Below, piece after piece: positions 1-64,000 of a DNA stretch of 64,000 nucleotides (the first letter of the stretch is position 1; the number at the start of each line of letters is the position of its first letter). Under the pieces are notes generated by a model, which was not told the origin of the DNA, made no database searches, and saw nothing but the letters and a program-made list of their open reading frames with translations. The stretch comes from an uncultured bacterium (GTDB lineage: Bacteria > Zixibacteria > MSB-5A5 > CAIYYT01). A program made the position numbers and the translations under genes. Location of the stretch: contig CAVPQS010000065.1 of NCBI GenBank assembly GCA_963707485.1, positions 654-64,653 on the forward strand, given 5' to 3'.

Positions 1-160
1 TGCCGGGGGTGACGTTGCCGAAAATGAAGGTCGAATCGACGGCGGTAATCCTCTGGTTCGGCGCCGGATAGATGACCACGATGCGCGGCGTGTTTTGCGC
101 GGCAACGAAACCGACCAGGAACAAAAATACCACTGCCGTGGGCGCGAGTCTATTAAGCAA
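1..160 (-). CDS. Partial CDS (N-terminus only; runs off the window start): secreted protein of unknown function, probable 4th gene of the murein-peptide operon
   Basis: Reverse-strand reading from TTG at 160..158 gives LLNRLAPTAVVFLFLVGFVAAQNTPRIVVIYPAPNQRITAVDS..., a signal-peptide-like N-terminus. GGAGGAGG lies 6 nt upstream. The start overlaps the stop of the epimerase gene by 8 nt. The ORF is not in the provided track because it is open-ended. Confidence 0.35.
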   Translation of the reverse strand, partial: MLNRLAPTAVVFLFLVGFVAAQNTPRIVVIYPAPNQRITAVDSTFIFGNVTPG

Positions 161-1172
161 GAACAACCTCCTCGGATGTGATGCCGATTCCGGGGCCGCC
201 GGGCAGGACCAGAACATCGGCGTCGAAATGTGCGCCCCAATAGGGATCGTTTTCGGTCAGCATGATGGCGTCGAGGTCGAAATAATCGAACAGCGAAGAC
301 AGGTGCAGGGCGGCGGTGATACCGATTGCCGATTCCAACATGCAGCCAAGCAGCAACTGCAATTTGTGTTCGCGCGCGATTTCCGCCAATGCAATTACGC
401 GCTTGATGCCGCCGTTTTTGGAGAGCTTCAAGTTTACGCCGTTGACGACTTTGTAAAAGCGCTCGATGTCTTTCTCCGCAATGACTGATTCATCGAGGAA
501 TAATTTGCATTCGACCTTGGTTTTGATGCGGTCGAGCTCGCGGACGGTCGGTTCGGCCAATGGCTGCTCATAAAATTCGACCGGATACCCGCGCAGCGCT
601 CTGATGTGCTCGATGGCGTCGTCGCGCGTCCAGCCGCCGTTGGAATCGAGATAGAGCCGTTTCTCGCCCTGCTTGAGGACGAGGTCGATAAACTTGAGAT
701 CGCCGGCAAAACCGACTTTGAGTTTGAGGTTGCGGAACGCCGAGGCCGATTCGAGTTGCCGCATCACGTCGTCATCGGAAGCATGAGTGATCGTAAAAGC
801 GCTGACAGCCTTTTTCGGCGCCGGAAGTTGCAGATATGTATGCAGCGGCAGTTCGAGTTCTTTGGCGAGATGATCGAGCATCGCCATTTCGATGGCGCAG
901 CGGGCGACGTTGAGCGAGGGCGGCAAATTGCCAATGAATTTCTTGAGCGCGGCGACGTTCCAGTCTTCGTGGAATTTTTGCAGACGCTGTTGAGTTAGTT
1001 CGAGGCATTGCTCCGATGAGGCGCCATAGTGAATGGACGACGAACCCTCACCGATGCCGCGTTTGTAGCGCGCAACCAGAGTTTGCTTTTGCGCCGCGCT
1101 GCCTTTCGAAATGTTGAAGGCGCGCTTGAGACGAAGCTCGAGCAATTTCAATTTGACGGCGGAATCAGCCAC
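153..1172 (-). CDS. L-Ala-D/L-Glu epimerase (enolase superfamily; mandelate racemase/muconate lactonizing enzyme (MR/MLE) family dipeptide epimerase)
   Basis: 339 aa with MR/MLE-type motifs (KLKVG, DSNGGW, LFLDES, EQP). Sits in an operon with an LD-carboxypeptidase and an NlpC/P60 peptidase, as in the B. subtilis ykfABC murein-peptide operon. Confidence 0.8.
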   Translation of the reverse strand: MADSAVKLKLLELRLKRAFNISKGSAAQKQTLVARYKRGIGEGSSSIHYGASSEQCLELTQQRLQKFHEDWNVAALKKFIGNLPPSLNVARCAIEMAMLDHLAKELELPLHTYLQLPAPKKAVSAFTITHASDDDVMRQLESASAFRNLKLKVGFAGDLKFIDLVLKQGEKRLYLDSNGGWTRDDAIEHIRALRGYPVEFYEQPLAEPTVRELDRIKTKVECKLFLDESVIAEKDIERFYKVVNGVNLKLSKNGGIKRVIALAEIAREHKLQLLLGCMLESAIGITAALHLSSLFDYFDLDAIMLTENDPYWGAHFDADVLVLPGGPGIGITSEEVVLA

Positions 1173-2103
1173 TGGTAACCTCTTGAAGCAGCGTCAAAGA
1201 GTGGGCGTCGGCATTGAGACGCGCGCGGGCGCCAAACGGAATGGTGATCGACTTATCGCAATGGCCATAGCGAACACCGGTGATGACAGGAATCTCGCGC
1301 CGGAAAATGGTCTTGATGCGTTCGCGAAAAAGCGCGTCATGTTTTTTACTCGAAGTCAACGGAGTTGTTTCACGCCAATCGGTGTCGCCGATGACAACGC
1401 CTTGCACGCCATAGAGCAATCCCGCGAGTTTGAAGTGATTGAGGAAGCTGTCGAGGTGATCCACGGTTTCGTTGACGTCTTCGAAAAACAGGATGGTATT
1501 GTCAAAGCGGGGGAGATAGCCGGTGCCGATAAGCTGCACGAGCGAGAAGAGATTGCCGCCCATGAGGATTCCTTCGGCAGCGCCGGGATTGACGACTTCG
1601 ACATCGTCCTGATTATCCGCGGGGATCAATTCCCTGCCGGTGCAGTCGCCGCAGATGAGCGGCAAGAGCGCGTCGCGGCCGTCGGCATCCATGGCGGCAA
1701 GCAGCGGGCCGGAGAACGTGACGAGACCGGTTTTGACATAGAGAGCGCTCTGGAGAATTGTCAGGTCGGAGAGTCCGATGACGACCTTGGGGCGATTTTT
1801 GACGGCGGCGTAGTCGATGAGATTGAGCAGACGAAGAACGCCGTAACCGCCGCGGCCGGCGATCATGCCTTGAATTTTCGGAGAGCGAAATGCGTCGTTG
1901 ATTTCGGCGGCGCGTTGTTCGTCGGCGGCGGAGAAGCCGTTGTGTTCTGAGTCAAGGAGACGCGAGCCTTCGAGCGTGAAATGTTTTTCCATCAGTGTGG
2001 CGCCATGATTATAGTAGCGCGTCATCGCTTTACCACTCTTGAGCGAGCTAGCAGGAAAGAAAATCTTGAGGCGGCTTTGCTGATGGAGACGCTTGGCGAT
2101 CAT
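1165..2103 (-). CDS. ldcA: LD-carboxypeptidase (muramoyltetrapeptide carboxypeptidase, peptidase S66)
   Basis: 312 aa with an S66-like core (GYGVLRLL, GLSDLTIL, catalytic Ser context). Overlaps its neighbours by 4-8 nt, which indicates an operon. Confidence 0.75.
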   Translation of the reverse strand: MIAKRLHQQSRLKIFFPASSLKSGKAMTRYYNHGATLMEKHFTLEGSRLLDSEHNGFSAADEQRAAEINDAFRSPKIQGMIAGRGGYGVLRLLNLIDYAAVKNRPKVVIGLSDLTILQSALYVKTGLVTFSGPLLAAMDADGRDALLPLICGDCTGRELIPADNQDDVEVVNPGAAEGILMGGNLFSLVQLIGTGYLPRFDNTILFFEDVNETVDHLDSFLNHFKLAGLLYGVQGVVIGDTDWRETTPLTSSKKHDALFRERIKTIFRREIPVITGVRYGHCDKSITIPFGARARLNADAHSLTLLQEVTSG

Positions 2104-2849
2104 GACTCCAGAATCCGTTTGACGGTTGTGATCGCGCCGGCAAGATCGCTGCGGAATTTCGGATGATTTGGGGCGAGCGATTCGAGCGCGACCATTCCAC
2201 GAAGGCGCGAGGCGTGGAGTATCTTGCGGTCAGTAAGAAGAATCGCAACGTGGCCGGGGAAAAATATCAGGTCGCCGGCGACGGACTCTTCGAGAGTCAC
2301 TTCCGTGCCAACGAGGGTCTGGTCCTTACTGTCGCGCGGCAAGTTGACGCCGACTCGACGATAGAGGGTTTGCGTGAAGCCGGAGCAGTCAAAGCCGAGG
2401 CTGGAGCAACCGCCCCACAAGTACGGCGACGACACGAGCGAGATTCCTTCAGCAATAATGCGGTTAAGCGGAACGTCTTCGATGATGTCGAGGCGCCCAA
2501 ACAGCAATATCAATTCGGCGCCGTCGTGTGCGTAAAAAAGGTCGCCGCCTCCGGACGCGATGAGCGAACCGAATGGGAGTACCAGTCGACCGTTGCCGGT
2601 CTGGTCGTCAAGTATGGCGATATTTGATGTGACGACCGTGAGATTGGACTGCGGTTTGTCGGCGGTGACCAGATAGGAAGAGCCGATCCAGCCGCGATAG
2701 CCGTCCTCGGATTCGCAGAGTGCAAATGTGTCCCGGAACTCGAGCTGCTTGACGATGTGGCCGTAGAGCACCTGCGAGACCCGTTCAGAGCGATGATCGG
2801 GAGCACGGCGCATGTCAGCAACGGGAATGATTGGTTGCGCTGGTTGCAT
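2100..2849 (-). CDS. NlpC/P60 family gamma-D-glutamyl-L-diamino acid endopeptidase with N-terminal SH3-like domain
   Basis: 249 aa; C40 catalytic core YLWGGCSSLGFDCSGF (Cys) plus a downstream His context. First gene of the minus-strand operon. Confidence 0.75.
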   Translation of the reverse strand: MQPAQPIIPVADMRRAPDHRSERVSQVLYGHIVKQLEFRDTFALCESEDGYRGWIGSSYLVTADKPQSNLTVVTSNIAILDDQTGNGRLVLPFGSLIASGGGDLFYAHDGAELILLFGRLDIIEDVPLNRIIAEGISLVSSPYLWGGCSSLGFDCSGFTQTLYRRVGVNLPRDSKDQTLVGTEVTLEESVAGDLIFFPGHVAILLTDRKILHASRLRGMVALESLAPNHPKFRSDLAGAITTVKRILES

Positions 2850-3000
2850 GGTCTAAAGGTCGGCAAATGCAAGTCGGGATTCAACAAAAAGGTGTTGTTG
2901 CGTACTGTGTGGAAATACAACTCACTTTCCACCTCTGCGAAGGGGGAATAACGAACAGAGAATGCTGCCGCTGATTCGATCTATTCTCCCCTATCAAGGA

Positions 3001-3123
3001 CTGTTGAAAAAGTCCTCGCCCATGTCATCCTGAACGAAGTGAAGGATCTGCTTCGGTTGCCAATGAACAACTTACAGATTCTTCGCTTCGCTCAGAATGA
3101 CAAGATTCGACTTTTTCAACAGT
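3001..3123. repeat. MITE-like palindromic element (about 48-nt imperfect inverted arms around a 28-nt loop)
   Basis: Outer arms ctgttgaaaaagtc / gactttttcaacag are a perfect 14 nt match. Inner arms gtcatcctgaacgaagtgaaggatc / gattcttcgcttcgctcagaatgac match at 21 of 25 nt. The inner-arm core recurs, 27 nt identical, at 44492-44518. Confidence 0.6.
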
Positions 3124-3406
3124 CACATCAAGGGGAGTGGTTTTGCGTTCGAGGAACGAGAACGCAAAACCGAGGGGTGTCTTTGATTGAGTGACTCCGG
3201 TTTGCTCTGAAGCAGCGTTAGGTCGCCCTCGTTCCGGGTTAGTTGGGTAAGATCGCCGTGAGCTTTCGACGGCGGGACTCGGCAGACCTGACACAACGTG
3301 AATTCCCAGCGCAAACGCTGGGGCGCCTCCGTGAAGTATTTCAGGCGGTAAACAAAAGGCCGGCGAAGAAAAGCTCCACCGGCCTGAATAGACGAGAGTG
3401 GTTCGC

Positions 3407-4441
3407 TTAGAAGGCGAACTTGACCGTGAAATATTGATTATCGTCGAAGCCGGTCACATCGACCTGCTGCCAGGAGTAGTCAAAACTCACGTGCGAGTTG
3501 CCCCAATTGAACTTCACACCAGCGCCGAACGAACCGCCGTACGAGAAATCATCCTGGCTTGAGCCGACGAAACCGCCGCGCAAGAAGAATGTGTCGTTAA
3601 ATCCGTACTCGGCGCCACCCTTGAACTCATCCTGTGAGAAGTTGTTGCTCTGGAAAGTGCCGGAGAGTTCGAGATCGTTTTTCTCGTTGTTCTGCAGCGC
3701 ATTCCAAGCCACGCCAAACTGGATTGAGGAGGGCAGATCGAAACCTTCGCTCTCGGTGCGAACCGTTTTGGGAGCGGAGTTTGGATCGTTGGCATCGGGA
3801 ATGGTCTTGATGTCGAAGCCTGCGCCAGTGAACTGCATTTGCGGTCCAATGTGCTTGACGACGACGCCAAATTTCAGTCCCTGCCAGTTGGGCTGGTAAG
3901 TAAAGCCGAAATCAAACGCTGTTCCGCGGGCGGAGACTTGCTCGACCTTCTCATTGACAAAATAAGCGGTCGCGCCGAAAGACACGCGATCAGTAAACTG
4001 GCGCGCGTAGGTCAGGCCGATGACGGAAAACGTCGGGTTGAAGGTTTCACCACTGGATCCCTGCTGGTCGTCCCAAGTGGTTTTCAACATATCGCCGATC
4101 GAGAGCACCTTGACGGAGGCGCCGAGGGTGCCAAAGCCTTCAACGGTCGTGGTGACGGCGACATATTCGAGGTTCATATCAGCAAAGTACTCGAGATGCG
4201 AGAACATCGCCTCGGTACCAGCCTGATTAGCGGCTCCAGCCGGATTCCAGTAGAGCGCTTCAGCGCCGTAGGAATTGGCGATCATAGCGCCGCCTAAGGC
4301 CGAACCGCGCGAACCGACCGGAATGCGCAATTCCTGGGCTCCGGCGGTTCCGATTTTAATCTCATTGCCGGCGAGGAGCATCGCGCTCGTGAGAATCAGC
4401 AGCGCCGACGAAAGCAAGAATATCTTTTTCATCGTATTCAC
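3407..4441 (-). CDS. porV: PorV/PorQ-family outer-membrane beta-barrel (FadL-like fold), T9SS-associated shuttle/porin candidate
   Basis: 344 aa with a signal peptide. The N-terminal motif GAQELRIPVGSRGSALGGAMIA...EALYWNPAGAA matches the PorV/PorQ family signature. The C-terminal F is typical of OM barrels. Immediately downstream of a T9SS-CTD cargo gene. Confidence 0.55.
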   Translation of the reverse strand: MNTMKKIFLLSSALLILTSAMLLAGNEIKIGTAGAQELRIPVGSRGSALGGAMIANSYGAEALYWNPAGAANQAGTEAMFSHLEYFADMNLEYVAVTTTVEGFGTLGASVKVLSIGDMLKTTWDDQQGSSGETFNPTFSVIGLTYARQFTDRVSFGATAYFVNEKVEQVSARGTAFDFGFTYQPNWQGLKFGVVVKHIGPQMQFTGAGFDIKTIPDANDPNSAPKTVRTESEGFDLPSSIQFGVAWNALQNNEKNDLELSGTFQSNNFSQDEFKGGAEYGFNDTFFLRGGFVGSSQDDFSYGGSFGAGVKFNWGNSHVSFDYSWQQVDVTGFDDNQYFTVKFAF

Positions 4442-4449
4442 TCCTCTCC

Positions 4450-7400
4450 TTAGAAGGTATCCAATTGTTCGACTTCAGGGAAGATCGCCATTTTGCCGAA
4501 CTTTGTTCCCAAGCCATCAGCTTCGATGACCCAAATGTAAATACCGGAAGCGACCCAAAGGCCGGCTTCGGTTTTGATATCCCAAACGAATTCGGGATCA
4601 GAAGTGCCTCCGCTTCGCTCCAGCGTGCGCACGAGATCACCGGCGATATTGTAGATTTTGATCTTCATCGCCTGATTAGGAGGAAGATTTATGAACTTGA
4701 TGATGCGATCAAACTGGTCGATTTCTTCCGGATAGAAAGCGTAGTACGGATTGGGCACTGTTTTGACCTGATCAAGACTGTTGGTAATGAGAACATCGTC
4801 GCCACTGGCGGCTTCCGGCTTCACCGTCGTGAAAGTATATCTCACGGCCGGATTGTTCGGATTATTCTTCGTTATTATCAGCTTCTGTCCATCCGCAAGT
4901 TCATCCGCCGGTACATGACCGGGACGGATGCGCGGCCACAGGGAGTAAAGAACGTCCATATCGGCGGCGTCGTTGCTCATGTTCTGCGAGGCGTAAGTCG
5001 GATCGGGGTTGCCGGTGTAAGTACTGTTCATGATGAACAAATACTCGCGTCCGGTGCCATCCTCATCACATGGGAGCCAGGTAGAATCGAAGCAGGGATC
5101 GCCGTATTGCTCCGCAATTAAGACGTTCAGTTGACGTTCCGGAACAGTACTGACATCCCAAGCGGTGAATGGGACGTCAAAAAAGCCATTGTAACAGTAA
5201 CTTCCGCCGCAAAGGGGTGTGCCACTGCGAAGATAGAAATGACCCTTCTGCGTTGTTGTGAAGCTCCAACGAATTTCGACGTTTTTGTAGTCGAGTGGAC
5301 CTACACTTGAGCCAAAGAAGTCTGCTCCATTTCCGAGTGCCCCGAAGAATTGCGGCAGGCCGGTATCCACGCCGGTGATCCAGCGAGTGCCTACCCATTC
5401 GTAGCCCTTGATGCCCGGCGTCGGTCCGACAACGCGAACCTGGATTCCTTCGACAACGGGATACCCGTAATCGTCGGCCTGGGTTGCGATACTATCGAGC
5501 AGAAGCGTTCCGGTCGTCAGATTCTTGAGGTTCCAGGTCAGATCTTCGTTGAAGGTAACTTCATAATCATCCCCGGTGACGTCACCGGGATTGATATACT
5601 CTACAGTCGTCACTCCATCGCTGCTGCCTTCCGGTTCTTGCGTTGCAGTTTGGCTCAGAGCGCCGACAAAGGTATACGGCTTGACTACAAACGGAATAAG
5701 AGGACTTTCCAGCGTCTCCGTGATGTAACCCAGGAAGTTTCCACTGGCGTCGTCGAATGGTGTAATATTCAGATAATCGTATGAATAAGCCGTCACTGCG
5801 AAGTAGTACGGCTGGTTGTTCTTCAGCGGTACTCCCGTTATTTGGCTATTTGTGAATGTCTGATTGTAGACCAATCCGGAGTTTGACCCTTTCTGAAGGA
5901 TAATTCTTTGTGAACCACCAGCAGATGCGTCGACAACGTCACCGTATATCAACGATACTGGTTCTTCCTGATCATCCACGGCGAGATCGTAAGTGGCAAA
6001 TTTGGTCCAGGGACCGTTTGCAGATTCACCTTGATACAGGTTGTATCCTTCAAAATGGAATTCCTGGCCTAGCTTCGCGTTAGCTTCGACATTTCCGACT
6101 GGTTCGGTTCCCCAGATCATCTCAACCGCTCCGTCCAAGCCACGCAGAAATACTGACGGCGATGGCGGCGGATCCGGGATGTCAAAGTTAAGATCAAATA
6201 CGGCCTGTGCGGCAACGTCAGCCGCCTTCAAAGCGGAAATCGAATTCAACGGGCTCGAACCCTGGGCGACGATAACGGCCGCGACCACTTCCTGAGTATC
6301 GCCGACGGCCATCGTAAACGGACCGGCAGACATCATGTAGCGGCGGTCGGCGGAGGCTTCATCAAGCCATCCGGTTTGCGTTACCGGATCACCGGAGACA
6401 GCATAAGTGGTAATAGCGCTGTCGGCTTCATTATAAGTATGGGTCGGAACCATATCGCCAGTTGCCGGGTCTTTGGTGAGACCCTGCATGTAGCCGTAAG
6501 TTTCCACACGGCTGGCAGGATCGGTACCATTGATGTACTTGTTAAATGACGCCATTGGCAGGTTTCTAAAGCCCTGGCGCCATTCTCCGTTTACCAGTGC
6601 GGAGTCGCCTTCAGACGGGACAATCGGTCCCTCGAAGAAGTCGAATCCAACGGCGGGCGGAGCCGCACCATAGTTAGCATCATCGCCTTCGTTGTAACAA
6701 TAGCCCAATGACAGCAGCGTGTCGCAACCGACCAAGTCGTCGGAGGCGTTACCAAGATCGGGGTCGGCCCAGAGGGAGATATAAGTGTCTCTCAGGTCGT
6801 TCGCGCCTTTATTGATGATTTTGTACTTGAAGAACACGGTGTTTCCAAGTGCGCCACCGCGCGCGAAGGCGAAGGCAGACATTTGCACCTCGAGACCAAG
6901 CGGGGCTGTGCTGGCGGCATTGTTGATGTGGCCAGCCGGGTCGGCATCATTAAATACTGACCAAGCCATTTGATTGCCAAGAATCAACGGTTGACCGAGC
7001 GAATCTACCGGAGCGCCCTGCTCTACCGGCCAGTTCGCGTAGTCCGGATTCGAGGAGGCGTCGTCGCCTTTAGCAACCTTATAAACTCGGAATCCGGCAT
7101 TATCAGTTTGATAGGTCCCGTCTGCCATCGGACCGGGAGTAAACTCCGATGAGTATTCGGCGATGGCGAGGCGGATCGAATCCGGACCGGTTCCTACCTT
7201 TGCGCCGATCCAGAGACCGGCGGAGTAGATGACGGTCTTCTTGGTTCCACGCGGGAAGTAGAGACCGTCAGTCTTGCCCAGCACGTTGGCATTATCATAG
7301 GCAAAGTTACCGTCGTTATAGACAAACATTTCGAGGTTGTTAATATCTATACGGGTATCAGTGTCGAGGATTAATGCCGTCTGCGAGCCATGCCACTTCC

Positions 7401-7515
7401 CAGTAACGTTACTGAGACCCCACGCGACCGTGGTCATCAACAGGAACATCAGCAGGGAATAGAATAATCTCGTTTTCTTCATCAGCTTCCTCCTGAAGCG
7501 TTCAGGTTCATTCAC
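4450..7515 (-). CDS. Large secreted protein (1021 aa) with C-terminal T9SS sorting domain (Por_Secre_tail-like); N-terminal domain paralogous to the protein at 56560..58773
   Basis: Signal peptide. C-terminus VPNPYY...MKIKIYNIAGDLVRTLE...FVWD...ASGIYIWVIEADG...KFGKMAIF fits the T9SS CTD pattern (PNPF.. / IYD.xGR.V / WDG / SGVYFY / KK). The N-terminal ~300 aa align with the 737-aa protein (SEFTPGPMADG / SEFSPGPIGSNG; ANWPVEQGAPVDSLGQPLILGNQ / RNWPASDGAPVDALGRPLIKGSQ; FNDAD; PDLG / PDIG). Confidence 0.7.
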   Translation of the reverse strand: MNEPERFRRKLMKKTRLFYSLLMFLLMTTVAWGLSNVTGKWHGSQTALILDTDTRIDINNLEMFVYNDGNFAYDNANVLGKTDGLYFPRGTKKTVIYSAGLWIGAKVGTGPDSIRLAIAEYSSEFTPGPMADGTYQTDNAGFRVYKVAKGDDASSNPDYANWPVEQGAPVDSLGQPLILGNQMAWSVFNDADPAGHINNAASTAPLGLEVQMSAFAFARGGALGNTVFFKYKIINKGANDLRDTYISLWADPDLGNASDDLVGCDTLLSLGYCYNEGDDANYGAAPPAVGFDFFEGPIVPSEGDSALVNGEWRQGFRNLPMASFNKYINGTDPASRVETYGYMQGLTKDPATGDMVPTHTYNEADSAITTYAVSGDPVTQTGWLDEASADRRYMMSAGPFTMAVGDTQEVVAAVIVAQGSSPLNSISALKAADVAAQAVFDLNFDIPDPPPSPSVFLRGLDGAVEMIWGTEPVGNVEANAKLGQEFHFEGYNLYQGESANGPWTKFATYDLAVDDQEEPVSLIYGDVVDASAGGSQRIILQKGSNSGLVYNQTFTNSQITGVPLKNNQPYYFAVTAYSYDYLNITPFDDASGNFLGYITETLESPLIPFVVKPYTFVGALSQTATQEPEGSSDGVTTVEYINPGDVTGDDYEVTFNEDLTWNLKNLTTGTLLLDSIATQADDYGYPVVEGIQVRVVGPTPGIKGYEWVGTRWITGVDTGLPQFFGALGNGADFFGSSVGPLDYKNVEIRWSFTTTQKGHFYLRSGTPLCGGSYCYNGFFDVPFTAWDVSTVPERQLNVLIAEQYGDPCFDSTWLPCDEDGTGREYLFIMNSTYTGNPDPTYASQNMSNDAADMDVLYSLWPRIRPGHVPADELADGQKLIITKNNPNNPAVRYTFTTVKPEAASGDDVLITNSLDQVKTVPNPYYAFYPEEIDQFDRIIKFINLPPNQAMKIKIYNIAGDLVRTLERSGGTSDPEFVWDIKTEAGLWVASGIYIWVIEADGLGTKFGKMAIFPEVEQLDTF

Positions 7516-7517
7516 CC

Positions 7518-10376
7518 TTAGAACATTAAGCGCAGGCCGAGACGGACCTGACGCGGCGTATCGTAACTGCCCGGATTATTCTGCTTGAAGGTGTACTTCG
7601 CAAGACCCTCTTCACCGTAGTTGTTAAGGAATTCTTGTCCGGGAGCAGTCGACAGCCAGCCGGTGTTATCAGCACGGCCAGTACCCTCGTAAACATCCAA
7701 TGCGTTCTCGGTGTCGAAAATATTGATTACCCAAAGGTAAACATCAAAAGTGAGACGAGCGAGCTCAAAGGCTTTGCTGGCCTTGAGATCGAGTCTATAG
7801 GTCCACGGGCCGGTCCGCGAGTTGATCTTTCCGATTGGGGTCGGGTTCGTTGACGCCAGCGAGATTTCATTATAAACCTCGACCGGAGTGTACGGAGTGC
7901 CCGATCCGGCGCGGAAGACGAAGTTGATACCGGCGTTTTCGAACGGGTGCATGTTGCCCAGCTTGGGACCCTGGCCGGCGCCGGCGCGAACGTCGACAAT
8001 AGCCGTGATTTTGTGCCGCTGATCGTAGTCGAGCGGCGAAATACGAATCGGGCGCTCGGAGTTAACCCAGGCAACGTTGCCCTGCGAAGTCGCATAGGAA
8101 CCGGTACCGGCAGCATACGAAAGCGAGTAATTCAACTCGGCTGCGACCGAACGGGTACGGCGCATTTTAAGGGCGAAATCCAGACCCTTGATGGTGCCGA
8201 AGTCGTGGTTGCGATAGGTCGCAAATGCGTTCGGCGAGGAGGGCTGGTTGATTACTTCGGTCTGGCCATTAACGTCTTTGTAGTAAGCTGTGACGTTAAG
8301 GCTCGTGAAGTCACCCAACTGGTGGGCGAGGCCGACTTCGTAAGCCGTCGTTTCTTCGGGCTCAAGATTCGGATTGCCGATAGGCGCGTAGTACGGGGCG
8401 TCCGCGACCATTCGTTCGAGGAAGCGAGTGCCAACGTAGAGGTACTGCAATTCCGGGCGCTGGAAGAACTTGCCGTAGTTCACATGGAATACGGTGCGGT
8501 CGGAGACCGGAAAACCAACGCCGAGACGCGGAGATACCTTCTGTTCGGCCTTTGCCGGTTCGAAATCGCCATCGTCGAGTTTTGTGGCATTGAGGATCTC
8601 TTCATTGGTGTGCGAACCCGGATCGGCCAGAATGTTTGTCGGGTCGAGCGGACGCTCTTCGTTTTTCAAGCGATCGGTATTAGCGTTCAGGTAGTCGTAA
8701 CGAATACCGGCATTAACCACCAGTCCTTCGAATTCGAACTTATCCTGAAGATAAACCGCGAACATATACGGCTTCTTGGCGCCGTCGGGACCGTCATCGA
8801 CATTGCTTTGGCCGGTCTTGTCGTAGCCAAAGAAGTTGGCATCACTCCAGGACGTGCGATCAAACTCGATGGGGTCGGTGATGGTAGTGTCGATTTTGGT
8901 CGGGTCAAGATGATCATAATAACGCAAGTTGTGGCGTTCGAATTCGGCGCCAAACTGCATTTCGTTATATTCGTTGACCTGGCTGGTCAGATCGAAGTTG
9001 ACGCCGACATAGGACGAACTGCGTTTGAGCACATCTTCCCAAACGTGGCCTTCGTCTGCGGCCGTAGCCGGATCGTCGCCGATCCAGAACAAGTTGGTGG
9101 GGTCGAAGTTCGGGTTGCCACCGGGACGGCTGTAACCAAGAATGTCATCCCAAATGGTTTCATCGCCGCGGAATCTCTTCGTCAGGTAGTAGGTACCGCC
9201 CAACTCAAAGAAGGTCTTTGGCGAGATGTTATTCGTCCACTTGCCGTAGTAGGAATAGTTCTCGTCGAGATAGCGCGGAGCATGGCTGCCATTGAAATAG
9301 TAGTTCATGCGGAACTCGCGCCACTCTTCGTAGCTGCCGAGAGTTCCAAAACGCAGCACGTTCTGTTTGTTCAGATCGTAACGCAGTTTGCCTTGCCAGC
9401 TCCAGCCGGACAAGTCGTTGTGCGGTAAAATTCCATCAGCAATCGCACGGGGTTGACGATCGCCGAGACGGCGGCGTTCCATCGATGCGAAAAAGCTGGC
9501 TTTATCGTTATTGGGAAGAATCGGACCGTCAAGGTTGAAGGCGAGGACATTGTAATTGAAGCGGCTGTCCGAACCCATGAACTCATCGGTTGATGCTTCA
9601 AAGGCGCCGGAATACTCCTTGGCGCCTTCTTTGGTGGTAACGTTGATTGCGCCGGAAGAAATCCAGCCGTATTCGGCGTTGAAACCGCCGGTCGAAATCG
9701 AGATTTCTTCGATAGCATTGTTATTGATGGCTGTTGTCGACATGTTGGTCAACGGATCCTGTTGAGAGAAACCGTCGACGAAATAGGCGACGTCACCCTG
9801 ACGACCGCCGCGGATGTTGAGCGCGGGCTGGTTGCTCTGCTCGCGACCGCCGCGGGTACCGACTGCGGAAGCTTCCACGTTTTCGGAATACGCGACGACA
9901 CCGGCGGACAGACCGACAACGTCGGTATAACCGCGGGTGGGAAGTTGCTGAATTTCGTCACCAGAGACGATTTTCAGCGACTTGGTTTGATCGAGGATGA
10001 TGAGGGGACGTTCAGCAATAACGACCTGAACTTCGCCAGTGAGAGATTTTGAGGATAATTGGAAATCTGCATTCGTGGTGAGATCGACCGAGACGCCAAG
10101 TCCCTGCAATTCCACCGGAGCATATCCAATTAGTTCTGCTTTCAGAGTGTATTGACCAACGGGGACGTTCAAGATAAAGAACTTTCCTTCGACGTCGGTT
10201 AACGCTCCCATTGTGGTGCCGACGATTGTCACCGCCACACCGGGAAGAGCGGATCCCGTTTCCTTGTCGGTGACTTTTCCGCTGATTTTGCCGACGGTAG
10301 CCGCCTGTGCAAAGACGCAGAGTGCCATGACGAGGATGAGGATCAGAGCTACTTTTGGTTTAAGATTCAAAACCAA
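7518..10376 (-). CDS. TonB-dependent receptor with N-terminal carboxypeptidase-regulatory-like (CarbD) domain
   Basis: 952 aa; signal peptide; CarbD motif GKVTDKETGSALPGVAVTIVGT...TDVEGKFFI; plug domain; C-terminal RLGLRLMF (terminal Phe). The start is TTG, preceded by AGGAGG. Confidence 0.85.
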   Translation of the reverse strand: MVLNLKPKVALILILVMALCVFAQAATVGKISGKVTDKETGSALPGVAVTIVGTTMGALTDVEGKFFILNVPVGQYTLKAELIGYAPVELQGLGVSVDLTTNADFQLSSKSLTGEVQVVIAERPLIILDQTKSLKIVSGDEIQQLPTRGYTDVVGLSAGVVAYSENVEASAVGTRGGREQSNQPALNIRGGRQGDVAYFVDGFSQQDPLTNMSTTAINNNAIEEISISTGGFNAEYGWISSGAINVTTKEGAKEYSGAFEASTDEFMGSDSRFNYNVLAFNLDGPILPNNDKASFFASMERRRLGDRQPRAIADGILPHNDLSGWSWQGKLRYDLNKQNVLRFGTLGSYEEWREFRMNYYFNGSHAPRYLDENYSYYGKWTNNISPKTFFELGGTYYLTKRFRGDETIWDDILGYSRPGGNPNFDPTNLFWIGDDPATAADEGHVWEDVLKRSSSYVGVNFDLTSQVNEYNEMQFGAEFERHNLRYYDHLDPTKIDTTITDPIEFDRTSWSDANFFGYDKTGQSNVDDGPDGAKKPYMFAVYLQDKFEFEGLVVNAGIRYDYLNANTDRLKNEERPLDPTNILADPGSHTNEEILNATKLDDGDFEPAKAEQKVSPRLGVGFPVSDRTVFHVNYGKFFQRPELQYLYVGTRFLERMVADAPYYAPIGNPNLEPEETTAYEVGLAHQLGDFTSLNVTAYYKDVNGQTEVINQPSSPNAFATYRNHDFGTIKGLDFALKMRRTRSVAAELNYSLSYAAGTGSYATSQGNVAWVNSERPIRISPLDYDQRHKITAIVDVRAGAGQGPKLGNMHPFENAGINFVFRAGSGTPYTPVEVYNEISLASTNPTPIGKINSRTGPWTYRLDLKASKAFELARLTFDVYLWVINIFDTENALDVYEGTGRADNTGWLSTAPGQEFLNNYGEEGLAKYTFKQNNPGSYDTPRQVRLGLRLMF

Positions 10377-10862
10377 ACCTCCTGTTAATGAATTGAATTC
10401 GTACGCAAAAGTGCGAAGTCGTTAAAGAACAGATTCAAATTCCTACCTCCTGTAGAAGTTGTGGGTTAATCACTTCAAAAACTTGAATTTCCTCCATCAC
10501 CAAGGACGCGGAAAACCGTACGCCGTGTATCCTTTTATCCGGTTAAGAACTGTCGCAAGAGCTAATGAGGAGGCGGCCAGCCGGAAATCCATTTTGCCTA
10601 ATTGCTTGCCGCACAATGAGATGTGTCTTGCTCCGTCGATCCTTGCCGGAGTAGGATAAAAGCTATGCTGATATCTTGATTTGAAAATTGTCTCGTCCAC
10701 GTTTAATGTCAACATAAAACTTTAGGCTAACTATAAGTCAGATCAGCGCTTTAGTGATTTGATCGACCATTTGGGGTAATTGCTTTAGCGGCTTTTGAAC
10801 AGATTTGTGAGATTTTTGAACAACGATGTGCGAAAAATGGAACGAAAATAGAGGCTAATTAG

Positions 10863-11525
10863 CTACAAAGTCGTGATTACGCCGAACACCTGTTCGATAG
10901 CGTTGGTGAGTTGGTAGAACGCTTTCGATTTATCGGTGGCTTTGCCGGTGAGTTGCTCGAGGCTGGTAACTGAATCAGGAGAGAATCCGCAGGGATTGAT
11001 TAGCTGGAAGTAGTTCAAGTCAGTATCGAGGTTCAGCGCCAAGCCATGATAGCTAACCCAACGTTTGACGGCGATGCCGATGGCGCAGATTTTTTTGTCA
11101 CCAACCCAGACACCGGTTTTTCCAGCGGCGCGGGTGCCGACGATGTCGTAGTTCTTCAGAAAAACGATGACGATTTCTTCGAGATTGCGCAAGAATTTGT
11201 GCAGGTCTCTTCCCCGCTGGTCGAGGTCGACTATCGGATAGATCACTTGCTGGCCGGGCCCGTGGAATGTGACGTCGCCGCCGCGTTCGACCTCGTATTT
11301 TTTTACGCCGCGTTGGGCAAGGATTTCGTCGGAGACCAGAACATTGGCGCTGCCGCCGCCGCGACCGATCGTGATGGTTGGCGAGTGCGTCGTGAAGATG
11401 AAAGTGTCGGGGGCTTCGCCGGCGATGCGTTTATCGACCATCTGCAATTGCAGTTGTCGGGTCTTGTCGTAGTCTGACAAGCCGAGGTCGAAGATGCGGG
11501 CTTTGGTGGTGGTGGTCATACTCAT
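10863..11525 (-). CDS. lipB: Lipoyl(octanoyl) transferase
   Basis: 220 aa with LipB motifs TITIGRGG, FHGPGQQVIYPI, ICAIGIAV, GLALN. Confidence 0.85.
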   Translation of the reverse strand: MSMTTTTKARIFDLGLSDYDKTRQLQLQMVDKRIAGEAPDTFIFTTHSPTITIGRGGGSANVLVSDEILAQRGVKKYEVERGGDVTFHGPGQQVIYPIVDLDQRGRDLHKFLRNLEEIVIVFLKNYDIVGTRAAGKTGVWVGDKKICAIGIAVKRWVSYHGLALNLDTDLNYFQLINPCGFSPDSVTSLEQLTGKATDKSKAFYQLTNAIEQVFGVITTL

Positions 11526-11592
11526 CTACTTCTCTTGCGCAATTCACTGCTGATTCGATAGCGGGTCGATGTTAGAGCGAACTTCAGAAATA

Positions 11593-12405
11593 TCAATCAT
11601 TTGCGAGTCGATCTCGATACGATTTGAGTTCGTCTTCGCTTAATTCGTTCGCGGCGACAAGTCGATACTGCCGTTCGGTACTGACCCTCAAGCCATCGAC
11701 AGTCATTTCAAACAAAAAAACAGCTATGAGGTCCTCTTGAACATACTGGGCGGCAACCGGCTTGCAGACAAGCGCGGGATATTTGGCAGCGCATAATTCG
11801 CAGTCTTGTTCAATCTGGACCACGCCAATTCTGTCCGAACGCCCTTTCGCTTGAACGGGCACAATGTAATGGACGCCTGACCTGTCAACTCCGACATACA
11901 TTTCATCCGTTTCAACCTGGCCGATACTCGCGACGGAAGTTCGGAGATGGCTTTGCAGTGAATAACAAGTAATGCCGAGAAAAATATCGATTAATCGATT
12001 GTACCTAAGTTTTGCAAGAAGACTCTGCTCGTCATTCAGAGCGTACTTGACGACGATGGCCGGCGTTGCGTCCGGGATCTTGGTCTCAGCGCGATTGGGG
12101 TCCGGACGAACATGGACGATTCGGTTCAGCTTAAATTCGTACCGAGCTCTTCCTGTCCCTCGAATTATCCACTCCCAGCCTTTTGGCGCTTTCTTTAGGA
12201 TCGAGGCAGGGAGATTGCTTCGATAGCGGAAGCTGTAAATTATGTCGCCAAGATTCTTGGGGAGCTTGATCTTGAGTCGCTTGGCAATCGCCTCTATTTC
12301 ATCCCGCGTAAATTCAATTGAGCTTGCGCCCTCTGAATAGTTGTCGAAGAAGAGTTTTTCGACAATTAGTGTATAGCGATTCTTACTAACATCTTGTGGC
12401 GACAT
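11593..12405 (-). CDS. Putative type II restriction endonuclease (cognate R subunit of the adjacent methyltransferase)
   Basis: 270 aa from ATG at 12405 (MSPQDVSKNRY...). The ATG lies 1 nt after the TAA of the upstream methyltransferase, which implies translational coupling. Possible PD-(D/E)xK-like segment VGVDRSGVHYIVPVQAKG. No confident family assignment. AT-richer than the flanking genes. Confidence 0.4.
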   Translation of the reverse strand: MSPQDVSKNRYTLIVEKLFFDNYSEGASSIEFTRDEIEAIAKRLKIKLPKNLGDIIYSFRYRSNLPASILKKAPKGWEWIIRGTGRARYEFKLNRIVHVRPDPNRAETKIPDATPAIVVKYALNDEQSLLAKLRYNRLIDIFLGITCYSLQSHLRTSVASIGQVETDEMYVGVDRSGVHYIVPVQAKGRSDRIGVVQIEQDCELCAAKYPALVCKPVAAQYVQEDLIAVFLFEMTVDGLRVSTERQYRLVAANELSEDELKSYRDRLAND

Positions 12406-12406
12406 T

Positions 12407-13753
12407 TTACCCCTTCCAAGAGAGTCGAATAACTTCTTCACGAAGCGACGATCTTGTTGCCGTTGCGGCGCGCATTCTGTAGAGGTCAATTCCGTCGACC
12501 TGGTACCCCAACTCAGAGGCAATTTCACCGAGCAACTCACCCGTTTTTATCATTACCTGAAGGTACGACGCCTGGTCGCCGACAACATAAGCCAGCTTTG
12601 CGCCGGGTCGCAGGGCTCTTCGGAGCTCCGCAAAATGACGGGTCATGCCCCCAAAATAAAGTTTGGTGACCCGAGCGTAGAGTTTTTCAAACCCAGATGT
12701 CTTTCCGAGTTTAAGTCTTCGTCTTTCGATTTCAGTCGCTATTGAGTCGATCTTGTCGTTTGTCGAGACCCAAAGATCGTCCTCGTCTTCTTTGTATGCT
12801 CCGCGAGTGTTAGACCTGAGCAGCCCCTTCTTCATAAGCCGTAGCTCAGCCTTGTTGTTGACAAACCCCAAAATGACGGACTCCAAACGAGTCGTTCGAG
12901 TATAGTCCTTTTCATTGGGGTAAGGCGGCGAAGTGATTACCGCGTCAACGCTGCCGGGTTCGATCAAATTGCCGATCTGCCGCGCGTCACCCTCGATAAC
13001 ACTCGCTTCAGGATAACTCTTACGCCTGAGCGCACATATGTCCGCAGCAACTCTCTCAATTTCCTGCAGCCAAGGACCCACAACTGGTGTATCCACTTTG
13101 ACCTTGCCCAAGCCCACTTCGGGCCCGAACCGCAAATTGCTATAGGAGAAAACCAGACACTTTGCGAATACAAGTCGGAGGTGCCCGTGAATTTGCTTTT
13201 CTTTTGTTGCGTCAATTAATTCAAGCAGAATTAATGCCTTGTGGAGTGGCAGTGGGCTGATCGAGTTTGTAATTAAGACCGCCAACTTGTCATCCGCTAC
13301 CGTTCTTAAATGACCCGACGGGGGTTGGCTCTTACAGTGTTTGCTATCCACAAAGCCGGAATCAGCAATTTTGCGTTCGGCGACGTCAGCGATTTCATGT
13401 GCGTGAGCAAGCAGCAGCTTCGGATCGACCGACCAGTCGAGCTTGACGTTAGAAGCGAATGCGGCGACGGGATTCGCTTCGACGCCGATTGCCTTCATTC
13501 CATTCAGCCTTGATTGGATTAGGGTGGTACCGGTGCCGCAAAACGGATCAAGCACAGTTGCTCCCTCTGGCAAAGCGAATAATTTGGTATACCGATCTAC
13601 AATTTCAGGGGGATAGGCAAGCACGAAACGATACCAATTGTGAATTGGATAGTCTGCAGGCAGCAATCCCGCATTGAACCGCTTCCGCCCGAAACTCTTT
13701 AACAATGAGTCGGGAGATTCGAGTGTCAAAAAATCATGTGACCAGTCAGCCAT
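12407..13753 (-). CDS. DNA methyltransferase (N4-cytosine or N6-adenine; motif I N-terminal, motif IV SPPY C-terminal)
   Basis: 448 aa; motif I VLDPFCGTGTTLIQSRLNGMKAIGVE; motif IV DAVITSPPYPNEKDY (SPPY is more typical of N4C MTases). Forms an R-M operon with the downstream ORF. Confidence 0.8.
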   Translation of the reverse strand: MADWSHDFLTLESPDSLLKSFGRKRFNAGLLPADYPIHNWYRFVLAYPPEIVDRYTKLFALPEGATVLDPFCGTGTTLIQSRLNGMKAIGVEANPVAAFASNVKLDWSVDPKLLLAHAHEIADVAERKIADSGFVDSKHCKSQPPSGHLRTVADDKLAVLITNSISPLPLHKALILLELIDATKEKQIHGHLRLVFAKCLVFSYSNLRFGPEVGLGKVKVDTPVVGPWLQEIERVAADICALRRKSYPEASVIEGDARQIGNLIEPGSVDAVITSPPYPNEKDYTRTTRLESVILGFVNNKAELRLMKKGLLRSNTRGAYKEDEDDLWVSTNDKIDSIATEIERRRLKLGKTSGFEKLYARVTKLYFGGMTRHFAELRRALRPGAKLAYVVGDQASYLQVMIKTGELLGEIASELGYQVDGIDLYRMRAATATRSSLREEVIRLSWKG

Positions 13754-13931
13754 TTATTCCAATCTGCAAGATTCCTGATAGGCACAACCAAGTGGAATCT
13801 CACCTGCGACACTATGAGCGGGGCGAGAATCCAATGTCAATCACTTTAGCAAAAGTCGCAATCGCTTTCCGACTGGACAACCAATCAAGAACCCCATCGT
13901 GGAAATCTCTTCAAATGGCTTCCTTCGATCA

Positions 13932-15215
13932 TTACAGCAGCAGCAATTCCGGTTCTTCGATGTAGCCGATCAGCTTGCGCAGGAACTGGACGGCGTAAGC
14001 GCCGTCGATCAGGCGATGATCGAAAGACAATCCGAAGTTCATCATGTCGCGGATGACGATCTGACCGTCGCGGACGACCGGACGTTTTTGGATTGCGTGA
14101 ATGCCGAGAATCGCGACTTGCGGCTGGCTGATGATCGGGGTCGAATTAAGCGCGCCGTAACCGCCGGCGTTGGTCAACGAGAAAGTGCCGTCTTCGATGT
14201 CGGCGGGCATCAGGCGATCGGCGCGTGCGCGGTCGCCGAGGTCTTTCATTTCCTTGGTGATCTGAATGATGCCTTTCTGGTCGGCAGCTTTGATGACCGG
14301 AACGATCAGCCCGGATTCGCGAGCGACGGCGATACCGATGTTGTAGTAGTGCTTGACGATGACTTTGTCGACGGTCATCGAGGAATTCATCAGCGGGAAA
14401 TCTTTCAGCGCTTTGCAAGCTGCAACGACTATGAAAGGCATGTAGGTTATGCGAATGCCGTGTTCTTTTTCGATGCGTTCGACGTTTTTGGTGCGGAACT
14501 CGACCAGGCGCGTGAAGTCGCATTCATCGAAAGTCGTTACATGCGGCGAAGTCTGTTTCGATTTGACCATGTGGTCGGAGATGAGCTTGCGAACGCGAGT
14601 GAGTGGAAATTCCTCGACGCGTTTGCTTGTGTCATATACCTGCTGGGGCGCAGCCGGCGCCGCAGCCGTTGTTCCGGCTGCTGCAGGAGTTGCAGCGCCG
14701 CCGGCGCCTTTGGAGGCGATAAATTCTTCGACGTCTTTTTGGGTCACGCGACCACCGCCGCCGGTACCGTGCAAGAGCGAGACATCAATGCCGTGTTCTT
14801 TGATCAGGCGGCGAACGACGGGAGATAATTTGACTGGACCCTCGGAGGCTACGGGTGCACTGACCGGCGCCGGAGCAGCGGGAGCAGCTTTGGCGGCAGT
14901 TGGTGCGGGTGCGGGTGTGGGTTTCGCAGCAGCGGCAGGAGCTGGAGCGGATTCGACAGCAGCGCCGGCTTTCTCGCCCGGGGCGCCGATGACGGCGATT
15001 TCCCTTCCGACAGGAACGATATCGCCGACATTGGCTTTGATTTCGAGTAAGACGCCGTCAGCCTCGGCGGGCACCGAGACATTGACTTTGTCGGTCAGTA
15101 ATTCGACGATCGGTTGATCTTTCTTGATTGTGTCGCCGACTTTGACAAACCACTGATTAATTGTGCCTTCGACGACTGATTCCCCCATTACGGGGACTTT
15201 CATGATATAAGCCAT
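13932..15215 (-). CDS. Dihydrolipoamide acyltransferase, E2 component of a 2-oxoacid dehydrogenase complex
   Basis: 427 aa; N-terminal lipoyl domain (VVEGTINQWFVKVGD...LLTDKV), Ala/Pro-rich linkers, peripheral subunit-binding domain, catalytic domain ending DHRLIDGA. Confidence 0.85.
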   Translation of the reverse strand: MAYIMKVPVMGESVVEGTINQWFVKVGDTIKKDQPIVELLTDKVNVSVPAEADGVLLEIKANVGDIVPVGREIAVIGAPGEKAGAAVESAPAPAAAAKPTPAPAPTAAKAAPAAPAPVSAPVASEGPVKLSPVVRRLIKEHGIDVSLLHGTGGGGRVTQKDVEEFIASKGAGGAATPAAAGTTAAAPAAPQQVYDTSKRVEEFPLTRVRKLISDHMVKSKQTSPHVTTFDECDFTRLVEFRTKNVERIEKEHGIRITYMPFIVVAACKALKDFPLMNSSMTVDKVIVKHYYNIGIAVARESGLIVPVIKAADQKGIIQITKEMKDLGDRARADRLMPADIEDGTFSLTNAGGYGALNSTPIISQPQVAILGIHAIQKRPVVRDGQIVIRDMMNFGLSFDHRLIDGAYAVQFLRKLIGYIEEPELLLL

Positions 15216-15332
15216 TATCCAGACTCCTTAAAATCGGAAACTTTTTCGAATCGTAACGGTGTCGAATCCCCGCGGAGTTGTTTGATTTGGACGCGATCGG
15301 CAAGGAGGGGTTTCGACTTCCACTATTTTCAA

Positions 15333-15347
15333 CCGGACACTGTCCGG
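15333..15347 (-). terminator. Candidate hairpin downstream of nadA (weak U-tract)
   Basis: Perfect palindrome ccggacactgtccgg. On the minus strand it is followed by TTGAAAAT, only partially U-rich, 25 nt after the nadA stop. Confidence 0.3.
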
Positions 15348-15371
15348 GAATAAAATGCGATAATAACAACA

Positions 15372-16463
15372 TTAGCCGGTGATCGCAAGCATTCTTTCCA
15401 AAGCAATGCGAGCGTGAACTTTAATGTCATCGTCGACCGACATTGGTTTAATTGTCTCAATGTTATCAAGCGTGTATGCCAGATCGTTGAGAGTCGTGCG
15501 ATACATGTTTACACACATGGCACAGGTGTTCCCTGCCAGTTCGAGGATTTTTTTGTCCGGGTGCATGTGTGATAGCCGATCGACAAGATTCAATTCAGTG
15601 CCAACCGCGATGACGCTCCCTGCCGGTTGCTCGGCGACGAATTTCACGATGTGGCTGGTGGAACCGACTGAGTCGGCCATCGCGACCAATTCTTCGGTGC
15701 ATTCCGGATGAACGACAATTTTGATGCCGGGATAGTCCTTGCGCATTTGTTCGATATGGTGCGGCCGGAACACCGAGTGGACGTGGCAGTAGCCCTTCCA
15801 GAGAATCACCTTGGCCCGCGTCAAGGCTTCGACATCGCGTTTGGCGGGATTGGCATTGAAATCCCAGACGAACATTTCGTCTTTCTTGATGCCGTATTTG
15901 TTGGCGGTGTTTCTGCCGAGATGTTCATCGGGAAAGAAGAAGATTCTATCACCGCGATAGAAAGCCCATTCGAAGGCCTTGTGCGCATTCGAAGACGTGC
16001 AAATCACGCCGTCGTTCTTGCCGCAGAATGCTTTGAGGTCGGCGGCAGAATTCATATAAGAAATCGGAATGATCTTTGAGCCGGGCAAGTGATGCTGCAA
16101 CTCGTCCCAGGCGGCAAAAACGGAATCGATCGCGGCCATATCAGCCATCGGACAACCGGCCAGCGGATTGGGGAGGTAAACTTTCTGGTCGGGACGCGCG
16201 AGGATGACGGCGCTTTCCGCCATAAAATGCACGCCGCAGAAGACGATGTATTCGGCTTCAAGGTCAGCGCCGATCTTGCAGAGCGCATACGAGTCGCCCT
16301 GATAATCGCCGAATTCAACGACGCCGAGGCGTTGATAGTGGTGAGTGAGAATGACCAGATTTTTGCCATGCTCAAGCTTTTTGGCTTTGATCCGCTCGCG
16401 CAATTCCGCGTCGGGCATGGCGCGATAGTTGTCGGGAGTTCTGGTGTAGGCGGCGGGCATCAT
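15372..16463 (-). CDS. nadA: Quinolinate synthase A
   Basis: 363 aa; NadA motifs FCGVHFMAE and HPEC, plus Cys ligands for the 4Fe-4S cluster. Confidence 0.9.
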   Translation of the reverse strand: MMPAAYTRTPDNYRAMPDAELRERIKAKKLEHGKNLVILTHHYQRLGVVEFGDYQGDSYALCKIGADLEAEYIVFCGVHFMAESAVILARPDQKVYLPNPLAGCPMADMAAIDSVFAAWDELQHHLPGSKIIPISYMNSAADLKAFCGKNDGVICTSSNAHKAFEWAFYRGDRIFFFPDEHLGRNTANKYGIKKDEMFVWDFNANPAKRDVEALTRAKVILWKGYCHVHSVFRPHHIEQMRKDYPGIKIVVHPECTEELVAMADSVGSTSHIVKFVAEQPAGSVIAVGTELNLVDRLSHMHPDKKILELAGNTCAMCVNMYRTTLNDLAYTLDNIETIKPMSVDDDIKVHARIALERMLAITG

Positions 16464-16568
16464 ATCGAGTTGGTCCTTCTCGCCGGCAAAACGACGGCCT
16501 CAAATAACATCACAACACGTACGAGTGCCAATTGAGTCATCTTTGAAAAATCGCAGGCGGTTCGGCAG

Positions 16569-17939
16569 CTACAATTCGTCATCTCCGTTCGGCTTTTCGA
16601 TGCCGTACTCTTTCATTTTTTGGCGCAGTGTGTTGCGGTGGATGCCGAGCACGTCAGCGCTTTTTTGCAGGCTGAATTCATTGGCGCTGAGCACGTTTTC
16701 GATGTGTTCTTTTTCGAGGTCGCGCAAGGTCATCGTCGTTGTAATCGAAGCGCCGGTCGAGGCGTTTGCGCCGGCAGCGATCTGGGCGAAGTCGGCGGCA
16801 TCCAGCGTTTCGGTGCGGCTCAGGACGGTGGCGCGTTCGATAACATTTGCCAGTTCACGCACGTTGCCGGGCCAGTCGTAAGCGAGCAAGCGATCTTTGG
16901 CGGCGGGCGTAATCTTGCGCGGCGGCCGATTGGTTTTTGTCGCGCTGAGATTCAGAAAATGATCCACAAGCGGCATGATGTCGTCGCGGCGTTGGCGCAA
17001 TGGCGGGATGTGCAAGTGGACGACGTTGATGCGGAAATAGAGGTCCTCGCGGAAACGACCGGATTTGATTTCATCCTGCAGGTTGCGATTGGTCGCGGCG
17101 ATCAGGCGGACGTCAGCGCTGATTTCCTCTTCCCCGCCGAGCCGCTCGAATTTGCGCTCTTCGAGGAGGCGAAGCAGTTTGACCTGGATCGACAGCGGCA
17201 ATTCGCCGATTTCATCGAGCAAGACTGTGCCGCCTTTGGCAAGTTCGAATCTGCCGAGGCGGCGTTTTTCCGCTCCGGTAAAAGCGCCGCGCTCATGTCC
17301 CAATAGTTCTGATTCAATCAGAGTCTCAGGTATCGCCGCACAACTGACGGCGACGAAGCGATTTTCGCGACGCGGCGAGAGTTCGTGAATACTGCGGGCG
17401 AGCAGCTCTTTGCCGGTACCGGATTCGCCGGTGATCAGGACGGTGGCTTCAGTCGGCGCGACGCGGGCGACTTCGGAAAGCAACGATTTGATCTTATCAG
17501 AGACACCGACGATCTCATCGACATGAAGCTGTTCAAGGCGTTCGCGGAGATTGCGATTTTCCGCGAGGAGAAAATGACGCTCGCCGGCTTTGTGAATCAG
17601 TTCCTGCAATTCGGCGAGGTTGACCGGTTTGCTGATGTAATGGTACACGCCGGCGCGCATTGCCTCGACCGCGGACTCGACATTGCCGAAGGCGGTGATC
17701 AGGATGACCTGCATTTCGGGATCGCGTTCGTGGATCCGTTGGAAGAGCTCGAATCCCGAGAGGCCGGTCATTTTCATGTCGAATAGGCCGATTTCGAATG
17801 AGCGGGTTTCGAGCAGCTTGAGGGCGACTTCGGCGGACTCGGCGGTCGCGACGCTGTAGCCGGCTTTTTTGAGGAATCCGGCGAGCATTTCGCGCTGATT
17901 GGCTTCGTCGTCGACGATGAGAATTCGCAATTGCATCAT
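16569..17939 (-). CDS. Sigma-54-dependent response regulator (NtrC family: REC + AAA+ sigma54-interaction + Fis-type HTH)
   Basis: 456 aa; receiver domain (DDE...D, K); Walker A GESGTGKE; GAFTGA motif; ESELFGHE-like ESELLGHE; C-terminal HTH. No histidine kinase gene is adjacent. Confidence 0.9.
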   Translation of the reverse strand: MMQLRILIVDDEANQREMLAGFLKKAGYSVATAESAEVALKLLETRSFEIGLFDMKMTGLSGFELFQRIHERDPEMQVILITAFGNVESAVEAMRAGVYHYISKPVNLAELQELIHKAGERHFLLAENRNLRERLEQLHVDEIVGVSDKIKSLLSEVARVAPTEATVLITGESGTGKELLARSIHELSPRRENRFVAVSCAAIPETLIESELLGHERGAFTGAEKRRLGRFELAKGGTVLLDEIGELPLSIQVKLLRLLEERKFERLGGEEEISADVRLIAATNRNLQDEIKSGRFREDLYFRINVVHLHIPPLRQRRDDIMPLVDHFLNLSATKTNRPPRKITPAAKDRLLAYDWPGNVRELANVIERATVLSRTETLDAADFAQIAAGANASTGASITTTMTLRDLEKEHIENVLSANEFSLQKSADVLGIHRNTLRQKMKEYGIEKPNGDDEL

Positions 17940-18061
17940 GCCGTTGAATGGTATCGGGTTAGTAAGAGAATTGCAACAGGTTTTAAGTAGACGGGGAGGA
18001 GGAGATAGCTCAAGACCCGCGATTTAGCAACGTCTGGAGCGGTTGGGAACGAAAAAATGGT

Positions 18062-18090
18062 TTGACACCTCGTTAAACAGATGCTATACT
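18062..18090 (+). promoter_or_regulatory. Near-consensus sigma70 promoter (TTGACA-N17-TATACT)
   Basis: TTGACA at 18062-18067, a 17-nt spacer, TATACT at 18085-18090. Plus strand, about 360 nt upstream of the ATG at 18453. Confidence 0.45.
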
Positions 18091-18452
18091 TACGCTAAAG
18101 CACTCAGAAATAACACGGTCTTACTATCGCGCGAGTGATTATGGGTGAGTGATCGACAACGCGCATTATTTCCACGGCTCAATAAGTACTACTAACCCGG
18201 ACTTTCGCGAGCCATTTCCTCTTGAGCGATCACACGACCATCCGAATTCGCCGATAGCCAATATCGACTGATGTGACCATTAAAAAAATCGATCAAATTG
18301 GGTAGCTCTGATTTCAGAACCGGTAACGGTCCATTCGGTTCATGCTATCCGAGGGAGGTGGTCAACCCGAGAGACATGTTCCGTTTGTGTTCACTTGTCT
18401 ATAGCTAATTGCAACGTTTCTATTATTTCACTCTGAAAGGAGCAACAGAAAC

Positions 18453-21400
18453 ATGAAAAAACTCGCATTGTTGGTCGTGAGTTTTGTCTACGTGATTTCC
18501 CTGTTGTCGGTTTCGGTATTCGCAGCCAAAGCAAAAGAATCTTCTGCGAGCGGAATTGACCCCAGGGATATCGTGGCGGAGAGCTCCAAGAATCCGCTGA
18601 CAGACATTCAGCTTGAGCAGTTGAATCGATCCGGTTCGAAGCCGGGAGCAGACATGGGCCAGACTTCACTGGGCTTCATGGCGTCTCCGGGCATAATGAT
18701 CGGTAACACCGGCTACGACATTCAGCATAACAGCCGCATGGGCCGCCAGATTGTCCAGGGCCCCAGCGGCCGCGTCCATTTTGTCTGGACACACAAATTG
18801 GCGGGCGTCGGTTCGACTATTCGCGAAATTCGTTATGGATCTTATGTTCCGGGAACGGGTTTCTTCGATCTTCCGGGCGGTCTGACGATTTCTGATGGTC
18901 GCGAGGGCCACATGTGCTCAATCGATCAATTCGGCAACCGGGCACTTCCCGTCTGGCGCTACGGGGCGACGTTTGCCGCCTATCGTTCGACTTCGGCACT
19001 CGACTTTGCAGCCGGCGCGGGCAGTTTCACGATCGTCGATTTGCCGTCAGCAGCGAACAACTGCGAAGGCATCTTCTGCGGCGCGATTCTTGAGCCATAT
19101 GTTTGGCCAGTGGTTGCGGCCGACGTTGACGGCGGCGGAAACCCAATTTCTCATATCGTTGCGATGGAGGGAAATTCAGGTTCGGAATACTCAGCCATGA
19201 CATACTACCGCGGTACCGGCGTCAGTTTCACCAACTACGGCACCTGCGGGATGTTCATGGACTCGACGACGGCGATCAGCTACACGATCGCACAGGATCC
19301 GGGCTCGAACAAGGTTGCGATTGCCTACGCCAAAGCGCGTACCGCTGCGACCAGCCGCGAGAACAATGATCTTGCTTATCGCATGTCAACGGACCTGGGC
19401 GTGACCTGGAGTCCGGTAGTTAACGTGACGAATTACGCATCCAGCGCCCTGGAGCGCGTTTCGCAGGAGACGTCCTCGATGTTCTCGGCGGATGGATGTT
19501 TCCACATCCTGTATACCGCCGCATTTTATGATTCGGCCGCGGCGCAGGTGGCCGATCAGGAAGCTAAACTTTATCATTGGGACGACTGTCAGAATTGTAA
19601 GTCCTTGATTCTTGACGCCAATAATTTCCATGCCAATTGTAACATGAAGGCGTTTGAGCATAACGTTTGCCGCATCAGCATGACGGAGTGCACGGTCGCC
19701 GCGACCAAGACGCTTTATGCCGTTTACACCCGTTACGTCGGCGACACCGACCCGGGCACGCCGGCCCTTACGGACTGCTCGGCTGGACAGTTCCCGAACG
19801 GCGAGATTTACGCGTCGGCTTCATCGACAGACGGCGAGACCTGGGGACCTCCGGTCAATTTGACTAATTCACGCACCGATAATTGCGCTTCGGGCGCATG
19901 CGATGACGACAACTTCTCGAGTGCGGCGATGTACAGCACAGATTCGCTGCGCATCGAGTACTTGAATGACAAGGATGCCGGTTCGGGTGTCGGCAACGAC
20001 GGCACCGCGGAGACTTACAGCCCGGTCATGTTCCTGAGTCATCCTTGCTTTGCGATGTCGACGTATCGCAGCTTGTCTTCAACACCGTCAGGGATTCTCT
20101 ATCCGTTCCATGCCGCAGCGAATGCCGCCGCCAACACGAATATTGTGCTGACGAACGCGGGCAACGCGACAGCAAACTGGACGCGGACGATTGCTTACGA
20201 TATCGGCTCGGGCTGGCTGACAGTTCCCGCGGCGGGTCTCGTAACAGCGGGATGCACGAATTCGCAGAATCTGGCCATTACTGCGGGACCGATCGCCACC
20301 GAGGGTTACTATTCGGCGACGATTACGTTCACGTATGAAGGACCGACATCCTTCGATGTTCCGGTAGAATTCTATGTATTCAACAGTTTCTTCCTGCCGC
20401 AGGATCAGGCGATCCGGACCTCGCTGGTTCGTATGAATGTGAACCAGGCGGGACGCAATTCGCATCAAGAGACCGGCCGCATGTTCTTCTCGTTCAACGA
20501 TGGACTTGAGCCGTTCTATGATGGTTCGCTGGTACTGGGTAATTCGGCCGCCAGTTTGAGCTGGTTGATATTCGAAGGCGGCGGCAATGTGCCGAGCGCT
20601 TCGAATCCGTTCGGATACCTTTATGCCTTGTCGAATACGACTTACGATTCGACCGGAAACGCGAATTACCGTTTTGCCTCAGGCAAGGGAACGAACCGCG
20701 ACTCCACTCTTGGATTCAGCGTCACTTATTATGCTCCGAAGCACCCGGATTCTTCGACATTCATCGCAGCGGTATACAAGCTGTACAAAGGCGCGAAGAA
20801 CCCATCGGGCAGCGTGACGAATTTGACCGTCGCGTACGCGGCGGACATCGACGTACCGGACGACAGTTCGGACAACATCGGCGGCGCGGATGCTTCGCGT
20901 CAGACGATTTACCAGAAGGGCCGTTATGCCCCGGATGATCTGCGTTTTGCGGGCGTTCGCGGTGTGATCAAGAACGGCAGTCCGGTCACCGGCGGATTCA
21001 ACTGGGAAAATGATGTAACCGTCTACCCGCTCGGCGGCTTCGAGAACGACACGCTTTGGAACAAGCTTCAGGCTGTGACCGGATACAGCGTAACGGACTC
21101 CACCGAAGATTTGAACTCCGTGCTTACAGTGGCGCGCGGGATCACGATCAACGGCAGCGCCAACGATACGCTGGATTTTGCGATCCTGTTCGTCGGAACC
21201 GACGGAATCCAGAGCCTGGCTAACTTCCAGACCCAGCTTGACAAAGCGATGGCCTGGGTATGCGGGCATGTTTATGCCGGCGCCGACGCTTGCGCAAATT
21301 GCGCTTGCGGTGATGCCGACAACACAGGCATCATCACAATCTCCGACGCCGTGTATTTGATCAACTACATCTTCGCGGGCGGACCGGCTCCGGTTCAGCT

Positions 21401-21503
21401 TTGCCTTGGCGACGCAGACGGCACCGGAATCATCACGATTTCCGACGCTGTGTTTTTGATCAACTACATCTTCGCCGGCGGACCGGCTCCTTCGGGCTGC
21501 TAA
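18453..21503 (+). CDS. Secreted BNR/Asp-box repeat protein (sialidase-like beta-propeller fold) with C-terminal tandem dockerin-like module
   Basis: 1016 aa; signal peptide; AAAGGAG Shine-Dalgarno; Asp-boxes STDLGVTW and SSTDGETW. The C-terminal 68 aa hold two repeats GDADNTGIITISDAVYLINYIFAGGPAP..C / GDADGTGIITISDAVFLINYIFAGGPAPSGC that resemble dockerin EF-hand repeats. Confidence 0.8.
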   Translation: MKKLALLVVSFVYVISLLSVSVFAAKAKESSASGIDPRDIVAESSKNPLTDIQLEQLNRSGSKPGADMGQTSLGFMASPGIMIGNTGYDIQHNSRMGRQIVQGPSGRVHFVWTHKLAGVGSTIREIRYGSYVPGTGFFDLPGGLTISDGREGHMCSIDQFGNRALPVWRYGATFAAYRSTSALDFAAGAGSFTIVDLPSAANNCEGIFCGAILEPYVWPVVAADVDGGGNPISHIVAMEGNSGSEYSAMTYYRGTGVSFTNYGTCGMFMDSTTAISYTIAQDPGSNKVAIAYAKARTAATSRENNDLAYRMSTDLGVTWSPVVNVTNYASSALERVSQETSSMFSADGCFHILYTAAFYDSAAAQVADQEAKLYHWDDCQNCKSLILDANNFHANCNMKAFEHNVCRISMTECTVAATKTLYAVYTRYVGDTDPGTPALTDCSAGQFPNGEIYASASSTDGETWGPPVNLTNSRTDNCASGACDDDNFSSAAMYSTDSLRIEYLNDKDAGSGVGNDGTAETYSPVMFLSHPCFAMSTYRSLSSTPSGILYPFHAAANAAANTNIVLTNAGNATANWTRTIAYDIGSGWLTVPAAGLVTAGCTNSQNLAITAGPIATEGYYSATITFTYEGPTSFDVPVEFYVFNSFFLPQDQAIRTSLVRMNVNQAGRNSHQETGRMFFSFNDGLEPFYDGSLVLGNSAASLSWLIFEGGGNVPSASNPFGYLYALSNTTYDSTGNANYRFASGKGTNRDSTLGFSVTYYAPKHPDSSTFIAAVYKLYKGAKNPSGSVTNLTVAYAADIDVPDDSSDNIGGADASRQTIYQKGRYAPDDLRFAGVRGVIKNGSPVTGGFNWENDVTVYPLGGFENDTLWNKLQAVTGYSVTDSTEDLNSVLTVARGITINGSANDTLDFAILFVGTDGIQSLANFQTQLDKAMAWVCGHVYAGADACANCACGDADNTGIITISDAVYLINYIFAGGPAPVQLCLGDADGTGIITISDAVFLINYIFAGGPAPSGC

Positions 21504-21551
21504 GGAGATGTCTGATTAATTAGGAAGTCATTCGTCTTTTTGACTCCTTTC

Positions 21552-21594
21552 ATCGCTGCATTCGGCGCAAGCCGGGTGCAGCGATTTTTTTCTT
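21552..21594 (+). terminator. Rho-independent terminator after the BNR/dockerin gene
   Basis: 9-bp perfect stem atcgctgca / tgcagcgat with a 16-nt loop, followed by TTTTTTTCTT. Confidence 0.6.
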
Positions 21595-21639
21595 AGCACG
21601 ATTGGCGCTGTGTGCCGTTATAATCCCAGACATGTTGTT

Positions 21640-23793
21640 ATGGAATTTCAGATAATCATGAGACGCAGGTATGCGGTTATTGCCGCTTTCATCGTCGCCG
21701 TCATTTCCGCTTCGTTGTTTGCCGCGGATGATGATTCGCTCGACTATGAGCAGGTAATGAAATCGCATATGGCACGATTGTCGCGTTACGCGCAATCGCT
21801 GGCCAGCCTCGGCGCGACGGCAAATCAAAACGACTTCGATATCAACTATTATGACATCTCCATTCGCATTCACGCAGAGACAAACACGATTGCGGGCGAA
21901 GTCGGGTTTTCGGCGACAACGCTGCAGCCGCTTGATTTTGTCGAGTTAAACCTCGACCAGACAATGATTGTCGACTCCGTCACAACGTCCGGGGCAGCCA
22001 CAACATTCCAGCACCAAGGGAATATTTTGACGATTGTGGTGCCGCAACACGGCACTGGCGAATTCATTGGCGCGACGGTGTTCTATCACGGGAGGCCCAT
22101 TTTTGACGGGTTCGGGTCGTTTTCATTCAATAAACATAATGATCTGCCGCTGGTGTCGAGTTTATCAGAGCCATTTTATGCACGGACGTGGTGGCCCTGC
22201 AAGGATCATCCTTCCGACAAGGCCGACTCGGTGGATATGCGAGCGACGATTGACAGCCGCGTCACTGTCGTTTCGAACGGCACTTTGGCCGGCATAACAG
22301 CCAACGGCGACGGCACCAATACAACGCATTGGCATGAGTCGTATCCGATCGCGACCTATCTGGTGAGCCTGGCGATTGCCGATTACGAACATTATGCGGA
22401 TACGTTCCACTACGAAGGCGAATCGATGCCGGTAGATTTTTACATGTTGTCGGGACTGGTCGAACAGCATTTTGCGGTAAACGCCAAGGTCGTGGGTATG
22501 CTGGAATATTTCTCGTCGATATACGGGACCTATCCGTTCATCCGCGAGAAATACGGCCATGCACAATTTGCCTGGGGCGGCGGAATGGAACATCAGACTT
22601 GTTCATCGATCGGCGCATTCCCAGAGTCGCTGCTGGCGCATGAATTGGCGCATCAATGGTGGGGCGACATGATTACCTGCGGCACGTGGCACGACATTTG
22701 GTTGAACGAAGGATTTGCGCGCTATTCGGAAGCCCTGTGGCTGGAGCACGTCAATGGTCCGCAAGCGCTGCAACAATACATGAATTCGCTGACGCGACTC
22801 GACCAGCAGGTGTATGTGGCGGACACGACTAACGTCAACACCATGTTTGACCGCGTGGTGTATGACAAGGGCGCCATGGCGCTGCACATGCTGCGGTTCA
22901 ATTTAGGCGATGAGATGTTTTTCCGGGTCATTCGGGCGTACGGCGAATCGCGGCACAAGTACAACAGCGCAACGACGTCGGATTTTCAGGCTCTTTGCGA
23001 AGACATATCCGGCCGCGACCTGCAATACTTCTTTGATCAGTGGGTTTATCAGCCGTCAATGCCGGATTATCGATTCGGATTCTTCTCATATGAAACGGAT
23101 TCCGGTTGGGTGACCGATTTGCAGATGCAACAAGTCCAGACAGCGTATGAGTTATTCAAGACCGACATGGATGTGCGCTTTTGGTTTGCAAGTGATTCGT
23201 TGACGTTACGAGTGAGCAACGACCGGCGCAAGCAGAACTTCCGGTACCTGTTGCCGGACGAGCCGATCAAGTGCCGCATCGATCCGGACAATTGGATAAT
23301 CAACAAATACACGGAAGTCGCGCTCTTGCCGCAGGCGACCGTCGATACGTTGCCGACGGCGGCGGTCGGGGCGCCTTACAGTTTGCGGCTTTCGGCGATT
23401 GGCGGCGAGCCGCCGTTTACGTGGTCGGAGTTTGCGGCGTCGATGCCGGAAGGATTCGCAATCGACGACGACGGGCTACTGCACGGCGTTGCCGCCGACA
23501 CCGGCAGCTTTGAAATTTCCGTGCAGATTGCGGACTCGAGAATACCGGCAAATCGTGCGACCTCGAACTTGAAGTTGCAGATTCACAGAGCCCGGGGCAA
23601 TGTCGACGCTAATCCCGGCATGGCGTTGGGCGACATATTGTACTTCATTCGTTACCTCTATCGCGACGGTCCACCGCCCGCGGATTTGACGGCTGCGGAT
23701 GCCAATTGCGACGGCGATGTTGACATTCTCGATGTCATGACGATTCTCAACTTTCTGTATCAGCAAGGTCCCCTGCCCTGTTTCGAATCATAA
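21640..23793 (+). CDS. M1-family zinc metallopeptidase (aminopeptidase N-like) with Ig-like domain and C-terminal dockerin-like module
   Basis: GGMEH (GAMEN-like) and HELAHQWWGD...LNEGFARY (HExxH-x18-E). Signal peptide (MRRRYAVIAAFIVAVISASLFAA). The C-terminus has two dockerin-like repeats (GDILYFIRYLYRDGPPP; DANCDGDVDILDVMTILNFLYQQGPLPC). Exact start is uncertain (21610, 21640 or 21658). Confidence 0.8.
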   Translation: MEFQIIMRRRYAVIAAFIVAVISASLFAADDDSLDYEQVMKSHMARLSRYAQSLASLGATANQNDFDINYYDISIRIHAETNTIAGEVGFSATTLQPLDFVELNLDQTMIVDSVTTSGAATTFQHQGNILTIVVPQHGTGEFIGATVFYHGRPIFDGFGSFSFNKHNDLPLVSSLSEPFYARTWWPCKDHPSDKADSVDMRATIDSRVTVVSNGTLAGITANGDGTNTTHWHESYPIATYLVSLAIADYEHYADTFHYEGESMPVDFYMLSGLVEQHFAVNAKVVGMLEYFSSIYGTYPFIREKYGHAQFAWGGGMEHQTCSSIGAFPESLLAHELAHQWWGDMITCGTWHDIWLNEGFARYSEALWLEHVNGPQALQQYMNSLTRLDQQVYVADTTNVNTMFDRVVYDKGAMALHMLRFNLGDEMFFRVIRAYGESRHKYNSATTSDFQALCEDISGRDLQYFFDQWVYQPSMPDYRFGFFSYETDSGWVTDLQMQQVQTAYELFKTDMDVRFWFASDSLTLRVSNDRRKQNFRYLLPDEPIKCRIDPDNWIINKYTEVALLPQATVDTLPTAAVGAPYSLRLSAIGGEPPFTWSEFAASMPEGFAIDDDGLLHGVAADTGSFEISVQIADSRIPANRATSNLKLQIHRARGNVDANPGMALGDILYFIRYLYRDGPPPADLTAADANCDGDVDILDVMTILNFLYQQGPLPCFES

Positions 23794-24053
23794 TCGATTT
23801 CAATCGGGTCAAGCGTGTCGTGGCGTTTGCGCATGCTTCCGCCCAAATGTCCGATTAGCTCGTTGACGATGATTTCCTGCGCGGACGCCATCGCCGCGAG
23901 TACCGGCAGCATGGCGCGAACGGAAATGCGCACCAGATCGGCGACATTGACGCCGTATTGGCGGGCAGCTTGATTAAGGGCGGCCTTCAGTTCCGATGTG
24001 ATGAAGATATTAAGCGCCGAGTCGTTTTTTCGGCGCGGTGTCGCGGTTGGCAT
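23760..24053 (-). CDS. Ribbon-helix-helix (CopG/Arc-like) DNA-binding protein
   Basis: 97 aa; RHH-like N-terminus KNDSALNIFITSELKAALNQAARQYGVNVADLVRISV. GGAGG lies 5 nt before the ATG. The 3' end overlaps the convergent peptidase gene by about 34 nt. Confidence 0.5.
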   Translation of the reverse strand: MPTATPRRKNDSALNIFITSELKAALNQAARQYGVNVADLVRISVRAMLPVLAAMASAQEIIVNELIGHLGGSMRKRHDTLDPIEIDYDSKQGRGPC

Positions 24054-24064
24054 AAGTTCCTCCG

Positions 24065-24553
24065 TTAGCCGTGATATTTGTTGTGCCCGATAATTGTCAT
24101 AACCGAAACGATATCGACATTAAAGCGACTTCGGATAACGCGCATGACTTCGCGGTAGGATGATCCGGGCGGCGCTGCTTTGAGCAATTTGTCGATTTCG
24201 CTTCGGTGCGGCGAATTGCAAATCACGCAGCGGGCATTTGCCGCAGTGAATTTGAACTCGCCGGCGGCAAAGGTATTGAGTAATTTTCGGAGACGCCGCA
24301 GCGCACGCCGGTGCGAGTTGAGGATGAGCGCGAGCGGGAATCCCGACTGTCGGGCAAACTCCTGTAAAGTTGCGCCCTCGAAATGGACGCGGATAATGAT
24401 CTCGCGCTCCAACGGCGAAAGCCGGGCGAGCGCATCTTGCACCGCATCAATCCGGCGTTGTTGTATTTCGCGTTCGGCGGCATCAAGCTGTTGGTTCATC
24501 CAGAACGGCGTGACCGGCTTCCGGCGGGACCTGGGCAAATATCGTGTCGTCAT
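24065..24553 (-). CDS. Stand-alone sigma-70 region-4 (ECF-type sigma70_r4_2) HTH protein with C-terminal CxxC/HxxxH segment
   Basis: Region-4 signature LSPLEREIIIRVHFEGATLQEFARQSGFPLALILNSHRRALRRLRKLL, with no region 2 present. C-terminal CVICNSPH...HNKYH. Start chosen at ATG 24553, with AAAGGAG 9 nt upstream. Confidence 0.6.
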   Translation of the reverse strand: MTTRYLPRSRRKPVTPFWMNQQLDAAEREIQQRRIDAVQDALARLSPLEREIIIRVHFEGATLQEFARQSGFPLALILNSHRRALRRLRKLLNTFAAGEFKFTAANARCVICNSPHRSEIDKLLKAAPPGSSYREVMRVIRSRFNVDIVSVMTIIGHNKYHG

Positions 24554-24616
24554 GAATTGGTTCTCCTTTCCGGGCGCAATCAAACGCCGGAGCGGAGGCG
24601 AGTAAATCATGTGACT

Positions 24617-24682
24617 ATCGCATTGGGAGTCGCATGACCAAGGCGCGATGCGATATCAATTGCGATTGAAATGCGATTGAAT
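24617..24682. promoter_or_regulatory. Array of TGCGAT / ATCGCA hexamers including a tandem 11-nt repeat, in the divergent promoter region
   Basis: atcgca (24617-22), tcgcat (24630-35), gcgatgcgat (24645-54), tgcgattgaaa/tgcgattgaat tandem (24661-24682). Lies between the divergently transcribed sigma-r4 gene and the small-TM/CPBP genes. Confidence 0.3.
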
Positions 24683-24729
24683 TAGAATAGTGACGAAGGA
24701 TCACCAATTTAACCTCTGGGGAGAAAACG

Positions 24730-24930
24730 ATGCAGGAAGTTAACAACGACGACAAGAAAACGTACAGCTACACATTCGGCGGCAACATGACCGGCGGCTT
24801 GATTGTGCTTGGCATCGGCGTATTTTTCTTGCTCGTTAATCTTGATGTACTGCCTCCGCTTCGCACAACATGGCCGTTGATTTTGATCGTGGTGGGAGCA
24901 GCGCTGATCATCTCGAAGATGCGCCGCTGA
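24730..24930 (+). CDS. Small membrane protein (2 predicted TM helices)
   Basis: 66 aa; GGLIVLGIGVFFLLVNL and WPLILIVVGAALII hydrophobic segments; GGAGA Shine-Dalgarno-like. Directly precedes the CPBP protease gene. Confidence 0.45.
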   Translation: MQEVNNDDKKTYSYTFGGNMTGGLIVLGIGVFFLLVNLDVLPPLRTTWPLILIVVGAALIISKMRR

Positions 24931-25634
24931 CTCCGCCGGAATCCACACCGGAGTCGCAGCCGCGTCTGACGCTGATCAGTTATCTGGTGCTCGGACTATT
25001 GGCTATTATCTGGCCTTTTAGTTCGTTTGTATTTCTGGATTCACAGCTTGAACTGGCGAGCGAAGTTGTCGATCCCATTCTTGAAATCTACCTGCCCACG
25101 ATTCTCATCCAATTGCTGATCATGGCGGCAATCGTCATTGCCATCCGTTCGGAGCAGGCGCGCCCCGGCGACATCGGAGTCAAGAATTTCTCGCGCTGGA
25201 GTTTTCCGCAGGCGATTGCATTCTTGCTGCTGGCGAATATCGTATTGTCGTCGGTGCAGATCACGATTGCGGCGCAGTCGCCGGACGCCTTCACGGAATT
25301 CGGCTCTCTGCTGCCAAAGACAATGGCGGAGAAGTCAATCTGGGTCGTGCTGTGCGCGATTATCGCGATCTGCGAGGAGGTCACGTTTCGCGGCTACATC
25401 TTAACGCGAGTGACGCAAATCGCACGCGGTCGGATTTGGATTGGCGTGTTGGTGTCGACGCTGGCGTTCGCGAGCGGACATCTCTACCAGGGTTTGGGCG
25501 GATTCGTCTTGATATTCGTGTACGGGCTGATGTTTTGCGGGTTGTGTTTGTACACCGGTTCGCTTTACCCCGCGATTATCGCGCATTTCTTGCAGGACGC
25601 CGGTGTCCTGTTCCTGCCCGACACATTCAAATAA
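24870..25634 (+). CDS. CPBP family intramembrane glutamic metalloprotease (CAAX protease / Abi family)
   Basis: Motif 1 CEEVTFRGY (EExxxR), motif 2 FASGHLYQG, motif 3 AHFLQD; multiple TM segments. The N-terminal boundary is uncertain: the ATG at 24870 overlaps the small ORF by 61 nt, and a later non-ATG start is possible. Confidence 0.7.
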   Translation: MAVDFDRGGSSADHLEDAPLTPPESTPESQPRLTLISYLVLGLLAIIWPFSSFVFLDSQLELASEVVDPILEIYLPTILIQLLIMAAIVIAIRSEQARPGDIGVKNFSRWSFPQAIAFLLLANIVLSSVQITIAAQSPDAFTEFGSLLPKTMAEKSIWVVLCAIIAICEEVTFRGYILTRVTQIARGRIWIGVLVSTLAFASGHLYQGLGGFVLIFVYGLMFCGLCLYTGSLYPAIIAHFLQDAGVLFLPDTFK

Positions 25635-25646
25635 ATTGCGGAATCC

Positions 25647-25994
25647 TCAGACAGCGGCTTCCAATTCGTCGAGTAAATCGACGGCGCGGCGCAAATGCGG
25701 AATCACTATCGAACCGCCGACGACCAACGCGACATTGAAGATCTCGAACATTTCGGCGCGGGTAACGCCTTCTTTCTTGGATTGAATGACGTGATAAGCG
25801 ATGCAGTCATCGCAGCGGAGCGCCATCGAGGCAACCAAACCGAGCATCTCTTTGGTGCGCGAATCGAGAGCGCCGTTTTCGTAAGTGCGGGTGTCAAGCG
25901 CGAAGAAGCGGTTGATTTGCTGGTGCTGCTCGCCGAAAATGCGTTCGTTCATTTTTTCGCGGTACTTGCGAAATTGTTCAAGCCGGTCGGACAT
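25647..25994 (-). CDS. Carboxymuconolactone decarboxylase family protein (AhpD-like)
   Basis: 115 aa; AhpD core motif ALRCDDCIAYH. Confidence 0.75.
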   Translation of the reverse strand: MSDRLEQFRKYREKMNERIFGEQHQQINRFFALDTRTYENGALDSRTKEMLGLVASMALRCDDCIAYHVIQSKKEGVTRAEMFEIFNVALVVGGSIVIPHLRRAVDLLDELEAAV

Positions 25995-26046
25995 GGATTG
26001 CTCCTTTATCGGAATTCATTCTGTAAGCCAAAACTGAACTGACGGG

Positions 26047-27207
26047 TTATTTGCCGAGGTATTCACGGATGCGGCGGACAGCCTCGCGCAGGTTTTCAGT
26101 CGAGTTGGCGTAGCTGAGACGCAGGTAGCCCTCGCCCTGCGCGCCGAATGCGGTACCGGACAAAACGGCGACACCGGCGTCTTCAAGCAAACGCTCGGCG
26201 AGTTCGCGCGATTTGCGGCCCGTCGCAGTGATGTTCGGGAAAACATAAAATGCGCCGCGCGGTTTGCGGCAGGAAAATCCGGGAACGGTGTTGAGCTCGG
26301 CGACCAGCATGTCGCGACGGCGGCGAAATTCGGCGACCATGTCGTCGGTGGGCTTCTGCGTTCCCTGCAGGGCGGCGATGATCGCACGCTGGCTGAAGGA
26401 CGCGGTACAAGAATTACTGTTAGTCATCAGGCGGCTGACGAGGAAGGCGAGATCGTTGGGCATCACGCCGTAGCCGAGCCGCCAACCGGTCATGGCGTAG
26501 GCTTTGGAGAGACCGTCGAGAATGATCGTGCGCTCGACAAGACCGTCGAATTGCGTGATCGATTCGTGCTTGCCTTCGTAGATAATGCGGCCATAAATCT
26601 CGTCCGACAAAACCCAGAGATCGTGCTTGAGCGCAAGCTCGGCGATTGCCTCCAACTGCTCGTGACTGAGAACGCCGCCCGTAGGATTGCCGGGAGAATT
26701 GATGATGATCATGCGAGTGCGTGGCGTGATCAGACGTTTGAGCTCGCTTAAGTCTATCTGGAAGTCGTTGCTTTCGCGCAATGGAATCGGCGCCGGATGT
26801 GCGCCGACGAAGTTAATGACGGATTCGTAAATCGGAAAGCCGGGATCAGGGTAGATGACCTCGTCGCCGGTTTCGATGGCAGCCAGAGCGGTGAAGAACA
26901 AGATGGGTTTGGCGCCGGGAGTAATGACAACGTGGTGCGGTCCGAGACTGAGTCCCCGTGTGCGGTTGACCTCGTCGATGATGACCTGGCGGACCTCGGG
27001 AAGACCGGCGGAAGGACCGTAATGAGTGAAACCGTCTTTGAGCGCAGCGACGCCGGCATCAACGATGTGTTGCGGCGTATCGAAGTCGGGCTCTCCAATT
27101 TCCAGATGCACGACATGCTTGCCCTGAGATTCCAGTTCGCGCGCGCGCGCTAAGACTTCGAAGGCGGTCTCGGTTCCGAGACGGCCCATGCGGCTGGCAA
27201 ATTTCAC
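26047..27207 (-). CDS. Pyridoxal-phosphate-dependent aminotransferase, class I (aspartate aminotransferase-like)
   Basis: 386 aa; PLP lysine context SKAYAMTGWRLGY, NPTG and fold-type I motifs. Confidence 0.85.
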   Translation of the reverse strand: MKFASRMGRLGTETAFEVLARARELESQGKHVVHLEIGEPDFDTPQHIVDAGVAALKDGFTHYGPSAGLPEVRQVIIDEVNRTRGLSLGPHHVVITPGAKPILFFTALAAIETGDEVIYPDPGFPIYESVINFVGAHPAPIPLRESNDFQIDLSELKRLITPRTRMIIINSPGNPTGGVLSHEQLEAIAELALKHDLWVLSDEIYGRIIYEGKHESITQFDGLVERTIILDGLSKAYAMTGWRLGYGVMPNDLAFLVSRLMTNSNSCTASFSQRAIIAALQGTQKPTDDMVAEFRRRRDMLVAELNTVPGFSCRKPRGAFYVFPNITATGRKSRELAERLLEDAGVAVLSGTAFGAQGEGYLRLSYANSTENLREAVRRIREYLGK

Positions 27208-27589
27208 TTTGTAACAACTACCCTGTTATATTCGAAACAGCCCCGATATGGATTTCAGACAATCGCCACCACTATCGGTTGCGCCCTCACCTCCTGCGAA
27301 GCGCGGGATCTTCGACCTGCGCCTCTCCCAGTGGGAGAAGGATCCCGACAAGCACGGGATCTGTCGCCGCGTCCCTACGAATTCGACGGCAAATTGATCT
27401 CACCGCGAGCTGATTGTCAAAAAACGAAGTTGCCGGAAAAGCTGTCACTCATTGTTCAAAACATCTTGCTGGACGCCTTCGGCAGCCGCCTGCGCGGGAA
27501 TGACTTAGCTGGATGACGGCGCACAATCAGCAAGTCGCTTCGGCACTAATTTAGATTTTCTCAACAGTCCCCGAGCGGTGGGGCGCCAA

Positions 27590-28549
27590 TTATTTTTTGC
27601 GTTTCAGAACGCGTTTGACGGCGGCGACGACATCTTTCGATTTTAATCCGAATGCCGCCATCAATTCATCCGGCTTGCCGGACTGACCAAATCGATCCAT
27701 GACCGCCACAAATTCCTGCGGCACCGGATGGTGCGATGCGAGAACTTCGGCGACAGCGCCGCCGAGTCCGCCGTTCACCTGGTGCTCTTCAGCGGTGACG
27801 ATGGCGCCGCATTCGCGCGCGGCTTTGATAATCGTCTCGCGGTCGAGCGGTTTGATCGTGTGCATATCGATGACGCGGCAGTCGATGCCCTCGGAGGAAA
27901 GGACATCCGCGGCCACCAGTGATTCATAAACGAGCACGCCGCAAGCGATGATCGCGACGTCGCCGCCTTCGCGATAAGTGTTGGCTTTGCCGAAAACAAA
28001 CGGCGTTGATTCGTCGGTCACAACGGGCACGGGTTCGCGGCCAAAGCGGATGTAGACCGGACCGGGCGTTGCCGCAGCAGCATGGGTGGCTTTGCGCGTT
28101 GCCCAGTAATCGCACGGCACGATGACCTGCATGTTCGGAATCGAGCGCAGAATCGAGAGCTCTTCCATGGCCTGATGCGTGGCCCCATCGGGACCGACGG
28201 AAATACCGCCGTGCGCGCCGCCGATTTTGACATTGAGATTCGAGTAGCAAAGCGTGATGCGGATCATGTCGAGGCAGCGATAGGACGCGAAGGCGCCGTA
28301 GGTCGAAAAGAACGGAATCTTGCCGATGAGAGACAAACCGGCGGCGACCAAGGCCAGGTTCTGTTCGGCAACGCCGACCTGGACAAAGCGGTGCGGGAAT
28401 CTTTCGGCAAAGAAGTTGACGCAGGTTGACTCCATCAGGTCGCCGACGAGCACGACAATGCGGTCGTCCTTTTCGCCCAAGTCCACGAGACCGTGTCCGA
28501 AACCGACACGGGTTTTTTCCATTTTCACTTCAGTCATTTGTTTCAACAT
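27590..28549 (-). CDS. Transketolase, C-terminal (pyrimidine-binding + C-terminal domain) subunit
   Basis: 319 aa; VGVAEQNLALVAAGLS, GGAHGGISVGPDGATHQ; pairs with the upstream N-terminal subunit (split tkt). Confidence 0.85.
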   Translation of the reverse strand: MLKQMTEVKMEKTRVGFGHGLVDLGEKDDRIVVLVGDLMESTCVNFFAERFPHRFVQVGVAEQNLALVAAGLSLIGKIPFFSTYGAFASYRCLDMIRITLCYSNLNVKIGGAHGGISVGPDGATHQAMEELSILRSIPNMQVIVPCDYWATRKATHAAAATPGPVYIRFGREPVPVVTDESTPFVFGKANTYREGGDVAIIACGVLVYESLVAADVLSSEGIDCRVIDMHTIKPLDRETIIKAARECGAIVTAEEHQVNGGLGGAVAEVLASHHPVPQEFVAVMDRFGQSGKPDELMAAFGLKSKDVVAAVKRVLKRKK

Positions 28550-28552
28550 ATC

Positions 28553-29440
28553 CTATCCTGCCAGAAGGCGCGCCGACCAATCCGAGTAAGTCGTACCGAG
28601 TTCTTTCAGCGCCATTTCTCCTTCATCGGGTTTGGGCGGTTTTCCATGCCATTGATATTTGCCTCTCATAAACGAAACACCCTCGCCCATGAGCGTGTGC
28701 GCAATAATCACGGTCGGTTTGCCCTTGTAGGCGGCCATCGACTCGAAGGCTTCGACGATTTCCGCCATGTTGTGGCCGTCGATTTCGATGACGTTCCAAT
28801 TGAAGGCGCGCCATTTGTCGGCGAGCGGAGCGATGTCCATGATGTCCGAAACGAAACCGTCGATCTGGGCTTTGTTGTAGTCGACGATGACGCCGAGATT
28901 GTCGAGCTTGTAGAAGCCGGCGAACATCGCGCTTTCCCAGCAGGAGCCTTCTTCCAATTCGCCGTCGCCCATGATGCAATAAACGCGGCGCGGATGCTTG
29001 TCCATTTTGGAGCCTTTGGCAACGCCGCAAGCGACGCCGAGTCCTTGCCCGAGCGAGCCGGAGGAGACTTCAATGCCGGGGGTATCGAGGCGATGCGGAT
29101 GACCCTGGAGATGGCCGTCGAATTTGCGGAATTTCATCAAATCCTTGAGCGGGAAGTAACCGCATTCGGCGAGCATCGAATAGTTGATTGGAGTGACGTG
29201 GCCGATTGAGTAGAAAACGAAATCGCGGTCGAGCCAGCCTGGATCTTTGGGATTATGATTCAGGAAACGGAAATAGAGCGCCGTCGCAAAATCGGTGCAG
29301 GACAGCGGTCCGCCGGTGTGCCCGGATTTTGCCTCGACCAGCATCGTGATGATATCACGGCGAACTTCGACGGTCTTAGCTTTGAGTTGTTCTATCGAGT
29401 AATTGAAAGGGTTCAAACTTCCTCCCGACAAAAAATCCAT
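28553..29440 (-). CDS. Transketolase, N-terminal (TPP-binding) subunit
   Basis: 295 aa; HTGGPLSCTDFATALYF, GDGELEEG (thiamine pyrophosphate (TPP)/Mg binding), GHP. Confidence 0.85.
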   Translation of the reverse strand: MDFLSGGSLNPFNYSIEQLKAKTVEVRRDIITMLVEAKSGHTGGPLSCTDFATALYFRFLNHNPKDPGWLDRDFVFYSIGHVTPINYSMLAECGYFPLKDLMKFRKFDGHLQGHPHRLDTPGIEVSSGSLGQGLGVACGVAKGSKMDKHPRRVYCIMGDGELEEGSCWESAMFAGFYKLDNLGVIVDYNKAQIDGFVSDIMDIAPLADKWRAFNWNVIEIDGHNMAEIVEAFESMAAYKGKPTVIIAHTLMGEGVSFMRGKYQWHGKPPKPDEGEMALKELGTTYSDWSARLLAG

Positions 29441-29472
29441 GAAGCGAGAACATAAGCCAAAAGCGGCTTAAG

Positions 29473-30087
29473 TCAATCAAATTTCTGGCCCGAATGTTGC
29501 ACTAAGCGGGCATACAAACGCCACGTTTTTTGCACCAGTTGGTCGGTGGTGCCGTTGTTGCAGATGACGGCATCCGCCATTTTGCGCAGTCGATATTTGG
29601 GAATCTGGCGTTTTATGCGCTGCATCGCGTCCTGGCGGCTCCTCCCTGCCTTCTTGAGTCGCGCGAGCTGGTTCTTGAGCGTGCTGTCGACGACGATTAC
29701 GACATCCAGTTCGCGATCGAGTTTCCAGTCAAAAAGCAAGGCGGCATCAACGACGAGCAATTTTGTGCGCCGCGACCGGCTGTGCCGGGCGATCTGTTTG
29801 CGGAGCAAAGCCAGCAGCGCCGGATGGACGATGGCATTGAGTTTGGCGGTGTTTTCCTCGGTGGCAAATGCTTTCGATGCGAGCTTCGTGCGGTTGAGCT
29901 TGCGATTGGTGAAGACGTTGTCGGCGCCGAAGGCGGTTTTGAGACGCTTGAGGACGGTGGCATTGGTCGCGACGACTTCCTTGCCCAAATCGTCGGCATT
30001 GATCACGACTGCGCCCAATTTCTGTAGTTCGCGTGCGACGGTGCTCTTGCCGCAAGCCATTTGTCCTGTCAGTCCAACGGTGTACAT
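29473..30087 (-). CDS. coaE: Dephospho-CoA kinase
   Basis: 204 aa; P-loop GLTGQMACGKST, INADDLG. Confidence 0.85.
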   Translation of the reverse strand: MYTVGLTGQMACGKSTVARELQKLGAVVINADDLGKEVVATNATVLKRLKTAFGADNVFTNRKLNRTKLASKAFATEENTAKLNAIVHPALLALLRKQIARHSRSRRTKLLVVDAALLFDWKLDRELDVVIVVDSTLKNQLARLKKAGRSRQDAMQRIKRQIPKYRLRKMADAVICNNGTTDQLVQKTWRLYARLVQHSGQKFD

Positions 30088-30090
30088 GAC

Positions 30091-31335
30091 TTATTCCCCG
30101 GCGTAATCTTTCGCCCAGGCTTTGCCCGCCTCACCGGAGCGGAGGTATTCATCTTGCTTGAGTCCTTTCAAGAAGACCAGGTTCAAATCCGCGGTATAGA
30201 GGTTCTTCGATGTAAACTTAAATTTGTCCGCCAGAGTACCCGCCGCCATAAAATATTTACGCGCGTTGAAGTAATCCTGTTGTCGGCGATAAATGCCGGC
30301 GAGATCGTTGAGGTTGTCGACGACGTCGGCGCCGCTCTGGAGGTTGCGCCAAAGTTGCAGCGACTTTTGCAGGTTTACCAGCGCCGAATCAAGCGAGCCG
30401 GAATCGCGCTGCACTTTGCCGAGCACGTGCAAGGCAAATGCAGTAGTGCCGTCGGCGGCGCCGCCGGTGATGACGTGGTTCAACTGCGTCAAGGTTGCGC
30501 GCGCGGAGTCGAGCATTCCGGCGCGCTGGTAAAAATCGGACATTCCCGACAGAGCCAAATTCCGGAAACTTTCGGAGGATTCGCCGCGATAGTCCAGCAA
30601 TTTAGTGAAAATCGATTTCGCCAAATCCATGCTGTCGACGCGCACAGCGGCAAAGGCAAGACCGGCGCGGGCTAGAGCGATGTGGAAGGTGTCGCCGACC
30701 GCGATGGCGGCGGCTAAAGCCTCCGTGCCGACGATAAAGGCCGAGTCCTGCTTTTCCGAGGAGCGGTAGGCGTTGGCGAGCACCAAATCGGCGGCGAGAA
30801 TCGCGGTCGAGTCATTTTCGCCGCGCGCCTGCTCGAGCGCGCCGTGAGCCAAGCGAGACATGGCATCGATATCGCCGCGCAACTCGAAGACCTGCGCCAT
30901 CGTCACCTGCCCGACCAATGATGACGGGAACTCATTTGCGAGTTGATTGGCGGCAGAGTGGACGATATCGAGCGTACCGCCGCGCGACATATTGTCGCGT
31001 GTGCGCGCAAGAAAATACTCGCGCTGAATCAGCTTGTCGTCGGGGTCGGCGTTGAGCGCTTTGTGGTAGTTGAGGACCGCGACATCGAAATCGCTGAGCA
31101 TCATTTGACGGCGGGCAAGGACGACATATTCTTCTTTAGTCAGGGTGACTTCGCGGTTGACAATCAGCGAATAACCGCCCCAAATCGCGACAATTCCGAC
31201 GATGACGGCGCCGGCATAGAGCAATGATTTTTGGATTTGCGCTTTGTTATGGCGATAGTAACGACCAAGGCTGAAACTTTGCCGGCGCGGTTGCGGGCGC
31301 GGAGTTGTTTGTCGACGCGATTTTTTCTTGGCCAT
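30091..31335 (-). CDS. Membrane-anchored TPR-repeat protein
   Basis: 414 aa; basic N-terminus plus one TM segment (LLYAGAVIVGIVAIWGGYSLIV), followed by TPR-like helical repeats. Confidence 0.55.
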   Translation of the reverse strand: MAKKKSRRQTTPRPQPRRQSFSLGRYYRHNKAQIQKSLLYAGAVIVGIVAIWGGYSLIVNREVTLTKEEYVVLARRQMMLSDFDVAVLNYHKALNADPDDKLIQREYFLARTRDNMSRGGTLDIVHSAANQLANEFPSSLVGQVTMAQVFELRGDIDAMSRLAHGALEQARGENDSTAILAADLVLANAYRSSEKQDSAFIVGTEALAAAIAVGDTFHIALARAGLAFAAVRVDSMDLAKSIFTKLLDYRGESSESFRNLALSGMSDFYQRAGMLDSARATLTQLNHVITGGAADGTTAFALHVLGKVQRDSGSLDSALVNLQKSLQLWRNLQSGADVVDNLNDLAGIYRRQQDYFNARKYFMAAGTLADKFKFTSKNLYTADLNLVFLKGLKQDEYLRSGEAGKAWAKDYAGE

Positions 31336-31344
31336 GCGCTGCTG

Positions 31345-34059
31345 CTACTTACTCTCGAGCCAGTTGTCGCCGACGCCCATTTCGACGGTGATCGGGACTT
31401 TGAGTTTGACGCAATTCTCCATGCGGTCGCGGACGAGCGCTTTCATTTTTTCGAGTTCCGATTTGTGCACGTCGAACACCAATTCGTCGTGCACCTGCAT
31501 GATCATCATGGATTTCATACCTTCCATTTCGCGGTCGATTTCGATCATGGCAATTTTGATCATATCTGCGGCGGTGCCCTGGATGATCGAGTTGACGGCT
31601 GTGCGCTCGGCGAACTGGCGCAGCGAGACGTTGGAGGAATTGATCTCGGGCAGATAGCGCCGACGACCGAACAAGGTCGTGACATAACCCTCGACGCGCG
31701 CGGTATTAATCGAGCTGTCGATAAACTTGCGGATCATCGGGTAGCGATTGAAATAGATGTCGATGAATTCTTTCGCCTCCGGAACACTCATGTCCGATTG
31801 CTGCGAGAGGCCGAATGCCGTGACGCCGTAGATCACAGCGAAATTGGCGGTCTTGGCCATGCGCCGCATCTGCGGAGTGACGTCTTTAAGCGCGACGCCG
31901 TAAACTTCGGACGCCGTGCGCGAGTGAATGTCTTCCTTATTTTGGAACGACTTGATCAGGGTCTCCTCATCGGCGAAATGCGCCAGGACGCGGAGCTCGA
32001 TCTGCGAATAGTCGGCAGTGAGAATCTTGCGCGCGGGTTCGCTGGGAATAAACGCTTTGCGAATCTGGCTGCCCTCTTCGGTCTTGATCGGAATATTCTG
32101 CAAGTTGGGATCGTTCGAAGAGAGCCGGCCCGTTGCCGCGACAGCCTGAGAGTATGAAGTATGCACGCGGCCGGTCACCGGGCTGACGGAGGCAGGCAAT
32201 GCGTCAACATAAGTCGATTTGAGTTTCTGCAATTTGCGAAAATCGAGAATCCGGCGCGGCAGATCGTGAACCTTGGAAAGTTCGGTGAGAACATTGACGT
32301 CTGTAGAGTATGCCGTTTTCTTGGCGGTCTTGCGCATCGGTTTCAGTTTGAGCTCGTTGAAAAGAATATCGCCCAATTGCGCAGTGGAATTGATGTTGAA
32401 TTCCTTGCCGGCGAGGGTGTAAATGTCGTGAGTGATTTTCACGAGTTCGGCGGCGATCTCGCCGGACATTTTCTTGAGGAAATCGGAATCGATGCGCACG
32501 CCGTTGGCTTCGACTTTCGCGAGCACTTTGCACAGCGGCATTTCGATTTCGTGCAGTAATTTCTCCGCGCCAATCGCGGCGACTTTGGGTTTCAGCTTGT
32601 GCATCAGGCGCAAAGTGAAATCGGCGTCTTCGGCGGAATAGAATGTCGCCTTGTCGATCGGAACGCGGTCGAATGTAGTTTGCTTCTTCCCGGCGCCGAT
32701 CAAGTCGCTGATCGGCTGCATGCGATAGTCGCAGTGTTTCATCGCGAGCGCGTCGAGTCCGTGCTGTCCGGCAGGGTCGACGACGTAGCTGGCGAGCATC
32801 GGGTCGTAATCGAAAGACGAAATCTGATAGCCGGCCTGAGTCATAATGTGGTAGTCGAATTTGAAATTCTGCGCGACGCGCGTGAGTGTGGGATCAGACA
32901 TCAGCGGGTTGAGAATCTTGTGACACGTCGCCGGGTCGAGATTCTGACCTTCCGTGTGCGCCAGCGGGATGTAATATGCTTCGCCCTCAGCGACGGCGAT
33001 GGAAATACCGACAAGTTTGCAGGCGAGCCAATCGAGGCCGGTGGTTTCAGTATCGAAGGCAAAAACCTTGGCCTCCTTGATGCGCGCGGCGAGTTTTTTG
33101 AGATCGGCTTCGGTGGCAACGGTCTTGTAGACTTGCTTGGTCTGCGATTGCGCCGGTTCGGGTGTTTCCTCGCCGAAGAGATTAGTCTGTCCGAGCGAAC
33201 GGAGCAACGACGTGAATTCGAGTTCAAGGAATAAGCTGCGCAGTTGGGCGGTGTCGAGCGAAGGGACCTTGAGATTTTCCAGCTTGTAAGCGACCTTGGC
33301 GTCGTAATCAAGCGCGACTAATTTCTTTGTCAATTCGGCGCGTTCGCGGAAGGCGATCAAAGACTCGCGCAACTTGGGCTTGGTGATTTTCTCCGCATTG
33401 GCAAGCACGGCATCGAATGAGCCGTACTCGGAGATCAATTTGACCGCCGTCTTGGGGCCGACGCCTTCGACGCCGGGGATGTTGTCGGAGGTGTCCCCCA
33501 TCAGAGCGAGCAGGTCGACGATTTGCTCGGGGTAAACACCCATCTTCCCTTTGACGGCTTCGCGATCGTACCATTCGCCTTCTTCGGAGAGCTTTTTCAA
33601 ATTCCAAATTTTAGTTTTGTCGTTGACGAGTTGCATCAGATCTTTATCGCTGGTAACGACGACGACTTCCCAGCCGGCGGCTTCGGCTTTTTTCGTGAGC
33701 GTGGCGATGATGTCGTCTGCCTCAAAACCGGGCTGGCGCAAATGGGCGACTTTCATCGTATCGAGCAAGTTGTCAAGCCGCGGCAATTGCTCGACCATTT
33801 CGTCCGGCATGGTCGCGCGATTGGCTTTGTACTGGCCGTACATGTCGTGGCGGAAGCTGGGTTCTTTGGTGTCAAGAACGACAGCCAGGTGCGACGGGCG
33901 TTCTTTGGTGAGAATGCGCATTAATGTCGCTGCAAAGCCAAAAACGACCGAAGTCGGTTCGCCGCGCTTGGTGCGAAGCGGGTTTTGCGCAAAAGCGAAA
34001 TATGAGCGATAGGCGAGCGCCGAGCCGTCGATCAAAAATAGTCTATTTTGAGCCATCAT
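31345..34059 (-). CDS. polA: DNA polymerase I
   Basis: 904 aa; 5'-3' exonuclease N-terminus (LFLIDGSALAYRSYFA), 3'-5' exonuclease (FDTETTGLD), and polymerase motifs (DYSQIELR, QVHDEL). Confidence 0.9.
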   Translation of the reverse strand: MMAQNRLFLIDGSALAYRSYFAFAQNPLRTKRGEPTSVVFGFAATLMRILTKERPSHLAVVLDTKEPSFRHDMYGQYKANRATMPDEMVEQLPRLDNLLDTMKVAHLRQPGFEADDIIATLTKKAEAAGWEVVVVTSDKDLMQLVNDKTKIWNLKKLSEEGEWYDREAVKGKMGVYPEQIVDLLALMGDTSDNIPGVEGVGPKTAVKLISEYGSFDAVLANAEKITKPKLRESLIAFRERAELTKKLVALDYDAKVAYKLENLKVPSLDTAQLRSLFLELEFTSLLRSLGQTNLFGEETPEPAQSQTKQVYKTVATEADLKKLAARIKEAKVFAFDTETTGLDWLACKLVGISIAVAEGEAYYIPLAHTEGQNLDPATCHKILNPLMSDPTLTRVAQNFKFDYHIMTQAGYQISSFDYDPMLASYVVDPAGQHGLDALAMKHCDYRMQPISDLIGAGKKQTTFDRVPIDKATFYSAEDADFTLRLMHKLKPKVAAIGAEKLLHEIEMPLCKVLAKVEANGVRIDSDFLKKMSGEIAAELVKITHDIYTLAGKEFNINSTAQLGDILFNELKLKPMRKTAKKTAYSTDVNVLTELSKVHDLPRRILDFRKLQKLKSTYVDALPASVSPVTGRVHTSYSQAVAATGRLSSNDPNLQNIPIKTEEGSQIRKAFIPSEPARKILTADYSQIELRVLAHFADEETLIKSFQNKEDIHSRTASEVYGVALKDVTPQMRRMAKTANFAVIYGVTAFGLSQQSDMSVPEAKEFIDIYFNRYPMIRKFIDSSINTARVEGYVTTLFGRRRYLPEINSSNVSLRQFAERTAVNSIIQGTAADMIKIAMIEIDREMEGMKSMMIMQVHDELVFDVHKSELEKMKALVRDRMENCVKLKVPITVEMGVGDNWLESK

Positions 34060-34631
34060 TCCTCGCGATAAAGTTGATGCGACTCAATATAAGCAATCAC
34101 GGCGTCGGGCACAAGAAAACGCACCGAATGTCCGGCGCGCAAGCTGTTGCGCAATTCGGTGGCGGAGATGTCGATTTCGGGCATGTCGATGCGGACAAAA
34201 GGATAGTGGCTTTGATGCGGGTGGCCGCTGCGAGACGCGACAGCGAGACGCGCGAGTTTGCAGATTTTGTCGGGCTGGTGCCACGACTCAATTTGCGACA
34301 AGCTGTCGGCGCCCATGAGAAAGGTGAACTCGGCCAGCGGATAGATCGACTTGAATTTCTCGAGCATCTTGATGGTGTAAGTCGGCGGCTCGATCTCGGA
34401 TTCGATGGTCGAAAGCGCGCATTTTTCGATGCCGGCGATGGCAAGCTCGATCATGGCGCAGCGATGCTCGAATGCCGTCGGGATAATTTTGTGCGTGTTT
34501 GCCGGCGCAAAGGTCGGCACAAACAAAACCTGATCGAGACCAAACTGCTCGATAGCGGCTTGCGCGATGGTCAGGTGGCCGAGATGAACAGGATCGAATG
34601 CGCCCCCCAGGATACCGAGACTTTCACTCAC
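34056..34631 (-). CDS. nadD: Nicotinate-nucleotide adenylyltransferase
   Basis: ILGGAFDPVHLGHL (HxGH). Probable GTG start at 34631 inside the overlap GTGAGTGA with the bamD stop. The ATG at 34730 would overlap bamD by about 100 nt. Confidence 0.8.
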   Translation of the reverse strand: MSESLGILGGAFDPVHLGHLTIAQAAIEQFGLDQVLFVPTFAPANTHKIIPTAFEHRCAMIELAIAGIEKCALSTIESEIEPPTYTIKMLEKFKSIYPLAEFTFLMGADSLSQIESWHQPDKICKLARLAVASRSGHPHQSHYPFVRIDMPEIDISATELRNSLRAGHSVRFLVPDAVIAYIESHQLYREE

Positions 34632-35439
34632 CTTTTGGTTCGCTAAGTTGGGCAGCCGCAGCGGAATCTTTTGCGGCCGCGGCGATTTTGGTCTCGATTT
34701 TTGCCTTGAGTTTGACGGCTTTCGGCACAAAAGTGGAATTGGGGAATGTGGCGACGAGGTTGTTCAGCTTGTCGCGCGCATCGATAAATTTGGATTCTTT
34801 TTCATCAATTTGCGCGAGCGTAAACAGCGCCTCGGCAGTATAGCCGGACTCGGGATACTCAGTGATAAGATCCTCGAAATAGAGGCGCGCGGAAATCCGG
34901 TTGCCCATGCGGTAGTATTGCCTGGCGGCACGGAACTGTTTCTCTACTAGCCGCTCAATGGCCCGGGAAAGCATGATCTCACCCTCGGCGCGACGGTCGG
35001 AACCGGGATAGTCTTCGAGGAAGGCTTTAAGTTCGCGGATCGCCGATTGCGTGTCGGCCTGATCGAGACCGACGTTGCCGGGAGCAGCATCAAAGTATGA
35101 TTTGCCGACCATAAACTGGGCGTCATCAACAAGCGCAGAACGCGGGAAACTGGACATCAAGCGGCGAAATTCGGCGACGGCAAGATGGAAATCTTCATTT
35201 CCGTAGTAGGACATTGCGAAGTAGTATTGGACGCTATCGATATAACTGAGACCGGGGTTAGAGAGCACAATTCGCTGGAGCATATTTTGGGCATCCATGA
35301 ATTTGCCGTCATTTATTTTTGCCACCGCCTGGTCGTAAGCGACTCTCGGGTCGACGGTCGAGCTTGCGTTTTTGGCCGCACACCCAGCCAGCAGAGCCAC
35401 CAGACCGGCAGCCAAAAACATCCACGAAAATTTCTTCAT
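34624..35439 (-). CDS. bamD: Outer membrane protein assembly factor BamD (YfiO/ComL-like TPR lipoprotein)
   Basis: Lipoprotein signal MKKFSWMFLAAGLVALLAGC (lipobox) followed by TPR-like repeats. Start chosen at Met5 of the ORF. Confidence 0.7.
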   Translation of the reverse strand: MKKFSWMFLAAGLVALLAGCAAKNASSTVDPRVAYDQAVAKINDGKFMDAQNMLQRIVLSNPGLSYIDSVQYYFAMSYYGNEDFHLAVAEFRRLMSSFPRSALVDDAQFMVGKSYFDAAPGNVGLDQADTQSAIRELKAFLEDYPGSDRRAEGEIMLSRAIERLVEKQFRAARQYYRMGNRISARLYFEDLITEYPESGYTAEALFTLAQIDEKESKFIDARDKLNNLVATFPNSTFVPKAVKLKAKIETKIAAAAKDSAAAAQLSEPKGE

Positions 35440-35460
35440 CCACAACCTCATTAAGTGTAA

Positions 35461-36081
35461 TCAGCGCGACGCAAAGAACAGGTAGACTAAGACGCCCGTA
35501 ATGCCGGCGATTACGCCCGGTTCAATCAATCGCTGAAAAGTTGTCGGCGGCAGGGCCGGTGCGAGAAACGTGTCATCGCCGCGAGCCCGCCGAGCCTGGT
35601 CAAAACTGAGAGTATCGGCTACCATTAAAGTTCGTGTTTCCAGAGTGCGCTCAAGCCTGCCGTCGGAGGCCAGCAAAGCGCCGGCTGCGCTGATCGAGAA
35701 CTCGCGCGCCACTTTGCCTTGTCGAAAGACACCGCCGCCAATACCGACGTACCTAAGGCTATAGTCGTTGATCGTGCTTTGCAATAATAATCTATCGCTA
35801 TTGTCGTCGGCTGCCGCGTAATACACGGTTTTTCCGCGTTTAGTTAACGAAGCGGCGATACTGCTGCGCAAAGCTTCGCCGAAACGTCCTTCAATAGTTG
35901 ATACAATTATCCGCGAGAATTCGCTTGAATTGAGGTCATTGGCAAAAAGCGCGCCGGTGCTGTCGACGCCGCGGCTGCATAATTGCAGATTGGTGAGAAC
36001 GTCCGCCCGAACGGTCGGAGCGGATAGAAATGTCAGTAAGAACAGCAGCGGAGCGAATTTAACCATGCGGATATTTTTCAC
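35461..36081 (-). CDS. Hypothetical secreted/envelope protein
   Basis: 206 aa; N-terminal signal peptide and a C-terminal hydrophobic segment (GVIAGITGVLVYLFFAS). No recognised family. Confidence 0.45.
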   Translation of the reverse strand: MKNIRMVKFAPLLFLLTFLSAPTVRADVLTNLQLCSRGVDSTGALFANDLNSSEFSRIIVSTIEGRFGEALRSSIAASLTKRGKTVYYAAADDNSDRLLLQSTINDYSLRYVGIGGGVFRQGKVAREFSISAAGALLASDGRLERTLETRTLMVADTLSFDQARRARGDDTFLAPALPPTTFQRLIEPGVIAGITGVLVYLFFASR

Positions 36082-36706
36082 AAAGCTCTTTATAGCGCTC
36101 CATCACCTTGCGCAGATATTGTTGCGGCATTTTTTCACCGGTGACCAGCCGGTCACGCAGTTTTGTTTCGCCGACATTATAAGCAACCAGAGCTTTCTTG
36201 ACATCCCCAAATTTCAAAATCAACTCAAAGAGATAGAGGCTGCCGAGTTTGACATTGTAGGCAGGATTAGAGAGCGAGAGTTGTCCCCCGTAGGCGATGC
36301 CATTGCGCATGGCCAAGTCGGCGGCAACAAAGGGCTTCATTTGCATTAAGCCATGTGCGCCCAAATTGGTGGAGTCGGCCTTGCGCAGCGAGCTTTCAGT
36401 GAGAATTACAGCCAGCAGCAGGCGCGGGTCGTAGCCGTATTTTTTGCTTTCGCTGACAATGACATTCGCGAGCGCGGCGACTTCCCGCTGGTTGAATCCA
36501 ACCTGGAAATCCTCGATAATGTTGAGGATTTTGAGCTTCTCCTCAAGTTCGGTGATGCGCTTTTGCTGGTAGAAGATCGTTTGCTGGTTGTCATAGTATT
36601 CGTAGACAAAATAGATGAGGACGGAAGACTGAATCAAATAGATCAGGAAGAAAAGAAAAGCGATCGGCTTGGACAGCATCACGCCAAGTTTTCGTTCGAA
36701 GGTCAT
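36059..36706 (-). CDS. Lytic transglycosylase (SLT domain), membrane-anchored
   Basis: SLT catalytic region LAVILTESSLRKADSTNLGAHGLMQ (ES...GLMQ) with an N-terminal TM. Start set at Met50 of the ORF, directly after the rimO stop. Confidence 0.7.
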   Translation of the reverse strand: MTFERKLGVMLSKPIAFLFFLIYLIQSSVLIYFVYEYYDNQQTIFYQQKRITELEEKLKILNIIEDFQVGFNQREVAALANVIVSESKKYGYDPRLLLAVILTESSLRKADSTNLGAHGLMQMKPFVAADLAMRNGIAYGGQLSLSNPAYNVKLGSLYLFELILKFGDVKKALVAYNVGETKLRDRLVTGEKMPQQYLRKVMERYKELCEKYPHG

Positions 36707-36708
36707 GT

Positions 36709-38049
36709 TTACCCTCCATTGTTGGCAATGGGCACGAACTCGCCGACGAAGCCTTCTGGGCCGGTGTCGACGACACGAACCTGATGGAATCCGAGCGGCT
36801 GGGGTTTGCCGCACGGGACACGAATAGAAAAGTCGATTTCCGGCGCGTCGCAATAGAGTCGGCCGGTCACCGAAAGATTTTCCGAGTCGAATTCTTCGAC
36901 GATCATCGGGAGTTGTTTGCCGACGAGGGTCGAGTTGAAATCGTCCGCGTTTTCGTTAATGATGCGCATCAATTCTTCCTGGCGCGCTTTAATCTTTGCC
37001 TGCGTGTGGACGGTTTTGTATCGGAACGACGCGGTTCCCTCTTCGTGGCTGTAGCCGAAAACGCCGGCGCGGTGGATTTTTTGATCGGCGACAAAGGAGC
37101 ACAGTTCGTCGAAGTCCTTTTCAGATTCGCCGGGAAAACCGACGATGAAGGTGGTGCGCCAGACGGCGTTCGGGAGTTTGGCGCGCATGCGCTCAATCAT
37201 GTCGTAGACCTGGTCGCGATCGTAGCCGCGATTCATTTCCTTGAGCTGGGTATTTGAGATGTGTTGAATCGGGCTCTCAAGATACTGGCAGAATTTTTTC
37301 GACGCGGCGAAAAAGTCGAGGATATCGTTGGTCATGTGCTTGGGATGCAGATAGAACGGCCGCACCCAGAAATTGCCGGGCTTGGACTCGAGCATTTCCA
37401 GCAGCGCCAAAGGCCCCTTGCCGATATCGAAGCCATAATAGGCGACATCTTGCGCGATTAAGTCAAGCTCGACGACGCCGTGAGCGAGCAAGCGGTCGAC
37501 GTCGGATGAGATGGCATCGATCTTGCGCGAGCGAAAATCACCGCGCATCATCGGAATGGCGCAGTAAGAACAGCGGCAGTCGCAGCCGTCGGCGATCTTG
37601 AGATACGCAAACGGACGGTCGCGCAGAACCTGAACGGCGTGGGCTTCCTTGTACATGCTGGGCGGACGCGTGATGTAGGCTGAATCGGTGTCGAGCAAGG
37701 CGCCGATCTTGTCGTATTCGTCGATGCCGATCATGCCGTCGATTTCGGGCATTTCATTTAACAACTCATTAGGATAGCGTTGCGAGAGGCAGCCGGAAAC
37801 CAGCAAGCGCTGCTTCTTGCCGTTTGTGTTCTTAACGGCGGCGAGTTTGAGAATCTCTTCGATGGATTCTTCCTTGGCGGATTGGATAAACGCGCAGGTA
37901 TTGACCAACAGATAATCGGCCTGGTCGACGGAATCGGTTGTCTCGATGCCGCGCTGCTTGAGGTAGCCGAGAATTACGTCGCCATCGACTTCATTCTTCG
38001 GACACCCCAGTCCTTTGAAATAGACAAGCTTCTTGCCGTTATCGCTCAA
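36709..38049 (-). CDS. rimO: Ribosomal protein S12 methylthiotransferase (MiaB-like radical SAM + TRAM)
   Basis: MTTase N-terminal domain (GCPKNEVD), radical SAM CDCRCSYC, C-terminal TRAM. Probable TTG start at 38049 forming a TTGA overlap with the lolA-like stop. Confidence 0.8.
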   Translation of the reverse strand: MSDNGKKLVYFKGLGCPKNEVDGDVILGYLKQRGIETTDSVDQADYLLVNTCAFIQSAKEESIEEILKLAAVKNTNGKKQRLLVSGCLSQRYPNELLNEMPEIDGMIGIDEYDKIGALLDTDSAYITRPPSMYKEAHAVQVLRDRPFAYLKIADGCDCRCSYCAIPMMRGDFRSRKIDAISSDVDRLLAHGVVELDLIAQDVAYYGFDIGKGPLALLEMLESKPGNFWVRPFYLHPKHMTNDILDFFAASKKFCQYLESPIQHISNTQLKEMNRGYDRDQVYDMIERMRAKLPNAVWRTTFIVGFPGESEKDFDELCSFVADQKIHRAGVFGYSHEEGTASFRYKTVHTQAKIKARQEELMRIINENADDFNSTLVGKQLPMIVEEFDSENLSVTGRLYCDAPEIDFSIRVPCGKPQPLGFHQVRVVDTGPEGFVGEFVPIANNGG

Positions 38050-38672
38050 GGTACGCGGACCTCCTCGACGCCGGAAGGCGTTTTGAAGCGGAATTGGGTC
38101 GGAGCGATTGTCTCGCCGAGTTTCCAATCCTTGAAATCGAGAGTAATGTTGTTGTCGTTCATGTCGCGATAGATGACGCGGCGAACCAGCGACGTTTCGG
38201 TATCGATCAGGACTTTCATTGAGCGCACGTATTGGCTGTCATCCTTGGATTTGAGTGATATCTGATGGTACGGCTGCTTAGCGATTGTCGCAATAGAATC
38301 GTAGGAAAGCTCATAATGTTCCTTGAATCTAAAGAGATAATCGGCAGGAGTCACGACATCTTCGAGCCTGTCCATCGGCTCAATCGTAACCTGTTTATTC
38401 TCAACGGAATAGGTCCAAAGCGAATCGCCATCGGAGACCAGCGTTTGCTCGGGTGTTTCGACCCGAAATTTCTCGGGATACGAAAGCAACATAGCGCCGG
38501 AGGATTTGTCGTCGTCGAAAAAGTCCCCGGAAGCAACTACCTGCGTGAATTTGACGGAAAAGGTCTTGTTCTTGGCATAGACGGCCTCCGTCTTTTCGAC
38601 CACTTGGTTGGCCGTTACTGCCAAAAGTCTGGAAGTCACAATAAGGCATAAGAGGGTAATTCGCAAAAGCAT
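38046..38672 (-). CDS. lolA: LolA-like outer-membrane lipoprotein carrier protein
   Basis: 208 aa; signal peptide; LolA-fold-like sequence (SFTQ..., open beta-barrel family). Sits in a cell-envelope biogenesis cluster. Confidence 0.6.
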   Translation of the reverse strand: MLLRITLLCLIVTSRLLAVTANQVVEKTEAVYAKNKTFSVKFTQVVASGDFFDDDKSSGAMLLSYPEKFRVETPEQTLVSDGDSLWTYSVENKQVTIEPMDRLEDVVTPADYLFRFKEHYELSYDSIATIAKQPYHQISLKSKDDSQYVRSMKVLIDTETSLVRRVIYRDMNDNNITLDFKDWKLGETIAPTQFRFKTPSGVEEVRVP

Positions 38673-38691
38673 AATGGGTTATACTATCACT

Positions 38692-41100
38692 TTAAGCTGA
38701 AGGTTTATCTTTTTTAAGTTGTTCGAGATACGACTTGTCGACCAAAACTTCGCGGGCTTTGGAGCCGTCGTACGGTCCGACAATGCCGGTTGCCTCGAGC
38801 TGATCCATAATTCGCGCCGCGCGCTGGTAACCAATGCCGAGCCGGCGCTGGAGCAGCGATACTGAACCCTGCTTGTGGCGAATGACGAGTTCTCTGGCTT
38901 CAGGCAGTAATACGTCGTGATTGTTGCGCTCGATCATCGCCTTTTCGGATTCTTCAGAGAAAGCCTGCATCGGCTGAATTTCGGGCGCGGTTTCCTTGAA
39001 GAATCCGACCAGTGATTCGGTTTCTGCTGACGAGACGTATGCGCCATGAATTCGCAGCGGTTCCGGTTCCCCGGCGAGCAACAGTAGCATGTCGCCCATA
39101 CCCAAAAGTTTCTCGGCTCCGTTAGCATCGAGAATCGTGCGGCTGTCTACCTTTGAGGCGACCTGGAAGGCGATACGGGACGAGAAGTTGGCTTTGATCA
39201 AACCGGTGATGACATCAACCGAGGGCCTTTGCGTCGCCAGAATCAGGTGGATACCGACGGCGCGAGCCATTTGAGCAAGCCGCGTAATCAGAAGTTCGAT
39301 CTTGGCGGCCGAACCGGACATCATCATGTCGGCGAGTTCATCGACGACGATGAGCAGATATGGCAGCCGGTCGGCCTCGGGGACCTTGGCATTGTAGTCA
39401 TCGAGCGAACGCACGGACTGGGTCGCTAGACGCTTGTAGCGCTCTTCCATCTCGTTAACGGCGCCGGCAAGGACGGACTCGGCCATTTTCGGTTTGGTCA
39501 CGACGGGGCGCGCAAGGAACGGAATGTCGGCGTACACCGAGAGTTCGAGAATTTTCGGGTCGATGAAAATGAAGCGCAAAGTCTTTGGGGTATGCTTATA
39601 GATCAAGCTGGTAATAATCGTGTTCAAGCAGACCGATTTGCCGGAACCGGTCGAACCGGCGATGAGCAGGTGCGGCATGCGCGCGAGATCGACGACAAAG
39701 GGCTGCCCCATCGTGGTCTTGCCGAGCGCAAGCGGGAGCTTGTATTTACCACGCTGGTAGGCATCGGACTGCAGGATTTCGCGGATATAGACCTTCTGCG
39801 CCTTGCGATTGGGAATTTCGACACCAACGGCGGATTTGCCCGGCACCGGCGCGATAATGCGGATGCGGGAGGCTTTGAGCGCAAGCGCCAGATCATCGGC
39901 CAGATTGACGATCTGATTAATTTTGATGCCGGGCGCAGGCTTGAATTCGAAGCGCGTGATGATCGGGCCGGGATATTTTTCCAAGCTTCCGGGGATGACC
40001 TCGACGCCAAAGGTGTTGAGCGTCGACAGCAATGCCGTGGCGGTTTCTTCCAAGTCGGCGGCAGAGACAGTTGGTTCGTTCGACGGCGGGATTTGCATGA
40101 AATCGAGGGCCGGGAAAGTATAGCCGTCTTTGGTCACCCGCTGGGCACGGTTACTGAATTTGAGTTTGCCGCGTTTTTCCTGAACATCGTCAAGCGAAAG
40201 CGGTAGCTGCTCCGGCTCTTTGCGCTGGGCTTTAGTAATTTTTGATTCGGCGCGCTGAAGCTGCTCTTCGAAATCGCTTTCCGGTTGTGCAACCGGAGTG
40301 GTTTTCGGTTCAGCGACTTCATCAAGTTCCGGATCCGGTTTGCGTTCGCGGTGGAACAGGGCTTTGAGGCTCGGCCACCAACTGCGTGACTGCTCGCGCA
40401 AATGCACGGCAGCGGTTTTCGAAGAGCGGCCCGCGACCGCTACGCCGGTATCGATTCCTTTGCGAATAGCGCCGGGGCGAAATGGGATTATCGTGAAAAG
40501 CAGGAAAATCGCGGCTGCGCCAAGAATCGCAAATCCGCCGGCCACAGCAAACAGCGAGCGCGAAATCTTCGCCAGCGACCAGCCGATACTGCCGGCAAGG
40601 CTCTCCGTCAGCGTCGAATCGATGTTGGGATTGTCGAGGTCGAACAGATGGAAGATCGTGCCGACCACAAACACGAAGAGAAAAACCTGCAGCAGCTTGT
40701 TGCGCAGCCAGTTGTTTTCGTACTGGAAGAGCAAGCGCCAGCCAATGACGGCAAGAACAAAGGTCAGCAAAAATGAGCTCAGCCCGAGGATACGGAGAAT
40801 ATATTCGGAGACGCCGGCGCCGACGATTCCGGCGCTGTTGGCGACGTGGACATCAAGCATCTCGGAAAACGTCAGGCTGCGGTCGATTTCTTCTTCGGCA
40901 ATTGCGGCTTCGTCGTTGAGATAGTCGCCCTCGCTGATCGAATAGTCGGGGTCGCGCACTTCGACAGGTTTCTCGAAGCGCGAAATATCGGTCTTGTCGT
41001 GGCTCGCCAGGGAAATAAATAAGAAGATGGCGAACACGACGATCATGAAGCCGAGGATTTCCTTGCGGGAGCCGGACTGGAAGTAGGATTTCACACCCAT
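38692..41100 (-). CDS. ftsK: DNA translocase FtsK
   Basis: 802 aa; N-terminal TM helices; motor domain with Walker A GSTGSGKS; C-terminal gamma domain (winged helix) LLQRRLGIGYQRAARIMDQLE. Confidence 0.9.
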   Translation of the reverse strand: MGVKSYFQSGSRKEILGFMIVVFAIFLFISLASHDKTDISRFEKPVEVRDPDYSISEGDYLNDEAAIAEEEIDRSLTFSEMLDVHVANSAGIVGAGVSEYILRILGLSSFLLTFVLAVIGWRLLFQYENNWLRNKLLQVFLFVFVVGTIFHLFDLDNPNIDSTLTESLAGSIGWSLAKISRSLFAVAGGFAILGAAAIFLLFTIIPFRPGAIRKGIDTGVAVAGRSSKTAAVHLREQSRSWWPSLKALFHRERKPDPELDEVAEPKTTPVAQPESDFEEQLQRAESKITKAQRKEPEQLPLSLDDVQEKRGKLKFSNRAQRVTKDGYTFPALDFMQIPPSNEPTVSAADLEETATALLSTLNTFGVEVIPGSLEKYPGPIITRFEFKPAPGIKINQIVNLADDLALALKASRIRIIAPVPGKSAVGVEIPNRKAQKVYIREILQSDAYQRGKYKLPLALGKTTMGQPFVVDLARMPHLLIAGSTGSGKSVCLNTIITSLIYKHTPKTLRFIFIDPKILELSVYADIPFLARPVVTKPKMAESVLAGAVNEMEERYKRLATQSVRSLDDYNAKVPEADRLPYLLIVVDELADMMMSGSAAKIELLITRLAQMARAVGIHLILATQRPSVDVITGLIKANFSSRIAFQVASKVDSRTILDANGAEKLLGMGDMLLLLAGEPEPLRIHGAYVSSAETESLVGFFKETAPEIQPMQAFSEESEKAMIERNNHDVLLPEARELVIRHKQGSVSLLQRRLGIGYQRAARIMDQLEATGIVGPYDGSKAREVLVDKSYLEQLKKDKPSA

Positions 41101-41179
41101 ACAGCGAATTTAGGCTTGATGCAAGGCAACGTCAACAATAATAAAAACAAGGGTATTGGCGCGGGGACGGCGATTTGGG

Positions 41180-44100
41180 CTAATTCTGGAAGGACGAAAT
41201 GCCGCCGAAGAGCGCATCGCGGATGCCGCTTTCCGACTTTTCGAATTTAATGTCGGGCAGCAGCTTGACGTTAAGGCGGAAATAGTAGCCCTGGCGCGAG
41301 CCGTCGGGAATCCAGGTGAAACTTCCCTCCCAACAGTGCAAATCGCGATGGAGTTCGACAACCTTCTCGGTGCTTTCGTGGCCGCGGATGTTGTAGTTCT
41401 GGCGGAAGCTCATTTTCCAGTTTTTCGTAATCGAGAGTTGCACGCCGAAATCGATCCAGTTGGAGATGCTGGTCCGGCCGGATGATCTCGTTTCGGTGTA
41501 GCGCTGCGAAATCGTGTACTGCACGAGGCGGCTTGAAGTCTCGCCGGTAAGCGGATCATCGGGACTGTCCGAGTATGGTCCAACCGGAATTTTGAATGAG
41601 CCGCTGTAACCGGTGTTAATGCTGATGCTCTTTAGATACGGGTTCCACCACTGGAGCTTGCCGGTGTTGGGATTGTAGACATCGTGAGTCATCGAAATCT
41701 GGAACGTCAAATTCCGGATGGTCGGCGCGCGCAAAGACGAACTGACATCGGACCAATTGCGGGTTTTGCGCTCGAAATCGTAACTGGCAGAGACATCGTA
41801 GTTGAGGAAGTTGACCTTCTGCTCTTTCTCGGCGCGGAGATACTTCATCTGGAATTGGTTCGCCAGACGGAAGCTGACATTGCGACTGCGCGAACCTGAG
41901 CTGCCCCTGCCGGTGAACGCCGCATATTCCTGATTGTGGGTGATCTGCGGTTGATAATTGAAACTTGCCGACGGCGACATAACATGCCGCAGACCGGTCA
42001 CGCCGAGGATGTTCGGTGCGACCGTGCCGTAGAGATTGCTCGACAGGCTGACCGACGCGTTCCAACTTTGACGGCTGTGAAGTGATTCCATCGCGAGACC
42101 GGCGCTGTCAGCCTGGTCGGAATACGGCAGATAGTACCAATTGTCGCGGACGGCAACAGAGGGAGAGAGCGTGAACATGGCGGCCTTAAGCGGAGCGTTC
42201 AGGCGGAGATTCTGATCGAAGGCGGCGAATTTTCTGCGGGTTGCGAGACCGCCGGTGAGGACGGATTTGCTTTGCGAATTCACGAGCGAGTTGTCATAGG
42301 ACACATAGATGTCATGGTACCAGTGTTTGTCCTCGGCTTTTAGCGGCGAGCCGAACATCGGGCGCTGCGGGCGCGAGAAAGTCAACGACGGTAGACGCTC
42401 GGAATGGGCGTTGTTGTCAATGTCCTTTGTCTGGTCAATCGCAGCCGTGAATGAAGCCGACTCCCAGCGTTTCGAAACGCTGAATTGCGAACGCAACTGG
42501 CGGTCAAGACGCTCAGCGAGATTCGTCGAGTAGTCCGTAAAGTAGCTTTTGTCGGAGACGAAGGTGCCGCTTCCGGCCATCGAGATGGTTGGGTCAATTG
42601 TGTGACTATGAGAAAAGGTCAACTGCCCGCGTGTCCGCCGCCCGCGCGTGATATTCGAGAAGACAGTCTCGCGCGCATAGGAAGCCGATATCGAGCCGTT
42701 TAGTTTATAGCGCAATGCGTAGCGGACACCGGTGTTAAACTTCACGCCGATGTCGGAAAGGTCCATCGAGGTCTTCAAATCCCAGTAGTCGTTAACGGCC
42801 CAGTAATATCCGACATTGTTGACGAAGCGCGAGCCGCGCTCGAAATTGCCGAATTGCAGCGGCAGAAACCCCGAGTGGCGCTCTTTCTTGATCGAGAAAA
42901 CGAAATACGGCAGCGCCAGCACCGGCAGCGATTCGATATAGAGAACGACCGGACGAGCAAAGACTTTGTCATTGGTGACGAGTTTCATGTTGGAGGACTG
43001 GAAGTGAAAGTGCGGGTCCTCATTTTCGCAGGTCGTGTAGGCGCCGTCTTTGACGAGCACCGCATCTTCTTCCTCTTTGCGCAGGACGTTGCTTGAGTAA
43101 AACGCCTGCTCAAGTTGTGTGCGGCTCTTCTTAATCTTGCCGCGCATGTCGGAAAGATTGTAGACCAGCTCTTCGCCGGTGATGGCTTCTCCCCTATCCG
43201 TCAGTGTGAGTGGTATGACGCGGCCCGGGATCGTGTCGGGTTCGGCATAAGCAAAGACGATTTTACTATTGAGATCGTAGTCGATGCGGTGAGCATCGAG
43301 CACAATGGTCTGCTGTTTGACTTGCGCAGTTTGCTCGAGCTTGATCAGCCGCTCGGCGATTTTGAAGTGAATGCGGTCGGCTTTGTACGCGACAGTGTCA
43401 ATCTTGACGACATTTCCCACGGAGTCGACGCCGACGGGGTTCATGTAGACGCCCTCGGCGGAGGTGACGACTTTGACCTCGGAGAGTTCGCCAAAGAGAA
43501 ACAACAGCGTTGTCGAGTCGCCGGAGGCAATGTTGGAGCCGCTGCTGGAGGTGTCCTCGGGCGCCGGAGTGTAATAGGTGTAACTGTTGCCTTGAGCTTT
43601 GATCAAGTGCAGCAGATCGTCGGCGAAGAAGAAATCGATGCGTTCGGCGGTGAGGCGGCTTTCGTTGAAAATCAGCGTATCGGATTCCATGCCGGTTTTG
43701 GCGAGCTGGCGGAAGACGGCTTCGCCGCCCTCGTAAACTTCGATCTTCTGCAGCACTTTGTCTTTGGATTTGATAATCATCTTTTTGCCGCTCAGCTCGG
43801 AGCTGCGCTGGGAGGCTTGGACATTTCCGAAAAGAGTGATTTCCTCGCCGCTGGGGCTGACATTTGCGGAGTCCGATTCAGCGTTGAGACTTCCCTGCCG
43901 GATCTTGACATTGCCGATGGCGATTACCTGGTCGGTGGCGGCGAAGAATCGAATCGTGTCGGCGTTGATAATGGTTGGCACTTTCGGCAGGTCGAAATCG
44001 ACGGTCAGCTCGGGTTCGCCGGTCATGAACATCGACTTGTCGCGCTCGGCAAAGATTCCGCGTTTGCCGGTAATGCGCACATGGCGCGATTGGTCCTCGA

Positions 44101-44464
44101 CGACAACCGTGCCCCAGGCGCGTGTGATCTCGGTGCGTTGATCAAAGTGAACGCTGTCAGCGGCCAGCGCCTGATTGGGCTGGCGAACGCGAACATTCCC
44201 GAGCAGGCGGACGAATTGTTGGGCTTCGTACAAAACGCCATAATCGGAAATCAAATCAGAGGAGTCCTTGACGAAATGCACGTTGCCGATGAATTCGATG
44301 ACGGCGCCGGCGGGAGTTGATGTTGAACGGAGCGAGTCGGAGCCCTCGAAGCGAATTTTGGCGGCATCCGCGTTCGACGGCGCCAAGAGCCAGATCGCAA
44401 GTATGAGCGGAAGAAGTACGTTTCTCACGAGAATTAGATAACGATTCTCTTGGCGATTTCGCAA
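41180..44464 (-). CDS. lptD: LptD-like LPS-assembly outer-membrane protein (OstA N-terminal domain + large beta-barrel)
   Basis: 1094 aa; signal peptide; OstA/LptA-like repeats (GNVHFVKDSSDLISDYGVLYEAQQFVRLLGNVRVRQ...ADSVHFDQ); long C-terminal beta-rich region. Confidence 0.55.
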   Translation of the reverse strand: MRNRQENRYLILVRNVLLPLILAIWLLAPSNADAAKIRFEGSDSLRSTSTPAGAVIEFIGNVHFVKDSSDLISDYGVLYEAQQFVRLLGNVRVRQPNQALAADSVHFDQRTEITRAWGTVVVEDQSRHVRITGKRGIFAERDKSMFMTGEPELTVDFDLPKVPTIINADTIRFFAATDQVIAIGNVKIRQGSLNAESDSANVSPSGEEITLFGNVQASQRSSELSGKKMIIKSKDKVLQKIEVYEGGEAVFRQLAKTGMESDTLIFNESRLTAERIDFFFADDLLHLIKAQGNSYTYYTPAPEDTSSSGSNIASGDSTTLLFLFGELSEVKVVTSAEGVYMNPVGVDSVGNVVKIDTVAYKADRIHFKIAERLIKLEQTAQVKQQTIVLDAHRIDYDLNSKIVFAYAEPDTIPGRVIPLTLTDRGEAITGEELVYNLSDMRGKIKKSRTQLEQAFYSSNVLRKEEEDAVLVKDGAYTTCENEDPHFHFQSSNMKLVTNDKVFARPVVLYIESLPVLALPYFVFSIKKERHSGFLPLQFGNFERGSRFVNNVGYYWAVNDYWDLKTSMDLSDIGVKFNTGVRYALRYKLNGSISASYARETVFSNITRGRRTRGQLTFSHSHTIDPTISMAGSGTFVSDKSYFTDYSTNLAERLDRQLRSQFSVSKRWESASFTAAIDQTKDIDNNAHSERLPSLTFSRPQRPMFGSPLKAEDKHWYHDIYVSYDNSLVNSQSKSVLTGGLATRRKFAAFDQNLRLNAPLKAAMFTLSPSVAVRDNWYYLPYSDQADSAGLAMESLHSRQSWNASVSLSSNLYGTVAPNILGVTGLRHVMSPSASFNYQPQITHNQEYAAFTGRGSSGSRSRNVSFRLANQFQMKYLRAEKEQKVNFLNYDVSASYDFERKTRNWSDVSSSLRAPTIRNLTFQISMTHDVYNPNTGKLQWWNPYLKSISINTGYSGSFKIPVGPYSDSPDDPLTGETSSRLVQYTISQRYTETRSSGRTSISNWIDFGVQLSITKNWKMSFRQNYNIRGHESTEKVVELHRDLHCWEGSFTWIPDGSRQGYYFRLNVKLLPDIKFEKSESGIRDALFGGISSFQN

Positions 44465-44491
44465 GGTTTTCGGCTTAGGCGTTTTCCAACG

Positions 44492-44540
44492 GATTCTTCG
44501 CTTCGCTCAGAATGACAATGTTCTGTTTTTCCACAGCCTA
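44492..44540. repeat. Solo arm of the MITE-like palindromic element family
   Basis: 27 nt gattcttcgcttcgctcagaatgacaa identical to 3077-3103, plus a degenerate outer arm (tgttctgtttttccacag versus gattcgactttttcaacag). Confidence 0.5.
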
Positions 44541-44574
44541 TTGATCTACAAATCGGATGCGGACACCGAGAATG

Positions 44575-45348
44575 TTACGAATCGAGCTTGGCGTAGTTCC
44601 GCAAGATTCCGACGCCCTCAACTTCGATTTCGACTGTGTCACCATCGGACATAGGCCCAACGCCCTCGGGAGTGCCGGTAACTATCAAGTCGCCTGCGTT
44701 CAGCGTCATGACGTGATTCATGAACGAGATCAACTGCGGGATCGAGAAAATCATGTTCCGGCTGTTCGAGGATTGCCGGGTTGTGCCGTTGAGGCGCGAT
44801 GTGACATTCAACGCGAGACAATCCAGGCCGGTGACGAGATACGGACCGACGGGACAAAAAGTGTCGAAGCCTTTGCCGCGCGTCCATTGGACATCCTTTT
44901 TCTGAAGATCGCGGGCGGTGACGTCGTTGACGCAGGTGATGCCGAAGATGTTTTCGGCGATCTGTTCGGGCGACAATTTGCGGCAGGTTCGCGATAAGAC
45001 GACGCCGATTTCGCCCTCGTAATCGACGCGCTTGCTTGCGAGCGGCATGCGGATTGTGTCCTCCGGGCCGATGATCGCGGTGAGCGGTTTCATGAACGTG
45101 ACCGGTTCCTCGGGAATGGCGTTGGCAGACTGGCTCTCTTTGACATGGTCGGCGTAGTTCAGGCCGACGCAAACAATCTTGGTCGGAGTGACCGGAGCAA
45201 GCAGCTTAGCGCCCGCAAGCGGGACTGTGCGCCTTGTGACAGCATGCTTGCCAAGCAGATCACCTTCGATGGTCGCGATGTTGTCACCATCAATAATTCC
45301 CCACGTCGGCTCACCGTCGACGGCGATGCGGCAATATTTCCTAATCAT
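44575..45348 (-). CDS. Fumarylacetoacetate hydrolase (FAH) family protein
   Basis: 257 aa; FAH-fold motifs (VGLNYADH, YEGEIGVV, GTPEGVG). Confidence 0.8.
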   Translation of the reverse strand: MIRKYCRIAVDGEPTWGIIDGDNIATIEGDLLGKHAVTRRTVPLAGAKLLAPVTPTKIVCVGLNYADHVKESQSANAIPEEPVTFMKPLTAIIGPEDTIRMPLASKRVDYEGEIGVVLSRTCRKLSPEQIAENIFGITCVNDVTARDLQKKDVQWTRGKGFDTFCPVGPYLVTGLDCLALNVTSRLNGTTRQSSNSRNMIFSIPQLISFMNHVMTLNAGDLIVTGTPEGVGPMSDGDTVEIEVEGVGILRNYAKLDS

Positions 45349-46279
45349 CCAAGAGTCCTTTCACGTGTTCGCAGACTGAACGCCCGAGCGCGTCGAGCTC
45401 GTAACCGCCCTCAAGAAACGAGACGATTTTTCCAGCGCAATGTTTATTCGCGACACCGCAGATCATGCGGGTGATATTGTAGTAGTCCTCGTCGTGGAAT
45501 TGTGCCGATGCCAACGGATCTTCGGCGTGGCCATCGAAACCGGCCGAGATGAATATCAACTCGGGCCTGAATTCCGCCATCGCCTGCTCGAATCGCGGTT
45601 GGAGTTTGGCAAGTGCGGCGATGCCGGTTGTGCCGGCCTCGAGCGGAATGTTGATAGTGTAGCCCTCGCCGGGGCCGCTGCCCTGCTCGTGCGCAGCTCC
45701 TGAACCGGGATAAAACGGCCATTGATGCATGCTGGTGAAATGAACGGTGTTATCCTCGTAGAAGATAGCCTGCGTACCGTTGCCGTGATGAACGTCAAAG
45801 TCGATGATAGCGACACGCTTGAGTCCGCGGACGCTGCGGGCATATTGCGCGGCGCCGGCGATGTTGTTAAACAGGCAGAACCCCATAGCGCGGTCGCGTT
45901 CGGCGTGGTGTCCGGGAGGGCGAACGGCGCAGAAGGCGCGGTCAATTTCGCCGCTAAGCAGTAAATCAACGGCTTTGATACCGGAGCCGAATGCCAACAG
46001 CGCGGCGCGGGCAGAATGTCTGTTGATATAAGTGTCGGCGTCGAGCAAGCGCACGCCGTCAGGCTTGATACGCATGATTGAGCGGACGTAGTCGTGGTCG
46101 TGGACCAATTCAACATGCTCGATAGTCGCGAGCGGCGGCTCGAGCTCGACCAGTTGCTTCATCAGGCCGCTGGTGTAGATGGTTTTGTCGAGAGTAGCGA
46201 GACGGGCGGCGTTTTCGGGATGACCGTCGCAAGTATGCAGCAAGCAGTCTTCGTGGGTAATGTAGGCAACACGTTTCAT
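45341..46279 (-). CDS. Histone deacetylase family protein (AcuC/HDAC-like)
   Basis: 312 aa; RPPGHHA, DFDVHHGNGTQ, GFDGH motifs. Confidence 0.8.
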   Translation of the reverse strand: MKRVAYITHEDCLLHTCDGHPENAARLATLDKTIYTSGLMKQLVELEPPLATIEHVELVHDHDYVRSIMRIKPDGVRLLDADTYINRHSARAALLAFGSGIKAVDLLLSGEIDRAFCAVRPPGHHAERDRAMGFCLFNNIAGAAQYARSVRGLKRVAIIDFDVHHGNGTQAIFYEDNTVHFTSMHQWPFYPGSGAAHEQGSGPGEGYTINIPLEAGTTGIAALAKLQPRFEQAMAEFRPELIFISAGFDGHAEDPLASAQFHDEDYYNITRMICGVANKHCAGKIVSFLEGGYELDALGRSVCEHVKGLLDD

Positions 46280-46315
46280 AATCGGTAAATCAACTCGCGC
46301 ATAAATTGTGACACG

Positions 46316-47719
46316 CTACGGTTCGGGATTGGTGATCGGCAGACCGGCCTGCGCCTGCTCGTCGAGATGAATCTGCCGCTGCTTCCATTTCCCGCGGCTA
46401 AACCAGAATAATAAGATGATGCCTTTGACGATCGTCGTCAAGGTGATTGACCACCAAACGCCGTTGACTCCGACTTCCAAATCGTAGCAAATATATTGCG
46501 CCAAGGGCACGCGCGCAAATGATCCAATCAAAGACACGAGCATCGCGGGCATGGTATTCCCGGCGCCGGTGAATGCGCCTTCCATGACGATCTCGACCGC
46601 CATGAATGTCTGCGAGAGAGCGAGAATGATCAAGTAATCGGATGCGATTTCGATGACGCGCGGGTCGCTGATAAATCCGGAGGCGATGATGTCCGGGATT
46701 GTCAGGAATGCTGCCGAGATGATGCCGGTGGAAATTCCGGTGAAGAGAATTGCAAACCAGACCGATTTAGCGGCGCGGTCGGGTTTGTGGGCGCCAAGAT
46801 TTTGCCCCACCAAAGTTGACACTGCCAACGAAAAACCAAAGCAAGTCAGGTATGAGATCGACTCGCAGCGATTGCCGATACCGAGAGCGGCTATTGCCTC
46901 CGTTCCGAATCCAGCCGTGATGCGATTCATGAATAAGTAAACGACTGAGAATGTGACGCCGGCGGTTGCCAACGGTGAACCGATACGGATCAGTTCCTTG
47001 ACGACTTTGAAATCGGGGCGCACGGCGCGGGTGAAATTGAATTTGAAGGTCAGCCGGCCGCGGCGAATTAGGATGATGTAAAGGCCGGCGCCGATCAGAT
47101 AAGAAATTACACTTGCCAAGGCAGCGCCGGGCACACCGAGTTTCGGAAACGGGCCAATGCCGAAGATCAACAGCGGGTCGAGGACGATATTCAGCAGTGT
47201 GCTGACGATGGAAATTTTCAGCGGCGTGCGCGTGTCGCCGGTGGCTCGAAATATCGACGCGAATAATTCCGGCAGCATGATCAGCGCGGACGATGCAAAG
47301 AGAATCTGCAAGTAACTTGTGCCCAACCCGGCGACAATTGGGTCGGTGTGCATGACGGCGAACAAGTCGCGAGCGTAGTAGACGCCAAGGACCGAGACCG
47401 GAATTGCGGCGGCAATTCCGGTGATAATCGCCTGCCTGCCGGTGTGCGAGACAACATCAAACTGGCGCGCACCGTAGAAGCGGGAGATCACGGCGACCGC
47501 GCCGATCCAGACGATGTCAAAAAGGCTGAACAAAATCCAGATGACGAACATCGAGCTGATGACGGCGGCCATTTCGTCAGCGCCGAGTTGGCCCACCCAG
47601 ACGGCGTTGATAATGGTCAGCGCCGTTCGGAAGAACATGGCGCTCACCGCCGGCCAGGCGAGTCGAATTAACTGCCTGGGAATCGAGCCTTCGGTGATAT
47701 TAATGATGTTTTCTGACAT
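46316..47719 (-). CDS. MATE family efflux transporter
   Basis: 12 predicted TM segments in two MATE repeats. Start set at MSENIINITEGS (Met41 of the ORF), just after the upstream stop. Confidence 0.8.
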   Translation of the reverse strand: MSENIINITEGSIPRQLIRLAWPAVSAMFFRTALTIINAVWVGQLGADEMAAVISSMFVIWILFSLFDIVWIGAVAVISRFYGARQFDVVSHTGRQAIITGIAAAIPVSVLGVYYARDLFAVMHTDPIVAGLGTSYLQILFASSALIMLPELFASIFRATGDTRTPLKISIVSTLLNIVLDPLLIFGIGPFPKLGVPGAALASVISYLIGAGLYIILIRRGRLTFKFNFTRAVRPDFKVVKELIRIGSPLATAGVTFSVVYLFMNRITAGFGTEAIAALGIGNRCESISYLTCFGFSLAVSTLVGQNLGAHKPDRAAKSVWFAILFTGISTGIISAAFLTIPDIIASGFISDPRVIEIASDYLIILALSQTFMAVEIVMEGAFTGAGNTMPAMLVSLIGSFARVPLAQYICYDLEVGVNGVWWSITLTTIVKGIILLFWFSRGKWKQRQIHLDEQAQAGLPITNPEP

Positions 47720-47744
47720 GAAAGCCTGGGCCGCTTGTGTGCCC

Positions 47745-49067
47745 CTATGCCTTAGTGGAAAGCAGCGCGACGAGGCGGTCGAAGTTCGCGCCCCAGCGGT
47801 CGTGTGCCGCGCCCAGGTCATCGACTTCGAGGCGAGCAACGGTGCCGAGCGGCGCCGCGGCGGCCATCAGCGCGCAGACGGGATCGTGATTGGTTGTGAT
47901 GGCGTCAGCGGTCAATTGCTCGCGGCCCTCCATGACAATGCCGTCGCCGATCTCGGCAATTTTGATCCCGAGCCCGCGAATCAAGTTGCAGATGCTCTTG
48001 CGGCGGGATTCTTCGCGATCGGTGTTGAACGGCGAGGAGCGAATTACCGCGGTGCCGCCGGTGCGGGCGTTCGCGAGCGCAATGGCGCCGACACTGTCGG
48101 GATAGTCGTGAAGTTGATCGTAACTGACTGAGCGCGATTTGACTGTCGAATGAGCAATGACGAGATTAGTCTTGCCGCTCTCGCGAACGGTGCTGACCTC
48201 AACGCCCATGCGGCGCAGTTGCGCCAGTGGCGTAAATGTCAGGTCCTCGCTGTGAATGTTGCGCAACACGAGTTTGCCCTTGCCGTGACTGATCACTGCG
48301 GCAGCAAGATAGGCGGCGAATTCGGAGTCCGGGCGCAAGTCGACGGGCTCGGCAGATTGAACCATGCCGCCGCTAAGAGTCACGCGGGACTTGAATTCCG
48401 CAACCTTGGGCGAGTGCTTGGCGAGACGGCGTTCGAGTTCGTCGCTCGGATCGATCTTGACCAGATTTTCACGCCGGAAGTTGCTGATAAACCGCTCGAA
48501 CAAATAGTCAAAGCGGCTCGACTCGAACAAGTCCAGAAGCTCAGATGATCCACCTTGCGCAGCCATGGCGATCATCAGTTGCGGCACGATCTTGGCATTC
48601 TCGCGCTTGAGGTGGTATTTCATTTCGCGCGAGATCGGCGCGATGATTTCGACGTGGGGCGTGGCGCCGTTGCGGAATTCCAGCTCAGCGCCCATGCGGC
48701 GCAAAGCGAGAACGATCATCTGCACCGTGTTGTCAAGCTCGGCAACGATAGTAATACGACTTCCCTGCCGGGTTGCGGCGAAAGTGAGCAGGTACTTGAA
48801 CATGTCGTAGTCGGCAATCGGTTCAAGGTAATCGAACGGCTTCGGATCGCCGACTTCGACGGTAACGGAATTTTCCTTCCAGTTCAAAGTTATTCCCGCG
48901 GATGCGAGGATCGGTTCGATTTGCGCGAGCAACGGCGTGCGTTCAATATTGGTGAGTGTCGTGCTGCCCGGAACAAGCGCCGCGAAGGAAATTGCAGTCA
49001 ACGCAGTTATGTAATCAGTAGTCGTATCGATAACCAATTCGTAATCTTTTGGCCGGGTCAGTAACAT
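47745..49067 (-). CDS. EPSP synthase-like enolpyruvyl transferase (EPT) fold protein, divergent
   Basis: Start at MLLTRPKDYEL (Met89 of the ORF, abutting the argS stop). Repeated EPT-type units, with a C-terminus DHDPVCALMAAAAPLG resembling AroA DHRIAM. The N-terminal PGSTTLTNI aligns to AroA PGSKSISNR, but the Lys and Arg appear substituted. Confidence 0.55.
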   Translation of the reverse strand: MLLTRPKDYELVIDTTTDYITALTAISFAALVPGSTTLTNIERTPLLAQIEPILASAGITLNWKENSVTVEVGDPKPFDYLEPIADYDMFKYLLTFAATRQGSRITIVAELDNTVQMIVLALRRMGAELEFRNGATPHVEIIAPISREMKYHLKRENAKIVPQLMIAMAAQGGSSELLDLFESSRFDYLFERFISNFRRENLVKIDPSDELERRLAKHSPKVAEFKSRVTLSGGMVQSAEPVDLRPDSEFAAYLAAAVISHGKGKLVLRNIHSEDLTFTPLAQLRRMGVEVSTVRESGKTNLVIAHSTVKSRSVSYDQLHDYPDSVGAIALANARTGGTAVIRSSPFNTDREESRRKSICNLIRGLGIKIAEIGDGIVMEGREQLTADAITTNHDPVCALMAAAAPLGTVARLEVDDLGAAHDRWGANFDRLVALLSTKA

Positions 49068-49068
49068 T

Positions 49069-50781
49069 TTACATTCTCTCCAAAGGTTCAATTCCCAACA
49101 TGCGCAGGCCGTCGGCAAGATTAACGCGCACGGCGTAGGCCATCTGCATGCGCGCCTGCGTGAGTTGGGCATCGTCGGTGATGATGCGGATGCGCTGCCA
49201 ATAACTGTTGAACGCGCCCGCAAGATTGAGCAGATAGTCCGCCAGCGCCGAAGTTTCGTAAGTCTCCGCAACCTGCGCGAGTTTTTCCGGATACAGCTCA
49301 AACCACTTGATGACGCCCTTGTCTTCTTCACCGAGCAACGACAAGTCGGCGTCGGACTCAGGCAACGTCTTGCCGTATTTCTGAATTAACGACGACAAGC
49401 GCGCGTGCGTGTACTGCAAATATGGACCGGTCTCGCCCTTGAACGACAATGCTTCTTCCCAAACGAAATTGACATCCTTGTTGCGGCGAACGCGCAGTTG
49501 CGTGAAAATCAAGGCGGCGACGGCGACGCGCTCGGCGGTCCAGTCGACATCTTTGACGTCGGGATTTTCGGCGCTGATGATATCGCGCGCGATGGCTTTG
49601 GCTTTGCTGATGACGTCCTCGAAGAAGATCAATGTGCCGCTGCGGGTGGACATCGCCTGCTCGCCGAATTTCACCCAGCCGAATTCGACATGAACGGCAT
49701 CTTTGACCCAGTCGTTGCCCAGCAATTCGGCGACTTTGAAGAACTGCTGGAAATGCAATTTCTGCGCGGAGCCGACGACATACAGTATCTTATCAAAGTT
49801 GAAATGCTTTTTCCGATAGAGCAATGCCGCCAGGTCGCGCGTGGCGTAAAGCGTCGATTCATCGGATTTCTTGATCAGGCAAGGCGGCAGTCCGTACGGT
49901 TCGAGATCGACGATGGTTGCGCCTTCGCTCTGCTTGAGCAGTCCCTTGTCCTCGAGCTGCTTGATGACGTCATCCATCTTGTCGCGATAGAACGCCTCGC
50001 CGGTGTAGTAGTCGAATTCGACGTTGAGCATTTTGTAGACGCGGTGAAAGTCGATCATACTGTAATCGATAAAGCGTTGCCACAGCCCCTGATTTTCCGG
50101 GTCGCCCTGTTCGAGCTTGCGGAACTCCTCGCGGCCGCGGTCGGCAAGCGCCGGATCGTTTTTGGCGGCGTCGTGATAACGAACGTAGAGCTGATATAAG
50201 TCCATGATCGGTTGCTCGGTGAATTTGTATTCACTTCCCCACAGGCGATAGGCGGCGATGAGATTGCCGAATTGCGTGCCCCAGTCGCCGAGGTGGTTGA
50301 TGCGGACCGTTTCGTAGCCGAGCTTGGCGTAAACCCGCGCCAGGGCCGCGCCGATGATTGTCGTGCGCAGATGGCCGACGCCAAAAGGCTTGGCAATATT
50401 GACAGAGGAAAATTCGACGAGGACCTTCTTGCCGGCGCCGATTTTGGACGAGCCGAAGTCGGCGCCCAGTTTCAAAACCGCTTGAAGAGCATTCGCCAAA
50501 GTCGCTCCGGTATCGAAAGTGAAATTGATGTAGCCGCCCATTACTTCGACGCGGGCGATGCCGCTTGGGAAGCCGGAAGCGAAGCACTTTTCGTGGATTT
50601 CCTGCGCGATTACGGGCGGGGCTTTGCGGAGTTGCCTGGCGAAGCGGAAGCACGGCAGCGCCAGGTCGCCATGCTCGGGCTGTTTGGGAAGCTCGAACAT
50701 GCCGGCGATTTCGGACGCAGGAACACCGGCCACTTTGGCGACCAGTTCGGCTAAGTGATTTTTGATATCCTGAGCGCTCAA
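49069..50781 (-). CDS. argS: Arginine--tRNA ligase
   Basis: 570 aa; class I HIGH-like region (SVNIAKPFGVGHLR), ArgS N-terminal domain and anticodon-binding domain. Confidence 0.9.
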   Translation of the reverse strand: MSAQDIKNHLAELVAKVAGVPASEIAGMFELPKQPEHGDLALPCFRFARQLRKAPPVIAQEIHEKCFASGFPSGIARVEVMGGYINFTFDTGATLANALQAVLKLGADFGSSKIGAGKKVLVEFSSVNIAKPFGVGHLRTTIIGAALARVYAKLGYETVRINHLGDWGTQFGNLIAAYRLWGSEYKFTEQPIMDLYQLYVRYHDAAKNDPALADRGREEFRKLEQGDPENQGLWQRFIDYSMIDFHRVYKMLNVEFDYYTGEAFYRDKMDDVIKQLEDKGLLKQSEGATIVDLEPYGLPPCLIKKSDESTLYATRDLAALLYRKKHFNFDKILYVVGSAQKLHFQQFFKVAELLGNDWVKDAVHVEFGWVKFGEQAMSTRSGTLIFFEDVISKAKAIARDIISAENPDVKDVDWTAERVAVAALIFTQLRVRRNKDVNFVWEEALSFKGETGPYLQYTHARLSSLIQKYGKTLPESDADLSLLGEEDKGVIKWFELYPEKLAQVAETYETSALADYLLNLAGAFNSYWQRIRIITDDAQLTQARMQMAYAVRVNLADGLRMLGIEPLERM

Positions 50782-50881
50782 CCTTGATTCCTGCAGTACT
50801 TCGGCTTTGTCAAAATGTCCGCCCGTTGGGGCCAGTATCGAGTTTGATATATAGTAATTTTAGCCGCGTAAACAATAACTA

Positions 50882-52162
50882 TTAGCGGATTGCCGAGCGG
50901 TCGATTTTGATGCTGTCGCCGCTGCGAATTTCGCATTTGGAGAAATAATAGTAGAAGCTGAAGGCTGATGCCAGGTAAAGCCCGATTGCCCAATAGAAGG
51001 ACGTTTCGAAGCCGCTTTTTTCGATAATTGCGCCGCCGATCTGGGTGGAAATTGCCGAAGAAACGGTCCAGGACATGGAAGAAAACGAATTGACGATGCC
51101 GTGCAACTCGGCAGGGACAGCTTCCATCATGAAGCTGGTTGTGACCGGGCTGCCCATATTCATCAAGGCGCCGCGAAACAGGAAAGCCCAGAACGCCATG
51201 GAAAGATCGTTCGTCAGGCAGAGAATTAACATAAACGGGATAGAGAGCAACTCAGTCAGAACTACAGTATTGATGAAGCCAAGGCGCTTTTTGAGAACCG
51301 GCACGAGCATAACAGCGCAGAGCATGACGACGCTCAAAATCGAGAAGTAAGCGCCGATCTGCGTCGCGTTAAGACTGAAGCGCTCGCGAAAATATAGATT
51401 CAAGAACGGGATAATCAGGCCGGCGCCGGCGCCAAGCAACATGTATGGGAGGTTGAGCTTGAACAGCAGCCGCCAGTTGGCTTTGAGTGCGGTATAGGAG
51501 AATGCGCGCTTGAGTTCCTCCCGGTCCGGAGCCTTTGCTTTGATAAACAGAAACGGCACGACCGCGAGCAGGCCGATGCCGGAAGTTACCACCATAGCGT
51601 ATCGGTACGCCTGAATTTCGGCCTCGCCGGCGGACATTTGGAGAGAGAAATAATCGCGGAAGTATTCATGCAGCCAGCCGCCGAGGTAAGAACCGATAAT
51701 CGCGGCGACCATCCAGAGCGAGTAGTTGGCCGTAAAGACCAGCATACGCTCGCGCTCGCTGGAGTTGCGCATGATGAAGGGCGCGGAGATTACGCTGCGG
51801 ATGGTCGAGGAAAAACCGAACCCGAGCGCGGCTGCCAGCAGGATCATCTCCGAGCCGGTGTGACCCATGACGAAGAACGTAACCGCCATCAGCAGCGTGG
51901 ACACGATGAGAATCGGCTTGATATGGTAGCGAGCGGCCATGTAGGCCGCGGGCAAGGCGGCAAAGACAGCCCCGATGGCGCTAATCGAAAGCGTACGGCC
52001 GATAAACGACTCGCCGTAGCCCATGTCTTTGAGATACAAATTCATCAGCAATTGCATCGAGGCGGCGAGCAAACCCATAAATAGGCCGCCGAGCAAAAAC
52101 AGATGAATGTTGCGGGTAATGAGCTTGAGATCGATTAGATAATCAACGATGATTTTTCGCAT
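50882..52162 (-). CDS. MFS transporter
   Basis: 426 aa; 12 predicted TM helices. The 5' end overlaps dapF by 20 nt, so the true start may be internal. Confidence 0.75.
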   Translation of the reverse strand: MRKIIVDYLIDLKLITRNIHLFLLGGLFMGLLAASMQLLMNLYLKDMGYGESFIGRTLSISAIGAVFAALPAAYMAARYHIKPILIVSTLLMAVTFFVMGHTGSEMILLAAALGFGFSSTIRSVISAPFIMRNSSERERMLVFTANYSLWMVAAIIGSYLGGWLHEYFRDYFSLQMSAGEAEIQAYRYAMVVTSGIGLLAVVPFLFIKAKAPDREELKRAFSYTALKANWRLLFKLNLPYMLLGAGAGLIIPFLNLYFRERFSLNATQIGAYFSILSVVMLCAVMLVPVLKKRLGFINTVVLTELLSIPFMLILCLTNDLSMAFWAFLFRGALMNMGSPVTTSFMMEAVPAELHGIVNSFSSMSWTVSSAISTQIGGAIIEKSGFETSFYWAIGLYLASAFSFYYYFSKCEIRSGDSIKIDRSAIR

Positions 52163-53006
52163 GGTGTTCGAACCAGTAACCGCCAGTGCAGATATACGTT
52201 GATGGACCGGTAAGAATAATCGGTTGATCCAGTGAATCGATGCGAAGTGTAAGTTTGCCTGCCGGTTCGACGACGGTCACGACGTTGTCGAGCAGACCGT
52301 TGATGATGCCGGCGGCGACCGTCGAAGCGGCTCCGCTTCCGGAGGCCGACGTTTCACCGACGCCGCGTTCCCAGATGCGGTGCTCGATGCGTTTGCGCGT
52401 CTTGACAACGGCGAATTCGACATTGGTTTGCTGCGGGAAGCGTTTGTCCGTTTCGACCTCGCGGCCAAAAGTACGCCAGTCGAAATCGAAGTTATCGACG
52501 AAGAAGACAATATGCGGATTGCCGACATTGACCGCCGTGCCGAGAAGCTCGCCTGATTTGGTCTTGAAGGGCTGGCGGATGAAGAACTGCGCGCGGACCT
52601 TCATCGGCACCTGGCGGACATCGAAGCTCGGCGGCGACATCGTAACGCTGCTGATCATGTGCTCGGCCTTGCCGGATTTGATTTGAATGGTATGCGTGCC
52701 GGTTTCGGATTCGATGACAAAATTTTTCAGTTTGGTTTCGGCGCAGGAATAAATGTGATGAGCGAGAATGCGCAGGCCGTTGCCGGAGATTTCAGCCTCT
52801 CCCCCGTCGGCATTGAAAATGCGCATGATATACTTGCGGCGAATCTCGTCGTAGATGATCACGCCGTCGGCGCCGACGCCGTTGTGCCGGTCGCAAATCG
52901 CACGAACGGCGCGCGGAGTTTGGGCGGGTGTCAATTTCGAGAGGCGTTTGTGCAAGACAATGAAGTCATTGCCGAGAGCGTGGTATTTATGGAAAGCGAT
53001 GATCAC
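52143..53006 (-). CDS. dapF: Diaminopimelate epimerase
   Basis: 287 aa; HALGNDFIV (active-site Cys context GNxF), second active-site region GSGAAS. Confidence 0.85.
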   Translation of the reverse strand: MIIAFHKYHALGNDFIVLHKRLSKLTPAQTPRAVRAICDRHNGVGADGVIIYDEIRRKYIMRIFNADGGEAEISGNGLRILAHHIYSCAETKLKNFVIESETGTHTIQIKSGKAEHMISSVTMSPPSFDVRQVPMKVRAQFFIRQPFKTKSGELLGTAVNVGNPHIVFFVDNFDFDWRTFGREVETDKRFPQQTNVEFAVVKTRKRIEHRIWERGVGETSASGSGAASTVAAGIINGLLDNVVTVVEPAGKLTLRIDSLDQPIILTGPSTYICTGGYWFEHHAKNHR

Positions 53007-53232
53007 GAACGAATCTCCTCTGCGATCGCATCGAATAAACTAAGGGGCTTGCTGGATTCCCGCATTCGCGGGAACGACAGCAAACACTCCACCTCGCGTT
53101 TCGCTTCAGGTGGACTACCTTTTAATGATTGAGTATAGCACTTATTCCGAGCGGGATACAAGCAAGAACTTGGGAAGCGCTTACCAAGACGCGGACAATT
53201 CACGATTTCAGCCGGACTTTGACGGAGACGAA

Positions 53233-54456
53233 TTAGCAGTATTGCTGGAGCACGCCGCCAAGACGCTTGATGCCTTCGATGATTATCTCCGGGCTTGATG
53301 AGGCGAAATTCAGGCGCAAAGTGTTGTCGCCGGCGCCGTCGGGATGGAACGGGCGGCCATAGATAAACGCAACTCCCGCATGGAGCGCCTGCTGGAACAC
53401 CAGTCTCGAGGAAACGTGGTCGGGCAGTTGCACCCACAAGAACAAGCCGCCATCCGGATGCGGCCAGCGCACCGACGGGGGGAAGTGTTCTTTCATGGCG
53501 GCAATCATAGTATCGCGTTTGAGCGCATAGGCGGTGCGAATCTGCTCGATATGCGGGTCGAGATAGCCGCGCTTCATGAATTCCGCGGCGATAAACTGCG
53601 TAAAGGTTGACGAGTGCAAATCGACTGCTTGTTTGGCTTTTTCGATAATCTCAATCGCGGAGACGGGCGCACAGATCCAGCCGATGCGCAACCCGGGCGA
53701 AATCAATTTGGAGAATGTGCCGAGCTGAATGACGGCATCGCCGCCGAGACCGCGCAGCGACGGCAACGGCGTGCCGGAATAGCGCAGTTCGCCGTATGGA
53801 TTGTCGTCGATCAGGGCGATTTGGTGCTGGTAGACAAGGTTCATCAGGGCTTTGCGGCGCTGATAGGACATCGTGATGCCGGAGGGATTCTGGAAGTTCG
53901 GTACGACATAGATCATCTTCGGACGATATTTGATGATCTTCTCTTCGAGTTGGTCGATGATCATGCCGTCGTCGTCCATAAGGATCGGGGCATAGCGGCA
54001 CTGATAGAAGTTGAACGCCTGCAGTGCGCCGAGGTAAGTCGGGGATTCGGTAATGACATAATCGCCCGGTTCGATGAAGACGCGGCCAATCAAATCGAGT
54101 CCCTGTTGGGAACCGGTTGTGATCAGGATATTGTCGGCGCTCACCGGCAGGCCCTGGCGCGAGATTCGCTGGGCGATTAATTCGCGCAATACGGGCACGC
54201 CCTGCGAGATTGAATATTGCAGCGCCTGGGCGGCGTGATCGGTCAGAACATTGTCGACGCATTCGGCAATTTGGTCAACTGGAAGCAAATCGGAGGCGGG
54301 CAACCCGCCGGCAAAATTGATAGTGCCCGGTTTGCCGGATATCTTAAGAGTTTCGCGAATGACCGACGCTTCGAGAGATGTCGCCAATTTGGAAAACGGC
54401 CAATTAAACACAGAAGAAATCCTCTCCTTCTCGCTCTCGTTGACAAACGTTACCAC
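53233..54456 (-). CDS. PLP-dependent aminotransferase, class I/II
   Basis: 407 aa; FSKLISPGLRIGW (PLP-lysine), fold-type I. Confidence 0.8.
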   Translation of the reverse strand: MVTFVNESEKERISSVFNWPFSKLATSLEASVIRETLKISGKPGTINFAGGLPASDLLPVDQIAECVDNVLTDHAAQALQYSISQGVPVLRELIAQRISRQGLPVSADNILITTGSQQGLDLIGRVFIEPGDYVITESPTYLGALQAFNFYQCRYAPILMDDDGMIIDQLEEKIIKYRPKMIYVVPNFQNPSGITMSYQRRKALMNLVYQHQIALIDDNPYGELRYSGTPLPSLRGLGGDAVIQLGTFSKLISPGLRIGWICAPVSAIEIIEKAKQAVDLHSSTFTQFIAAEFMKRGYLDPHIEQIRTAYALKRDTMIAAMKEHFPPSVRWPHPDGGLFLWVQLPDHVSSRLVFQQALHAGVAFIYGRPFHPDGAGDNTLRLNFASSSPEIIIEGIKRLGGVLQQYC

Positions 54457-54507
54457 AGCGCCAATCTACGTAAATGGACGATTTTGTCAAATAGTACTTA
54501 CTCCCAA

Positions 54508-55695
54508 TTATTCTTCGTGCGAACCGAGTCCACCGGCTCGCTTGATTATATTATCGCCGAACTTGGTGCGAAGGTTGTGGATCGAGCGATTTAAATGTTC
54601 CTGTCGCCGCTTTTGGCCATCGAATAGGTCCAATTGGCTCAATTCGGAGACATGAACGAGATTCGACGATCGGACGCCGACTAACCTAACCCCTTTCCTG
54701 ATAACTTGTTCGGTTGGCACAAGCGACGATGCGGCGCTGAGAATCTCGGCATAGTCGACCGAAGGGTGCGCCAGGGTTTTGTCGCGGGTAATCGTTTTGA
54801 AATCCGGATAGCGCACACGGATACCGATTGTGCGCGCCAGCCAGTCGCCGCGATAGAGCCGGATGACAACCTTCTCAGCCAAATGCGCCAAGAGCCGATG
54901 GACATGTTCGGGGTCGTGAGAATTTTCGCCCAGCGTGGTTTCGTGCGACATCGATTTTTCGAAGTGCAGTTCATCGTGGTCGCGGACAAGGCGGTCATCC
55001 TCGCCGCGGGCGCGCGCCGCCAAAGTATGACCGTAATCGCCGAGCAGGGATTTGAGCGAAGATTCATTGAGATTCGCGAGATCGCCGATGGTTTTGACTC
55101 CGTGTTTCAGCAGGCGCTCGTATGTCACCGGCCCAACGCCCCAAAGTTTGTCCACCGACAGCGGAAAGACTATAGTTGCGATTTCGTCTGCTTTGATGAT
55201 GGTGAGTCCGTCGGGTTTGTTCAGACCGCTGCCGAGTTTTGCCAGCAGCTTGTTGGGCGCAATCCCGACGGTGCAGGTGATGCCGATCTCATCGCGTACG
55301 GCATTCTTGATTTTAACAGCCGTCAATTCGACCGGACCGTGAATTTTCTCGGTGCCGGTGGCGTCGAGAAAGGCCTCATCAATCGAGACCATTTCGACCG
55401 CGGGTGAAAAACGGAGCAGGATTTCTTCGATCAGGTGCGAGGCGTGATGATACGACGAGAAGTCGCCGTGCAGGAAGATGGCCTCGCGGCACAGGCGATA
55501 TGCCTCCCCTGCCGGCATGGCGGAATGAATGCCGTATTTGCGGGCTTCGTAGGATGCCGTCGAGACCACGCCGCGCCCACCGGGGCTGCCGCCGACGACA
55601 ACCGGCTTGCCCTGCAGGTGCGGGTTGTTGCGCAGTTCGATTGCCGCAAAGAAGGCGTCCATATCGACGTGCATGATAGTGCGTTGACTTGGCAT
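54508..55695 (-). CDS. dinB: DNA polymerase IV (Y-family)
   Basis: IMHVDMDAFFAAIE, SIDEAFLD; little-finger domain. Start set at MPSQRTIMHVDMD. Confidence 0.85.
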   Translation of the reverse strand: MPSQRTIMHVDMDAFFAAIELRNNPHLQGKPVVVGGSPGGRGVVSTASYEARKYGIHSAMPAGEAYRLCREAIFLHGDFSSYHHASHLIEEILLRFSPAVEMVSIDEAFLDATGTEKIHGPVELTAVKIKNAVRDEIGITCTVGIAPNKLLAKLGSGLNKPDGLTIIKADEIATIVFPLSVDKLWGVGPVTYERLLKHGVKTIGDLANLNESSLKSLLGDYGHTLAARARGEDDRLVRDHDELHFEKSMSHETTLGENSHDPEHVHRLLAHLAEKVVIRLYRGDWLARTIGIRVRYPDFKTITRDKTLAHPSVDYAEILSAASSLVPTEQVIRKGVRLVGVRSSNLVHVSELSQLDLFDGQKRRQEHLNRSIHNLRTKFGDNIIKRAGGLGSHEE

Positions 55696-55771
55696 AGCTC
55701 CGCTTCGCCCCAGATTACACATTAGACGTATTGAATGAACACGTCAATCGCTTTTCGGGCGGAACGCACCG

Positions 55772-56551
55772 CTACATTGCAAATTTGAAATTGATGAAGT
55801 AACAATCGAGGGCTTTCAACTCGGCCGCCCACTTTGGCTTGACCAGAAGCAGCAAATCGTAGAGCGTGGCGCCGACACCGACAAAGTACTCGGATTGGAC
55901 GTCGTCGCCATCAACGTACTTGATCCCGTACCCCAAGCCGATGGAAACAACTTTGGGGGTATAGGTCGCCCACCAGATGAAATTGGCGAATTCCTCGTTT
56001 TTGCCGGCGAGGAATTTGTTGTCGAATTTCCAGGGCGGTCGATGGAGCGAGAATTTCATGTCGAAATTGTTCGGGTATTTGTCTTTCAGCAGCGCGAAAC
56101 CGATGCCACCATAGTCGAGAACGATATCGCTGACGCCGAAACCCTGATCGGGATTGAAGGCATCCATCGGGACCTCGACCAGCGTCAGGATGATCGCCGA
56201 TTGAATCGCGCCGTACTTTACCTGCTTTGACTCGGGCATCTTCAGCATCCGAAACAACCAGCGAAAACCATCAGCCAATTTGTATCCGGCGTAGAAGTGA
56301 CTTATTTCATCCGTAAAGGCAACATTGTCATGAAGTTCGTCTTTGAAATGAAACTTCCCGTCCGGCGCGCCCCAGGTGTTCTTGAAATAGAAATAAGCGC
56401 CGGTACCGACGACGATGTTGCCGATCAGCATGTTGCGGTCGACGTGCGACTTCGTGTGCGTGGTCGAGTCGGGTGCAAGCGATTCGGACCGCGCAACATT
56501 GTAGCCGGAACAAAGAAGCGACGCGATCACGAGACAGCGCAGGAGCAACAT
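55772..56551 (-). CDS. Hypothetical secreted or outer-membrane protein, immediately downstream of the dockerin-bearing paralog
   Basis: Signal peptide MLLLRCLVIASLLCSG; ends FKFAM. No recognised family. 9 nt downstream of the 56560 gene stop. Confidence 0.45.
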   Translation of the reverse strand: MLLLRCLVIASLLCSGYNVARSESLAPDSTTHTKSHVDRNMLIGNIVVGTGAYFYFKNTWGAPDGKFHFKDELHDNVAFTDEISHFYAGYKLADGFRWLFRMLKMPESKQVKYGAIQSAIILTLVEVPMDAFNPDQGFGVSDIVLDYGGIGFALLKDKYPNNFDMKFSLHRPPWKFDNKFLAGKNEEFANFIWWATYTPKVVSIGLGYGIKYVDGDDVQSEYFVGVGATLYDLLLLVKPKWAAELKALDCYFINFKFAM

Positions 56552-56559
56552 GTTCGATT

Positions 56560-58773
56560 TTACTGCGACTGGCACGGCAGCGGCGTGCGCTCATAGAGGA
56601 AATTCACGAATGACATCAGATCGATCAGGTTAAAGCGCTGATTGCAGTCGGCATCAATTTGGCGCAGGGGCGTGACGATGGGATCGTCGCGATAAAGTAT
56701 GCGCACCATGTGCAGCAGGTCGATCAAATCAAAGACACCGTCGTTGTCGGCGTCGCCGCTGACCGACAGAGTAGCCGGCGTGATGACAAGTGGCAGCATG
56801 AGGTGCTCTTCAAGGAAGCCATACAAGTCGATTAGGATTTCAACCTGCGCGGACGGGTCGAAGGGCGTCGTCGAGTACAGTGTTACATATTGACTGGCGC
56901 CGACGCCGAGATCGAAACTCGAAGTCGAAAAGCTGATACTTTGCACTCGGGACGAAGTCAAGTTGATCGTCTGAACGAAATCGGTTAGGTTCGTAAATTC
57001 GAGCGTCAGTGATGATGGCGCCTCGCTGGAGGGTTCCGAGATTTCGATTACATCGGCGAGCTCAGTCAAGTCGGCATTCATTTGCGTGCCGTCGAGCGAA
57101 ATTGATGTTCCCGACAATTCGCCAAGCGGCTGATCGAGATTGACCGCGTACAACAAGTGCTGCGCCAAACTTGCGAGTGTCGTGCCGCCCGCACCGAAGT
57201 TCGCACCATACTCGATGTCGGTCAATATCAGCGGGTCGAGTTTGCCTTCGGAGTTTGACAGGGTACCATCATCCTCGACGTCTATATAAAAACACTCGCG
57301 CCGAGCGCCTGCGATGGTTAGCGCTATTCCGGTCGGGCCAGCAGCATCACCGGCATACTTCAACATAGAGCCATCGTGCACGAAGCGGCGAACACGCGTA
57401 TCTCCTGCTGTTCCGAAAGCGAGCTCTGCGTCCGGTTGCGTGGATGGAACGTCAAGATCAGGCAGATATCTCTCTACTACATCAATGCCGCCGCCAAGGA
57501 AGCGACCGCCCCAGTCGCGACCGAGGGCACGTGTGCCACGAACGACGACTGCGGACTCGCCGGAAATCTTGACTACAGGATTAAGCGTTTCGTTCTGCTG
57601 GAGAGATCGCAACATCTGCACGGTTTCAAGAAATCGACTAACGCCGTTTTTCGTCGAGGTCCCCTGCGCTACCACGAGCGCGGCCCTGAGCACGATGCTG
57701 TCGCCCGGTTCAAGATTGACGGGTAGAGTATTCAACAAGAAGCGGTAGTCGCGCGAGAGTTCGTTGATCCAGCCGGCGCCGGCTTCGGGGTCGCCATCGA
57801 AAGGAAATGTCGTCGGAAAAGTCGTTATCGGGTTGAAGTATGGCTGGCCATTGGGGCGCAATCCGCGGATAAGATTGAGGACCTCGGTCAAAGTATCGAC
57901 TCGGACGCACTCAGGAAATAGGAACGAGCAAGGATAATAGTAGTTCATCGAGGCGGCGAGCGTGGTCAGAAACGTCATACCCACGACCGGCGGAAACTTG
58001 CCGTACTCCGAATCGAAGTCGGCTTCGTCGTAAACGTAGGCGCATTGCAGATCAGCGCGCGAGCCGATGCGATCGTTCCGGTTGAAGCCAATGTCGGGAT
58101 CAACATAAGTCGAGACGATGCAGGAATCGATCGGGCCGTCGCCGCGATTGGTAATCGTGTAATCCATAATTACGACCTGGGCGAGCATGGTGTCGAACAA
58201 CTGGTAGTCATTGTCCCAAGTGTGCGCGAAAAGTTTGACTTCGACATCAAGCGGAAGCGTCCCGGCAAATCCGTCGAAGACATGCTGGGAGGAGTCGGCG
58301 TCGTTGAACATGGTGTAGAGGACCTGGGAGCCTTTGATCAGCGGGCGTCCGAGGGCGTCGACCGGCGCGCCGTCCGAAGCGGGCCAATTGCGATAATCGT
58401 CGCTGACGAGATAGTTCTCGCCGCGCGTGATTTTGTATGGTCGAAATGTTGTGTCGGCGGGGAGACCGTTGGATCCAATCGGGCCGGGTGAAAATTCACT
58501 GTCATCGCCCGAAATCGTGAGCCGCCATTCGCCGTCTTTCTTCCCCGCGACCCAGATTCCGCCGCCGCCCATTAATCCTCTGAAGGAGTCGCGCGGATAA
58601 TACAGCCCGGCAAAACCGTTGCGGGTGGTTTCGAAATCGATGCCGAAACTGCCGGTGTTGAGGATGAAGAATGCGAGCGCGCCGTCGTCGATGACTTTGG
58701 CTTGCGGATAGACGGCAAGGGCGGATGCGCACAGAAGCAGCGTGGCAAGGATGGCGATTAGGAGATTCCTCAT
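56560..58773 (-). CDS. Large secreted protein (737 aa), paralog of the T9SS-CTD protein at 4450..7515, with C-terminal tandem dockerin-like module
   Basis: Signal peptide. The N-terminal ~300 aa are homologous to the 1021-aa protein (see 4450..7515). C-terminus GDADNDGVFDLIDLLHMVRILYRDDPIV...DADCNQRFNLIDLMSFVNFLYERTPLPCQSQ. Confidence 0.75.
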   Translation of the reverse strand: MRNLLIAILATLLLCASALAVYPQAKVIDDGALAFFILNTGSFGIDFETTRNGFAGLYYPRDSFRGLMGGGGIWVAGKKDGEWRLTISGDDSEFSPGPIGSNGLPADTTFRPYKITRGENYLVSDDYRNWPASDGAPVDALGRPLIKGSQVLYTMFNDADSSQHVFDGFAGTLPLDVEVKLFAHTWDNDYQLFDTMLAQVVIMDYTITNRGDGPIDSCIVSTYVDPDIGFNRNDRIGSRADLQCAYVYDEADFDSEYGKFPPVVGMTFLTTLAASMNYYYPCSFLFPECVRVDTLTEVLNLIRGLRPNGQPYFNPITTFPTTFPFDGDPEAGAGWINELSRDYRFLLNTLPVNLEPGDSIVLRAALVVAQGTSTKNGVSRFLETVQMLRSLQQNETLNPVVKISGESAVVVRGTRALGRDWGGRFLGGGIDVVERYLPDLDVPSTQPDAELAFGTAGDTRVRRFVHDGSMLKYAGDAAGPTGIALTIAGARRECFYIDVEDDGTLSNSEGKLDPLILTDIEYGANFGAGGTTLASLAQHLLYAVNLDQPLGELSGTSISLDGTQMNADLTELADVIEISEPSSEAPSSLTLEFTNLTDFVQTINLTSSRVQSISFSTSSFDLGVGASQYVTLYSTTPFDPSAQVEILIDLYGFLEEHLMLPLVITPATLSVSGDADNDGVFDLIDLLHMVRILYRDDPIVTPLRQIDADCNQRFNLIDLMSFVNFLYERTPLPCQSQ

Positions 58774-58837
58774 TACGAAGGAATATACGTCTCAGCCGTA
58801 AGGATGCAAAATGTTGATTTGAAGAAGAAAGATGATC

Positions 58838-61800
58838 TTACTTGAGCAGGACCAGTTTGCTGACCAGGGAAATGCCGCCCGCTTGCAAGCGTACGAAGTA
58901 AATGCCGGTGCCGAGCGTGCGTCCGAAATTGTCGTCGCCGTCCCAGGTGGCATAATACGATCCGACGCGCTGATTGCCGGAGAAGATCGTTTTGACCTGC
59001 TGGCCAAGGATGTTGAGTATTTCGAGAGAGACTTCGCCGGAATTGGCAAGGCTGTATGGAATCGCAGTTGAAATGTTGAACGGATTCGGAAAATTCTGTT
59101 CGAGCTTGTATTCACTCGGCAAAACCGGGCTATCGACCGGATAGACGGGCGTCGCAGCGCCGACGGCGATTGATCCGCCCAGACTGTGCGCTGCAAAAGT
59201 CATCAGAGTCGAATCACACACTGTCGCGGACGGACTGATGGTGCATTCGCCTTCGATGGCGGAATCCTGCACGGTCAGGTAGACATAGGCGATTGGTCCG
59301 GCGCCGACGGGAATCGCGAGCGATTCATTTTGCGACTCGATAGCAACCTCGGTGGCGCCGAGAGTTTGCGATGAAATGATGCTGAAATCGAGTTTGCCCA
59401 TGGCGCGTCCTGCGGCAGTAACGGAATCGACGCGAAGAGCGGCATCGTCAAATTGCAGGGCGATGGCCATGCTGTCGACGGGAACAAAATTGTGGAGGGC
59501 AATTTCCATTTCAGTGGCGCTGCCGGGAATGGCGTTGCCGGATGATAGACTTAGTGTATCGACGGGGACTACGTTCAAGGTTATCGGCAGCAAGAACGGC
59601 GAATTCCCTGCCTGAGCGGAGGTAATGGTCAATTGGCCGGTGTATTCCCCGGCGGCAAGTGATGTCGCATCGACAATAACTTGCGCTGTTGTGCTGTCGC
59701 CGCCATTGGCGGGATTGATCGAGAGCCACGGTTGATTTGCAACCGCCGTCCAGTTCAGGCCGTCGGCGCCGCAGTTGTTGATTATGACATCTATGGTGTC
59801 GAAGTCCGCGATGCCGCTGCGCGAGATCGCATTCAGAATTAACGGTGAAGTACAGATCGCCGGTGGCGGTGGAGTTACGCTTGCATGAACAGTCAAGTTT
59901 TTGGGCGAATTGTAGGCGTTGGGATCGGAGATCGACAACGTGGTGTAATGTTCGCCTTTGGTGAGAATTCCGGGTTGAATGCCGATGTTGACGACCGCGT
60001 CGCCGAAGCCATCTTCGGTATCGATTGTAACCCAGATCGCGTCGGCGGCAATGAGCCAGTCGATTGTTCCGGCGCCGGTGTTGAAAATCACGAGTTCTTG
60101 AGTGGCAATCGTCGAGGCATTGGCCGCAAAACTAAAATGCACAGTATCGGGATCGACGGAAATCATCGGAACATCGGTGGAGTGCGACAGATTAACGGTA
60201 AATTGTTGCGGCGAATTGACCGCTTGCGGCGAGGTAATGCTCAAGTTTGCCGTGTAGTCACCGGTGCCGGGGAGCGAATCGGGGTAGAAAATCAAGTCAA
60301 TTGCCGATGGCGCAGCTCCTGAGAGCTGCGACAGTCCCAGCCAATTCGGCTTGCCGGTAATTGTCCAGTCTACCGTGCCTGAGCCGGAATTCTCAATCAT
60401 GAAATATTTGTCATCCGGCGGCGGTGTTCCGAGTTGCGTCTCGACGGATACCGAGCCGGGCGTGATTTTCAACGTCGGCGCGGTGATTGTCAAAGCGACA
60501 ACCGCTGTGCGCGAGGAATCCTTGCCGGTCGCATCAGCGATCGTGATTCTGCCGGAGTATTCGCCGTACGCGAGTCCGGCTATATTGACAGAGACAATCG
60601 CCGTCGTCGGCGCAGCGCCGGAAGTCGGCGTTACCGAGAGCCAGGCCTGATTATCGGTTGCGGTCCAGTTGAGAATGCCGTAGCCGGTGTTGTTGATGAG
60701 CAAACTTTGCGAGGCGGGATTGCTGCCGCCGAGTTGCGCGTTGAACTGAAACGAATTCGGCGAAATGACAATAGCGGGCGCACCGTACTCGGTGATGCGC
60801 GCGAAGACATCGAAGCTGCCGTTGCGGTCGTCAGTCCACGTGTAGTAGATGTTGATGCCATCCATCGTGACATTCGGAAATGACTGCGTGCTTGTGGTCG
60901 CATCGGTGTTGACGCGGTAATTGCCGCCGAGGATGTTGCCGTCGGCTTTGAAATACTGCGCGAAAATATCGTTGTTCCCCTGCCGGTCATCGCGCCAGGC
61001 GGTGATGAAATTGCCGAAATAATCCATGCCGACCACGACCTCGGCTTGCGAGCCGTTGGCGCCGTCGCTGTTGATGCGATAGTTCGCGCTGCGGCTGTCG
61101 CCGTTCGCCCAATAGTTGCGGCCATAAACGTCGGCATTATTCGGATAGTTACCGTTGCGATAATCGATCCAGACGACGGTGAAATTACCGGCGTAATCGC
61201 AGGCGACATCGGGGACGACACATTTGTTGCCGGTAAGATTGTCGCTGATCAGAAAATTCGTGTTTTGCGCGACGCCGGAGGCGTTGTAGCGCTGGCCCAT
61301 AATCAAGTCGAGCCCCTGCCGGTTGTCGTACCAGACCACGACGAAATCGCCGTCGCCATCGACTGCAACTTTGGGGTTGTGTTGATAGGCGGCGCCCGCG
61401 TCATCGTTGATGCGGAAATTCACGCCGAGTTTGGCGCCGGATTTATGATAGCGCTGTCCGTAGACATCGTAATTGCCGTTGCGGTTGTCCTCCCAGACGA
61501 GGACGTAGTTGCCGAAATCATCGGCGTCGATATCCTGCCAGCCTTGTGTTTCCACGCCAAAATCGTCGTTGATTTTGGTATTCGCTGCGGCTGCCGAGCC
61601 GTCGGCATTGTAACGCTGGCCGTAGATGTCGGCATTGAAGGGATAGCCGGTGACGCGGTAGTCCTGCCACGCGACGACGAATTTGCCGAGTTGGTCTTTC
61701 ATCATCGAGGGGCGGAATTGTTCGTTGCCGATCGGGTCGTCGTTGACGCGGCGGTTTGTTCCCTGCCGCGTGCCGAGCCGGTCGAAAAGCTGGATGTAAA

Positions 61801-62005
61801 TATCATTATCGCCGTTGCGTTTGTCGTACCAGCAGACGACGAAGTTGCCCTCGAGGTCGGTGGCGATATTGGAGTAGCCCTGATAGCTCATTCCGAAGTC
61901 GTCGTTGACGCGGAAGTCCGGGACATTGCCGGCGTCCGAGTCAAGGAACCAGAGAATGCAGGTCAGGAAAAAGCAGAGTAATGCCAAACGCGCTTTCATG
62001 CGCAT
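58838..62005 (-). CDS. T9SS-sorted surface protein: 7-bladed beta-propeller repeat + 4 Ig-like (BACON-like) domains + cohesin-like module + Por_Secre_tail CTD
   Basis: Signal peptide. Seven ~50-aa repeats (RxNDD...GNFVVVWxDxRNGNxD(I/V)YGQRY). Repeated ~100-aa Ig-like domains (NTGxGxLxWT). A ~145-aa segment AIPGSATEMEIALHNFVPVDSMAIALQFDDAALRVDSV...GAGPIAYVYLTVQ fits the cohesin pattern. Canonical T9SS CTD: LEQNFPNPFN...LEILNILGQQV...WDGDD...GIYFVRL...KLVLLK. Confidence 0.8.
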   Translation of the reverse strand: MRMKARLALLCFFLTCILWFLDSDAGNVPDFRVNDDFGMSYQGYSNIATDLEGNFVVCWYDKRNGDNDIYIQLFDRLGTRQGTNRRVNDDPIGNEQFRPSMMKDQLGKFVVAWQDYRVTGYPFNADIYGQRYNADGSAAAANTKINDDFGVETQGWQDIDADDFGNYVLVWEDNRNGNYDVYGQRYHKSGAKLGVNFRINDDAGAAYQHNPKVAVDGDGDFVVVWYDNRQGLDLIMGQRYNASGVAQNTNFLISDNLTGNKCVVPDVACDYAGNFTVVWIDYRNGNYPNNADVYGRNYWANGDSRSANYRINSDGANGSQAEVVVGMDYFGNFITAWRDDRQGNNDIFAQYFKADGNILGGNYRVNTDATTSTQSFPNVTMDGINIYYTWTDDRNGSFDVFARITEYGAPAIVISPNSFQFNAQLGGSNPASQSLLINNTGYGILNWTATDNQAWLSVTPTSGAAPTTAIVSVNIAGLAYGEYSGRITIADATGKDSSRTAVVALTITAPTLKITPGSVSVETQLGTPPPDDKYFMIENSGSGTVDWTITGKPNWLGLSQLSGAAPSAIDLIFYPDSLPGTGDYTANLSITSPQAVNSPQQFTVNLSHSTDVPMISVDPDTVHFSFAANASTIATQELVIFNTGAGTIDWLIAADAIWVTIDTEDGFGDAVVNIGIQPGILTKGEHYTTLSISDPNAYNSPKNLTVHASVTPPPPAICTSPLILNAISRSGIADFDTIDVIINNCGADGLNWTAVANQPWLSINPANGGDSTTAQVIVDATSLAAGEYTGQLTITSAQAGNSPFLLPITLNVVPVDTLSLSSGNAIPGSATEMEIALHNFVPVDSMAIALQFDDAALRVDSVTAAGRAMGKLDFSIISSQTLGATEVAIESQNESLAIPVGAGPIAYVYLTVQDSAIEGECTISPSATVCDSTLMTFAAHSLGGSIAVGAATPVYPVDSPVLPSEYKLEQNFPNPFNISTAIPYSLANSGEVSLEILNILGQQVKTIFSGNQRVGSYYATWDGDDNFGRTLGTGIYFVRLQAGGISLVSKLVLLK

Positions 62006-62175
62006 GACACCTGTTCAAATTTTGTGCCGGAATTTTCAAGTGCTTGTGCGAGTGCTAAGTAGCGATTTTCGCGAAGCTCTGAGTTTGGTCAAAATGGGAA
62101 TAAAGTTCCGGGGGAGGGGGAAGGAATGGGGTAGAGACGAAATTAAGTCGAGCCAAGTAATCTATTGCCCAAACT

Positions 62176-62922
62176 TTGTACCCCACCCAACGGGTGGGTT
62201 TGGTCATCGAAGCGGCAAGTCTTGGTCCTTGGTCCGGCTTCCCGAAACGGCAGAATTGTCTCCTGCGGATAAATCAATCTCCAGCAATGTGTCGGGTATT
62301 TCCAGATAGTATTTGTAGCTCGACCACTTCCAATTTTCCGGCGATCCAACCAGTTTTCTCTTTACAGGATTCATGTGACAATAGTTAACCTTGCGCCAAA
62401 CTTGATTTTCAGTCCTACAGTTGTGGTCAAAACACCGCCTCAGCCAAAGGGCAATGCGTTTTTGTCCATCCCTGACAACTTCCAAATTCCGGATGAGATC
62501 AGAGTGCGATGCCCTTAGTTTCTCTACTATCTGCACCGCGATGCGTCGCTTAAGTTCGCCGATTTCGGGGCCGAGTTTCATCAATTTCCGCGGAACAATA
62601 ACTAAGTGCACATGCTCGGGCATGATCACATATGACAATAAGCGCGCCTGCGATTCTTGACAAAAACGCACGATTTCATCCAAGACTATTTGGCGGAAAA
62701 CATCATTCGTGAGTATTGGTACCTTTTTGTGCGTGCAAAAAGTCACGAATCGAGCGCGGCCATCATGGTCGTAGTGTTTGAGATGCATACTACAAATTGC
62801 GCTTTGGATGCGAATGAAGGCAATCACATTTTTAGCGGTGAATTTTACATCTGCTCACTGCTTCATCGTTATTTGAGATATGCCGATTCGATCGCTAGGC
62901 CCACCCGTTGGGTGGGGTACAA
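62176..62922. mobile_element. REP-flanked RAYT unit: perfect 23-nt inverted repeats (each an internal hairpin) bracketing a tyrosine transposase gene
   Basis: Left ttgtaccccacccaacgggtggg (62176-62198). Right cccacccgttgggtggggtacaa (62900-62922), its exact reverse complement. Each contains the CCCACCC-N3-GGGTGGG hairpin. Additional direct repeats GTTCCGGGG(G/A)AGGGGGAAGGA(A)TG at 62105-62131 and 62923-62946. Confidence 0.65.
62204..62788 (-). CDS. REP-associated tyrosine transposase (RAYT; IS200/Y1-HuH transposase-like)
   Basis: HuH motif YVIMPEHVHLVIV; C-terminal RAYT signature FDHNCRTENQVWRKVNYCHMNPVKRKLVGSPENWKWSSY (catalytic Tyr). Lower GC than the surroundings. The start (Met1 or Met14) is uncertain. 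Confidence 0.75.
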   Translation of the reverse strand: MHLKHYDHDGRARFVTFCTHKKVPILTNDVFRQIVLDEIVRFCQESQARLLSYVIMPEHVHLVIVPRKLMKLGPEIGELKRRIAVQIVEKLRASHSDLIRNLEVVRDGQKRIALWLRRCFDHNCRTENQVWRKVNYCHMNPVKRKLVGSPENWKWSSYKYYLEIPDTLLEIDLSAGDNSAVSGSRTKDQDLPLR

Positions 62923-63071
62923 GGTTCCGGGGAAGGGGGAAGGATGTTAGCTCAACGCTGAAGACGAGTGCATCCTTGACTTGCTTATGCAATTGTCAAT
63001 ATTAGACGGGAATATGTCAACTTGAGGCATCTAATCAAAATAGTCTGGTCCAATTAGAAACCGAGGACGCC

Positions 63072-63446
63072 ATGGGATTAAGAGATCGCGCTGAAATAGT
63101 CGCGTTCAAAAATGCCGCCGAACAATTCTGCACTATCATTGAGTCGGAGCCGGTGGAGATCCGCAGTTGGGGCGAAGAAGTGGTTCTATCACTATCAATG
63201 CTGTACGCCTATGGGGGACTGCTACCACCTGAGAGTGACTTTCCGGAGGACTTTCCCGATCTGCCTGACGAGTCCGAACTTTCGCATGACGAGTGGTCGA
63301 AGGTTTTCAACAAGATCGCGCTTTACTTGCATCCACAGCGAAGCGATTGGAAATGTCACATTTGCCCGGACAACGCAGAACCACATGATATTAGTGGCAT
63401 ACTCGCTGACAACCTGGCCGGCATCTATCGCGCTTTGAGGAGTTAA
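63072..63446 (+). CDS. Hypothetical acidic protein
   Basis: 124 aa ORF with no recognised motif; ends 4 nt before the IS256-like left end. Confidence 0.4.
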   Translation: MGLRDRAEIVAFKNAAEQFCTIIESEPVEIRSWGEEVVLSLSMLYAYGGLLPPESDFPEDFPDLPDESELSHDEWSKVFNKIALYLHPQRSDWKCHICPDNAEPHDISGILADNLAGIYRALRS

Positions 63447-63449
63447 TTC

Positions 63450-64000
63450 CAAAAGTTGTGTAAAAGGCAAAAAAGTAGCGTAGCCTTTTCTAAACAACAG
63501 TTCCGGCAAGAGGCCTTGAGGAGAGGCTTCTTCAAGAAAGGATACGCCGATGTCAAAGTATGAGAAGTTGAATGTATCGACAAGTGAAAAGCTTGCCGGG
63601 GAGGCGTCCGGATTGAGTCTTGATCTGGATGAGATTGCTCGAAAGGGCGCCTTGCGGATGTTAAGCGAGGTCTTGGAGGCTGAGGTTGAGGAGTTTTTGG
63701 GTCGCAAGCGTCATGAGCGGTTGGGCGCCGGTCACAGTCGCGGCGGCGAGGTGTTCAAAGGCTATCGCAATGGTTATGGCCAGGAACGGCAGGTGACCTT
63801 GGGTAGCGGAACCTTGGCGATTAAGGCGCCGCGGGTGCGAGAGACGAATGAGAAGTTCGAGTCGCAAGTTCTACATTCTTACCAGAAGCAATCCTCTCAA
63901 GTCAAAGCTTTGATTCCCGAACTGTATGTTCAAGGGCTGGCGCATGGGGACTTTGAGCCGGCCTTAAGGGGACTTTTGGGAGAAGCGGCCGGCCTGTCGC
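63450..64000 (+). mobile_element. IS256-family insertion sequence, partial (left end and N-terminus of transposase; truncated by the window end)
   Basis: Left-end sequence agttgtgtaaaaggcaaaaaagt resembles the IS256 IRL core (TGTGTAAAAG). ORF from ATG 63550 (AAAGGA Shine-Dalgarno) encodes MSKYEKLNV...EEFLGRKRHERL...GYRNGYGQERQVTLGSGTLAIKAPRVRE...VLHSYQKQSSQVKALIPELYVQGLAHGDFEPALRGLLGEAAGLS, typical of mutator/IS256 transposase N-termini. Confidence 0.75.

Follow-up and report, generated by a model that had tools for sequence, protein, structure and literature searches.

Background

Close to one end of the window, that is, of the whole stretch of 64,000 nucleotides (64 kb) from an uncultured bacterium of Candidatus Zixiibacteriota that was analysed here, a small minus-strand gene for a putative Y1-type HUH transposase lies between two inverted copies of a hairpin, outside which stand two copies of a G-rich direct repeat, the G-box. 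This arrangement raises the question of whether the unit is a REPtron, namely a RAYT/TnpA_REP gene between two inverted copies of its cognate REP, or an insertion sequence bounded by its own ends. To our knowledge, nearly all the RAYT/REP systems characterised so far come from Proteobacteria, and in the standard picture the RAYT is domesticated and immobile. The evidence presented below makes it very probable that the locus is a REPtron. The positions of its features are collected in Table 1, and loci on other contigs are cited by their L numbers.

Table 1 Features of the RAYT locus (window positions)
Feature	Position	Strand	Remarks
Left G-box	62096..62125 (core 62105-62125)	+	~100 nt upstream of minus-strand T9SS-type surface protein gene start
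Spacer, left G-box to left REP	62126..62175	.	50 nt
Left inverted-repeat arm	62172..62222	+	REP unit + 24-nt 3' extension TTTGGTCATCGAAGCGGCAAGTCT
Left REP unit	head GTAC 62178-62181; stem-loop 62182-62198	+	
RAYT / TnpA_REP gene (predicted)	62204..62788	-	194 aa + stop; coding part 62207-62788
Right inverted-repeat arm	62876..62926	-	REP unit + extension
Right REP unit	stem-loop 62900-62916; head GTAC 62917-62920 (minus-strand reading)	-	
Right G-box	62915..62944 (core 62924-62944)	+	3 nt (AAG) from GTAC head of right REP

The gene and its predicted protein

The start codon was set by homologue alignment at the ATG at 62788, and 5 nt separates the stop codon (62204-62206) from the left hairpin. 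The protein scores 27.1 bits against Pfam Y1_Tnp (gathering score 23) and 93.9 bits against the NCBIfam model NF047646, REP_Tyr_transpos (curated cut-off 80), and is well below the cut-off of 55 of the IS200 model NF033573, with 21.9 bits. A sequence search of the PDB gave 4ER8, the TnpA_REP of E. coli, as the sole significant match, in which PEHMHCI aligns with PEH59VH61LV of the window protein and YIYINPV with Y136CHMNPV (window VNYCHMNPVKRKLV vs VDYIYINPVKHGWV). The HUH motif is H59-V-H61, and the predicted catalytic tyrosine, Tyr136, is found inside YCHMNPVKRK; H59, H61, Y136, T16/T19 and NPV are invariant across 20 homologues. Two marks of RAYTs that are absent from the TnpA of IS200/IS605, have been described (Nunvar 2010, PMC2817692): a conserved N-terminal Thr and, following the Tyr, the motif NP(L/V)(R/K)xG. 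Both are present in this clade, with T16 and T19 invariant and NPVKRG in most members; in the window protein, as in its 3 closest relatives, K stands in place of the G (NPVKRK).

An AlphaFold model based on 20 homologues has a mean pLDDT of 82.9, the C-terminal ~20 residues, which are partly encoded by the REP extension, being unconserved, disordered and of low pLDDT. The top Foldseek match for this model is again 4ER8 (E=1.5e-9; TM-score 0.63 query-normalised, 0.73 target-normalised), which the transposases of IS608, ISDra2 and IS200 trail by four orders (about 1e-5; IS608/ISDra2 7.5e-6 or worse). Curated HMM, conserved motifs and predicted fold thus all point to a RAYT/TnpA_REP; an earlier reading of the letters, made without database searches (the sequence-only reading), had likewise called the flanked gene a RAYT.

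Four cysteines, C18, C119, C124 and C137, are invariant in the clade around RRC[YF]DHNCR...YCH, the counterpart of RFWEHAIR...YIY in E. coli TnpA_REP, and may constitute a clade-specific metal site.

The inverted hairpins in the window

The sequence TTGTACCCCACCCAACGGGTGGG at 62176-62198 (+) recurs as its exact reverse complement at 62900-62922, with 0 such matches expected in 100 shuffles, and a search allowing up to 3 mismatches revealed no copies of this 23-mer in the 64 kb beyond these two. Either arm folds alone into a hairpin with a 7-bp CCCACCC/GGGTGGG stem and a 3-nt loop. Scoring the whole window without filters against a covariance model of the hairpin gave the same 2 copies, at 36.4 bits each, the next-best score being only 13.7 bits, so that by both methods there is no REP copy apart from the RAYT in the 64 kb of the source genome. 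On these three points, the perfect 23-nt inversion, the hairpin in each repeat and the lack of another copy, the sequence-only reading was right. The ungapped inverted repeat spans 51 nt with 82% complementarity, because the REP carries a 24-nt extension (TTTGGTCATCGAAGCGGCAAGTCT) that is kept within the subclade of the window RAYT. The left arm overlaps the final codons and the stop codon of the RAYT, and the right arm sits 112 nt upstream of its start codon. There was no Rfam match for the hairpin, and no terminator-like site was called within 61900-63200; its identification as a known RNA family or an intrinsic terminator was dropped on these grounds.

Position 62907, in the loop of the right hairpin, is the exact contig end in L120 and L121, which come from two independent assemblies (GCA_049663865.1 and Logan SRR28060678). 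Either the assembler broke at the inverted repeat, or the population is heterogeneous at this junction; as a practical point, hairpins of this kind interrupt short-read assemblies. At 53089-53113, apparently between genes, there is a further hairpin, CCACCTCGCGTTTCGCTTCAGGTGG followed by ACTAC, which resembles, perhaps as a degenerate relative, the long-loop REP class CCCACCTGCCGCT.ACGCT.TAGGTGGGGTAC of L007 and L096.

A dispersed REP family in related genomes

A scan with GTACCCCACCCNNNGGGTGGG over one genome per species rendered at least 119 stretches, with at least 138 exact copies of the hairpin in at least 57 assemblies. Among the matches listed, 24 Zixibacteria-labelled MAGs account for 77 copies and 15 Ignavibacteria-labelled ones for 42, together 119 of the 138 copies listed, with a per-assembly maximum of at least 11; the single matches in Actinobacteria and other groups are, by our own estimate, about the chance level for 18 specified bases. 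A RAYT homologue is found within 500 nt of the hairpin in only ~10 of the 119 stretches listed, ~90% of the copies listed being far from any RAYT. Moreover, 43% of the hairpins lie inside ORFs of at least 120 aa, vs 88% of all bases (p=1e-35). The flanking hairpin of the window belongs, therefore, to a REP family whose copies are dispersed in related genomes, most of them outside genes. The sequence-only reading had named a 23-mer confined to this locus as an argument against a REP family; the copies in relatives answer that point by proxy.

The Ignavibacteria labels among these MAGs look unreliable. L116, so labelled, is 88.6% identical to the window over 1.3 kb, L065 is 77% identical to a Zixibacteria locus, and TPA 'binchicken'/SRP MAGs labelled Ignavibacteria/Ignavibacteriales show 72-89% nucleotide identity with Zixibacteria-labelled DNA (L116, L065 and L087 vs the window, L115 and L004). 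Since the labels are doubtful, we claim no cross-phylum spread, and spread to Ignavibacteria was dropped as an interpretation. Carriage by plasmids or phages was likewise abandoned, plasmid matches reaching at most 32% identity. A 53-kb contig filed as viral, IMGVR_UViG_3300028923_000001 (L249, L250, L252), bears 4 REP copies, 2 of them with the typical extension, and no RAYT in the parts examined; its DNA probably comes from the chromosome or a prophage of a Zixibacteria-type host.

The stem is under structural constraint, as judged from compensated changes. Among distinct sequences the loop-closing pair 11-15 is CG in 32, GC in 4, UA in 4 and AU in 2, a sample biased by its selection for paired sequences, and the variant CCCACAT/ATGTGGG alters two pairs. 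Because this first sample was pairing-filtered, the test was repeated with selection on the 5' half only, in which 19 variants were fully compensated and most of the remaining picks were other hairpin classes with the common head GT[AG]CCCCAC. The head tetranucleotide among 177 hairpins is GTAC in 163, GTGC in 8 and ATAC in 3, and GTAG is not among the common heads; ~138 of the 177 had been chosen by a GTAC-containing pattern, and the remaining ~39 show the same head. These counts indicate that the family has a variant head, GT(A/G)C instead of GTAG, and not that a head is absent. The loop preference is A-N-C, the base preceding the head is G or T, and T is favoured directly 3' of the stem. 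A 3' extension common to the whole family was considered and dropped, since over 157 unique copies the information content there is near zero and the 24-nt extension is specific to a subfamily.

As to their arrangement, the hairpins are also found as inverted doublets, in L116 and L127, and in direct tandem arrays that repeat every 54-60 nt (L086:2087-2270, L026:7747-7830, L115:6801-6965, L246:7-140). The arrays, made of REP plus extension, are BIME-like, yet every unit has the same orientation. Further hairpin classes with the head GT[AG]CCCCAC and other stems and loops, such as GTGCCCCACAGCTTGCTGTGGG and GTRCCCCACCGCTTGCGGTGG, were seen in L008, L018, L030, L038, L073, L106 and L112, which suggests that the head-sharing classes form a REP superfamily in these genomes.

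Bracketing of homologous RAYT genes

Homologous RAYTs with readable DNA, at 52-71% protein identity, were surveyed for the bracketing seen in the window. Read on the coding strand, GTAC-hairpin upstream and hairpin-GTAC downstream are found at every one of them, in the window as well as in L029/L127, L108, L114, L115, L125, L129, L244 and L245-247, the incomplete contigs L035 and L100 having the upstream REP copy only. All the closest RAYTs (66-71% identity) carry CCCACCG/CGGTGGG on both sides, the other REPs around them are mostly of the same variant, and a 24-nt extension (...GATCGAAGCGGCAAATCT...) 3' of the hairpin is common to their subclade; as compared across these loci, the compensated stem variants track the RAYT subclade. 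In addition, the 21-nt REP core is identical beside RAYTs that are only 46-58% identical in protein, and so stays conserved down to ~46% protein identity. The perfect identity of the two arms in the window had been taken to imply either recent activity or strong conservation. Given that the core is identical beside such divergent RAYTs, it reflects strong constraint; the part about recent activity did not hold.

These data bear on the possibility that the hairpins serve in host regulation, as terminators or as stem-loops that stabilise mRNA, for example, and flank the gene by coincidence, functionally unlinked to the protein. A G+C-rich stem with a short loop, a T-bias just 3' of the stem and an extragenic location would all suit elements of this kind. 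On the other hand, the inverted bracketing recurs at all the homologous loci examined, the stem variant changes along with the RAYT subclade and the conserved GTAC head, outside the stem, is needless for a terminator; together with the lack of a terminator call and of an Rfam match, this leaves host regulation a very improbable explanation, and we retain the hairpins as cognate REPs of a REPtron.

The two nearest homologues, L125:10001-11200 (68%) and L244:1693-2808 (71%), are both directly upstream of rplU. The rplU leader is ~95% identical between them, which indicates that this RAYT position is stable and vertically inherited. The window RAYT is not at the rplU position.

The G-box direct repeat and the orthologous site in L116

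The 21-nt core of the G-box, GTTCCGGGG[G/A]AGGGGGAAGGA, occurs twice around the cassette with one mismatch (0 expected), and without gaps the repeat extends to 30 nt, 26/30 identical, its copies being 819 bp apart. The outer G-rich direct repeats to which the sequence-only reading had drawn attention are therefore real. Past the 30 nt, on either side of the copies, no homology was detected in comparison with shuffles, so that an origin by tandem duplication is unsupported. No third G-box with up to 3 mismatches exists in the 64 kb; in ~1 Mb of REP-bearing loci the only other one is in the L116 orthologue, and none of the 111 matches found in a scan of JGI metagenomes is near a REP or homologous to the window. 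The idea that the G-box might be a REP/BIME-like repeat of the genome, or a family of genome- or metagenome-wide distribution, was given up accordingly: it is locus-specific (window plus L116 orthologous site). Two other candidates were discarded as well, namely a relationship of the G-box region with the region upstream of rplU in L244/L125, where the alignment score equals that of shuffles, and the notion that RAYT cassettes in general are flanked by non-REP direct repeats. There are none at six other RAYT loci (0/6), whose direct repeats are REP/REPIN copies.

In L116:840-1100 (CAZIBI010000082.1) the same flank is followed by one G-box, right after which come a single REP and an inverted doublet of REPs. 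The inner ends of the doublet resemble the 3' end of the window RAYT gene, its ends are like those of the window cassette, and a RAYT gene is absent from this site. The cluster represents either what a deletion has left behind or a REPIN-like element of the non-autonomous kind, and a REP-filled, RAYT-less orthologous site in a close relative provides material on RAYT gain and loss. Because the L116 site has one G-box, the left copy of the window is ancestral to the site, and the right copy would have arrived with the cassette or been made by its arrival. The 50-nt spacer has no detectable homologue in L116 or elsewhere. A comparison with related strains had been proposed to find an empty-site allele: contigs retrieved through the exact DUF5063 neighbour protein show the same arrangement only, whereas the L116 site is free of the RAYT and contains REPs.

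That neighbour is a 124-aa ORF at 63072-63446 (+), between the RAYT cassette and an IS256 gene, which scores 25.8 bits against DUF5063, just under the gathering score of 27, and has no NCBIfam match. The 5' part of the IS256/Mutator-family transposase gene (Pfam PF00872, 48 bits) occupies 63550-64000 (+) and is cut off by the end of the window. The window locus is also found on three short contigs, which stop ~20 nt past the DUF5063 gene, before the IS256 gene, as expected for a repeated IS.

It could be argued that the G-box is a functional cis-element, an operator or a G-quadruplex-type motif, which controls both minus-strand genes, T9SS-type and RAYT, and is no insertion footprint. Each copy does precede a minus-strand start codon, by 100-135 nt; the left one is just upstream of a promoter-like TTGACC-16-GAAAAT site, and this left copy is kept in L116. 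But no third copy turned up in the 64 kb (up to 3 mismatches) or, except for the L116 orthologue, in the ~1 Mb of related loci; besides, the REP itself stands between the right G-box and the RAYT start. A regulatory role of the G-box is, in our opinion, unlikely.

The whole unit might also be an autonomous insertion sequence of the IS200/IS605 type, 0.8 kb long, with the hairpins as its ends and the G-box as a target duplication or a target-plus-end footprint. In keeping with this, the unit is bounded by inverted repeats plus a discrete 21-30-nt direct repeat 819 bp apart, the G+C of the cassette is low (47.6% vs 54.4 +/- 2.9% in the surroundings), its genomic context differs from that of the nearest homologues, and the gene is missing at the L116 orthologous site, where the flank is 88.6% identical. 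The IS256-family gene 600 bp away also indicates that the region accepts mobile DNA. However, the protein is far under the cut-off of the IS200 HMM and over that of the RAYT HMM, and gene-free hairpins are ~10x commoner than gene-linked ones among the matches listed. Moreover, IS200/IS605 elements are not known to end in inverted repeats or to duplicate their target. The finding that none of the six other RAYT loci has a non-REP flanking direct repeat also speaks against this interpretation, as does the copy number: the exact window protein is on 5 contigs, all 5 of which are the same locus, and no second copy of the cassette, or other sign of multiple copies, was found in the data examined. 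An IS of this type is thus quite improbable, and the REPtron remains the preferred interpretation, with a G-box repeat that lies outside the canonical REPtron system. Our guess is that the repeat is most likely the footprint of a cassette insertion or of a local strand transfer.

A possible mode of action

By analogy with E. coli, Stenotrophomonas and Marinomonas, the RAYT would bind the hairpin on single-stranded DNA via the 5' head GTAC and the stem-loop, and would then cleave nearby through a 5'-phosphotyrosine intermediate. In the strand transfer that follows, REP units would be excised, duplicated and re-inserted, which would account for the singlets, inverted doublets and tandem arrays in which one and the same hairpin is dispersed over Zixibacteria-type genomes. 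Both the catalysis by the protein and the mobilisation of these REPs by the RAYT are what we infer from that analogy. At the window locus the ~0.8-kb cassette may have been placed beside a pre-existing G-box upstream of the T9SS-type gene, by local duplication or by insertion strand transfer, which is again a guess. Several observations count against the REPtron interpretation, among them the lack of a REP copy away from the RAYT in the 64 kb, the low copy number in relatives (about 10 exact copies per genome among the matches listed) and the GTAC head.

The 30-nt direct repeat, the low G+C, the context other than rplU and the absence of the gene in L116 are features of a unit that itself moved, and are not predicted by a domesticated, immobile RAYT. 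It can be envisaged that the REP-RAYT-REP cassette has recently moved as a whole, and that the 30-nt G-box repeat is the junction of a RAYT-catalysed replicative single-strand transfer; we regard this as a rather improbable extension of the REPtron model. At this junction the right end of the cassette (...GGGGTACAAGG) would be linked to a site between G and T at the start of the G-box, and both G-box copies do begin with G followed by T. A GTAC head is predicted to steer cleavage to sites between G and T or between G and A, not between C and T (PMC8266576). An empty site would read left flank, G-box, TGTTAGCTC, and a circle junction would join GGGGTACAAGG to TTCCGG. If true, nature would here provide an example in which a RAYT has mobilised the gene that encodes it, the junction being readable and the changed cleavage specificity being encoded in the head.

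Comparison with known systems

IS608 and ISDra2, of the IS200/IS605 family, share with the window protein the Y1 HUH fold, as predicted here, and have sub-terminal hairpins that are recognised on single-stranded DNA. Their ends, unlike those of the window cassette, are not mutual inverted repeats, nor are their hairpins dispersed without a gene. Neither of the traits that define membership of that family was found: the TnpA model is matched below its cut-off (21.9 vs 55 bits), and multiple identical copies were not seen in the data examined.

REP copies number in the hundreds in E. coli or Pseudomonas, and in the relatives of the window in the tens, not hundreds, among the matches listed. The REPtron architecture is that of E. 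coli tnpA_REP (yafM/rayT), a group 2 RAYT flanked by REP/BIME sequences (PMC3333891, PMC3479197), whose product binds single-stranded REP via the GTAG head and the stem bulge and cleaves between C and T (Ton-Hoang et al., PMC3333891). The window locus agrees with it in the curated HUH/Y1 family and the predicted fold, in the gene between inverted REPs, in the tetranucleotide head plus stem-loop and in the dispersal of REPs in extragenic space, observed here in the relatives. It differs in a protein identity of ~18% (structural alignment), in the GTAC head instead of GTAG, in a perfect 7-bp stem without the bulge that E. coli TnpA_REP requires, and in the clade-invariant Cys119/124/137, where E. 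coli has RFWEHAIR.

REPs of group 3 are perfect palindromes (Corneloup et al., PMC8266576). The hairpins described here resemble those of group 3 in Pseudomonas, Stenotrophomonas and Marinomonas (PMC3116915, PMC2817692, PMC8266576) in being perfect palindromes with a 5' head, in forming REPIN-like inverted doublets (L116, L127) and in the co-variation of RAYT and REP, and differ from them in the fourth head base, here C, and in the direct tandem arrays of 54-60-nt period that are common in Zixibacteria-type loci. On the other hand, group 1/4 RAYTs are flanked by 16-mers of low abundance, 12-14 per replicon, and those of group 4 are common in Cyanobacteria, Chlorobia and Caldilineae (Bertels et al. 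2017, PMC5581495). A flanking repeat of ~10 copies per genome, among the matches listed, and hosts outside Proteobacteria are reminiscent of these two groups, and we assign the window RAYT to no group.

The conserved REP head is GT(A/G)G or CGTC (PMC3733652, PMC2817692), and the published surveys deal with GTAG- and CGTC-headed repeats and leave GTAC unmentioned (PMC3733652). Changing GTAG to GTAC abolished cleavage in Stenotrophomonas and shifted it to GA/GT sites in Marinomonas, which fits a guide-like role of the head (PMC8266576). Since GTAC redirects cleavage in Marinomonas, a natural GTAC system would be predicted to use a different cleavage dinucleotide, and the combination of a natural GTAC head and a perfect stem constitutes a test case for the guide-like role in choosing the cleavage site that has been proposed for the head. 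The head of the window REP family is neither GT(A/G)G nor CGTC; apart from it, every feature of RAYT/REP systems that could be assessed from the locus and its relatives is present. The locus documents a coherent RAYT/REP system that spans Zixibacteria-type MAGs. It is a system of a known type from an under-studied phylum, with one unexplained local direct repeat and a variant head.
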